DNA of 32,000 nucleotides from Kiritimatiella glycovorans (lineage in GTDB: Bacteria; Verrucomicrobiota; Kiritimatiellia; Kiritimatiellales; Kiritimatiellaceae). Both the position numbers and the translations under genes were made by a program. The notes under the pieces are model-generated. The model worked only from the letters and a program-made list of their open reading frames with translations. It did no database searches and was not told the origin of the DNA. This document shows, piece after piece, positions 1 to 32,000 of the stretch (positions within the stretch are counted from its first letter, which is position 1; each line of letters begins with the position of its first letter). Location of the stretch: positions 990,001 through 1,022,000 of the forward strand of contig NZ_CP010904.1 of the NCBI RefSeq assembly GCF_001017655.1, given 5' to 3'.

Positions 1-212
1 TCGCCCAGCCGGACCATCTGCGCCGGGGTCGAGGCCTCGCAGAGCACGCCGGGCATGACCTTGTTGACGCGGGTGTCGGTGCATTGCGCGGAGAGTACCG
101 TGGCGATCAGCAGTGAATAGGGATCGCGGAAATCGAGCGGCAGGCCGACCTCGGGAAACGCCTCGTCGAGCATCCGGCCCGCGATTATCGCGCGCTCCCG
201 CCGGGTGCTCAC
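1..212 (-). CDS. nth: Endonuclease III (Nth), N-terminal part; gene runs off the window start
   Basis: Absent from the ORF track because it is truncated by the window edge. The complement of 1-212 translates from GTG (210-212) as VSTRRERAIIAGRMLDEAFPEVGLPLDFRDPYSLLIATVLSAQCTDTRVNKVMPGVLCEASTPAQMVRLG. This is the conserved LLIATxLSAQCTDxxVN N-terminus of endonuclease III. GTGA start/stop overlap with the upstream methyltransferase. Confidence 0.85.
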   Translation of the reverse strand, partial: MSTRRERAIIAGRMLDEAFPEVGLPLDFRDPYSLLIATVLSAQCTDTRVNKVMPGVLCEASTPAQMVRLG

Positions 213-1036
213 CGCCACCCCGCAAGGTAGGCGATCCAGGCCTCCGCGTTCTCATAGCTCGTGCGCCGGCGCCACACCTCGTCCGATTCGCCGTCGTCGG
301 TCCAGCCGTGCAGGTAGGCTTCGCTCGACCGGAACCCCGCCTCGGCGAGCAGCTCGCGAACCTCCGGGATGGTCCAGAGGCGCCAGTCGTAATGGTGCGC
401 GCGCCGGATCGTACCCACGCCGGGGATGCGGAAGTGAATGTAGTTCCGGCACCGGTGCGTGATCACGTCGTAGAAATCCTGGTCCCAGACGTAGGTGAAC
501 GGGGGAACCCGGACGCCCTCCGGGGTGGTGAACCCGTCCACTGCGCGGGGTTCCTCCTTCTCTTTAACGGCCTCCGTGCCGCCGTAGAGGTCCAGAATCA
601 GGACCCCGCCGTCCTCGAGCCCCTCCCGGGCGGCGGCAAAGTATTCGCGCAGTTCGTCACGCGTGTAGAAGATGCAGAACGAGAAATTGAGCGCGAAGGT
701 AACCTGCACCGGCGGGATCCGCGCCGTCCGCACATCGCCTTCGATCAGCTCCAGCCGATCGGCTTCCGGACGCGACAGCCGCTCGACGTGGTGGCGCCGC
801 GACCAGTCCAGCGTGGGGCGGTGAAGGTCGACCCCCCACGCCCGGTTCGCGGGACGGCGGCGCACCCAGGTCGACGCCAGCAGCGCCGACCCGCAGAAGT
901 CCTCGCGAATCCGTTTGGGCCGTCGTCCGTGACGCCGACGGTAGATCCGGCCGGCGAAGTCCAGGTCGTTGTCGACCCCCTGTACCGAGGCCTCGTACAG
1001 GTAGGGCAGCGTTTCGTTCAGTTCGGATTTGCGCAT
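209..1036 (-). CDS. Class I SAM-dependent methyltransferase, substrate unknown
   Basis: 275-aa ORF. It has an EDFCGSALL...WGVDL motif-I-like segment, VLILDLYGG, and a YDWRLWTIPEVRELLAEAGF tail typical of a conserved methyltransferase family. The 344-aa plus-strand ORF opposite it is Arg/Pro-rich junk. Confidence 0.75.
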   Translation of the reverse strand: MRKSELNETLPYLYEASVQGVDNDLDFAGRIYRRRHGRRPKRIREDFCGSALLASTWVRRRPANRAWGVDLHRPTLDWSRRHHVERLSRPEADRLELIEGDVRTARIPPVQVTFALNFSFCIFYTRDELREYFAAAREGLEDGGVLILDLYGGTEAVKEKEEPRAVDGFTTPEGVRVPPFTYVWDQDFYDVITHRCRNYIHFRIPGVGTIRRAHHYDWRLWTIPEVRELLAEAGFRSSEAYLHGWTDDGESDEVWRRRTSYENAEAWIAYLAGWR

Positions 1037-1049
1037 GAGGGACTCCGAT

Positions 1050-1469
1050 TCAAGTTCGTTCGTCTTCAGGCGATGGATGGTGTTCGAGAAATTGTCTCGG
1101 GTTCAGCACGTGTACGCCGCAGCGCCGGGCCGGGGGATAGTGTTTGAGATTCCCGGTGATCAGCAGGGAGCCGGAGCAGGCGGCGACTTCCGGAAAGGGG
1201 CGGTCGCCCTCGTCAGGAAGGGTGGTCTGCAGCGGGGGAGCACTGTACGGCAGGGAGGATTCTATGAGGTCATGCAACAGAGCGTCCGTATGTCGCGGGT
1301 CGATTCTGAATCGCGGTCTTTTCAATACGTCCTCATATTCAGTCAGGATGCGGGCGTCGACCGACAGCACCAATGCTCCGTCCAGAACGAGCCGCACGAT
1401 ATCGCCGCATGGCCCACAAGGTGAGAGCAGACCCGAGACCAGCACATGGGTATCAGGGACGACGTTCAC
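1050..1469 (-). CDS. PIN-domain protein (PIN_3 / TIGR00305-like putative toxin component)
   Basis: From GTG at 1469 the product reads VNVVPDTHVLVSGLLSPCGPCGDIVRLVLDGALVLSVDARILTEYEDVLKRPRF...DEGDRPF...LLITGNLKHY. This matches the DTNVLvsall ... il.EyeeVL.Rp.f ... TGN.kHf pattern of that family. The track's 166-aa version would overlap the upstream gene, so I prefer the shorter start. Confidence 0.7.
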   Translation of the reverse strand: MNVVPDTHVLVSGLLSPCGPCGDIVRLVLDGALVLSVDARILTEYEDVLKRPRFRIDPRHTDALLHDLIESSLPYSAPPLQTTLPDEGDRPFPEVAACSGSLLITGNLKHYPPARRCGVHVLNPRQFLEHHPSPEDERT

Positions 1470-1524
1470 TCCGCACGCTTCCTCCTCTCTCTGCGCGCCG
1501 CATGAATTTCGGCATTGATTTCTT

Positions 1525-2733
1525 TCATCGTGATCCTTGTCCGGACTCATCGTCCATATGCGCCGGCGGAGGGGGAGGGGGGTGGCGGCGGCTGAGACCG
1601 AGCAGCAGGGCGCCGAAGCCGAACGCGGTTACGGCGATCCAGAGCGGGCCGGCGAAGGCGGGCAGGGCGGTGAGCAGGTAGAGCGCCAGCAGTCCCAGCG
1701 CGGCGGTGGCGAAGTCGCCGCCGCCGGCGCGGCGGTTCGTTCTCAGCAGCAGGCTGCCGATCACGAGGGCGACGACGACGCGTCCGAGGTAGGCCAGCCC
1801 TGCGGAGAAGCCCAGCAGTACCACGCCCAGCGGAGTGCCGATCAGGCTGATCAGGAGAAAGAAAATGACCACCGGGAGCAGGAGCATGGCGGCGGTCCCG
1901 GTCAGACCGCATCGCCAGGGATGCTGGCGGAACAGGGCCGCGGACGTGTGGGCATAACCCGGAAACAGGCGCATGAAGGGAAAGGCGACGATCAGGGCGG
2001 CGAGGCAGAAGAAGAGGCGGTTGAAGAGCGTGGCGTGCCAGGGGCGGTCCGCGGCCGCCCGCATTTCGGCCCGGCGCAGTTCGCCGTCGATGCGGACGCG
2101 TTCGTCCAGCCGGAGCCGGCGGGGAGAGGAGTATACGAGATCGCCGCGGATGTGCGTTCCCGGACGGACCCGGATTTCCGTGCCGCTCAGCCGCACGTCG
2201 CCGTCGAAATCGCCGTCCAGGGTGATCTCACGGGCCATGACTCGTGCGGAAGCAAAGGTGCCGCCCTTGACGATCACATGGGTACCTGCGCAGAAGAGAT
2301 CGCCGCCGATTTCCGTCTCCGGTTCAAACGCGATCGTCTGTCCCGTGAACAGCGCGTTGCCGCCGATGGTTCCCCGCACGGAGATGAGATTGCGCGCCGC
2401 GGCCCGGAGATCGTCCCGGAACACGCCGCCCGCCTCCACCGTCACGGCCGCCGCCCATACGTCGGAATCGAATGACCCCGGAAGCGTGATGTCCTCCGCG
2501 GCGGCGAGGAAGATATCCTCCTGCGCCGTGCCGCGCAGCTCCATGCGCTGCGCGCTCATCCAGGTCTCTTCGCGGAGTACGTCGCCGGGTCCCAGACGGA
2601 ACTCTTCCTCAGCCCGGAAATCCGCCGCTTCCGCCGCGATAGACGTGCATGCCCATGCCAGCACAAGGGCGGTCAACCGGGACCACGAACGGGAGAAGGG
2701 CTTCTCATACGCTGTCGGTCGTGTCATGTCCAT
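1525..2733 (-). CDS. Membrane protein: signal peptide, bactofilin-like (polymer-forming cytoskeletal) beta-helix repeats, C-terminal polytopic domain with a Pro-rich tail
   Basis: Start taken at MDMTRP, ahead of the signal-like LTALVLAWACTSIAAEA. Repeated G-x-I/V-x-GD/GN segments are present (GTIGGNALFTGQTI, EIGGDLFCAGTHVIVKGG, LDGDFDGDVRLSG, HIRGDLVY). About 5 hydrophobic helices follow, then PPPPPPAH. The functional call is tentative. Confidence 0.55.
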   Translation of the reverse strand: MDMTRPTAYEKPFSRSWSRLTALVLAWACTSIAAEAADFRAEEEFRLGPGDVLREETWMSAQRMELRGTAQEDIFLAAAEDITLPGSFDSDVWAAAVTVEAGGVFRDDLRAAARNLISVRGTIGGNALFTGQTIAFEPETEIGGDLFCAGTHVIVKGGTFASARVMAREITLDGDFDGDVRLSGTEIRVRPGTHIRGDLVYSSPRRLRLDERVRIDGELRRAEMRAAADRPWHATLFNRLFFCLAALIVAFPFMRLFPGYAHTSAALFRQHPWRCGLTGTAAMLLLPVVIFFLLISLIGTPLGVVLLGFSAGLAYLGRVVVALVIGSLLLRTNRRAGGGDFATAALGLLALYLLTALPAFAGPLWIAVTAFGFGALLLGLSRRHPPPPPPAHMDDESGQGSR

Positions 2734-2842
2734 CCGGCCATAATCCGAGCCATGCCCGAACGGGGCAAGGACAATTTTATGGGGTTCAGAGCGCAGCAAA
2801 AATGATCTGGCCGTCTCCCCACCCTGCGGCTAGACTGAGAGC

Positions 2843-3562
2843 GTGGATTTAACGGGACAGCGGGCGCTGGTTACCGGCGGCGCGAAGCGCATCGGGCGCG
2901 GGATCGCGGAGGCTCTGGCCGGGGCCGGGGCGGAGGTCGCCGTTCAGTACCGGCATTCCGCGGACGAGGCGGCGGCGTTCTGCGAGGCGTGGCGCGTACG
3001 GGGGGTGAAGGCGGTCGCGCTGCAGGCGGATTTCAGCGACGGGCGGGCCGGCGATCTGCTCGAGCGCGCGGCCGGCGAGCTCGGCGGCCTGGATCTGCTG
3101 ATCAACAATGCCTCGGTCTTTCCGCGCGGAGGGTTTCCCGGTCTGGGCGCGGAACAGCTCGAGCGCGTCTTCCGCCCCAATGCGTATGCTCCTCTGGAAC
3201 TGATGCAGGGGTACGCGGCCCGCTTTGGAACGGGGAGCATCATCAATCTGCTCGACCGGCGCGTCCGCGCCCACGACACGACCTGCGTCGCGTATGCCCT
3301 GACGAAAAAGACGCTGGAGGAGGCCACGGCGCTCGCGGCGCTGGCCTTCGCGCCGGACGTGAGGGTCAATGCCGTGGCGCCGGGGCCGGTGCTCGCCCCG
3401 TCGTCCGGCGGGGCGGAGCCGGGGGGCGCGACCCCGCTGAGACGTCGTCCTGAGATCGCGGACATAGCGGACGCAGTGTTGTATCTGGCCGGGGCGAGGG
3501 CCGTGACCGGCCAGACCCTTTTCGTCGACGGCGGTCAGCATCTGCTGGGAAACGGAGTGTGA
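2843..3562 (+). CDS. Short-chain dehydrogenase/reductase, probably pteridine/dihydromonapterin reductase-like (FolM type)
   Basis: GTG start. Contains the ALVTGGAKRIGRGIA Rossmann motif, NNAS, YALTKKTLE (YxxxK) and a VNAVAPGPV segment. Its stop overlaps the folB start (GTGTGA). The pteridine reductase assignment rests on the folB linkage. Confidence 0.7.
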   Translation: MDLTGQRALVTGGAKRIGRGIAEALAGAGAEVAVQYRHSADEAAAFCEAWRVRGVKAVALQADFSDGRAGDLLERAAGELGGLDLLINNASVFPRGGFPGLGAEQLERVFRPNAYAPLELMQGYAARFGTGSIINLLDRRVRAHDTTCVAYALTKKTLEEATALAALAFAPDVRVNAVAPGPVLAPSSGGAEPGGATPLRRRPEIADIADAVLYLAGARAVTGQTLFVDGGQHLLGNGV

Positions 3563-3927
3563 GCATGGACCGGATCGTGATTCGGAATCTGAGGCTGCGC
3601 TGCATCATCGGCATCTATCCCGAGGAGCGCACCCACAGGCAGGATGTGGTCTTCACCATAAGCCTGGAGGCGGATCTCCGCGAGGCGGGGGCGACCGACC
3701 GCATGGAAGACACCGTCAATTATCGGACGCTCAAGAAGAAGATCGTCGAGGAAGTGGAAGCGAGCAGCTTCAACCTGATCGAACGACTCGCCCGGCACGT
3801 GGCCGATCTCTGTCTCGAGGACGAACGCGTCCGGCGTGTGACGGTATCGCTCGACAAACCCGGAGCCCTCCGCTTCGCGGACAGCGTCGCCGTCGAGATC
3901 ACGCGGGAACAGGGCGGGGCTGAATAA
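3559..3927 (+). CDS. folB: Dihydroneopterin aldolase
   Basis: Product reads MSMDRIVIRNLRLRCIIGIYPEERTHRQDVVFTISLEADL...DTVNYRTLKKKIVEEVEASSFNLIERLA...VTVSLDKPGAL, the classic FolB pattern. An ATG at 3565 is an alternative start. Confidence 0.85.
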   Translation: MSMDRIVIRNLRLRCIIGIYPEERTHRQDVVFTISLEADLREAGATDRMEDTVNYRTLKKKIVEEVEASSFNLIERLARHVADLCLEDERVRRVTVSLDKPGALRFADSVAVEITREQGGAE

Positions 3928-3973
3928 GAGTCAGAGTTAGAGTTAGAGTCAGAGTTAGAGTAAGAGTTAAGAG
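3925..3973. repeat. Hexanucleotide tandem repeat (TNAGAG)x7-8, starting on the folB stop codon
   Basis: Read directly as TAAGAG TCAGAG TTAGAG TTAGAG TCAGAG TTAGAG TAAGAG TTAAGAG. Confidence 0.9.
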
Positions 3974-4084
3974 GGAGGGGCCTGAAACCTGAGTAAGGCG
4001 GGTCCCGGTATTGAGAGTGGCGGCGGAGACGGTTAGGATGAGCGCGTCAGTTCGGAACAGGTCCAATCTCAGCAAGGAGCACGG

Positions 4085-4612
4085 ATGAGCTACTATTTTG
4101 TTGTCGTCGCGGATGGGTCACGAGCCCGTTTTTTTGAACTGCAGTCCACCGACATGCCGGAGCTGGAATCCGGACCTACGCTCGTCGAACAGACCTCGAT
4201 CTCCAACCCTGAAACCGGGAAATCCGAGGGCGAGGTGTTTGCCGACACCCGGTCCGGAAGCAACCGCGTAAGCTCCGCGGCCAATCCTCATGCTTACGAC
4301 GACCACCGGGAGCGTCACATGGAGGAGTTCGAGCGCCGTTTTGCGCGGGAGGTGGGGAAAGAGGCCGTCTCCCGGGCCGGGAAGCTGGACACCCGCTGCC
4401 TCGTGCTGGTGGCTGACCCGCGGATGCTGCATTACCTTCAGGGCGAAGTGTCATCCTTCAAAAACGGGAAGCGCGATCTGGTCGAATACGCGCGGGATCT
4501 GACCAAACTCGCGCCCGACGAGATTCATCGTCACCTCGCGAAAGATGGGCTGATCCCGGAAAAGAAACGCCCCCGCGGCGGGCCGTCCAATGTCCCGCCC
4601 GGTCGGTGGTAG
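4085..4612 (+). CDS. Host-attachment-protein family protein (Pfam Host_attach-like)
   Basis: AAGGAG lies 5 nt upstream of the ATG. The pattern VVVADGSRARFFEL ... DTRSG ... HAYDDHRERHMEEFERRFAREV ... LVLVADPRMLHYLQGE ... ARDLTKLAPDEIHRHL matches, from memory, the VADG.kARi / DrpGR / H..e..Fa..va / LvlvApp..LG.LR / KDLT signature of that family. Confidence 0.65.
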   Translation: MSYYFVVVADGSRARFFELQSTDMPELESGPTLVEQTSISNPETGKSEGEVFADTRSGSNRVSSAANPHAYDDHRERHMEEFERRFAREVGKEAVSRAGKLDTRCLVLVADPRMLHYLQGEVSSFKNGKRDLVEYARDLTKLAPDEIHRHLAKDGLIPEKKRPRGGPSNVPPGRW

Positions 4613-4677
4613 CGCGCGGCGCAGATGGGGGGCGGTTCTGACGCGTGCGGCCGCGCCCGGTCCCGGCATCCTCTCTT
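4596..4677 (+). repeat. 82-bp direct repeat, copy 1; includes the last 17 nt and stop codon of the host-attachment gene
   Basis: CGCCCGGTCGGTGGTAGCGCGCGGCGCAGATGGGGGGCGGTTCTGACGCGTGCGGCCGCGCCCGGTCCCGGCATCCTCTCTT. Matches 5058-5139 at 81 of 82 positions by hand alignment. Confidence 0.9.
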
Positions 4678-4835
4678 CCCGGCTTCAACATGGCCCGAAA
4701 ACGCGATCGCCTCCCCCGGTGAACATTGAAGTGAGTTTTGAATCAGGGTGTCCCGGCGGGAAAAAAGGTTCTTCGTGGATTTTTGTGGAGCTACTGAAAT
4801 CGTAGCGGCTGGATTAGAAATCCGCTTACGTTACC

Positions 4836-4951
4836 ACGTACGCGTACTCGTACTCAGCGAAGCGGTACTCGTACTCGAGTTTCTTAAACCGGGGGAGTGG
4901 GATCGCGCCTTCGGCGCTCCGAGTACGCGTACGAGTACGAGTAAGAGTACG
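4836..4951 (+). repeat. Nested-hairpin repeat element, module 1, copy A (GTACTC left arm, GAGTAC right arm, conserved centre)
   Basis: 4847-4943 aligns with 24982-25078, with about 6 substitutions and 2 single-nt indels. The arms are mutually complementary hexamer arrays. The centre is GGGATCGCGCCTTCGGCGCTCC. Confidence 0.85.
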
Positions 4952-4957
4952 AAAACG

Positions 4958-4998
4958 GCGGACAGCCTTCTGCTGTCCAGCAGAATCCCTGCCCTCAC
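4958..4998 (+). repeat. 41-nt repeat module 2, copy A (contains CTGCTG-TC-CAGCAG palindrome)
   Basis: GCGGACAGCCTTCTGCTGTCCAGCAGAATCCCTGCCCTCAC equals the reverse complement of 25121-25161 at 39 of 41 positions. Confidence 0.85.
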
Positions 4999-5057
4999 GC
5001 ACGGGTTCGGCGCTCCGAGTGCGATATTCCCCCGGGTGTCCCCATGTGGAACACAGG

Positions 5058-5139
5058 CGCCCGGGCGGTGGTAGCGCGCGGCGCAGATGGGGGGCGGTTC
5101 TGACGCGTGCGGCCGCGCCCGGTCCCGGCATCCTCTCTT
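5058..5139 (+). repeat. 82-bp direct repeat, copy 2; ends 61 nt upstream of the ileS start
   Basis: Identical to 4596-4677 except for one T/G difference at the eighth position. Confidence 0.9.
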
Positions 5140-5200
5140 GTCTTTGCGGGCCGGATTAACTAACGTCCTCCTTTTTCACGATAAGCCTGCGGGAGGGCGC

Positions 5201-8200
5201 GTGTTCGAACCCGTTTCAAGTAAAGTCGATTTTCCGTCGCTGGAAGAGTCGGTGCTCGCGTATTGGGATGAGCGGGACATCTTCCGGCGCTCGCTGCAGA
5301 ACCGCCGCGGTGCCGGGGAGTTCGTCTTCTATGACGGACCGCCGTTCGCCACGGGGCTGCCGCACTACGGCCACTTACTGGCCGGCACCATCAAGGACAT
5401 CGTGCCGCGTTACCAGACGATGCGCGGTCGTTACGTCGAGCGGCGTTTCGGGTGGGACTGTCACGGTCTGCCGATCGAGGCGCTCGCCCAGGAGGCGCTG
5501 GAACTGGCCGGTGCGGCGGGTATCCGCGAAAAGGGGATCGATGTCTTCAACGAGCAGTGCCGTTCGATGGTGCTGCGTTACGTCGGGGAGTGGGAGCGGA
5601 CCGTCAGGCGACTCGGGCGGTGGGTCGATTTCGAGCGCGATTACAAGACCATGGACCGTTCGTTCATGGAGACGATCTGGTGGGTCTTCCGGCAGCTCTG
5701 GGATCAGGGCCGGATCTACCGCGCACACCGGATCATGCCCTACAGCTGGAAGCTGAACACGCCCCTGTCCAATTTCGAGGCCGGCCGCAACTACCAGGAC
5801 GTTCAGGACCCCGCGATTACCGTCCGCGTGCGGCTTCACGGCGGCGGTGAACTGGAGGGGGCCTGGGCGCTGCTGTGGACGACGACCCCGTGGACGCTGC
5901 CCGGGAATCTGGCGGTGTGTGCCGGGCCGGAGATCGAATACGCGCTGGTGCGTGATGCGGAAACCCATGACCGCTATCTTCTGGCCGTCTCGCGGATCGA
6001 GGCCTACTACCCGGAGGGCGAAGGCTACGAGATCCTGGGGCGGAGGTCCGGCCGTGAGCTGGAGGGGCTGACCTACGAGCCGCTGTTCGACTATTTCGCG
6101 GACCATCCCGGTGCGTTCCGCGTGCTGACCGACGAGTTCGTCACGACGGGGGAGGGCACCGGCCTCGTGCATATGGCCCCGGCCTACGGGGAGGACGACT
6201 ACCGGATCTGCCGCAAAGCGGGGATCGATCTGGTCGATCCGCTGGACGCCGACTGTCGCTTTACCGCGGAGGTTCCGGAATACGAGGGCGAGTTCTGCAA
6301 GGACGCCGACAAGGAGATTATCCGCGCGCTGCGTCATGCCGGGAAACTCGTCCACCGCAGCACCATCCAGCACAGCTATCCCTTCTGCGAGCGCACCGAC
6401 ACGCCGCTGATCTACCGCGCGATCGAGGCCTGGTACGTGCGCGTGGAGGACCTGCGCGACCGGATGATCGCGCACAACGAAACGGTGCACTGGATGCCCG
6501 GATATGTGGGCGGGAAGCGCTTCGCCAACTGGCTCGCCGAAGCGCGCGACTGGAACATCAGCCGCAACCGCTTCTGGGGGTCCTGTATTCCCGTGTGGAT
6601 CGCCGAAGACGGTGACACGATCTGCGTGGGCTCGGTCGAGGAACTCGAATCCCTCTCCGGGCAGAAGGTCGAAGACCTCCACAAACATGTGCTCGACGAA
6701 ATCACCCTTGAACGCGACGGCAAAGTCTACCGCCGCACGCCCGAAGTCCTCGACTGCTGGTTCGAGAGCGGATCGATGCCCTACGCGCAGTGCCACTATC
6801 CCTTCGAAGAGCGTGAGCGGTTCGAGCACAATTTCCCCGCCGACTTCATCGCCGAAGGGCTGGACCAGACCCGCGGCTGGTTCTACACGCTGACCGTCCT
6901 CTCCACCGCGCTCTTCGACCGCCCGGCCTTCCGCAACGTCGTCGTCAACGGACTCGTCCTCGCCGAGGACGGGCGCAAGATGAGCAAGCGGCTCAAGAAC
7001 TATCCCGACCCGAAACATATTTTCGACACCTACGGGGCCGATGCGCTGCGCCTCTATATGATCCATTCCCCGGTGGTCAAGGCCGAGTCCCTGCGCTTTT
7101 CCGAGGAAGGCGTGAAACACGTTCTGCGCCATTTCCTCATACCCTGGTGGAACGCCTACAGTTTCTTCGTCACCTACGCCAATATCGACGGATGGACGCC
7201 GGCGCAGGCTTCGAGGGAGCGAAACAACCTGATGGACCGCTGGGTGCGCAGCGCGCAGGCCCGGCTCATGCAGGACGTCACTGCCGCGATGGACGACTAC
7301 GACCTCCAGCGGGCCGTGCGCCCCTTTGTGCATTTCATCGAGGACCTCACCAACTGGTACATCCGCCGCTCGCGCAGGCGCTTCTGGAAATCGGCCGACG
7401 ACGCGGACAAGAAGGAGGCCTACGCGGCGCTCTACGATGTGCTGCTCGACCTGTGCAGGATCGCCGCTCCGTTCGTGCCCTTCATCAGCGAGGCGATCTA
7501 CCGCAACCTGCGCACGGAGGATAGGCCCGAATCGGTGCATCTCTGCGATTTCCCCACCGCGGAACACCTTGCAAGGGACGAGCAGCTCGAAGCGCGCATG
7601 GAGGCGGTCATGAAGGCGGTCGGCATGGGGCGGCTGCTGAGGTCCGAGTATCAGGTCAAGACGCGGCAGCCGCTGCGTCGGCTGCATGTGGTCAGCGAGG
7701 ATGCGGCACTGCTGGAGAGGATGGCCGCCCTGGAATCGATTATCGCGGATGAACTCAACGTTCATGAAGTCCGCTTCGCGTCCGACTCGAGCGAGCTGGC
7801 CCGGATGCGGGTGAAGCCCAATTTCAAAAAGCTCGGCCCGGAACTGGGACCGAAGATGAAGGCCGCGGCGGCCGCGATCGGGGAACTTTCGGCGGAGGAT
7901 GCCCGGCGGCTGAATGAAGGCGGCGAGGTGGGGATCGAGCTCGACGGCGAGGAGCGCATGCTGGACGCCGACGACGTGGAGATCGAACTGATCCCCAGGG
8001 AGGGACTCGCCGTCAGCGCCGAAGGTCCGCTGCTCGTGGCGCTGGATACGACGCTCGATGACGAGCTGGTGCGGGAGGGCCTGGCGCGGGAATTCGTCCA
8101 TAAAATCCAGTTCATGCGTAAGGAACTCGATCTCGACGTCGTGCAGCGCATTGCCGTGGCCTACCGTGCCGACGACGACGTCGAAACCGCCGTCCGGGAA

Positions 8201-8353
8201 CATCTGGATTACATTCTGGAAGAGACCCTCGCCCTGGAGTGCGAGCCGGTCGAACACCGGACGGACGACATGACGGACTGGGATCTGAACGGTCACGAAT
8301 GTGCCGTCGCGGTAAAAACCGTTGTCCCCACTCCCGGCGTTGACAGTCCATAG
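5201..8353 (+). CDS. ileS: Isoleucine--tRNA ligase, type 2 (eukaryote-like) form
   Basis: Start taken at in-frame GTG 5201, 4 nt after GGGAGGG. The upstream part of the track ORF lies in repeat DNA. Motifs seen: PPFATGLPHYGHLL (HIGH), KMSKRLKN (KMSKS), WDCHGLP, WTTTPWTLP, and a CP1 editing region. About 1050 aa with no C-terminal Cys-cluster tail, consistent with type 2. Confidence 0.95.
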   Translation: MFEPVSSKVDFPSLEESVLAYWDERDIFRRSLQNRRGAGEFVFYDGPPFATGLPHYGHLLAGTIKDIVPRYQTMRGRYVERRFGWDCHGLPIEALAQEALELAGAAGIREKGIDVFNEQCRSMVLRYVGEWERTVRRLGRWVDFERDYKTMDRSFMETIWWVFRQLWDQGRIYRAHRIMPYSWKLNTPLSNFEAGRNYQDVQDPAITVRVRLHGGGELEGAWALLWTTTPWTLPGNLAVCAGPEIEYALVRDAETHDRYLLAVSRIEAYYPEGEGYEILGRRSGRELEGLTYEPLFDYFADHPGAFRVLTDEFVTTGEGTGLVHMAPAYGEDDYRICRKAGIDLVDPLDADCRFTAEVPEYEGEFCKDADKEIIRALRHAGKLVHRSTIQHSYPFCERTDTPLIYRAIEAWYVRVEDLRDRMIAHNETVHWMPGYVGGKRFANWLAEARDWNISRNRFWGSCIPVWIAEDGDTICVGSVEELESLSGQKVEDLHKHVLDEITLERDGKVYRRTPEVLDCWFESGSMPYAQCHYPFEERERFEHNFPADFIAEGLDQTRGWFYTLTVLSTALFDRPAFRNVVVNGLVLAEDGRKMSKRLKNYPDPKHIFDTYGADALRLYMIHSPVVKAESLRFSEEGVKHVLRHFLIPWWNAYSFFVTYANIDGWTPAQASRERNNLMDRWVRSAQARLMQDVTAAMDDYDLQRAVRPFVHFIEDLTNWYIRRSRRRFWKSADDADKKEAYAALYDVLLDLCRIAAPFVPFISEAIYRNLRTEDRPESVHLCDFPTAEHLARDEQLEARMEAVMKAVGMGRLLRSEYQVKTRQPLRRLHVVSEDAALLERMAALESIIADELNVHEVRFASDSSELARMRVKPNFKKLGPELGPKMKAAAAAIGELSAEDARRLNEGGEVGIELDGEERMLDADDVEIELIPREGLAVSAEGPLLVALDTTLDDELVREGLAREFVHKIQFMRKELDLDVVQRIAVAYRADDDVETAVREHLDYILEETLALECEPVEHRTDDMTDWDLNGHECAVAVKTVVPTPGVDSP

Positions 8354-8417
8354 GGCCTGTGCTACAACGACCCCCTTTTTACGCGAGTGAAGGGCAACAT
8401 CACGTGAGGTAAAAAGC

Positions 8418-9254
8418 ATGGCAGCCAGCAAGAAGAAGAGTTCCGGCGCCTCCGGTCGCAAGAAGACCGGCAAGAAGAATCAGCCCCGGAAAACCACTGC
8501 TTCGAAAAAGAAATCCTCGACATCCGGGAAGAAATCCCCGGCGTCCGGGAAGAAAACCGCGTCTTCGCGCCGCACATCCTCCACCGGCTCCGGAAAGACC
8601 TCGTCGCGCAAAAAGCCGGCGGCGAAGAAAACCGCCGCTAAGAAATCGGCGGCCCGCAAGAAGACTTCAGGTTCAAAATCCTCGAAAAAAGCGTCGCCGC
8701 GCAAGTCGACTTCAAAGAAGAAGGCCTCGTCGGCGAAGAAAAGCGCTTCCCGGAAAACGACTTCGAAGAAGAGCACGGCGGCTCGCAAGGGCGCGACGTC
8801 CGGCCGGAAGGCTACCGGAAAAAAGACGGCGTCCACGGCCTCTTCCGGCGCGTCCGCCGGTGCGAAGAAGACCGCGAAGTCGCCGTTCAAAAAGAGGGAA
8901 CTCCGCCAGTTCCGGGATCGGCTGCTGGAGCTGCGCGACCGGATTACCGGGGAAATCAGCTTTCTCTCCGGGGACAACCTGACCAATCACCGCGACCCCT
9001 CGCTGTCGGATCAGGGCACCGACAACTTCGATCAGGAATTCGCGCTGAACATCGTCACCAGCGAGCAGGACACACTCTTCGAAATCGAGGAGGCCCTGCG
9101 CCGCATCGAGGAGGGGACCTACGGGGTCTGCGAGATCACCGGCGAACCTATCGAGCGGGAGCGTCTCGAGGCCCTGCCGCACACGCGGTACAGCCTCAAG
9201 GCTCAGGAAATGCTGGAAAAGGGGCGCATTCATTATCGCCCCATGAACGACTAG
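8418..9254 (+). CDS. DksA/TraR-family protein with a ~165-aa Lys/Ser/Ala-rich N-terminal extension and a degenerate zinc finger
   Basis: The C-terminal 110 aa read FRDRLLELRDRI...DQGTDNFDQEFALNIVTSEQDTLFEIEEALRRIEEGTYGVCEITGEPIERERLEALPHTRYSLKAQ, which is the DksA coiled coil plus finger region. Only one of the four canonical Cys positions is kept (C-x2-T ... S-x2-A). The N-terminus is KKxS/KKTA-type low complexity. Confidence 0.8.
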   Translation: MAASKKKSSGASGRKKTGKKNQPRKTTASKKKSSTSGKKSPASGKKTASSRRTSSTGSGKTSSRKKPAAKKTAAKKSAARKKTSGSKSSKKASPRKSTSKKKASSAKKSASRKTTSKKSTAARKGATSGRKATGKKTASTASSGASAGAKKTAKSPFKKRELRQFRDRLLELRDRITGEISFLSGDNLTNHRDPSLSDQGTDNFDQEFALNIVTSEQDTLFEIEEALRRIEEGTYGVCEITGEPIERERLEALPHTRYSLKAQEMLEKGRIHYRPMND

Positions 9255-9272
9255 ACCGGGTCGGGCCGCCCT

Positions 9273-9785
9273 GTGCTGAATGTCCGAACGATGACCGTGA
9301 TGCTCTCCCTGGGGAGCGTGATCGCCGCTCTCGATCAGTGGACCAAGCACCTCGTCCGCCTTTCTCTGGAGTACGGCGACCGCGTGGTGGTCATTCCCGG
9401 TTTGTTCAACCTGGTGCACCTGCGCAATACCGGAGCCGCCTGGGGCATGCTCTCCGGTCAGAACGCGCTGTTGATCGTCTTCGCCATCCTCATCCTCCTG
9501 GCCCTGCTGTTTTTTCATCATACGCTGCTCGCGGACACCGCGGGGCGCTCGATCATTCTGGGGCTGCTGCTGGGCGGCGTGGCCGGAAACCTGATCGATC
9601 GCGTGCATCTGGGCTGGGTGACGGATTTCATCGACCTGCACCTCGGCGGACTGGGGCACTGGCCCTCGTTCAATATCGCCGACGCCTCGATCTGCACCGC
9701 GGTGGGCCTGTATGCCCTGGTGATGATCCTGCAGGCGAGAAGGGGCGAACCTGATGCGAAGGCGGAGTCAGATCCCGAGGGATGA
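9273..9785 (+). CDS. lspA: Lipoprotein signal peptidase (signal peptidase II)
   Basis: Motifs seen: LDQWTKHLV, NTGAAWGML, DFIDL and FNIADASI, with four hydrophobic helices. An ATG at 9291 is an alternative start. Confidence 0.9.
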   Translation: MLNVRTMTVMLSLGSVIAALDQWTKHLVRLSLEYGDRVVVIPGLFNLVHLRNTGAAWGMLSGQNALLIVFAILILLALLFFHHTLLADTAGRSIILGLLLGGVAGNLIDRVHLGWVTDFIDLHLGGLGHWPSFNIADASICTAVGLYALVMILQARRGEPDAKAESDPEG

Positions 9786-10752
9786 ACGGGAGCGGACCGG
9801 CGGGGCAGAGGGGAACGCCGGGACCTCACCGGAGGAAGAACGGCCTCCGGTCTCCGTCCTGGTCGGACCGACCGCGGCGGGGAAATCGGCGACCGCCCAC
9901 CGGATCGCCTGCCGCCGCAACGCCGTCGTCGTATCGGCGGATGCCATGAATGTCTACCGCGGTATGGATATCGGCACCGCCAAACCCGATCAGAGCGAGC
10001 GCGGCGAGGTCACGTACCTCGGGGTCGACCTGGTCGATCCGTCGGAATCCTTCAGTGTGGGGGATTACCTGCGTCGGGTCGCTCCCGGGGTTCGCGCAGC
10101 GGTCGAGGCGGGGCGCGAGATCATTGTGGCCGGCGGAACGGGGCTGTATGTGCGTTGTCTGCTTGAAGGCCTCTCCGATGCGCCCGCCGCCGATGAGGCC
10201 TTCAGGCGGTGGGCCGACCGGCAGGACGCGCCCGCGCTGCGGCGGGAACTGGAGCGCCTCGATCCCGACGCCCTGGCCGCGCTGGCCGATCCCGAAAATC
10301 CGAGGCGGCTGGTGCGCGCGATCGAGTGCGCCCGCGCCGGGCATACGAAGCGCACGTGGGCCCGGCTTCCGCCCGGTCCGCCCGTGGCGGGGCTGACGAT
10401 GGATCGCGCGGTGCTGCATGAAAGGATCGCGGGGCGGATCGAAACGATGTACGCTCAGGGCCTGCTGGAGGAGGCGCGGCGTCTCAGGCAGGGGCCGTTG
10501 TCCTCCACGGCGCGGGAGGCCATCGGCTACCGCGAGGCCTTCGACGTGCTGGACGGCGCGTGTTCGCTGCGCGAGGCCGCGGAGCGGACACGCATCCGCA
10601 CCCGCCGCCTGGCCCGGAGGCAGATGACGTGGTTCCGCCACCAGCTTCGGGTGGAATGGGTTGACATGGGTGACGGCCCTGATCCCGGGGTGGCGGAAGA
10701 GGGCGTTCAAAAGATCTGGGAGCAGTATGGGCGGAACAGACTCCGTATCTGA
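9754..10752 (+). CDS. miaA: tRNA dimethylallyltransferase
   Basis: Motifs seen: VLVGPTAAGKSATAHRIA P-loop, VVSADAMNVYRGMDIGTAKP, IVAGGTGLY, and REAIGYRE...TRRLARRQMTWFR. The only in-frame ATG is 9754, which overlaps the lspA end by 32 nt. Confidence 0.9.
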   Translation: MRRRSQIPRDERERTGGAEGNAGTSPEEERPPVSVLVGPTAAGKSATAHRIACRRNAVVVSADAMNVYRGMDIGTAKPDQSERGEVTYLGVDLVDPSESFSVGDYLRRVAPGVRAAVEAGREIIVAGGTGLYVRCLLEGLSDAPAADEAFRRWADRQDAPALRRELERLDPDALAALADPENPRRLVRAIECARAGHTKRTWARLPPGPPVAGLTMDRAVLHERIAGRIETMYAQGLLEEARRLRQGPLSSTAREAIGYREAFDVLDGACSLREAAERTRIRTRRLARRQMTWFRHQLRVEWVDMGDGPDPGVAEEGVQKIWEQYGRNRLRI

Positions 10753-12007
10753 CCGGCGGAAAGAAAGGGCCGTGCTGGTGGGCGTAGTGCTCGGAGACGA
10801 GCCCGAACACGAGACGCGCGAATCGCTGGATGAGCTGGGCCGGCTCGCGGGGAGCGCCGGGGCGGAGGAGACCGGGCGATTCGTCTGCCGCCAGAACAAG
10901 GTCCGGCCCGGGTACTACATCGGAACGGGGAAAGCCGCGGAAATCGGCGCCTGGGCGGAGGAGCACCCCGCGGACACCCTTGTGTTCGACGAAAACCTCT
11001 CGCCGGTCCAGGGGCGCAACCTGGAAAAGGCCACGGGGCTGCGGGTCATCGACCGCACCCAGCTGATCATGGACATCTTCGCGCAGCACGCGCGCACCCG
11101 GGAGGGCCAGCTCCAGGTCGAACTCGCCCAGCTCGAATACCTGCTTCCGCGGCTGCGGCGCATGTGGACCCACCTCGAACGGCAGAAGGGCGGGATCGGC
11201 CTGCGGGGCCCCGGCGAGACCCAGATCGAGATGGACCGCCGCCGGATCCAGATGCAGATCAAGCGCCTCAAGCGGGATCTGGAGCTGGTTCGCCGCCGCC
11301 GCGCAGAGCAGCGCAAGGGTAGAAAGAGGGGCGGCTGGTCGCTCGTATCGATCGTGGGCTACACCAATGCCGGCAAGTCCACACTGCTCAACCGGCTCGC
11401 CGGCGCCTCCGTGCATGCCGATTCCGCGCTCTTCGCCACGCTCGATCCCACGATCCGGCGCGTCGAACTTCCCGGACACGAGCCCGTCCTGCTCTCGGAT
11501 ACGGTGGGGTTCATCAGCAAACTTCCCCACTCGCTGGTCGAGGCCTTCAAGGCGACGCTCGAGGAAGTCGTCGAAGCCGACCTGCTTCTGCACGTCGTCG
11601 ATGCCTCCCACCCGCGCGCCGCGGACCAGGCGCGTGCGGTGAACGAGGTGCTGGAGGAACTGGGCGTAGGGGACAAGCCCGTCTTCTGTGCGCTGAACAA
11701 GATCGACCGCGCGGAGGGCCGGCACCGCAGCCGCCGGCTGCTCCGCGATCTCGCTCCGGCTGCGGCTCTGTCGGCCCGCAGCGGGGAAGGCGTCGAGACG
11801 CTCAAAGAGGCACTCGCCGACCGGCTGCGTTCCTCGAAGACGCTGGTCGAGATGCGCATCCCGATAGGGGAAGGACGGCTGATCGCCGAACTGCACCGCC
11901 GCGGAACGGTGCTGGAGGAAGCCTACGATCACGACGCCGCGAGAATTAAGGCCCGGATTCCCCCCGATATGCGCGACGATTGTGCACGCTTTGTGACCTT
12001 TTCCTGA
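10727..12007 (+). CDS. hflX: GTPase HflX
   Basis: Start taken at MGGTDSV. Motifs seen: RAVLVGV, VFDENLSPVQGRNLE, QLEYLLPRL, IVGYTNAGKSTLLNRL (G1), DTVGF (G3) and LNKID (G4). Overlaps the miaA end. Confidence 0.9.
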   Translation: MGGTDSVSDRRKERAVLVGVVLGDEPEHETRESLDELGRLAGSAGAEETGRFVCRQNKVRPGYYIGTGKAAEIGAWAEEHPADTLVFDENLSPVQGRNLEKATGLRVIDRTQLIMDIFAQHARTREGQLQVELAQLEYLLPRLRRMWTHLERQKGGIGLRGPGETQIEMDRRRIQMQIKRLKRDLELVRRRRAEQRKGRKRGGWSLVSIVGYTNAGKSTLLNRLAGASVHADSALFATLDPTIRRVELPGHEPVLLSDTVGFISKLPHSLVEAFKATLEEVVEADLLLHVVDASHPRAADQARAVNEVLEELGVGDKPVFCALNKIDRAEGRHRSRRLLRDLAPAAALSARSGEGVETLKEALADRLRSSKTLVEMRIPIGEGRLIAELHRRGTVLEEAYDHDAARIKARIPPDMRDDCARFVTFS

Positions 12008-12083
12008 GTTTTCCCGTCAAAACGCATTGAAGCGCCTCGCGTTTGGGGGGATAGTCGCAAAGGTAAGATTCCGATGGAGTAAC

Positions 12084-14321
12084 ATGAAGCGTCGGCGCAG
12101 AAGAAAGCAGCGGAATAAAGGGGTTCTGTTTCATCGGTCGCTGACGGTGCGCCTGATGTTGTGCATGCTGCTTCCGACCGTCCTGCTCGCGCTGTTCTCG
12201 GTCTACTTTTTCCGCAATCACGAGCGTCAGCGCATCGCCGAGAGCGCCGAACGCCAGGTCCGCCAGATGGGCCGGACGGGCGCGAGACTGGTGGAATTTC
12301 AGGTCGACGCCTTCCGCGAGGAGGTGCGGAGCCTGGCCATGGATCCGATTCTCACCGAAGCGCTGCCGGAGGCCGATCCCGTTTTTCTGCGCTCCCGCCT
12401 GCAGCTTCTGCGTGCGCGCGACGGGATGGCCTCGATCCTCGTCTTTTCGCCGGAGGGGGAACTATGGGCTGAGGGGGGGGGCGGGCTGGAAAACTTCGAG
12501 GAACTCCCCGAACCAGGGTCCGCGGATAAGGAGGGGGTGACGCAGGGGTTTCTGGTTCACGACGGCGACCGCATCTACACGGCCGCGTACGCGCCGCTCA
12601 AGCAGAGGGACGAATCCAGTTATGTGCTCTTCGCCGCCAGGAAACTCGAACTCGGACCGGCCTTCCCCAATACCCTGCTCGTGTGCGACGGGCGCATCCA
12701 GTCCTCCTCGTCGGACGCGTACTTTCTGCGGCCTTTTCTGCGGATCGTGGAAGGCCAGCCGCGCCGGAACGATTTCCACCTGAAGGAGCACGATGTGCGC
12801 CTCATCCGCGTCCCGCTGACGGGGATTCCGATCGACCGGGGCTACCTGGTTTCCGGCCTCAACCTGCGCCCGATGATCCTCAAGAACCACGCGTTCGTTC
12901 AACGTTCGCTCCAGGTGATGGGTCTGCTCGTCCTCCTGCTCGTACTGCTCGCGCTGACGATCACGAAGCGGCTTACCAAACCGCTGCAGCAGCTGGTCGA
13001 GGCGGCCGGCCATATCGCGGACAACCGCTCACGCGGCGCGGACGAATGGCTGCCCGAGCGGCGCGATGAAATCGGCGTGCTCAACGACTCGCTGCGGATG
13101 ATGACCGACCAGCTCAGCCAGACCATCACCGAACTCAAGCAGGCGCGCGAATCGGCCGAGGCCGCCAACCGGGCCAAGAGCGAATTTCTCGCCAATATGT
13201 CGCACGAAATCCGGACGCCGATGAATGCCATGATCGGTATGGCCGATCTTCTGACCCGCTCCCCGCTGAACCAGGAGCAGCACGACTGTGTGGAGAACAT
13301 CAGGACGTCGAGCGAACTGCTCATGGCGATCATCAACGATATTCTGGACCTGACGAAAATCGAGCTCGGAAAACTCGAGCTGGAGATCGCGCCGATGGAT
13401 CTCTATACGACCGTCGACAAGCTCTGCCGCCTGATGCGCGGCCAGACCGCCGGTAAGGGGGTCGAACTGGTCCTGCACTATGCCGAGGATACGCCCCGCC
13501 GCGTGAAGGGCGACCAGGCCCGCATCCGGCAGATCGTGATGAACCTGCTCAGCAACGCGATCAAGTTCACCCGTGAGGGCAGGATCGATGTCGATGTGCG
13601 CGCACTGGATTCCGCGGAGGACAGTACCGAATTCCAGATCACCGTCCGCGACACCGGAATCGGGATCGAACAGCACCGGGTGGAGCGGCTGTTCGAGCCC
13701 TTTACGCAGGCCGACAGCTCGACCACGCGCCTCTACGGGGGTACGGGGCTCGGCCTCGCCATTACCAAGCGACTCGTGGACAGCATGGACGGCCGCATGG
13801 CGGTGGTCAGTGAGAAGGGGCGGGGGTCCTCCTTTACCGCTACGATCCCCCTCGCAGTGGACGACTCCCCCGTCGGCGCGGAGGAAGAGACGGAGGAGAT
13901 TCCGGACGTCGAGGACCTCTGCTGGAGTCGCGTGCCGCGGGTGCTGCTGGCCGAGGACAACCGCATGAACCAGATCGTGGCGCACCGCCTGCTCGAACAG
14001 TGCGGGTGCGAAGTGGAGGTTACGCGCAACGGGCAGGAGGCGCTGGATGCCGTCCGGGAGCAGGAATTCGATCTCGTGCTCATGGACTGCCAGATGCCGG
14101 TGCTCGACGGCTACGAGGCTACGCGCCGCATCCGCCGCCTGGAAAAGGGCCGGATGCCGATCGTGGCGCTGACGGCGCATGCGCTCAAGGGCGACCGCGA
14201 GCGCAGCCTGGATGCGGGCATGAACGACCATCTGACCAAACCCATCCGCGAAGAGAGCGTGAAACGCATTCTTGCTCGTCACCTTAAACCCCTGCTGAAA
14301 GAACCGAATGAAGCCCGATGA
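12084..14321 (+). CDS. Hybrid sensor histidine kinase/response regulator (extracytoplasmic sensor, HAMP, HisKA, HATPase, REC)
   Basis: ATG 12084 follows GGAGT. Two transmembrane segments flank a ~250-aa sensor region. H-box is FLANMSHEIRTPMN, G-box is GGTGLGLAITKRLV. The receiver domain reads VLLAEDNRMNQ...DLVLMDCQMPVLDGYEAT...LTAHALKGD...HLTKP. Confidence 0.9.
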   Translation: MKRRRRRKQRNKGVLFHRSLTVRLMLCMLLPTVLLALFSVYFFRNHERQRIAESAERQVRQMGRTGARLVEFQVDAFREEVRSLAMDPILTEALPEADPVFLRSRLQLLRARDGMASILVFSPEGELWAEGGGGLENFEELPEPGSADKEGVTQGFLVHDGDRIYTAAYAPLKQRDESSYVLFAARKLELGPAFPNTLLVCDGRIQSSSSDAYFLRPFLRIVEGQPRRNDFHLKEHDVRLIRVPLTGIPIDRGYLVSGLNLRPMILKNHAFVQRSLQVMGLLVLLLVLLALTITKRLTKPLQQLVEAAGHIADNRSRGADEWLPERRDEIGVLNDSLRMMTDQLSQTITELKQARESAEAANRAKSEFLANMSHEIRTPMNAMIGMADLLTRSPLNQEQHDCVENIRTSSELLMAIINDILDLTKIELGKLELEIAPMDLYTTVDKLCRLMRGQTAGKGVELVLHYAEDTPRRVKGDQARIRQIVMNLLSNAIKFTREGRIDVDVRALDSAEDSTEFQITVRDTGIGIEQHRVERLFEPFTQADSSTTRLYGGTGLGLAITKRLVDSMDGRMAVVSEKGRGSSFTATIPLAVDDSPVGAEEETEEIPDVEDLCWSRVPRVLLAEDNRMNQIVAHRLLEQCGCEVEVTRNGQEALDAVREQEFDLVLMDCQMPVLDGYEATRRIRRLEKGRMPIVALTAHALKGDRERSLDAGMNDHLTKPIREESVKRILARHLKPLLKEPNEAR

Positions 14322-15105
14322 GCCTGACCACCCGGCCGGTCCTGAGGGCCCGTCCGCGGACGCCCTGCCGTCCTCGCCGGCGCCCCTGTGCGGCGTGCCT
14401 CTGCGTGAGCGTCCCCGCGAGACCTTTGAACGCATGGGCGCCCGCCACGTGCCCGATGCGGTCCTCCTCGCGATCCTGATGCGCAGCGGGGTGCGCGGCT
14501 GCAATGTGATTGAACTCGCGCGGGAGATTCTCGCGCGCTACGGCTCGCTCTCCGCGCTCGCCCGCGCGTCGGTCCGGGAACTCAGCCGCATCCGCGGGGT
14601 GGGGCGCGTCAAGGCCCAGGTGCTGCACGCCGCCCTCGAGCTTTCACGACGCATGGCCGAGGAGGAACGCGAAGAGCGCCCCCGAATGGCCTCGCCCGCC
14701 AGCGTGGCCGCCCTGCTGCGCGACGACGTCCTGCGCCTGGAGAACGAGGTGTTCTGGGTGCTGCTGCTCGATGCCCGGCACCGGCTGCTCTCACCGCCGA
14801 ACCTCGTCACCCGCGGTCTGCTGGATTCGAGTCTCGTGCATCCGCGCGAGGTCTTTCGCGAGGCGGTGCGGTCGAGCGCGGCGGCGGTCATCGTGGCGCA
14901 CAACCACCCCTCGGGCGATCCCGAACCCTCGGCCGGGGACCTGGCGGTGACGCGAAAACTGATCGCGGCGGGCCGCATCATGGACATCCGGCTGCTCGAT
15001 CACGTAATATGTGTGCCCCGCGACGCGGGAACAGGCCGGGAATACCTCAGCCTGCGCGCGGCGGGACTGCTGAATTTCGAAGAGGGAAGCGAGGGGTGCG
15101 GGTGA
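14308..15105 (+). CDS. radC: RadC-family JAB/MPN domain protein
   Basis: Has a helix-hairpin-helix region (LSRIRGVGRVKAQ) and the JAB motif VAHNHPSGDPEPSAGD. Overlaps the kinase stop by 14 nt. Confidence 0.85.
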   Translation: MKPDEPDHPAGPEGPSADALPSSPAPLCGVPLRERPRETFERMGARHVPDAVLLAILMRSGVRGCNVIELAREILARYGSLSALARASVRELSRIRGVGRVKAQVLHAALELSRRMAEEEREERPRMASPASVAALLRDDVLRLENEVFWVLLLDARHRLLSPPNLVTRGLLDSSLVHPREVFREAVRSSAAAVIVAHNHPSGDPEPSAGDLAVTRKLIAAGRIMDIRLLDHVICVPRDAGTGREYLSLRAAGLLNFEEGSEGCG

Positions 15106-15926
15106 GCGAGAGCAGAATACACCGGACCGCCGTCGTCGAAGACGGCGCGGAACTGGGGACGTCGGTGAGCGTCGGCCCGTTCGCCTGGATCGGCCCCGGG
15201 ACGAAGATCGGGGATCATGCGGATATCGGACCGCACGCGGTTGTACACCCCTGGACGACGGTGGGCCACGGAACCCGCGTTCACGCCGGAGCGGTGCTCG
15301 GCGACCTGCCGCAGGATCTCAAGTTCGAACCCTGTGTCAGTTATGTGCGCATCGGTGCGGACTGCGTGCTGCGCGAGGGCGTGACGGTCCATCGCGGCAC
15401 CGGGGAGGGTTCGGTGACCGAGCTCGGCGCGGGGTGTTACCTGATGGCCTTTTCGCACGTGGGCCACAATTCCACGCTCGGCGAACGCGTGATTATGGCC
15501 AACGGGGCGCTGCTGGGCGGTCACGTCGAAGTGGGCGAGGGCAGTTTTATCAGCGGCAACGTCTCGGTCCACCAGTTTGTCCGCATCGGTCGCCTGGTCA
15601 TGATGGGCGGCAACAGCGGGGTCTCCAGGGACGTGCCGCCGTTCTGCACGGTCAGTTCGCTGCGCCGCAACCGGCTGTCCGGCCTGAACACGGTCGGTCT
15701 GCGCCGCGCGGGACTCGAGGCCGCGGCGCGACGCGAGATCAAACGCACCTACCGCCGCCTCTTCCAGTCCGGCCTGCCGCTGAGCCGGGCCCTGGCCGAA
15801 CTGGACGAGGAGCCCCCCGCATCACCGGAGGCGGCCGAGATGATCGAATTCATCCGCGCCTCGCGCCGCGGGGTATGCGGCGCCGAACGCGGGGCGGGCG
15901 AGTCCTCCGGACGGGAAATGCGATGA
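15102..15926 (+). CDS. lpxA: Acyl-ACP--UDP-N-acetylglucosamine O-acyltransferase
   Basis: GTG 15102 overlaps the radC stop (GTGA). Contains left-handed beta-helix hexapeptide repeats, MAFSHVGHNSTLG, HQFVRIGRLVMMGG, and a GLNTVGLRRAG C-terminal helical domain. Confidence 0.9.
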   Translation: MSESRIHRTAVVEDGAELGTSVSVGPFAWIGPGTKIGDHADIGPHAVVHPWTTVGHGTRVHAGAVLGDLPQDLKFEPCVSYVRIGADCVLREGVTVHRGTGEGSVTELGAGCYLMAFSHVGHNSTLGERVIMANGALLGGHVEVGEGSFISGNVSVHQFVRIGRLVMMGGNSGVSRDVPPFCTVSSLRRNRLSGLNTVGLRRAGLEAAARREIKRTYRRLFQSGLPLSRALAELDEEPPASPEAAEMIEFIRASRRGVCGAERGAGESSGREMR

Positions 15927-16786
15927 TCGACCTTCACCTCCACTCCACGTATTCGGACGGATCGGACCGTCCGGCGGAACTGATGCGGAAAGCAGCCCAG
16001 GCCGGAGTGACCGCCGCGGCCCTGACCGATCACGATACGACAGACGGAGTTCCGGAGTTCGCGGAGGCCGCGGAGGGCACCGGCGTGGAGGCCGTGCCGG
16101 CGATCGAATTGAGCGCCTGCTATGACGGCGGGTCGATGCATATGCTCGGTTACGGAATCGACTCGGGAAACGACGAACTCCGCGAGGCGGTGCGGCGGAT
16201 CTGCGAAGGGCGGCGGGAGCGGAACGAGACCATCCTGGATCGCCTGCGCGAACTCGGGTATCTGCTCGAGTGGGACGACGTGCTCGCCGAGGCGGGCGGC
16301 GAGGTGGTCGGCCGGCCGCATTTCGCGCAGGCGCTCATCACCCGGGGTTACTTCAAGCAGAAGCGCCCCGTATTCGACCGGCTGCTCGGACGCGGCCAGC
16401 CGGCCTATGCGGAACGCTTCCGCTTTTCCCCGTCCCGGTGCATTAAATTGATTACGCGCGCCGGCGGCGCGCCGGTGGTGGCGCACCCGGTATCGCTGCG
16501 GCTACCCCGCGGCAAGCTCCGCGATCTGCTGAGCAGCCTCAAAGACCTCGGGCTCGCCGGGGTGGAGGTCTTCTACCCGGAACATAACGAACGCCAGGTC
16601 CGCGTATACCGCAAGCTGGCCCGCGAACTCAGGCTGGTCATGACCGGCGGCAGCGACTACCACGGTTCCTTTACCCCCCAGCTTTCAATCGGCCGCGGAT
16701 TCGGAGACCTCCACGTCCCCGATTCCGCGCTCCGTCAGCTCCGCGCGAGGATGGCCCGGACCCGGTTGCCCGGCCGAGATGGATGA
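15923..16786 (+). CDS. PHP-domain phosphoesterase (TrpH/YciV, RNase AM-like)
   Basis: ATG 15923 overlaps the lpxA stop (ATGA). Motifs seen: MIDLHLHSTYSDGS, ALTDHDT, AIELS, VAHP and GGSDYHG. The 450-aa track ORF is an upstream out-of-context extension. Confidence 0.85.
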   Translation: MIDLHLHSTYSDGSDRPAELMRKAAQAGVTAAALTDHDTTDGVPEFAEAAEGTGVEAVPAIELSACYDGGSMHMLGYGIDSGNDELREAVRRICEGRRERNETILDRLRELGYLLEWDDVLAEAGGEVVGRPHFAQALITRGYFKQKRPVFDRLLGRGQPAYAERFRFSPSRCIKLITRAGGAPVVAHPVSLRLPRGKLRDLLSSLKDLGLAGVEVFYPEHNERQVRVYRKLARELRLVMTGGSDYHGSFTPQLSIGRGFGDLHVPDSALRQLRARMARTRLPGRDG

Positions 16787-16845
16787 AGGACACCGAACCG
16801 AATTCCTCGCTTTTGCGGTCTGCCCTTCCACGTTAGTATGCGGCC

Positions 16846-17742
16846 ATGAACCGCAGAGCGCACATCCGGCGCCGGGCGTTCATGGCCGGCGCGGCGATCA
16901 CGGCCGGGAGCGGTGCTGTGGGGATGACATCAAAACGAAAGCCTGAGCCCGTGCGGTTCGGGCTGATCACGGACGTCCATTACGCCGCGCGTCCCCCGCG
17001 CGGCGACCGCTATTACCGCCTGGCCGCGGTGAAGCTCCGTCGCGCGATCGCCCGCCTGCGGGACGAAGCGCCGGATTTCGTGGTCGGAATCGGCGATCTG
17101 AAAGACCAGGACGATCCGCCGCGCAGGGAGGCCTCTCTTCGCTACGCGCGCACGGCAGCAGGTCTACTGAAGGGGGCCGGAGTCCCCGTTCACGCCGTGC
17201 TCGGCAATCACGATGTAGACAGCCTCAGTAAGGCGGAATTTATCGCCGCCGTGCACGGGCCGGACGCCGGTCCGGCGCCGCACTACTCGTTCGACCGCGG
17301 AGGAGTGCACTTCGTAGTTCTCGACGCCAACTACCGCGCCGACGGGGTGGGGTATGATCGAGGCAATTTCGACTGGCGGGACACGCACATTCCCGGTGAG
17401 CAGGTCGACTGGCTGCAACGCGATCTGGCCGGGTCAGGCGGTCCCGCCGTGGTCTTCTGCCATCAGCGCCTCGACGGCACCGGCCCCTTTCACGTGAACA
17501 ACGCCGCCGAGGTCCGGTCCGTGCTCGAGGAACACGGCCGCGTCGCCGCCGTGTTTCACGGCCACGATCACGGGGGCGCGACCGGGCGGCTGGGCGGCAT
17601 CGGCTACTATACGCTGCCGGCGATGGTCGACGGCCCGGACCTCGAGACCGACACCGCGTTCGCGATGGCCGAGGTCTTCGCGGACGGCCGGTGCCGCGTG
17701 CGGGGGTTCGCCCGCGCCCCGGACGGGTCCGCTCCCGCCTGA
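16846..17742 (+). CDS. Tat-signal metallophosphoesterase (calcineurin-like)
   Basis: Has an RRRAFMAGAAITAG twin-arginine leader, then DVHY, GDLKD, GNHD, HQ and GHDHG metal-ligand motifs. Confidence 0.8.
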   Translation: MNRRAHIRRRAFMAGAAITAGSGAVGMTSKRKPEPVRFGLITDVHYAARPPRGDRYYRLAAVKLRRAIARLRDEAPDFVVGIGDLKDQDDPPRREASLRYARTAAGLLKGAGVPVHAVLGNHDVDSLSKAEFIAAVHGPDAGPAPHYSFDRGGVHFVVLDANYRADGVGYDRGNFDWRDTHIPGEQVDWLQRDLAGSGGPAVVFCHQRLDGTGPFHVNNAAEVRSVLEEHGRVAAVFHGHDHGGATGRLGGIGYYTLPAMVDGPDLETDTAFAMAEVFADGRCRVRGFARAPDGSAPA

Positions 17743-17773
17743 TTCCAACCGGAACCCGCAGAGAAGCGCACTC

Positions 17774-18658
17774 TCATTCGGCATCGGGCACGAGGACCGT
17801 TAACGCGCCGGGACGGACTTCGACCTCGACCGACCGCGGGGCGTCGACCAGCTCGCCGTCCATCTGCAGGGGGTCCGCGTTTTCGCGCCGGACGCACATA
17901 TGACGGAAGCTCCGCGTGAGCACGCCGGGCAGCGTGTCGAGCGTGCGGTCGAACAGGCGGTGCAGGTTGGTGAAAAAACGGGGCGCATCCCGGTTGGGCA
18001 TGTAGACCATCTCCAGCCGTCCGTCGTCGGCCTGCGCATGCGGAGCGATACAGGCGTTGTTGCCGTACTGTGTGAGGTTGGCCACGGTGAACACCAGCGG
18101 CGGGTCGAGATGCATGCGGTCGCCGTCCAGCTCCACTTCCAGCGGCTGCGGATGGTAGTCGAACAGTTCGTACACGCCGGCGAAGACGTAGGGGAGCGGG
18201 CCGCGGAATGGGAATTTCTCGAAAGTGCGCACAATGGCGGCGTCCCAGGCCATGCTGCAGGTGACGAAAAACGGCCGCCCCGCCGCGAGACCCACGTCGA
18301 TGCGCCGCCGTTTCGCTTTGCGCAGGGCGCGGGCGGCCTGTTCGGCGGGAAGCGGGATGTTGAAATGACGGGCGAACCCGTTCCCGCTCCCGGCCGGGAT
18401 GACCCCGAGCGTCGCCTCCGTGTCGAGCAGCGCGCCCCCGATCGAGTTGATCATCCCGTCGCCGCCCATCACGAGGATCGTATCGATGCCCTCTTCGACC
18501 GCCCGCCGCGCCTTGCGGCTCCCGTCCTCGGCGCTGTGGCTGTACTGGAACGTCAGTTCCGTCTGCTCATCCTCCCACGTCTCGCTGATCGCTTTCAACG
18601 CCGACGGAGAAAAACCGAACCCCGAGCGGGGATTGACGAATACCCTTACGCGTTCCAT
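17774..18658 (-). CDS. Diacylglycerol/lipid kinase family protein (YegS/BmrU type)
   Basis: Start taken at MERVRVFVNPRSG (ATG at 18658). Motifs seen: ILVMGGDGMINSIGGAL and GVIPAGSGNGFARHF. Confidence 0.8.
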   Translation of the reverse strand: MERVRVFVNPRSGFGFSPSALKAISETWEDEQTELTFQYSHSAEDGSRKARRAVEEGIDTILVMGGDGMINSIGGALLDTEATLGVIPAGSGNGFARHFNIPLPAEQAARALRKAKRRRIDVGLAAGRPFFVTCSMAWDAAIVRTFEKFPFRGPLPYVFAGVYELFDYHPQPLEVELDGDRMHLDPPLVFTVANLTQYGNNACIAPHAQADDGRLEMVYMPNRDAPRFFTNLHRLFDRTLDTLPGVLTRSFRHMCVRRENADPLQMDGELVDAPRSVEVEVRPGALTVLVPDAE

Positions 18659-18815
18659 GGACCAAGCTATAGGCGCAGCCGGTGCGCGGGGCGAGGATAA
18701 AATGAAAACAGGCGAACGGCATCGCTCCCTCACCTCAATCCTTCTTGACCGCGGCACGCGGCTTGTAGAGCATGGGCGTTCGACCGACGCGGAAATCGAA
18801 CCCTCGCGGAGTGGA

Positions 18816-20714
18816 ATGAGCGAACACATCGGCCACGAGTGCGGCATTGCGGCGATCAGGCTGCTGAAGCCTCTCGACTACTACATCCACAAGTACGGCA
18901 CCGCGCTGTACGCGGTCAACAAGCTGTACCTGCTCATGGAGAAGCAGCGGAACCGCGGGCAGGACGGAGCGGGTGCGGCGGCGCTCAAGCTGGGTATGCA
19001 TCCGGGCGACGCCTACTTCGCACGGGTGAGATCGACTGAGGCCGACCCCTCGACCCGGGTTTACGAACAGATGCGCGCGCCGTTCGACGAGTTCGAGCGC
19101 GAGGACAGCGGAGGCGAACGGACGGTCGAGGAATTGAAGCGGCACGCTCCCTTCGCCGCCGAGATCCTCATGGGGCATCTCCGCTACGCGACGCGCGGGA
19201 AGGGCGGTCCGGAATACTGCCATCCGTTTCTGAGGGAAAACAACTGGCAGACGCGCAATCTCGCCGTGGCGGGAAACTTCAATCTGACCAATAACGACGA
19301 GCTGTTCCGGCTGCTCACCGACCTCGGGCAGCATCCTCCCAGTCATACGGATACGGAGATGATGCTCGAGAAGATCGGCCACTTTCTCGACGAGGCCAAC
19401 GAAAGGCTCTTCCGCCGCTACCGCCGCCAGAACCTGAGCGGCCCCCGTATTTCCGGGCGCATCGCCGCCGAGCTGGATATGGGCGATGTGCTGCGCGCGG
19501 CGCTGCGCGATTTCGACGGCGGGTATGTCATTACCGGACTCGTCGGTCATGGAGAACTGTTCGTCGCCCGCGATCCCCAGGGCATCCGCCCGGTCTTTTA
19601 TTATCGCGATGAGGAAGCGCTTGTCGTGGCTTCCGAACGCCCCGCGATCCAGACCGCGTTCAGTGCCCGCCTCGACGAGGTGGCCGAACTCGAGCCCGGC
19701 CACGCGATGCTCGTGGACCGGTCGGGGACTGTGCGCATCGAGCGCGTCGCCGAACCCGCGGAACGCGCTCCCTGTTCGTTCGAGCGCATCTATTTCTCCC
19801 GCGGCACCGATGCGGACATCTACCACGAACGGAAGAAACTGGGCGCGCGGCTCTGCGATCCGATCCTCGGGGCCATCGGAGGCGATTTCGAGCACACCGT
19901 GTTTTCCTACATCCCGAATACGGCCGAGACGGCCTTCCTGGGGCTGTCGGACGAAATGCGCCGCCGCTACCTCCAACGGCTTCGCGACCGGTTGTCCAAC
20001 GGCGAGGCCCATACCGAGGACCGGCTCGACGCGGTGTTCTCCACGCCGCCGCGGTTTGAGAAGATCATGACCAAGGACGCCAAGCTGCGGACGTTCATCG
20101 CTTCGGGCAAGGAGCGCAAGGGCATGGTCGCCCTGGCTTACGATACGACCTACGGGGTGGTCCGCCGCGGCGAGGACACGCTGGTCGTGCTCGACGACTC
20201 GATTGTCCGCGGAACCACGCTTCGCGAGAGCATCCTGCGCATCCTCGACCGCATCGGGCCGAAGAAGATCCTCGTGGTCTCCTCCGCGCCCCAGATCCGC
20301 TACCCCGACTGCTACGGGATCGACATGTCGAAACTGCGCGACTTCGTGGCCTTCGAAGCCGCCGTCGCACTGCTGCATGAACGGGGGATGGCGGAGCGGC
20401 TCGACGAGGTGTACGCCGCCTGCCGCGAGAGCGAAGCGCGCCCGCGGACCGAGGCGGTGAACCACGTGAAGCGCATCTATGAGCCGTTCACGGCCGAGGA
20501 TATTTCCGGGCGGATCGCGCAGATGCTGAGACCGGAAGATATGAACGCGGAACTGCAGATCATCTACCAGACCATCGAGGATCTCCACCAGGCCTGCCCC
20601 TCGCACCGCGGCGACTGGTATTTTACCGGTCATTATCCCACCCCCGGCGGAAACCGGGTGGCCAACCGCGCGTTTATGCATTATGTTGAGAAGCGCGACG
20701 AGCGGGCGTATTGA
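18816..20714 (+). CDS. purF: Amidophosphoribosyltransferase-like class II glutamine amidotransferase (long ~630-aa form)
   Basis: Start MSEHIGHE followed by CGIAAI (Ntn catalytic Cys after a short propeptide). Also RNRGQDGAG and a PRTase motif [12 protein letters not shown]. Upstream track residues are antisense to the lipid kinase gene. Confidence 0.75.
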
Positions 20715-20761
20715 GTGGATGCCGCGGGACACCCCCGCGCGAATCAGTCGGGAGGACGGTC

Positions 20762-21817
20762 ATGATCGACGACATCAGAAAGATTCTCGGCGAAGAGGCG
20801 AAAGACCTGCTGACCCACGAATGCACGACGATCGCGAAAGACCGGATCCACGCGCCGGGTCCGGATTTTATCGATCGGACGTTTGCTCCTTCAGACCGGA
20901 ATAACCGCGTCCTGGCGAATCTGAGTCGCCTCTACAACCACGGCCGGCTGGGCGGGACGGGCTATCTCTCCATCCTCCCCGTCGACCAGGGCATCGAGCA
21001 CTCGGCCGGGGCGTCGTTCGCCCCGAACCCGGATTACTTCGATCCGGAGAACATCGTGCAGCTGGCCCTCGAGGGCGGATGCAACGGCGTGACCTCGACC
21101 CTCGGCGTGCTGGGCAGTGTCTCGCGGCGCTACGCTCACAGGATTCCCTTTTTCGTGAAACTCAACCACAATGAGCTGCTGAGTTATCCCAACCGCTACG
21201 ACCAGCGCATGTTCGCGTCGGTCGAGCAGGCCTGGAACATGGGTGCGGTCGGGGTGGGGGCGACGATCTATTTCGGGTCGGAAGAGTCGAACCGCCAGAT
21301 CGAGGAGGTCAGCGAGGCCTTTCATCACGCCCACGAGCTCGGCCTGTTCACGGTATTGTGGTGCTACCTCCGCAATTCCGCCTTCAAGCACGAAGGCACG
21401 GATTACCATACCGCCGCGGATCTGACCAGCCAGGCGAATCATCTCGGTGTCACGATCGAAGCGGACCTGATCAAGCAGAAGGCGCCGAAGACCTCCGCGC
21501 CGGGATTTAAGGCGCTCGAGTTCGGAAAGACGGATGACCGCGTCTACGAGACGTTGAGTTCCGAGCATCCGATCGATATGACCCGCTACCAGGTGGCCGG
21601 CTGCTACATGGGCCGGATCGGCCTGATCAATTCAGGCGGACCCTCGGGTGAGAACGATACGCAGCAGGCCGTCAAGACCGCCGTCATCAATAAACGCGCG
21701 GGCGGGACGGGGCTCATCAGCGGCCGCAAGGCCTTTCAGCGCCCCCGCCGCGAGGGCATCCAGCTGCTCCACGCCATCCAGGATGTCTATCGCTGCGACG
21801 AGATCGGACTGGCGTAA
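20762..21817 (+). CDS. fbaB: Class I fructose-bisphosphate aldolase (FbaB/DhnA type)
   Basis: GGGAGGACGG precedes ATG 20762. The product reads [23 protein letters not shown]...[31 protein letters not shown]...DLIKQK, which closely follows the E. coli FbaB pattern. About 351 aa. Confidence 0.85.
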
Positions 21818-21857
21818 GGGGCGCGGCGCCCATTCCCGTTCCGCTCCGCCGTCTTCC

Positions 21858-23168
21858 TTACCGCAACCCGAAGAGCGTCGGCAGCCACAGCGAGATCTGC
21901 GGGATGTAGGCGGTCAGCAGCAGGGCGGCGATCATCGCCGCGAAGAACGGCAGCAGCGGGCGGATGACCTCGGCCAGCGTGGTGTGTCCGACGCCGCAGC
22001 CCACGAACAGGCTGGTACCCACCGGCGGCGTGCAGAGTCCGATGCAGAGATTGGCGACCATCATCACCCCGAAGTGCACCGGGTCCATCCCCATCTCCAC
22101 GGCTACCGGGAGGAAGATCGGCGTGAAGATCAGAATCGCCGGCGTCATGTCCATGAACGTGCCCACCAGCAGCAGGAGCACGTTCATGATCAGCAGGATG
22201 ATCAGCGGATTCGACGTCAGACCGAGCAGCGCCGCGCTCACCCGCCCCGGCACGTCCTCGTACGCCAGGATCCACGACATCGCCGAGGAAGTCCCGATCA
22301 GCAGCATGACCACCGACGTCGCGACGCCGCACTGCAGCAGCATGCCGGGGATCTCGCTCCACTTGACCTCGCGGTAGATCAGCACGGCCAGCACGAAGGC
22401 GTACAACACCGCCACCGCCGCCGCCTCGGTCGGCGTGAAGATGCCTCCGAGGATGCCGCCCAGTACGATCACGACCAGCAGCAGACTCGGCAGCGCACGC
22501 AGGATCGCCGGCCACAACGGCCGGTCGTCCCGCGCGGTCCTCTCCGCCCCGTATCCGTGCAGCCTGCACTGCACGGTATTGACGCCCATCAGCAGCGCGC
22601 CGAACAGGATGCCGGGGACAAGGCCCGCCACGAACATCGCCGCGATCGAGATCCCGCCGGAGGCGAGGGCGAAGACGATCATCGCATTGCTCGGCGGGAT
22701 CAGCAGTCCGGTGATCGCCGCGGTGGTGGTGACCGCCACGTTGTACTCGGGGCGGTAGCCCTTGCGGTTCATCTCCGGAATCATGAACCCGCCCACCGAC
22801 GATACGGCGGCCGCGGAAGATCCGGACACCGAGCCGAAGAGCATGCAGGTGAGGATGTTCACGTGCCCGAGTCCGCCGGGGAGACGGCCGACCAGCCGAT
22901 CCGCAAAATCGATCATCCGGCGCGCAATACCGCCGCGCCCCATGAACAGGCCCGACAGGATAAAGAACGGGATCGCGAGCAGCGCGAAGCTGCCGATCCC
23001 CGAGACCATGCGCTGCGCGATCATCTGGACGGCGGCGAACGGCGAGCCGACGGTGACCGTAATCGCCGCGAACGTCGACACCCCCAGGCTCACCGCCACC
23101 GGGCAGTTAAGGACGAGCAGCAGGACAAAGACCAGCGAGAGGACCAGCATGGAGACATCCGCGCTCAT
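21858..23168 (-). CDS. dctM: TRAP transporter large permease subunit
   Basis: 436-aa polytopic protein with DctM-type segments (FAAVQMIAQRMVSGIGSFALLAIPFFILSG, MDPVHFGVMMVANLCIGLCTPPVG). ATGA overlap with dctQ. Confidence 0.9.
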   Translation of the reverse strand: MSADVSMLVLSLVFVLLLVLNCPVAVSLGVSTFAAITVTVGSPFAAVQMIAQRMVSGIGSFALLAIPFFILSGLFMGRGGIARRMIDFADRLVGRLPGGLGHVNILTCMLFGSVSGSSAAAVSSVGGFMIPEMNRKGYRPEYNVAVTTTAAITGLLIPPSNAMIVFALASGGISIAAMFVAGLVPGILFGALLMGVNTVQCRLHGYGAERTARDDRPLWPAILRALPSLLLVVIVLGGILGGIFTPTEAAAVAVLYAFVLAVLIYREVKWSEIPGMLLQCGVATSVVMLLIGTSSAMSWILAYEDVPGRVSAALLGLTSNPLIILLIMNVLLLLVGTFMDMTPAILIFTPIFLPVAVEMGMDPVHFGVMMVANLCIGLCTPPVGTSLFVGCGVGHTTLAEVIRPLLPFFAAMIAALLLTAYIPQISLWLPTLFGLR

Positions 23169-23707
23169 GATCCCTCCTCCGCATCCTCATCCGTGCCGGC
23201 GCGCAGCTCCGCCCACTCCTCCGCCGCGAAGAGCGCGATAAAGCATCCGCTGACCGGCAGGGCGAGGTAGAGCCACGACATCGGCATGGCCAGCGCCGCC
23301 GACTGCTGGCCCGTCAGGATGTTCAGGTGCACGATTCTGATTCCGCCGACGATCATCGCGCCGACGGCGAACAGGAAGACCACGGCGCTGGTAAACAGGG
23401 CCGCCCGGCGGCGGTGCCGGGCCGGAAGCTTCCCGGCGAAGTAGTCCAGCCCGAGATGCGCGCGGCGGGCGTAGGCGACCGCCGCGCCGAGCAGCGCGGT
23501 CCAGGTCATCAGAAACACCGCGAGCTCGTCGGTCCATGAACTCGGCGCCCGCAGGACGTAACGCGAGAGCACCTGCCAGAGTACGTCCAGCACAAGCACC
23601 AGCATCAGGACGATCACGGTTCGTTCGAGCGTTGCGACCAGCGCGTCGCGCAGTCTGCGATGCCAGGGGCGCCGAGCGCCCCCCGCCTCAGTAGCTTCGG
23701 ATGTCAT
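23165..23707 (-). CDS. dctQ: TRAP transporter small permease subunit
   Basis: 180 aa with four hydrophobic helices, including WTDELAVFLMTWTALLGAAVAYARRAHLGLDYF. Lies between dctP and dctM. Confidence 0.85.
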   Translation of the reverse strand: MTSEATEAGGARRPWHRRLRDALVATLERTVIVLMLVLVLDVLWQVLSRYVLRAPSSWTDELAVFLMTWTALLGAAVAYARRAHLGLDYFAGKLPARHRRRAALFTSAVVFLFAVGAMIVGGIRIVHLNILTGQQSAALAMPMSWLYLALPVSGCFIALFAAEEWAELRAGTDEDAEEGS

Positions 23708-24671
23708 CGATCAGCGCTCCCAGTCTGGTGCCGCGGTACTGCTCCTGTACGGCGCGGCCGCGTTCCATGAACGGACCGCGGTCGGGCCGGACGATCTCCA
23801 CGCCCTCCTCGCGCAGGGCCTCCAGCGATTGTTTCGTGTGTTCCGCCCACAGTTTCCGTTGAAAGCGCGACGACTCCTGCGCCACGCGTTCAATCAGGTC
23901 CCGGTCTTCGGCATCGAGCCGACGCCAGCGTGCCGGGCTCATGAGGAGGAGATCGGGGATGCGGAAGTGCCGGTCTAGCGAGTAGTACGGGCAGACTTCG
24001 TAATGGCGCGAGGTGTAGAAACTGGGGGGATTGTTTTCCGCGCCGTCGACCACCCCCTGTTGAAGCGCGGTGTAAAGTTCGCCCCACGAGATCGGGGTCG
24101 GCGTCGCGCCGAGCGCCCGGACCCCCTGCATGCAGACCCGGCTCTGCATGACGCGGATCTTCATCCCGTCGAGATCTGCGGGAGTGCGGATGATCCGGTC
24201 GCGGGTATAAAAACTGCGGCTGCCCGCGTCGTAAAAACACAGGCCCCGGAGATACACGCTTTTCCCCGCCTCCAGGATCCGTTGTCCGACGTCCCCCTCG
24301 AGCACACGCCAGTAATGCTCCTCGTTCCTGAAGAGATAGGGCACGCTGAACACCCCCATCTCGGGGATGAACCCCTCAAGCGTCGCCGCCGAACTGACCG
24401 TCAGATCGAGAATCCCCATCTGGACCTGTTCGATGCATTCGCGCGAGCTTCCGAGCTGACTGTTCGGCCGGATCTCCAGCCGGACCCGGCCGCCGCTTTC
24501 TTCCGCGAGCCGCCGCTGCATGAACTCCGCCGCCTGATGAATCGGATGAGACACGTCGAGCGGGTGCGCCATACGAAGCGTGATCGTGCGCGGGGCATCG
24601 CGTGTGCAGCCGCAGAAAACGAGCCCCGCGATCCCTGCGCAAGCGAGCACGGCGAAGCTTCGTTTCATCAT
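23688..24671 (-). CDS. dctP: TRAP transporter substrate-binding protein, probable lipoprotein
   Basis: Start MMKRSFAVLACAGIAGLVFCGC (ATG at 24671). DctP-type segments follow (VYLRGLCFYDAGSRSFYT, IRVMQS, GVVDGAENN). The 526-aa track version extends into repeat DNA. Confidence 0.85.
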   Translation of the reverse strand: MMKRSFAVLACAGIAGLVFCGCTRDAPRTITLRMAHPLDVSHPIHQAAEFMQRRLAEESGGRVRLEIRPNSQLGSSRECIEQVQMGILDLTVSSAATLEGFIPEMGVFSVPYLFRNEEHYWRVLEGDVGQRILEAGKSVYLRGLCFYDAGSRSFYTRDRIIRTPADLDGMKIRVMQSRVCMQGVRALGATPTPISWGELYTALQQGVVDGAENNPPSFYTSRHYEVCPYYSLDRHFRIPDLLLMSPARWRRLDAEDRDLIERVAQESSRFQRKLWAEHTKQSLEALREEGVEIVRPDRGPFMERGRAVQEQYRGTRLGALIDDIRSY

Positions 24672-24874
24672 AGCGTCGGGTCCCGAGGCCAATATCATGA
24701 TCTTTATGGTTTGAGACAATCGATTCGTTAGGGACCGTATCGCATTCTCCGTCGATCGGCAACCCTGAGCGGCACGGGTGATCCCGTCTGCCGGCGAGCA
24801 CGGGAACGTGTTTGGAAAGGGGATCTCACGGATTACAGAGGGGGGCACGAATGCAGTTGTCTGGAGAGCGACGG

Positions 24875-24900
24875 GATATGGCGCGAGGACGCGCCATATC
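24875..24900. other. Perfect 11-bp inverted repeat with 4-nt spacer
   Basis: GATATGGCGCG-AGGA-CGCGCCATATC read directly. It lies about 200 bp upstream of dctP. No T-tract follows on either strand. Confidence 0.8.
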
Positions 24901-24956
24901 TCGCGCCTCATGCGGGGCGTTCGGCAGGCGACCGGAGAAATCGGGAAGTGGAAACG

Positions 24957-25080
24957 GGAAACGGGGTCTAACCCCCGCAAGCTCGTACTCAGCGAAGTGG
25001 TACTCGTACTCGAATTCCTTGAATCGGGGGATGGGATCGCGCCTTCGGCGCTCCGGGTACGCGTACCGAGTACGAGTACG
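24957..25080 (+). repeat. Nested-hairpin repeat element, module 1, copy B, with left flank GAAACGGGGTCTAACC
   Basis: 24982-25078 aligns to 4847-4943. The left flank 24957-24982 resembles 26190-26215. Confidence 0.85.
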
Positions 25081-25120
25081 GATTCCGTTCCCCCCTTCAA
25101 CCAACCTTCATGCTCTTCAT

Positions 25121-25161
25121 GTGAGGGTAGGGATTCTGCTGGACAGCAGAAGGCCGTCCGC
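25121..25161 (-). repeat. 41-nt repeat module 2, copy B, inverted relative to copy A
   Basis: GTGAGGGTAGGGATTCTGCTGGACAGCAGAAGGCCGTCCGC is the reverse complement of 4958-4998 with 2 mismatches. Confidence 0.85.
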
Positions 25162-25290
25162 AAACGAGCGGCGCGCTTAGCCTGTCCGCCGAAGGCATAA
25201 AGGGCCGAAGGCGGAGAGATCGCGCCCTGCACGGAAATCGCAAAGATGAATGAGAAGAGCACAGGCAAAGAGATCGTGCGTTCTCTCTTA

Positions 25291-25436
25291 CGTTCGTAGT
25301 AGGCCCGCAGGCCTGCGAAGCAGGGCCAGGGCCGTTATCTTTCACGCGCCTGGCCTGCCGGGGGCAGACTTGCGGCGCTACTACGAACGGTATCACGCGC
25401 CTTGGCCCTTCGGGCCTTGCGGCGCTACTACGAACG
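25291..25436. repeat. Three copies of a ~45-nt unit ending in CTACTACGAACG: one inverted (25291-25333) and two tandem direct (25343-25389, 25394-25436)
   Basis: CGTTCGTAGTAG at 25291 is the reverse complement of CTACTACGAACG at 25378 and 25425. Both direct copies start CACGCGCC(T)TGGCC and contain TTGCGGCGCTACTACGAACG. Copy c has a GGCCC-TTC-GGGCC hairpin. Confidence 0.8.
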
Positions 25437-25575
25437 TTTGTGGTGAATCCCCATCCCGTCTCTTCCCCGAACGGCTCCGCCACAAAAATCTGCGAAGAAC
25501 CGAAAGACTGGCTAATATTGTATTCGGACAGCAGAATGAGATTGACGTCAGCGGGTCGAGTAGTAGCATGGTGGT

Positions 25576-25806
25576 ATGAAAGTCAAGACATCCATCACAC
25601 TGTCGGGCGAGGTGCTTGGTATGATTGACAAGCACCACGCGGAATTCCGGAGTCGATCGGAGTTTCTCGAACGCGCCGCAAGGGCCTTCCTGGCGCACCT
25701 CGCTAAAACAGAAGCTGAGCGCCGTGATCTGGAGATCATCAACCGGAATGCCGACGAGCTGAACGCGGAGGCGGAGGACGTGCTGGCCTACCAGGTGGCG
25801 CTGTGA
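25576..25806 (+). CDS. Ribbon-helix-helix (CopG-like) antitoxin
   Basis: 76 aa. [39 protein letters not shown] is a typical RHH N-terminus, followed by an acidic C-terminal tail. GTGA overlap with the downstream MazF/PemK-family toxin gene. Confidence 0.75.
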
Positions 25807-26135
25807 GGCGCGGCGAACTCTATCGAGTCAAGCGCCCCTCCACCCGCGATCCCCGCAGGTTCCGCATCTTTGCCGTGGTAAGCCGACAAGTGCTGATCGA
25901 GTCACGGTTCTCAACGGTCATCTGCGCCCCGGTCTACACAGCGTACGAGGGGCTCACGACGCAAGTGCCCGTCGGTACGGATGAAGGGATGAAGCACGAC
26001 TGCGGCATCCATTGCGACGAACTCGTGAGCATCCCGAAAGCCATGCTGACCGACTTCGTCAGCACGCTTCCTCGGGAGAAAATTCTCCGATTGGACGAGG
26101 CGCTGAGAACCGCACTCGAACTTCACAACGACTGA
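25803..26135 (+). CDS. mazF: MazF/PemK-family type II toxin (endoribonuclease)
   Basis: 110 aa. The product reads [12 protein letters not shown]...[17 protein letters not shown]...VICAPVYT...[28 protein letters not shown], matching the RGdi..v...P.vvvS...n...v.v.P.T...dqi.tvdk pattern. Confidence 0.8.
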
Positions 26136-26189
26136 GGCCCGAACAAGGCGCTGCTCACCTTCAACTTGACCGCGGACGGTCAAAATAAA

Positions 26190-26215
26190 GAAACGGGGTC
26201 TGACCGCGTAAGCTG
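26190..26215 (+). repeat. Partial copy of the module-1 left flank
   Basis: GAAACGGGGTCTGACCGCGTAAGCT compared with GAAACGGGGTCTAACCCCCGCAAGCT at 24957-24982. The hexamer-arm hairpin is absent here. Confidence 0.55.
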
Positions 26216-26509
26216 TGCGATCTTGCTCCCATGCCATTGAAAAGAAGGGCGGATGGATTGATCCAGTTACGGCAGGGAGAATGGCTCTTGACTATCTTGC
26301 GGCGGACGGGAGGGTGGAGCAAAACACTCGACAGATGTCTCTACAGAGAGAACCTGTGAGATGGCGAACAACCATCGACTCGTACGTTTCAAACCGCGCC
26401 GCTTCGCGTCCCTGTCTGACACAACGGTCACGCGTGCCGTGGGCCCTGAAATCGAAATGACAAAACGCCCCGTTGCTGGTACTTTCGATGCAAATGGGAG
26501 AAGTCGATC

Positions 26510-26734
26510 ATGACGTATCTGAGTGACCGAATCACAATCGATCCCGAGCAATGCGGGGGACGGCCCTGTGTTCGCGGCATGCGTATCTGCGTGACGGATG
26601 TGCTCGATCTCTACTCGGCAGGTCTGAACGCGAACCAGATTCTCGAAGAGATGCCCCATCTGGAAGATGCGGATCTTAAGGCTTGTCTTCAGTACGCGTC
26701 CAAGCGTATTGACCACCCGGTACTCGCAGCATGA
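26510..26734 (+). CDS. DUF433-domain protein (antitoxin-like partner of DUF5615 PIN-like proteins)
   Basis: ITIDPEQCGGRPCVRGMRICVTDVLDLYSAGLNANQILEEMPHLEDADLKACLQYA matches the DUF433 signature I.idP.icgGkPcirGtRipv..il..l..G.s..eil..yP.l...di.aal.ya. Confidence 0.8.
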   Translation: MTYLSDRITIDPEQCGGRPCVRGMRICVTDVLDLYSAGLNANQILEEMPHLEDADLKACLQYASKRIDHPVLAA

Positions 26735-26880
26735 CCATCTGGATTGATGCCCAGCTTTCGCCTTCCCTGGCGAACTGGATCACGGACACGTTCAGCATCC
26801 CGGCGCAAGCTATTCGACTTCGAAGAACTTTTCATGCGGAACGCCGCATACGGGGCATTTTTCCGGCGGCTGGCCCTTGA
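26731..26880 (+). pseudogene. Truncated DUF5615 (PIN-like) toxin remnant; only about the first 28 codons are family-like
   Basis: Has an ATGA overlap with the DUF433 stop. MTIWIDAQLSPSLANWITDTFSIPAQAIRL resembles the N-terminus M.iWiDAqLsP.lA.Wit.tfgi.a.alRdlGLrdA of DUF5615 proteins, as I recall them. From about 26810 the frame runs antisense through the rubrerythrin 3' end and stops after 49 aa, against about 110 aa expected. Confidence 0.5.
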
Positions 26881-27310
26881 CGGTATTGCCGCAGACTTCG
26901 CAGACGAAAATCTTCTCTTCGCCGAGATCGCTGCCGTCCCGGACCGCCTCCAGCGCCTCGGAGTAGAGCCCGTGATGGATTTCCTCGACCTTGAGCGCGT
27001 GGTTGAACGACCGCTCCGCCGCCTTGTTTCCCTCTTCCTGCGCCTCGCGGAGAAATTTCGGATACATCTCCTGGAATTCAAATCCTTCGCCCTCAATTGC
27101 GGACTGCAGGTTATCGGCGGTGGAGTTGATGCCGCCCATGACGCGGAAGTGCGCGTGGGCATGTACGGTTTCCGCTGCAGCCGCGGCGCGGAAAAGCTTT
27201 GCGACCTGCGGCTTGCCCTCCGCATCCGCCTTTTTCGCGAACGCGAGATACATCCGGTTCGCCTGGCTTTCACCGCCGAAGGCCTCTTTGAGATTGTCCA
27301 TCGTCGACAT
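26810..27310 (-). CDS. rbr: Rubrerythrin
   Basis: GGGAGGA precedes ATG 27310. The product reads MSTMDNLKEAFGGESQANRMYLAFAKKADAEG...ETVHAHAHF...EGEGFEFQEMYPKF...EEIHHGLY, giving the diiron E/ExxH ligands. A C-terminal rubredoxin-like CEVCG...CPVCG follows. 166 aa. Confidence 0.9.
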   Translation of the reverse strand: MSTMDNLKEAFGGESQANRMYLAFAKKADAEGKPQVAKLFRAAAAAETVHAHAHFRVMGGINSTADNLQSAIEGEGFEFQEMYPKFLREAQEEGNKAAERSFNHALKVEEIHHGLYSEALEAVRDGSDLGEEKIFVCEVCGNTVKGQPPEKCPVCGVPHEKFFEVE

Positions 27311-27324
27311 GATATTCCTCCCTG

Positions 27325-27344
27325 GATGATGATGACTCATTAAC
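27325..27344. promoter_or_regulatory. Candidate Fur-family (PerR/Fur) operator upstream of rubrerythrin
   Basis: GATGATGATGACTCATTAAC compared with the E. coli Fur box GATAATGATAATCATTATC gives 16 of 19 matches if one extra nucleotide is allowed. It lies 15-34 nt upstream of the rbr start. This is a by-eye match only. Confidence 0.3.
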
Positions 27345-27488
27345 GCACTTATTAGGCATCTTACGTTGAACCTTCGGGTGAAGAAAAGCTCCGTGTGTGT
27401 ATAATCCGGCTGGCGCGAACGGGAAGATGGTTCTCCGGGAGACAGGCGCCGCAGGCTCGGAAAACGCGAAACGAACATCAGGAAATCT

Positions 27489-30400
27489 ATGGACCGTCCC
27501 GTGAATGCCGATCCCATGACACCGATGCAGCAGGGCATGCTGTACGATTCCCTCTCCGCACCCGGCTCCGGCTTCTATCTTCAACAGCTCGTGGTTACCT
27601 TCGAGGCTCCGCTGGACCGCGACGCCCTGAAGCGGGCATGGGATGAGGTCGCCGGACGACATGAGATCCTGAGAGCCTCGTGTCGATGGACGGGGGAGTG
27701 CGCCCCGAGGCTTCAGTTTGAGGAGGGCATTGAGACGGCCCTGGAAGACGCGGACGGTGCACCGGATGCGGCATTTCTGGAAAAGGACCGGCGGCGCGGC
27801 TTCGATCCTTCAAAGGCGCCGTTATGGCGCGTGACGCTGTTTCCGTTGCACGCCCCCGCAACCCTGGTATGGACCTTTCACCATCTGCTCCTCGACGGAC
27901 GCTCGCACACCCTCATTCTCGACGAGCTCCTCGAGGCCTATGCGGCGATCCGTGCCGGGCGTGCGCCGCAATTTGTGTCGGCCGCCTCTTTCCGGCCGTA
28001 CCTGCAGTGGCTTGCGGGAGAACCTGAGGCCGCTGCGGCTGAATTCTGGTGCGATCGGCTTCCCGAGGAGGTGGTGCCCGCATCGCTGCTCCCGCCCGGT
28101 CTTCCGGAACCCCCGGGTGACGAGGGATGGTATGTCCACCGTGAGAGGGTGCTCAGCGAGGAGACCGGCGCGGAAGTGCATCGCGCCGCGGCGTGGTTCG
28201 GGGTTACGACCAACACCTTGTTTCAGGCGGTCTGGGCGCTTCTCCTGCGGTGGTACAGTGAAGAAGACGCACTTGTATTCGGAGTGACCCGCGCGTGCCG
28301 CCACTGGCGGGGCGAACAGGCTGATACCGCCGCCGGGCTTTTTGCGAACACCACGCCGTTTCCTGTGCGAATAGACCCCGTCGCACCGCTGGGCCCGTGG
28401 CTGGCGGCACTGCGAGCGCAGCAGGTCGAAATGCGTGCGCGTGAACACGATGGGTTGACGCGTATTCGCGAATGGACGGGGAGAACGTCCACCGTTCCTC
28501 TCTTCAAGGCCCTGCTCGTGGTCGAGGGATACGATCTTACGGAACGATTCAGAACGCGGTGGAACGCTGAAGTTGAATTGCACGAGAAACCGAACCTGCT
28601 CACGCTCGGGGTCTACGACGGGTCATGTATTCGGCTCAGCCTCGACGCGCCCGCGGAGATCTACCCCGAGGCTCAGGTTGACCGCTTTCTCGAACAGATC
28701 GAAACCGGACTGAGGAGCCTCGCTCGTTCCGACCCGTCCCGCCTGCTCGATGAGATTGAGTTTGTCTCTCCGGATGAGCGAAGCCTGCAGATCGATCAGT
28801 GGTCCGGGATCGAAGCGCCGTATCCCGACGACTGCGCCGTGCACCGGCTGATCGAGGCGCAGGCGCGAAAGACCCCGGACGCGGTGGCGGTCGAGACTCC
28901 GGACGAGCAGATCAGCTACCGTGAGCTGGATGCGCGCGCGAACCGGCTTGCACGGGTGCTTTTGCGGCTCGGCATCCGCAAAGGGGCCCGCGTCGGGGTC
29001 TGTCTGGATGCGCGCGCTGAACTCGATCTGGCGATGCTCGCAATCTTCAAGGCTGGCGCGGTGTACGTGCCGCTGGATCCGGGGAATCCAGCCGACCGCC
29101 TGACGTTTTATCTGGAGGACAGCGGCGCGGAGCTGGTGCTCACCTGCGCCGAACTTCGCGCGACGGTTCCGGACGTCGGGTGTCCGGTCCTGGAGATCGG
29201 CCTGGAGGGGCCTGAGGGTGAGGACGAATCGGTGGAGCCCCCGGAGGTCGCGGCCGGTCCCGACGATGACGCGTACATACTCTACACCTCGGGTTCGACC
29301 GGCACGCCTAAAGGGGTGATCACCGAGCACGGCGGGCTGTGCAACTGTGCGGAGGCCGAAATCCGGCTCTACGGGCTCGGGCCGGGGGACCGCGTGCTCC
29401 AGTTCTCCACGCCAAGCTTCGACGTCTCAATTTACGAGGTCATGATGGCCCTGACCGTCGGCGCGACGCTGAGAACCGGGACGGCGGCGGATCTCGTGCC
29501 GGGTCCGGCGTTGACGAAGTTTCTGAAACGGCAGCGGATCAGTGCGGTCACCCTGACCCCGACGGTATTGCGGGCCATGCCCTTTGACCCGCTGCCCGAC
29601 CTTCGGGTGCTCGTCTGCTGCGGCGAAGCATGTCCGTCGGATCTCCTCGACGCCTGGGCCGGGGGACGACGTTTCTTCAATGCCTACGGCCCCACGGAGG
29701 TGACGATCTGGTCGACGAGCGACGAGTGCGTTCCCGGCGAAAAACGGCCGTCGATCGGACGGCCGATCCCCAATCTGCGCGTTTATGTGCTCGATGCACA
29801 CCGCCGCCCCGTCCCGGCCGGCGCACCGGGCGAACTCTATATCGGCGGGGCAGGGGTGGGGCGCGGGTACCTCAACCGCCCCGAGCGCACGGCGGAGCAT
29901 TTTCTCCCTGACCCTTTTGACGGACGTGAAGGGGCGAGGATGTACCGCACCGGCGATAAGGTTCGGTATCTTCCCGACGGTCGCATCGATTTTATCCGGC
30001 GCATGGATCGTCAGGTCAAGATTCGCGGCGTGCGCGTGGAACTGGGCGAGATTGAAAGTGTCATCCGGCGGCATCCGGGTGTGGATGATGCCGTTGTTCT
30101 TTTGTGCGACGGGCTTCCGTATGGCTACATCACGGCGGCGGGGGATGCGGCGCCCGAGGATGCTGTGCTTCGCGCCTACCTCGTGGAGCATCTTCCGCGT
30201 GTTCTGATCCCCGTGTCGTTTACGGCGCTGTCCGGCTTTCCCCGGACGCTGAGCGGGAAGGTGGACCGTAAGGCCCTGGAGCGCGGGGCGTTTGAGTCGG
30301 TTGCGCAGGACGGTGCCGCAGAACGCGCGGGGCCGGCGCGAGCGGCGACAGAGGACGAGTTGCAGAGGCTGGATACGTGGAACCTCGAGGCGCAGCGGCC

Positions 30401-32000
30401 CCGCGTGGAGGGAGAGACGGCGGACCGCCTGTTTGATATCGCATGCCTGATGTACCCGGACCGTGTGGCATTACGGCAGGAGGGACGCTCCCTGAGCTAT
30501 CGTGAGCTGGGCCGCCTGGCGAACCGGATCGCGCTTCGGTTGCGCAGGGAGGGAATAGGGGCTGAGGATCCGGTACTGATCTGTGGACGGCGCTCCATCG
30601 AAGCGCTCGTGGCTATGCTGGCGGTCGTGAAGGCCGGGGCGACGTATGTCCCGGTGGATGCCGGAGTACCGGAACGTCGCATGCGCGAGGCGTGCGGGGA
30701 TTGCGGGGCGAGGGCCGTGTTCTGCCCGGAGGCGATCCGGAATGTTTTTGATGCGTGCGCGCTGTGGCTCGATCTGGACGATCCGGAAGGCGAGGGCCGC
30801 GGGGAAGGTTCTCATCCGCCGGAGGTGAAGCCGGATGATCGTCGCCGCGCGTACATCATCTACACCTCCGGGTCAACCGGTCGTCCCAAGGGAGTCGAAA
30901 TCGAACACCGCTCGCTCGTCAACCTCATCCGTTTTTACGTGGAGCGGCTTGAACTCACGGAAAAGGACCGGAGCACCATGCTGGCGAGCATCGCCTTCGA
31001 TGCCTCGGTTGCCGACGGGTGGCCATACCTGTGCTGCGGGGCGTCGGTGTACATTCCGCCCGACGAAAAGCTCCTCGATCCTCCCGCGCTCTTCCGGTGG
31101 ATCGGAGAGGAGGGGATCACGGTGTCCTTCGTGCCGACGGCGCTCGCGGAACGGCTTCTCGAATCGGATCTGTCACCGAAGACCTCGCTGCGGTATCTGC
31201 TGACGGGAGGCGACCGGCTTCGCGTCCGGCCCGCGGCGGGGTTGTCATTCGGGGTGATCAACACCTACGGCCCGACCGAGAACACGGTCGACAGCACGTG
31301 GGATGTCGTCCGCCCCGGCGGAGAAGAGGAGGGTCCGCCTCCGATCGGTCGTCCGATAGCCAATGTAGGGGTCTATGTGCTCGACCCGGACGGCGTGAGA
31401 GTCGCCCCCGGGGAAGAGGGTGAACTGGTGCTGGGGGGGCGGAACGTCGCGCGCGGCTACCTCGGGCGTGGAGACCTTACCCGTGAACGTTTTCCGGTCG
31501 ATCCGTTCTCCGGGGATGGGGCGCGGATGTACCGGACGGGCGACCGGGTACGGTTCCGGGACGACGGGCGACTCGATTTCCTCGGGCGCAAAGATGATCA
31601 GGTGCAGATCCGGGGCCATCGTGTAGAGCCGGGCGAGGTCGAGCATCTCCTGCGCGAAACCTCGGGAGTACGGGACGCTGCGGTGCGCCCGATGGAGGAG
31701 GACGGCGCGGTAACCGCGCTGGCGGCGTGGGTGGTGCCGGAACGACCCGGGGCCGCGGAAACCCTGACGGCGGCGCGTGAGGCGGCTCGTGCAGAACTTC
31801 CGGCCTACATGGTTCCCGCGGCCTGGGCGATGCTGGATGAACTGCCTCGGAACGCCTCGGGTAAAGTCGACCGTGAGGCGCTGCCCGCGCCGAACGTGTT
31901 CGAATCGGCGGGGGCGGGAGAGGTTCCGGCGACAGAGCGGGAACGCGAGCTGGCCGCGGTGTGGGAGGAAGTACTCGATGTGGGCCGCATCGGACGCGAC
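27489..32000 (+). CDS. Non-ribosomal peptide synthetase, 5' 4.5 kb: C - A - A - start of T; continues past the window end
   Basis: Not in the ORF track because there is no stop in the window. Frame 0 is open for 1504 codons by my reading, and no track ORF occupies that frame. C domain: MTPMQQGMLYDSL, HHLLLDG (27879-27899). A1: ISYRELDARANRLA, TSGSTGTPKG (29286-29315), NAYGPTE, YRTGD, KIRGVRVELGEIE, SGKVDRKAL (30252-30278). A2: LSYRELGRLANRIA, TSGSTGRPKG (30864-30893), NTYGPTE, YRTGD, QIRGHRVEPGEVE, SGKVDREAL (31857-31883). ERELAAVWEEVLDVGRIGRD is the start of a carrier domain. Confidence 0.9.
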   Translation, partial: MDRPVNADPMTPMQQGMLYDSLSAPGSGFYLQQLVVTFEAPLDRDALKRAWDEVAGRHEILRASCRWTGECAPRLQFEEGIETALEDADGAPDAAFLEKDRRRGFDPSKAPLWRVTLFPLHAPATLVWTFHHLLLDGRSHTLILDELLEAYAAIRAGRAPQFVSAASFRPYLQWLAGEPEAAAAEFWCDRLPEEVVPASLLPPGLPEPPGDEGWYVHRERVLSEETGAEVHRAAAWFGVTTNTLFQAVWALLLRWYSEEDALVFGVTRACRHWRGEQADTAAGLFANTTPFPVRIDPVAPLGPWLAALRAQQVEMRAREHDGLTRIREWTGRTSTVPLFKALLVVEGYDLTERFRTRWNAEVELHEKPNLLTLGVYDGSCIRLSLDAPAEIYPEAQVDRFLEQIETGLRSLARSDPSRLLDEIEFVSPDERSLQIDQWSGIEAPYPDDCAVHRLIEAQARKTPDAVAVETPDEQISYRELDARANRLARVLLRLGIRKGARVGVCLDARAELDLAMLAIFKAGAVYVPLDPGNPADRLTFYLEDSGAELVLTCAELRATVPDVGCPVLEIGLEGPEGEDESVEPPEVAAGPDDDAYILYTSGSTGTPKGVITEHGGLCNCAEAEIRLYGLGPGDRVLQFSTPSFDVSIYEVMMALTVGATLRTGTAADLVPGPALTKFLKRQRISAVTLTPTVLRAMPFDPLPDLRVLVCCGEACPSDLLDAWAGGRRFFNAYGPTEVTIWSTSDECVPGEKRPSIGRPIPNLRVYVLDAHRRPVPAGAPGELYIGGAGVGRGYLNRPERTAEHFLPDPFDGREGARMYRTGDKVRYLPDGRIDFIRRMDRQVKIRGVRVELGEIESVIRRHPGVDDAVVLLCDGLPYGYITAAGDAAPEDAVLRAYLVEHLPRVLIPVSFTALSGFPRTLSGKVDRKALERGAFESVAQDGAAERAGPARAATEDELQRLDTWNLEAQRPRVEGETADRLFDIACLMYPDRVALRQEGRSLSYRELGRLANRIALRLRREGIGAEDPVLICGRRSIEALVAMLAVVKAGATYVPVDAGVPERRMREACGDCGARAVFCPEAIRNVFDACALWLDLDDPEGEGRGEGSHPPEVKPDDRRRAYIIYTSGSTGRPKGVEIEHRSLVNLIRFYVERLELTEKDRSTMLASIAFDASVADGWPYLCCGASVYIPPDEKLLDPPALFRWIGEEGITVSFVPTALAERLLESDLSPKTSLRYLLTGGDRLRVRPAAGLSFGVINTYGPTENTVDSTWDVVRPGGEEEGPPPIGRPIANVGVYVLDPDGVRVAPGEEGELVLGGRNVARGYLGRGDLTRERFPVDPFSGDGARMYRTGDRVRFRDDGRLDFLGRKDDQVQIRGHRVEPGEVEHLLRETSGVRDAAVRPMEEDGAVTALAAWVVPERPGAAETLTAAREAARAELPAYMVPAAWAMLDELPRNASGKVDREALPAPNVFESAGAGEVPATERERELAAVWEEVLDVGRIGRD

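Follow-up and report, generated by a model that had tools for sequence, protein, structure and literature searches.

The 32,000-nt stretch of the Kiritimatiella glycovorans genome analysed here (the window) carries a repeated element whose left arm is an array of GTACTC hexamers and whose right arm is an array of GAGTAC hexamers, so that the arms can pair. This raises the question of what kind of element it is and whether any structure it forms acts as RNA or as DNA.

Two copies and a fragment in the K. glycovorans window

The window contains two copies of the element, A and B, and one truncated fragment (Table 1). An initial annotation had reported two copies in the same orientation, and both are present as described; they are ~91% identical, where none would be expected by chance, and their alignment over 4847-4943 shows 7 substitutions and 2 single-base indels. 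The invariant centre with its GCGCC-TTC-GGCGC hairpin was likewise confirmed, as the 22-mer GGGATCGCGCCTTCGGCGCTCC is the same in both copies and absent elsewhere in the window even at ≤3 mismatches (0.00 expected from shuffles). GTACTC-type dodecamers match 15 times in the window compared to 1.25 expected, clustering at the two element loci alone. A solitary (GAGTYA)7 array is found at 3925-3969. In both copies a side mini-hairpin interrupts the left arm only, and both are intergenic with unrelated housekeeping genes as flanks, copy A lying in the 5' region of ileS and copy B between divergent genes in a dctP/toxin-antitoxin region.

Folded as RNA, the whole element reaches -55.0 kcal/mol for copy A and -52.2 kcal/mol for copy B (z = -4.0 and -3.5 against shuffles), and with DNA parameters the corresponding z-scores are -3.0 and -2.4. 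The initial annotation based its proposal of structural selection on the central 4-bp hairpin with a CTT loop, which is present in both copies and in which stem positions 1/11 and 4/8 change in Watson-Crick compensatory fashion. Four substitutions do form these two compensatory pairs, out of a total of 7 substitutions and 2 indels rather than the approximately six substitutions first counted; for two such pairs among 7 random substitutions we obtain P ~0.003. This covariation is lineage-specific, with two sequences as its basis. The hairpin of copy A is predicted in a centre-only fold with DNA parameters and is missing from the RNA minimum-energy fold. Exact searches for GGGATCGCGCCTTCGGCGCTCC gave 0 matches in species genomes, 0 in viral contigs and one unrelated metagenome match (L001), and because no related match was obtained elsewhere we regard the 22-mer as private to K. 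glycovorans. By these searches, the central hairpins of the window copies appear to be specific to this genome.

Open reading frame lists for the window contain VLVL, EYEY and STST peptides, which are spurious products of the element, as the initial annotation had noted; the element should therefore be masked when genomes of Planctomycetes, Verrucomicrobia and Kiritimatiellota are annotated. A coding function was rejected, as the hairpin variation is compensatory at the nucleotide level while the would-be peptide changes (RFA, HFI, RDA), and the element is two-fold symmetric.

Table 1. Features of the element copies in the K. glycovorans window (window coordinates)
Feature	Position	Strand	Remark
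Copy A, complete element (arms, side mini-hairpin and centre)	4838..4950	+	
Copy A, outer left hexamer array GTACGC GTACTC GTACTC	4838..4855	+	
Copy A, side mini-hairpin A-GCGAAGC-G	4856..4864	+	family-defining; fits the published DNA mini-hairpin consensus GCGNAGC
Copy A, inner left array GTACTC GTACTC, then GA	4865..4878	+	
Copy A, central 4-bp hairpin GTTT-CTT-AAAC	4879..4889	+	
Copy A, invariant centre GGGATCGCGCCTTCGGCGCTCC	4899..4920	+	hairpin GCGCC (4905-4909) / TTC / GGCGC (4913-4917)
Copy A, right arm GAGTAC GCGTAC GAGTAC GAGTAA GAGTAC	4921..4950	+	without side hairpin
Third copy, truncated: TTCGGCGCTCCGAGTGCG	5006..5023	+	17/18 bases match; right half of centre hairpin and first right-arm unit
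Copy B, complete element	24981..25079	+	one outer left unit
Copy B, side mini-hairpin A-GCGAAGT-G	24991-24999	+	with G-T wobble
Copy B, inner left array GTACTC GTACTC GA	25000-25013	+	
Copy B, central hairpin ATTC-CTT-GAAT	25014-25024	+	
Copy B, invariant centre	25033-25054	+	
Copy B, right arm GGGTAC GCGTAC C GAGTAC GAGTAC	25055-25079	+	

A cross-phylum family and its mini-hairpins

Further copies of the element exist in other genomes, so the lack of additional copies that the initial annotation had named as a refutation is decisively contradicted. An arm-only pattern with 25 specified bases, searched against 596 Gb of species-representative genomes (~0.03 chance matches expected), identified at least 120 loci. 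The matches listed comprise 163 array clusters, with many genomes contributing 3-10 loci each, and come mostly from Planctomycetota and Verrucomicrobiota, and also from Desulfobacterota, Acidobacteriota, Anaerolineae, Gemmatimonadota and Bacteroidota-type genomes, as labelled by the depositors of the metagenome-assembled genomes. The hosts span at least 8 phylum-level groups, and the same hexamer is found at host GC contents from 41% to 71%. Planctomycetota copies share 35 contiguous nt with copy A without a mismatch. Furthermore, an arm covariance model built solely from other genomes detected copy A at 4845-4875 (55.9 bits, E = 9e-19), copy B at 24980-25010 (42.2 bits, E = 9e-14) and the right arm of copy A on the minus strand at 4934-4955 (18.8 bits, hairpin positions deleted).

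The family is apparently large and uncatalogued. Searching Rfam 15 with gathering and permissive thresholds revealed no family matching the element, with 0 window matches at the gathering threshold; the best sub-threshold match, to Acido-Lenti-1 (RF01687; 12.6 bits, E = 3.1), concerns a 15-nt generic hairpin, and a canonical family member gave weak miRNA-precursor matches only. A literature search by literal sequence and keyword found no description of the element. The initial annotation's failure to assign it to a REP, MITE or ncRNA family was thus borne out for every family that could be tested, Rfam included. The distribution is patchy even inside the Kiritimatiellales, where ~100 kb sampled from five other members contained no element. 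One contig among 2.9 million viral ones carries it, and a plasmid search gave no match, although a low-complexity filter may have masked some.

Family members share a common anatomy, in which (GTACTC)2-3 is followed by A-[mini-hairpin]-G, a second (GTACTC)2-3-GA, a variable centre and a mirror-image GAGTAC arm. The GTACTC array is followed by the GAGTAC array within ~10-70 nt, and the window copies fit this arrangement, while the number of hexamer units differs among copies. The polarity is strict: among the matches listed, 127 clusters run left-then-right and 0 are purely right-then-left.

Within the family, the strongest structural signal comes from the side mini-hairpin of the left arm and not from the 4-bp hairpin of the centre. 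The proposal of a nested-hairpin repeat under structural selection therefore holds in so far as the family is real and has nested, branched hairpin potential, with the main signal shifted to the GCGAAGC mini-hairpin, a feature that the initial annotation had passed over. In 140 arm units from other genomes, nested mini-hairpin positions are Watson-Crick paired in 348/367 cases (95%) compared to 35% in shuffled inserts. A formal covariation count gave 98.6% of cells paired and 15 cells changed on both sides, a number reached by 0/500 shuffles. The mini-hairpins are 7-16 nt long, and 90 of the 140 apexes (64%) have the form Y-GN(N)A-R, a DNA hairpin type of very high stability, with 31 being exactly GCGNAGC or GCGNNAGC and 2 of the reverse-complement type. 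The Y-GN(N)A-R loop is always on the strand that reads GTACTC, so that it switches strand between the left and right arm. Where both arms contain a hairpin (n = 20), the insert of one arm is never the mirror copy of the other, so each must fold within its own arm; in 14/20 of these elements, as read from the element list, an RTGMAAY hairpin is paired with a GC...GC hairpin.

The long arms behave differently. Six arm deviations occur on both sides, 3 of them complementary, where independent arms would give 3.4; this lack of any excess of compensatory change indicates that the arms are under sequence constraint. Checking covariation on copies from other genomes thus supports the mini-hairpin and not the long arms, which indicates that the latter are conserved as sequence. 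Such conservation without covariation, together with the constant hexamer, polarity and 2-3-unit spacing, could be explained if the hexamers were iterons bound in double-stranded DNA by a regulator or nucleoid protein, the hairpin potential being a by-product of inverted operator arrays. We consider this explanation very improbable, as recognition of double-stranded DNA does not account for mini-hairpins that are free in sequence yet keep their pairing and a polar GNA loop, the neighbouring genes form no common regulon, and a single regulator with patchy presence across at least 8 phyla is unlikely.

The centres show a third pattern. Family centres are not more structured than shuffles (median z ~0), and no centre sequence is common to different genomes among the family loci compared. 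Within genomes, 19/61 elements share ≥80% centre identity with another element of the same genome, compared to 0 across genomes. The centres of copies A and B have 89% identity and are matched by no other locus. This pattern shows that the arms and a lineage-specific centre have been amplified as one unit within each genome; in some loci the element also occurs in tandem arrays. Copy-to-copy variation in unit number and the solitary (GAGTYA)7 array in the window are also what slippage or template switching might leave behind as microsatellites and quasi-palindromes, with the compensatory changes in the window arising by hairpin-templated mutation. In line with such a neutral origin, direct repeats or tandem duplications of ≥20 nt are enriched in the flanks (13/~110 elements compared to 4/242 controls). 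It is, however, hardly credible as an explanation for a hexamer, a polarity, a mini-hairpin insertion point (CTCA|GGTAC) and a loop type that all recur across phyla, or for centres that are copied along with the arms. Moreover, the two arms hold different hairpins and were therefore not templated from each other.

Genomic setting, strand symmetry and the favoured explanation

In order to understand whether the element acts through a transcript, we compared the two strands and the gene context. The initial annotation had left the choice between folded RNA and single-stranded DNA open, and an RNA (a transcribed ncRNA, a hairpin for mRNA stabilisation or processing, or an element regulating the downstream gene in cis) would be compatible with the very stable RNA fold, the location of copy A in the ileS 5' region and the two compensatory pairs of the central hairpin. 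There is also the precedent of REP elements, which stabilise mRNA 3' ends. The sense and antisense strands are, however, equivalent in minimum free energy (-53.10 and -53.12 kcal/mol, p = 0.92) and in G-U pairs (140 and 144). With genes defined by crude longest-ORF calls, the orientations of flanking genes equal background and the distances to gene 3' ends and gene starts are alike. The scan detected no terminator or promoter signal at the elements, and an intrinsic terminator was rejected, since the 3' side reads GAAAA with no T-run, T-runs if any lie 5', and gene 3' ends are not preferred. The unrelated neighbours, the location of copy B between divergent genes and the lack of a matching Rfam family argue against RNA as well.

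The loop chemistry points in the same direction. The DNA hairpin d(GCGAAGC) melts at 76.5 C, and a related octamer also melts at 76.5 C as DNA compared to 39 C as RNA, r(GCGAAAGC) (PMC13037366). The GNA loops, which are of the DNA-stable type, change strand from one arm to the other. Because sense and antisense do not differ and the GNA loop is biased to the GTACTC-reading strand (PMC13037366), the evidence favours single-stranded DNA over RNA. A role as structured RNA is accordingly unlikely, and any influence on the neighbouring genes (ileS at its 5' region, and the divergent dctP/toxin-antitoxin region) is probably incidental.

A DNA structure could serve the host. Exactly this type of mini-hairpin is found at the primase-dependent origins of phages G4, St-1 and alpha3, at ssiA of RSF1010 and at the phage N4 hairpin promoters (PMC13037366), and the element might correspondingly be a single-stranded or cruciform signal usable on either strand, for priming, single-strand initiation, replication restart or the binding of gyrase, IHF or nucleoid proteins. 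The retention of one hexamer across the whole range of host GC content and the two-fold symmetry of the element are in agreement with such a role, and in one pair of distant Planctomycetota the element lies just 3' of homologous genes. Binding platforms for gyrase, IHF or nucleoid proteins have been proposed for the E. coli BIMEs. Nevertheless, we regard a host signal as rather unlikely given that the element is patchy even within the Kiritimatiellales and has no conserved position relative to genes, that genome-specific amplified centres and tandem arrays are typical of selfish spread, and that the mini-hairpin strand shows no bias relative to local GC skew, a noisy proxy for the replication strand.

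Evidence on mobility was sought in the flanks. No target-site duplication is conserved at the elements, the flanks showing a partial unit (..TC / GA..) only, and no orthologous empty site was found, the next IleRS to that of K. glycovorans being 72% identical. Copy A is surrounded by 82-nt direct repeats, and their interpretation as a long target-site duplication was considered and rejected, because at a look-alike locus (L064) the flanks are copies of another dispersed repeat. All-against-all ORF clustering over the at least 120 loci and Pfam analysis of 139 flanking ORFs yielded unrelated housekeeping genes only and no partner gene, with no Pfam family occurring more than twice. Nor did this set reveal a gene for a transposase, an HUH protein or any other candidate enzyme beside the elements. 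These negative results count against a mobile repeat, as does the unbiased strand of the mini-hairpin relative to local GC skew.

Taken together, we favour, at a probability of roughly 0.55, a strand-symmetric intergenic DNA repeat that is selfish, non-autonomous and REP/BIME/REPIN- or MITE-like. Mobility, single-stranded folding and a mobilising enzyme are what we infer from the arrangement described above. In single-stranded or extruded DNA, the arms would fold back into a branched hairpin of ~-50 kcal/mol, in which the duplex hexamer array and the protruding mini-hairpin or mini-hairpins would be recognised by a putative trans-acting protein that then copies or moves the element. The hexamers would be iteron-like and conserved as sequence, and the inserted hairpin conserved as structure. 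We further hypothesise, tentatively, that the GTACTC arrays and polar mini-hairpins could be the recognition ends of an unrecognised cross-phylum single-stranded DNA system, belonging either to a new mobilising enzyme family or to host priming or restart, which would make the family a new class of bacterial DNA element and not a further REP or MITE. If the family is confirmed, a conserved protein able to read both the hexamer arrays and the GNA hairpin is predicted, and this could be a new enzyme, of HUH type or otherwise, that acts on single-stranded DNA.

Relation to known repeats and hairpins

Most of the known dispersed palindromic repeats (REP, BIME, REPIN, MITE) come from Proteobacteria, with every family restricted to its own lineage. 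The use of the same 6-nt iteron, polarity and mini-hairpin insertion point in at least 8 phylum-level groups sets the present family apart. Like REP, BIME and REPIN, it consists of short intergenic palindromic units in many copies, with inverted doublets able to form one long hairpin, and the 14/20 two-hairpin elements combining hairpins of different types resemble the doublet units of BIMEs. A variable linker or centre, a conserved short sequence at the foot of a structure-conserved hairpin and genome-specific families are further features shared with REPs. In contrast to REPs, the foot is GTACTC-A (GTACTCA) and not GTAG or CGTC, the tetranucleotides that define REP families (PMC3733652; PMC6006769 Table S1), and membership in the GTAG/CGTC families was rejected on this ground. 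Also unlike in REPs, the hairpin is just 7-16 nt, the units lie within tandem arrays of the hexamer, and the arm sequence is the same across phyla. A RAYT (TnpA_REP, HUH-Y1) gene was detected neither beside the ~120 loci nor among the 139 flanking ORFs.

Class 3 TnpA-Y1 REPtron-like systems occur in similar taxa (Planctomycetes, Acidobacteria, Proteobacteria) and are associated with atypical high-copy secondary structures, ~600 of them in Solibacter usitatus (PMC6006769). By analogy, a Class 3 TnpA-Y1 enzyme acting on single-stranded DNA is a plausible candidate for the kind of partner involved. Their published hairpins differ in having a CnGA foot (e.g., CCGAGCCGCGACCGTAAGGGAGCGGA) and no GTACTC arrays, and the structures themselves were rejected as an identity because neither the CnGA foot nor the GCCGCGACC-GTNA-GGGAGCGG hairpin is present in the element (PMC6006769 Table S1).

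The non-autonomous MITEs (Correia/NEMIS, RUP, ERIC) resemble the family in their length of ~60-150 bp, terminal inverted repeats around a variable core, intergenic position, multiple copies and amplification within a genome. They differ in that here no target-site duplication was detected and each inverted repeat is built from a 6-nt unit arrayed in variable copy number, with an internal covarying hairpin. In ~1 Mb of loci, neither a parent IS with the same ends nor a left-to-right-arm pair bracketing a transposase was seen. Two further candidates were dismissed. The Rhodopirellula-1 motif, with its AACNA..GAUGAAC...GUUAUC..UUCGUU base around a bulged hairpin, is not matched and has a different sequence (PMC2864571 supplement). 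Integron attC sites were rejected on reading the sequence, as there are no core sites (RYYYAAC ... GTTRRRY), and the neighbours are housekeeping genes rather than cassettes.

HUH Rep proteins recognise the inverted terminal repeat of AAV, with its GAGC tetramers, and the origins of geminiviruses and circoviruses. As an analogy only, these share with the element a fold-back stem, short tandem repeats and small protruding hairpins that matter by their structure, while in the present family the side hairpins sit mid-stem and not at the tip, the elements are chromosomal and dispersed, and no Rep gene is associated. At the level of the mini-hairpin, the element corresponds to the exceptionally stable d(GCGNAGC) and d(GCGNNAGC) hairpins of single-stranded DNA priming sites, with exact matches that include GCGAAGC, GCGCAGC, GCGTTAGC and GCGATAGC (PMC13037366; PMC3201870), sharing a GNA loop closed by a C-G pair. 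Those hairpins are single structures in phage and plasmid origins, whereas in the present family the hairpin serves as one module within a repeat dispersed over the chromosome; if confirmed, the family would provide a natural genome-scale example of d(GCGNAGC) used in vivo.

Two copies of a palindromic repeat and their surroundings

The initial annotation had described two copies of a GTACTC-array palindromic repeat in the same orientation, and both are present on the plus strand. They share an identical 22-mer centre, GGGATCGCGCCTTCGGCGCTCC, which occurs nowhere else in the window with up to 3 mismatches allowed (0.00 matches expected in shuffled sequence), and the window's clusters of GTACTC-type dodecamers (15 versus 1.25 expected) are confined to the two loci. 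The whole element folds well beyond shuffles with RNA (z = -4.0 / -3.5) and DNA parameters (z = -3.0 / -2.4), and the spurious ORFs that callers were said to make from it appear in the window's ORF lists. Over 4847-4943 we count 7 substitutions and 2 single-base indels between the copies, rather than the roughly six substitutions first estimated, but the compensatory pairs among them are real: in the central 4-bp hairpin (GTTT-CTT-AAAC in copy A, ATTC-CTT-GAAT in copy B) the substitutions at both altered pairs restore Watson-Crick pairing. If 7 mostly transitional substitutions fell at random, some local stem of 4 bp or more would show two such compensatory pairs with P = 0.0026, so the pattern is not chance under independent substitution. 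The proposed selection on a folded RNA or single-stranded DNA structure is partly supported; the comparison is of two sequences only, no equivalent hairpin occurs in other members of the family, and the paired changes could instead reflect hairpin-templated mutation or ancestry in two distinct master copies. DNA-parameter folds contain the hairpin in the full copy B element and in the copy A centre alone, with 3 of its 4 pairs in the copy B centre alone; it is absent from the RNA minimum-energy folds of either copy. It fits the small structure-conserved hairpins of the family and is not a defining feature of the element.

Features at the two loci in the window
Feature	Position	Strand	Remark
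Copy A	about 4838-4950	+	initial position checked in sequence
Copy B	about 24981-25079	+	initial position checked in sequence
Host_attach/baeRF-like gene	4085-4612		copy A lies between this gene and ileS
ileS (IleRS)	5087-8353		identity with K. glycovorans IleRS 100%, with the next-best match 72%
82-nt direct repeat	4596-4677; 5058-5139		99% identical; first copy takes in last 17 nt of Host_attach coding sequence, second in ileS 5' region
380-nt insert	4678-5057		contains copy A
Second dispersed repeat, GCGGACAGCCTTCTGCTGTCCAGCAGAATCCCTGCCCTCAC	4958-4998; 25121-25161	+; -	95% identical; own hairpin GGACAGC/GCTGTCC
Shortened third copy	5006-5023		right half of centre hairpin and first right-arm unit
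22-nt piece	4767-4788; 25480-25501 (inverted)		91% identical; E about 0.001-0.004
Array (GAGTYA)7	3925-3969		directly after FolB stop codon
RHH-type antitoxin candidate (76 aa, no Pfam match) and PemK/MazF-like toxin gene (110 aa)	25576-26135		4-nt overlap

Copy B lies in a gap of ~900 nt, with dctP (minus strand) on one side and the RHH and PemK/MazF genes, which form a type II toxin-antitoxin pair, on the other. No promoter-like or terminator-like signals beyond chance were found around either copy. The X-Y-X layout at 4596-5139 has the appearance of a local duplication that flanks inserted repeat DNA. The second dispersed repeat adjoins both GTACTC elements, in opposite relative orientation, and the shortened third copy just past it suggests nested insertions or partial deletion. 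The 22-nt piece, common to both intergenic regions, may represent a third short match that the loci share. The lone (GAGTYA)7 array resembles the right-arm unit (GAGTAC/GAGTAA) and has no inverted partner anywhere in the window.

A dispersed family with a fixed anatomy

The 22-mer centre is private to the K. glycovorans genome, with 0 matches in species-representative genomes, 0 in viral contigs and 1 unrelated match in metagenomes. An arm-only pattern, GTACTCGTACTCG-N40-70-CGAGTACGAGTA (~0.03 chance matches expected in 596 Gb), which favours arms of at least 2 perfect units separated by 40-70 nt, found at least 120 loci in species-representative genomes. Planctomycetota copies contain an exact match to 35 nt of copy A, GTACTCGTACTCAGCGAAGCGGTACTCGTACTCGA. 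A covariance model trained solely on arm units from other genomes recovers the window's elements with 55.9 bits (E = 9e-19) at 4845-4875 and with 42.2 bits (E = 9e-14) at 24980-25010; its only other matches in the window are the hairpin-less right arms of both copies, on the minus strand.

Among the loci listed, Planctomycetota are the most frequent hosts by depositors' labels and include the isolates Ca. Laterigemmans baculatus, Roseimaritima sediminicola and Neorhodopirellula pilleata. The same labels name Limisphaerales and Opitutaceae (Verrucomicrobiota), several Desulfobacterota-type genomes (element contigs of 100-500 kb), Anaerolineae, Acidobacteriota, Gemmatimonadota, Chthonomonadia, Rhodothermaceae and a Melioribacteraceae contig of 41% GC, although labels from metagenome-assembled genomes may include mis-binned contigs. 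Many genomes contribute 3-10 of the listed loci each, many 8-kb loci hold at least 2 elements or tandem arrays, and 2.9 million viral contigs yielded 1 instance. No element was found in ~100 kb sampled from five other Kiritimatiellales, indicating a patchy distribution.

In a complete element the left half reads ..TC (GTACTC)2-3, A-[mini-hairpin]-G, (GTACTC)2-3 GA, followed by a centre of median 35 nt; the right half reads TC (GAGTAC)2-3, C-[mini-hairpin]-T, (GAGTAC)2-3 GA.. The GTACTC array comes first in 127 clusters and the reverse order alone in 0. Among 95 elements with both neighbouring genes called, the hairpin is inserted in both arms in 15, in one arm in 39 (the type of copies A and B) and in neither in 41. 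An RTGMAAY-type hairpin is combined with a GC...GC-type in 14/20 two-hairpin elements (by inspection), and an additional module, GAAGCCAAAATAGCGCAACT, which flanks elements of one Planctomycetota genome, always adjoins the same arm type; the two ends are therefore non-equivalent.

Conservation of arms, hairpins and centre

The mini-hairpin is conserved as structure. Its nested positions are Watson-Crick in 348/367 cases (142 units) against 35% in shuffled inserts, with stems as varied as GC/GC, AT/AT, GT/AC, GCCC/GGGC and GTCCGCC/GGCGGAC; across 35 distinct 7-nt units 98.6% of cells pair, with change on both sides in 15 cells, a result reached by 0/500 shuffles. The inserts of the two arms differ in 20/20 elements with a hairpin in both, so they cannot pair with each other and each must fold within its own arm; the folded element would then contain a three-way or four-way junction. 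In the long arms it is the sequence that is conserved: 70 (left) and 72 (right) of 1476 positions in the innermost 12 nt deviate from consensus, and 6 deviations coincide, 3 of them complementary, where arm independence predicts 3.4. A double-stranded-DNA operator array is a rival reading of the element. The centre is conserved as neither (median fold z-score -0.04, below -2 in 7%), and no similarity between genomes was found; in 19/61 elements, however, it is at least 80% identical to another of its own genome, indicating that the whole unit is copied within a genome.

The apex loops, read on the GTACTC strand, are Y-GN(N)A-R in 90/140 and of the reverse-complement type in 2. Exact GCGNAGC or GCGNNAGC, the published consensus of very stable DNA mini-hairpins, occurs in 31 inserts; melting temperatures are 76.5 C for d(GCGAAGC) and about 70 C for GCGTTAGC and GCGATAGC (PMC13037366; see also PMC3201870), and a related octamer has 76.5 C as DNA against 39 C as RNA, r(GCGAAAGC) (PMC13037366). 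A structured RNA is another rival reading. Since the arms are inverted, each has its favoured loop on the strand opposite to that of the other, which a single transcript would not explain. In 57 elements between co-directional genes, sense and antisense folds are equally stable (-53.10 versus -53.12 kcal/mol) with similar G-U pair counts (140 versus 144; p = 0.92). Loop polarity and chemistry, together with strand symmetry, favour an element that is probably DNA rather than RNA in nature.

Genomic behaviour and relation to known elements

Elements are intergenic. By crude ORF calls, flanking genes are 71 tandem, 28 divergent and 22 convergent, matching the background (338 / 134 / 125), and distances to gene 3' ends and starts are similar. 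No Pfam family occurs more than 2 times among 139 flanking ORFs, transposases are not among the commonest, and ORF clustering over all loci returned large housekeeping families only, with no partner gene. A neutral by-product is one rival account of the element. No conserved target-site duplication was found at elements; flanking direct repeats of at least 20 nt are enriched (13 of about 110 elements versus 4/242 controls) and represent tandem composite units or other dispersed repeats.

In a Fuerstiella genome, where several repeat families gather in intergenic regions, 82-nt exact direct repeats on both sides of an element (locus L064, 2162-2243 and 2638-2719) are themselves members of a different palindromic repeat family, with the core CCTGGGGTGCGCC...GGCGACCCCAGG. 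In Limisphaerales and Verrucomicrobia genomes (L111, 5040-5900; L058, 1-950; L093, 5340-5700) GTACTC elements alternate with the Rfam motif Acido-Lenti-1 (RF01687, 52-57 bits) in tandem composite units of ~322 nt; Acido-Lenti-1 may be a component of some repeat or mobile-DNA system, not an independent small RNA. In two distant Planctomycetota (L021, 1501-1599; L073, 7782-7874) the element lies just downstream of homologous genes (~50% amino-acid identity), which may reflect an ancient insertion kept in both or a site targeted more than once.

Sequence-specific tandem hexamers, a structure-only DNA-stable hairpin, inverted ends that are not equivalent, an unconstrained centre and genome-specific amplification lead us to read the element, at slightly better than even odds (about 0.55), as a non-autonomous DNA element closest in kind to REP/BIME/REPIN with HUH-Y1 enzymes. 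A protein would read its ends on folded single-stranded or extruded DNA, and an enzyme would presumably transpose it. A single-stranded-DNA signal used by the host is a further rival, and mini-hairpins of the same type mark primase sites (PMC13037366).

As the initial annotation had it, no known REP, MITE or ncRNA family could be assigned among those compared. No Rfam 15 family matches, the Rhodopirellula-1 motif differs in sequence, and the defining sites of integron attC and of terminators are absent. Searches by literal sequence or keyword found no description of the family in the literature. MITEs share the inverted repeats, but neither a target duplication nor a parent insertion sequence was found here. 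Rep-recognised hairpin origins may be similar by analogy. Class 3 TnpA-Y1 structures occur in similar host taxa, but their CnGA-foot hairpins are unrelated in sequence, and the tag of GTAG/CGTC REPs is not present. The element appears to work like a REPIN or BIME, yet falls outside these groups by sequence. It appears to be a new family of dispersed palindromic repeats, an already known kind, and the system that recognises it has a real chance of being novel.

Follow-up and report, generated by a model that had tools for sequence, protein, structure and literature searches.

The window, a stretch of 32,000 nucleotides from Kiritimatiella glycovorans, ends inside an NRPS gene and covers its 5' portion. 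We found that this NRPS stands alone, has a single carrier and follows the domain order C-A1-A2-T-TE. In an NRPS, each adenylation (A) domain is normally paired with its own carrier (T) domain. Here, in a rare layout, two A domains directly follow one another ahead of the only T domain. Comparison with related proteins indicates that a small and diverged family of enzymes, none of them characterised so far, inherited this tandem A-A layout from its ancestor. The best explanation, which we propose with moderate confidence, is that both A domains of the C-A1-A2-T-TE enzyme feed one carrier.

Translation of the frame that holds position 30252 showed that it is open from an ATG at 27489 to the window end (1503 aa). 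The full product, recognised by a self match at 100% identity, is P0001, a protein of 1813 aa in the order C-A1-A2-T-TE. Pfam detected one Condensation, two AMP-binding (E 8e-170) and two AMP-binding_C domains in the window ORF, and NCBIfam gave two AA-adenyl-dom matches. The borders of A1 and A2 were set by an A-domain HMM made for this analysis, which put a gap of 49 residues between them. The features of the gene are as follows.

27489..32000, + strand: NRPS gene, 5' 4.5 kb, running past the window end (open frame, P0001 self match, Pfam)
27513..28781, + strand: Condensation domain, residues 9-431, with the active-site motif HHLLLDG at residues 131-137 (Pfam PF00668, E 1.5e-52)
28782..28841, + strand: C-A1 linker, including SPDERSLQIDQWSG, which aligns with canonical C-A linkers
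28842..30278, + strand: adenylation domain A1, residues 452-930, motifs A1-A10 intact, code DVYTVCAIWK, without LPxP after A10
30279..30341, + strand: variable spacer after A1, residues 931-951, ERGAFESVAQDGAAERAGPAR, without a carrier motif (family alignment, Pfam, AlphaFold)
30342..30422, + strand: C-A-type linker belonging to A2, residues 952-978, AATEDELQRLDTWNLEAQRPRVEGETAD (alignment with family and generic C-A junctions)
30423..31883, + strand: adenylation domain A2, residues 979-1465, motifs A1-A10 intact, code DAAFLGTVDK, with LPAP (LPxP) after A10
31884..32000, + strand: A2-T linker and first helix of the sole T domain, beginning ERELAAVWEEVLDVGRIGRD (partial match to the T-domain HMM)

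P0001 carries the hallmarks of a modular thiotemplate NRPS, namely a C domain with HHxxxDG, A domains with motifs A1-A10 (twice) and a TE. However, it departs from the arrangement of one T per A domain, with a single T, located after A2, for two A domains. The T serine motif (FFDLGGHSL) and the TE (PF00975; GFSYGG and the His of PGDH conserved) lie beyond the window end. Judged by their motifs, the active sites of C, A1, A2, T and TE are all intact, and HHxxxDG of the C domain is invariant across the family. The best PDB matches of the C domain were the C domains of PvdL (chain residues 562-1011) and McyB, with nearly equal scores that do not separate the starter and elongation subtypes.

An earlier note on this DNA had described two complete adjacent A domains, the second starting about 48 residues past A10 of the first, with no T domain in the linker. 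The first part was borne out by translation, Pfam, NCBIfam and the A-domain HMM. Specifically, the A10 motif of A1 (SGKVDRKAL) is located at 30252-30278 (codons AGC GGG AAG GTG GAC CGT AAG GCC CTG), the connector at 30279-30422 is 48 aa long (ERGAFESVAQDGAAERAGPARAATEDELQRLDTWNLEAQRPRVEGETAD), and A2 begins with RLFDIACLMYPDRVALRQEGRSLSYRELG at 30423. The domain-HMM check at 30279-30422 agreed with the second part, as no T domain was found there by Pfam, T-domain HMM or motif. Pfam found no PP-binding domain in the NRPS ORF up to the window end, and the 48-aa connector searched alone against Pfam gave zero matches even at E<=10. A T-domain HMM, trained here on about 160 T domains, was run on all six frames of the window. 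Its sole match was the T starting at residue ~1480, and the partial match at residues 1508-1531 of the frame translation is the first part of this T domain.

The two halves of the connector differ in character. The spacer (residues 931-951) shows weak conservation in the family alignment and AlphaFold pLDDT of 29-49. The C-terminal part is a canonical C-A linker (LTxEERxxLLxEWNxT), and AlphaFold predicted residues 952-978 to be helical with low confidence. Ordinary C-A junctions have LTxxERxxLLxEWNxT...YP linkers to which its ELQRLDTWN segment can be aligned, and the likeness to a C-A linker motif suggested in the note is real. An AlphaFold2 model of A1sub-linker-A2 (5-sequence alignment) had a mean pLDDT of 66, with the linker below 50, and was too poor to judge domain packing. 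Taken together, the alignments indicate that the connector consists of about 20 variable residues and a standard C-A-type linker that is structurally part of A2, and is not a degenerate carrier.

Motifs A1-A10 are kept in both A domains of all family members, including the P-loop, Asp235 and the A10 lysine. The core motifs YTSGSTGTPKG and SGKVDRKAL of A1 are intact and conserved throughout the members. The claim that A3, A5, A7, A8 and A10 persist in both domains thus extends to the full motif set, while the suggestion that one A domain may be non-canonical found no support, with canonical catalytic motifs and Asp235 in each. These motifs suggest that A1 and A2 are both catalytically competent amino-acid-activating domains, although motif conservation by itself is no proof of activity. 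Neither of their Stachelhaus codes is a Ser or Thr code; the mapping of code columns proved valid for other proteins with canonical Thr, Ser, Gln, Leu, Phe, Gly and Val codes. The pocket of A1 is hydrophobic and varies across the family. The pocket of A2 is clade-invariant and unusual (DAAFLGTVDK or DAAFCGSVDK), and a comparison with about 530 other A domains gave no match to the A2 code. The LgrA A domains are the solved structures nearest to A2. The two domains also differ in the LPxP motif, the coupling element between an A domain and its cognate T. It is missing after A10 of A1 and present in A2 of three of the four clades.

The C-A-A-T-TE order is common to at least 13 diverged relatives (39-51% identity) from independent NCBI, JGI, ENA and Logan assemblies. 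Among them, P0002-7, P0009, P0040, P0052 and P0054 match with 97-100% query coverage and 39-47% identity, and P0264 and P0295 were recovered independently by a TE profile search. The Pfam order C, A, A_C, A, A_C, PP, TE was also precomputed for relatives. The T-less gap between A1 and A2 measures 36-49 residues in the relatives, and the T-domain HMM found one T, positioned after A2, in each of the five relatives to which it was applied. Scans of genome and metagenome contigs gave only generic NRPS matches (at most 47% identity). A full-length family profile search returned mostly three-module NRPSs, with P0200 as the sole addition.

By nearest neighbours, the A1 domains of the family group with A1 and the A2 domains with A2, and the mean identity of A1 to A2 across the family is 0.36. 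In P0001 the two domains are 41% identical in protein. We considered A1 and A2 as recent duplicates, and this was ruled out by the 41% identity and by the fact that they are not nearest neighbours. The pairwise identities of A1 and A2 correlate across the family (r=0.95), with means of 0.497 for A1 and 0.534 for A2. In the pair P0006 and P0007, dN/dS was 0.105 for A1, 0.17 for A2, 0.20 for C, 0.185 for T and 0.175 for TE. A1 is under purifying selection.

This lowest dN/dS among the domains and a divergence rate about equal to that of A2 argue against A1 being a dispensable relic or scaffold, with A2 as sole supplier and ordinary C-A-T-TE behaviour. Such behaviour is what the sole characterised tandem A-A NRPSs, PyrG (PMC10510592) and AulA (PMC5238615), display, and the variable pocket of A1 beside the invariant pocket of A2 would fit it. 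However, A3 (TSGxTGxPK), Asp235, A5, A7, A8 and the A10 Lys are present in A1 of every member despite the 39-51% identity, and unlike PyrG and AulA the family has no KR and no keto-acid-type pocket. We consider a dispensable A1 unlikely.

Because the layout is common to a diverged enzyme family, neither an assembly error nor a recent deletion can account for it. Short-read assemblies can collapse NRPS repeats, and the earlier note had raised the worry that such a collapse produced the junction. This was refuted: with A1 and A2 at 41% identity, the longest shared DNA repeat is 128 nt at 71% identity, and the contig of the gene spans 2.95 Mb. A recent in-frame deletion crippling a C-A-T-C-A-T-TE enzyme would agree with the C-A linker motif before A2, which reveals a C domain formerly upstream of A2, but independently assembled sequences of at least 13 diverged proteins have the identical junction, the 1813-aa reading frame is unbroken, and purifying selection acts on every domain. 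A collapsed repeat or recent deletion is effectively refuted. Between the two options that had been offered, a T-C deletion and a genuine A-A arrangement, the latter is favoured by the number of proteins, the conservation of both A domains and the purifying selection, and the former survives only as a possible ancient origin.

An ancient in-frame T-C deletion is conceivable because the C-A linker is retained before A2. The proposed comparison with orthologues for T-C at this junction was run, and all family members are without T in the A1-A2 gap. An 'undeleted' C-A-T-C-A-T-TE orthologue was sought with the TE profile and among relatives, and none was found. The best two-module matches to the TE profile, such as P0240, have unrelated C domains (24% identity) and were rejected as candidates. 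Analogous A-T-linker-A and A-linker-A junctions are present in unrelated NRPSs. The layout most likely arose once. It may have originated by T-C loss from a two-module ancestor or by insertion of a unit of C-A linker and A domain, and either route would break at known recombination-prone linker boundaries.

The NRPS genes of the family are solitary, with no other NRPS gene in the 27 kb upstream of the window gene or in the flanks of six relatives. A PPTase gene adjoins the NRPS gene of P0003, P0004 and P0121, and a GNAT (PF13480) is fused or coupled to the NRPS in some members. Some members lie within glycan/EPS gene clusters (GT4, hexapeptide transferases, Wzx), a context limited to one clade and absent from the window. 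We found no discrete carrier gene by PP-binding or T-HMM match in the 27 kb upstream of the window gene, nor in the flanks (+/-6-10 kb) of P0003, P0004, P0006, P0007, P0121 and P0264. Small ORFs neighbouring the NRPS genes were checked as carriers, and none qualifies.

The neighbourhoods gave no support to the idea, put forward in the note, that one A domain loads a carrier in trans. In a two-module dipeptide synthetase of the ObaI/ObaK kind, A1 would load a discrete carrier that donates to the N-terminal C domain, and A2 would load the cis T. ObaI is a precedent, with the discrete ArCP ObaK as the proposed carrier for its extra A domain (PMC5490192), and the distribution of LPxP between A1 and A2 and the need of the N-terminal C for a donor are consistent with such a scheme. 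Neither the upstream 27 kb nor the flanks of the six relatives hold a carrier, though, the small adjoining ORFs included, and the extra A of ObaI stands after the TE, is aryl-acid specific and has its carrier in the cluster. We therefore regard trans loading as rather improbable.

If both A domains feed one carrier, as we favour, A1 and A2 would aminoacylate the single downstream T in turn. The whole of A2 stands between A1 and T, and this, like the missing LPxP, counts against A1 loading that T. The donor for the N-terminal C would not be encoded beside the gene: primary metabolism could supply an acyl donor, or a second copy of the enzyme, itself loaded, could serve as one. The product would be released by the TE. 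The TE may double as a way-station, the role it has in iterative C-A-T-TE synthetases, and one carrier would then give a product of two building blocks; otherwise, two alternative acyl-amino-acid products would be expected. Tentatively, we propose that two active A domains of differing specificity alternately load the carrier and that a TE way-station or condensation between two enzyme copies yields a defined hetero-dimer (dipeptide, lipodipeptide or depsipeptide). The literature searched gave no characterised system with this logic of a hetero-dimer from one T.

Two activated substrates on a one-carrier enzyme would also be explained if A1 were a ligase of the free-standing type. Its aminoacyl-AMP would be attacked directly by an amine, either the aminoacyl-S-T loaded by A2 or a soluble or glycan-bound one, with no second carrier. 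Amide-forming A domains exist, for example streptothricin ORF19. The glycan/EPS clusters around some members, and the PF13480 GNAT fused or coupled in others, hint at a non-peptide acceptor. But A1 has preserved both the A8 hinge and the residues of the thioester-forming conformation, and the glycan context is that of a single clade. This makes a ligase role of A1 very unlikely in our view.

Loading of one carrier by two A domains would make this family a natural example of A domains sharing a carrier. In the few characterised tandem-A cases the first A is dead or dispensable, whereas here both are intact and under purifying selection. One gene and a PPTase would form a compact, directly testable system for how a carrier visits two A domains. 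The family is also relevant to NRPS engineering because the junction falls exactly at the A10 and C-A-linker boundaries. If a hetero-dimer is made, the invariant A2 code DAAFLGTVDK would point to a novel building block or class of product, and some lineages may deliver the product to a glycan or other acceptor via the coupled GNAT.

A full-text literature search on tandem or consecutive A domains gave PyrG, AulA and ObaI as the only relevant precedents. In PyrG (pyridomycin), the first A domain has neither an A3 motif nor the catalytic lysine (PMC10510592). AulA (auriculamide) works without its first A domain and activates an alpha-keto acid (PMC5238615). Both have adjacent A domains, a single downstream carrier and a coupled KR domain (PMC10510592, PMC5238615). 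The NRPS described here is like them in having two directly adjacent A domains ahead of one T, and differs from them at the first A, which in PyrG and AulA is dead or dispensable. Here, both A domains have all core motifs and Asp235, and the first is not degenerate. In addition, Pfam detected a KR domain neither in P0001 nor in the relatives, A2 keeps Asp235 and has no keto-acid-type pocket, and C-A-A-T-TE is encoded by a solo gene.

ObaI (obafluorin) has the order C-A2-PCP-TE-MbtH-A1 and makes a product of two building blocks with one cis carrier (PMC5490192). The extra A domain of ObaI is specific for aryl acids, and the carrier that it is proposed to load, ObaK, is encoded in the cluster (PMC5490192). 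Like ObaI, P0001 combines an N-terminal C, two A domains, a single cis PCP and a TE in one polypeptide. In contrast, its A1 lies between C and A2 and not after the TE, there is no MbtH domain, the A1 code is of a hydrophobic amino-acid type with Asp235 and not of an aryl-acid type, and no discrete carrier was seen in the regions searched.

SwrW (serratamolide) and EntF (enterobactin) are iterative unimodular enzymes with one A domain that make homo-oligomers of acyl-Ser units; SwrW has the order C-A-T-TE and an iterative mechanism. The TE of enzymes of this type can hold one unit during reloading of the carrier. Our enzyme resembles them in being stand-alone, with a single T and TE and an N-terminal C that would take its donor in trans. 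It differs from EntF and from SwrW, the serratamolide NRPS (PMC3353980), in its two A domains, neither of which has a Ser or Thr code.

The junction is built in the same way in P0200, an uncharacterised metagenomic protein, where A10 is followed by about 25 residues, the C-A linker LTPAERQRILYEWNDT, a second A domain and one T, with both A domains intact. It differs from the family in its canonical Thr and Ser codes, in keeping LPxP after the first A10 and in belonging to an elongation module within a longer assembly line. The tandem A of P0200 is of independent origin, since neither the A1 nor the A2 domains of the family are the nearest neighbours of its A domains. Its sequence thus provides an independent precedent for two intact A domains ahead of one T.

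The frame that starts at ATG 27489 stays open for 1503 codons, up to the window end, and its translation includes position 30252. Within this frame, Pfam detected one Condensation domain and two stretches each of AMP-binding (E 8e-170) and AMP-binding_C, and the NCBIfam model AA-adenyl-dom matched twice. The features of the frame are as follows.

Residues 9-431, + strand: Condensation domain (Pfam)
Residues 452-930, + strand: first adenylation domain, A1 (A-domain HMM)
Residues 979-1465, + strand: second adenylation domain, A2 (A-domain HMM)
30252-30278, + strand: A10 motif SGKVDRKAL of A1 (translation)
30279-30422, + strand: 48-residue connector (translation)
From 30423, + strand: RLFDIACLMYPDRVAL..., following the connector (translation)

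The translation reproduces the junction coordinates proposed in an earlier note on this DNA, from SGKVDRKAL through the connector to the next A domain. That note had also claimed that 30279-30423 holds no carrier (T) domain and had named domain HMMs as the test, which we ran with a negative result. Pfam found no PP-binding domain in the window part of the NRPS and zero matches to the connector on its own, even at E<=10. With a T-domain HMM made from about 160 T domains and six-frame translations of the whole window, the sole T domain was found to begin after A2. The full product, P0001, was recovered with the 1503-aa fragment as query; it has 1813 aa and is encoded on a 2.95 Mb contig. PP-binding and Thioesterase domains lie C-terminal to A2 in P0001, and the full architecture is therefore C-A1-A2-T-TE. 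The rule in NRPSs is one carrier per A domain, and this is the only NRPS domain criterion from which P0001 departs.

The next-best matches (P0002-7, P0009, P0040, P0052 and P0054) each gave one alignment spanning 97-100% of the query at 39-47% identity; their lengths are 1760-1860 aa, except for P0054, which has 2122 aa and carries an extra domain. The precomputed Pfam order of the relatives is Condensation, AMP-binding, AMP-binding_C, AMP-binding, AMP-binding_C, PP-binding, Thioesterase. When 1.84 billion cluster representatives were searched with a TE profile, two more members emerged, P0264 and P0295, and the best 150 matches included only P0001, P0007, P0264 and P0295 from the family. At the 50% identity level, this result points to a family of few members. 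We compared 565 A domains drawn from 239 NRPS proteins; a separation of 36-49 residues between two A domains was confined to this family and the unrelated P0200.

The earlier note had warned of a collapsed repeat. We found the same A-A junction again in independent NCBI, JGI, ENA and Logan assemblies. In the window protein, A1 matches A2 at 41% identity, and at the DNA level they share at most 128 nt at 71% identity, a similarity so limited that it offers no substrate for repeat collapse. An assembly artefact or a recent deletion is therefore hardly credible.

A3 (TSGxTGxPK), A4 with Asp235, A5 (YGPTE), A7 (YRTGD), A8 and the GK lysine of A10 are retained in A1 and A2 of all members, so the motifs previously reported in the two domains (A3, A5, A7, A8 and A10) are all present and conserved across the family. 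The remaining active-site motifs of the family are intact as well (C HHxxxDG, T GGxS, TE GxSxG with His). Judged by these motifs, both A domains look functional. Among 549 A domains, the nearest neighbours of family A1 domains were other family A1s and those of A2 domains other family A2s, and an A1 never entered an A2 neighbour list, or the reverse. Pairwise identities of A1 and A2 were correlated over 55 protein pairs (r=0.95; means 0.497 for A1 and 0.534 for A2). These neighbour relations and correlated identities indicate that A1 and A2 have co-diverged since the ancestor of the family. Recent duplication of A1 and A2 was ruled out by the separate nearest neighbours and the 41% identity.

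The dN/dS values, taken from one pair with DNA, P0006 (L036) and P0007 (L037), were 0.105 for A1, 0.17 for A2, 0.20 for C, 0.185 for T, 0.175 for TE and 0.29 for the linker. In this pair, A1 is not decaying. A dispensable A1, for which PyrG (PMC10510592) and AulA (PMC5238615) are precedents, is contradicted both by the conservation of the A1 motifs and by its dN/dS of 0.105, and we consider it unlikely. The window NRPS has five domains, of which one is a carrier, and its two A domains are intact and under selection.

Stachelhaus positions were read from HMM columns, a mapping that gives canonical codes elsewhere (DFWNIGMVHK, DVWHISLVDK, DAQDLGVVDK, DAWFLGNVVK, DAWTVAAVCK). The A1 code of the window protein is DVYTVCAIWK, and family A1 codes vary but are all hydrophobic (e.g. 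DAFMLCIIWK, DGFLFGVVWK, DALFFGLVFK). The A2 code is DAAFLGTVDK, invariant in three clades and DAAFCGSVDK in the fourth; none of about 530 A domains from outside the family matched it at >=8/10. Both codes include Asp235, which favours alpha-amino acids as the predicted substrates of A1 and A2.

We lined up the connector with the C-A1 junctions of the family and ten generic C-A junctions. Its last 27-40 residues superpose on the canonical C-A linker LPLLTxxERxQLLxEWNxT...YP...HxLFExQ, so the resemblance of ELQRLDTWN to xLLxxWN was correctly recognised; the first ~20 residues past the A10 of A1 are variable in the family alignment. An A domain is usually coupled to its T by an LPxP motif located after A10. 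None of the 13 members has LPxP after A1; after A2, three of the four clades have it. From a low-quality AlphaFold2 model of A1sub-linker-A2 (mean pLDDT 66, connector 29-49, two tentative helices), all that can be read is the absence of a predicted compact domain in the connector.

Two routes lead to this layout: loss of T-C from a C-A-T-C-A-T-TE enzyme, or gain of a [C-A linker + A] unit by insertion. In P0200, a metagenomic NRPS of 3290 aa, an independent tandem A-A (residues 593-1631) forms A(Thr)-[25 aa + C-A linker]-A(Ser)-T within an elongation module. The two A domains, each intact, carry canonical codes (Thr DFWNIGMVHK, Ser DVWHISLVDK), one T follows them, and the A-A spacing is 48 residues with the C-A linker at its end; LPxP is still found after the first A10. 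Two further unrelated NRPSs, P0115 (residues 972-1131) and P0169 (residues 982-1148), from Myxococcus sp. and Corallococcus praedator, contain A-T-[C-A linker]-A with the C domain alone missing, a second kind of module truncation ending at the same linker boundary. These sequences suggest that NRPSs have repeatedly undergone losses that stop exactly where the C-A linker begins. The in-frame T-C deletion proposed earlier thus gains modest support as an ancient event, not a recent one; no undeleted C-A-T-C-A-T-TE orthologue appeared in the sequences searched, including the TE-profile matches.

Upstream of the NRPS in the window are housekeeping genes (ileS, lspA, miaA, hflX, hybrid kinase, radC, lpxA-like and others), and nearer to it the following.

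23688-25268, - strand: 526-aa mechanical ORF with a DctP (TRAP solute-binding) domain confined to residues 234-510
25576-25806, + strand: 76-aa ORF without Pfam match, 4-nt overlap with the toxin gene
25803-26135, + strand: PemK/MazF-like toxin gene (PF02452)
26510-26734: DUF433 gene, within a low-GC stretch
26810-27310, - strand: rubrerythrin gene, divergent from the NRPS start, within the low-GC stretch with the toxin gene

The real DctP gene probably starts much further in, leaving about 0.5 kb apparently non-coding upstream. The 76-aa ORF probably encodes the antitoxin partner in a type II toxin-antitoxin pair. GC falls to 0.565-0.60 within 25000-28000 of the window vs about 0.65 elsewhere, and an acquired segment including the NRPS may have its boundary at this dip.

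Upstream of the NRPS, the window contains no other biosynthetic gene and no carrier gene (T-domain HMM). The relatives are likewise solo genes, and the neighbours of P0006, P0007, P0052 and P0264 are unrelated. A PPTase gene directly follows the NRPS of P0003 (L038), P0004 and P0121. GT4 glycosyltransferases, hexapeptide acyltransferases and a Wzx-type flippase adjoin P0003 and P0004, and P0121 neighbours glycosyltransferase and hexapeptide-transferase genes and a PMT_2-family protein. This suggests that the tandem-A NRPS of this clade is linked to glycan or envelope modification. For P0040, a PF13480 (Acetyltransf_6) GNAT gene (L040, 5473-6549) has a 4-nt overlap with the NRPS stop codon and is translationally coupled to the NRPS, and in P0054 a PF13480 GNAT is fused to the TE C-terminus (residues ~1760-2122). 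GNAT-NRPS coupling is a conserved functional link in the P0040 clade.

We lean slightly towards a mechanism in which A1 and A2 would each load the one T domain, and C and TE would act on the loaded carrier. The products could be two alternative acyl-amino acids, or a hetero-dimer made with the TE as way-station or by two enzyme copies. Loading of a discrete carrier in trans has a real precedent in ObaI, which has two A domains and one PCP (PMC5490192), but it is doubtful here, as no carrier gene was seen near any member, either upstream in the window or in the flanks of six relatives. That A1 is a direct amide-forming ligase seems very unlikely.

An unusual NRPS architecture is no surprise in itself; the C-A-A-T-TE layout is rare and experimentally tractable. 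By sequence, the window NRPS belongs to a conserved, uncharacterised C-A-A-T-TE family. SwrW and EntF are iterative C-A-T-TE enzymes, and the window NRPS resembles these solo systems in being self-contained. With PyrG and AulA it has the tandem A-A in common, whereas their degenerate first A, KR domain and keto-acid substrate are not shared. It resembles ObaI in its two A domains, one PCP and C...TE, but differs from it in domain order and in lacking the aryl-specific A domain, and no counterpart of the clustered ArCP was seen upstream of the gene in the window or in the flanks of six relatives.
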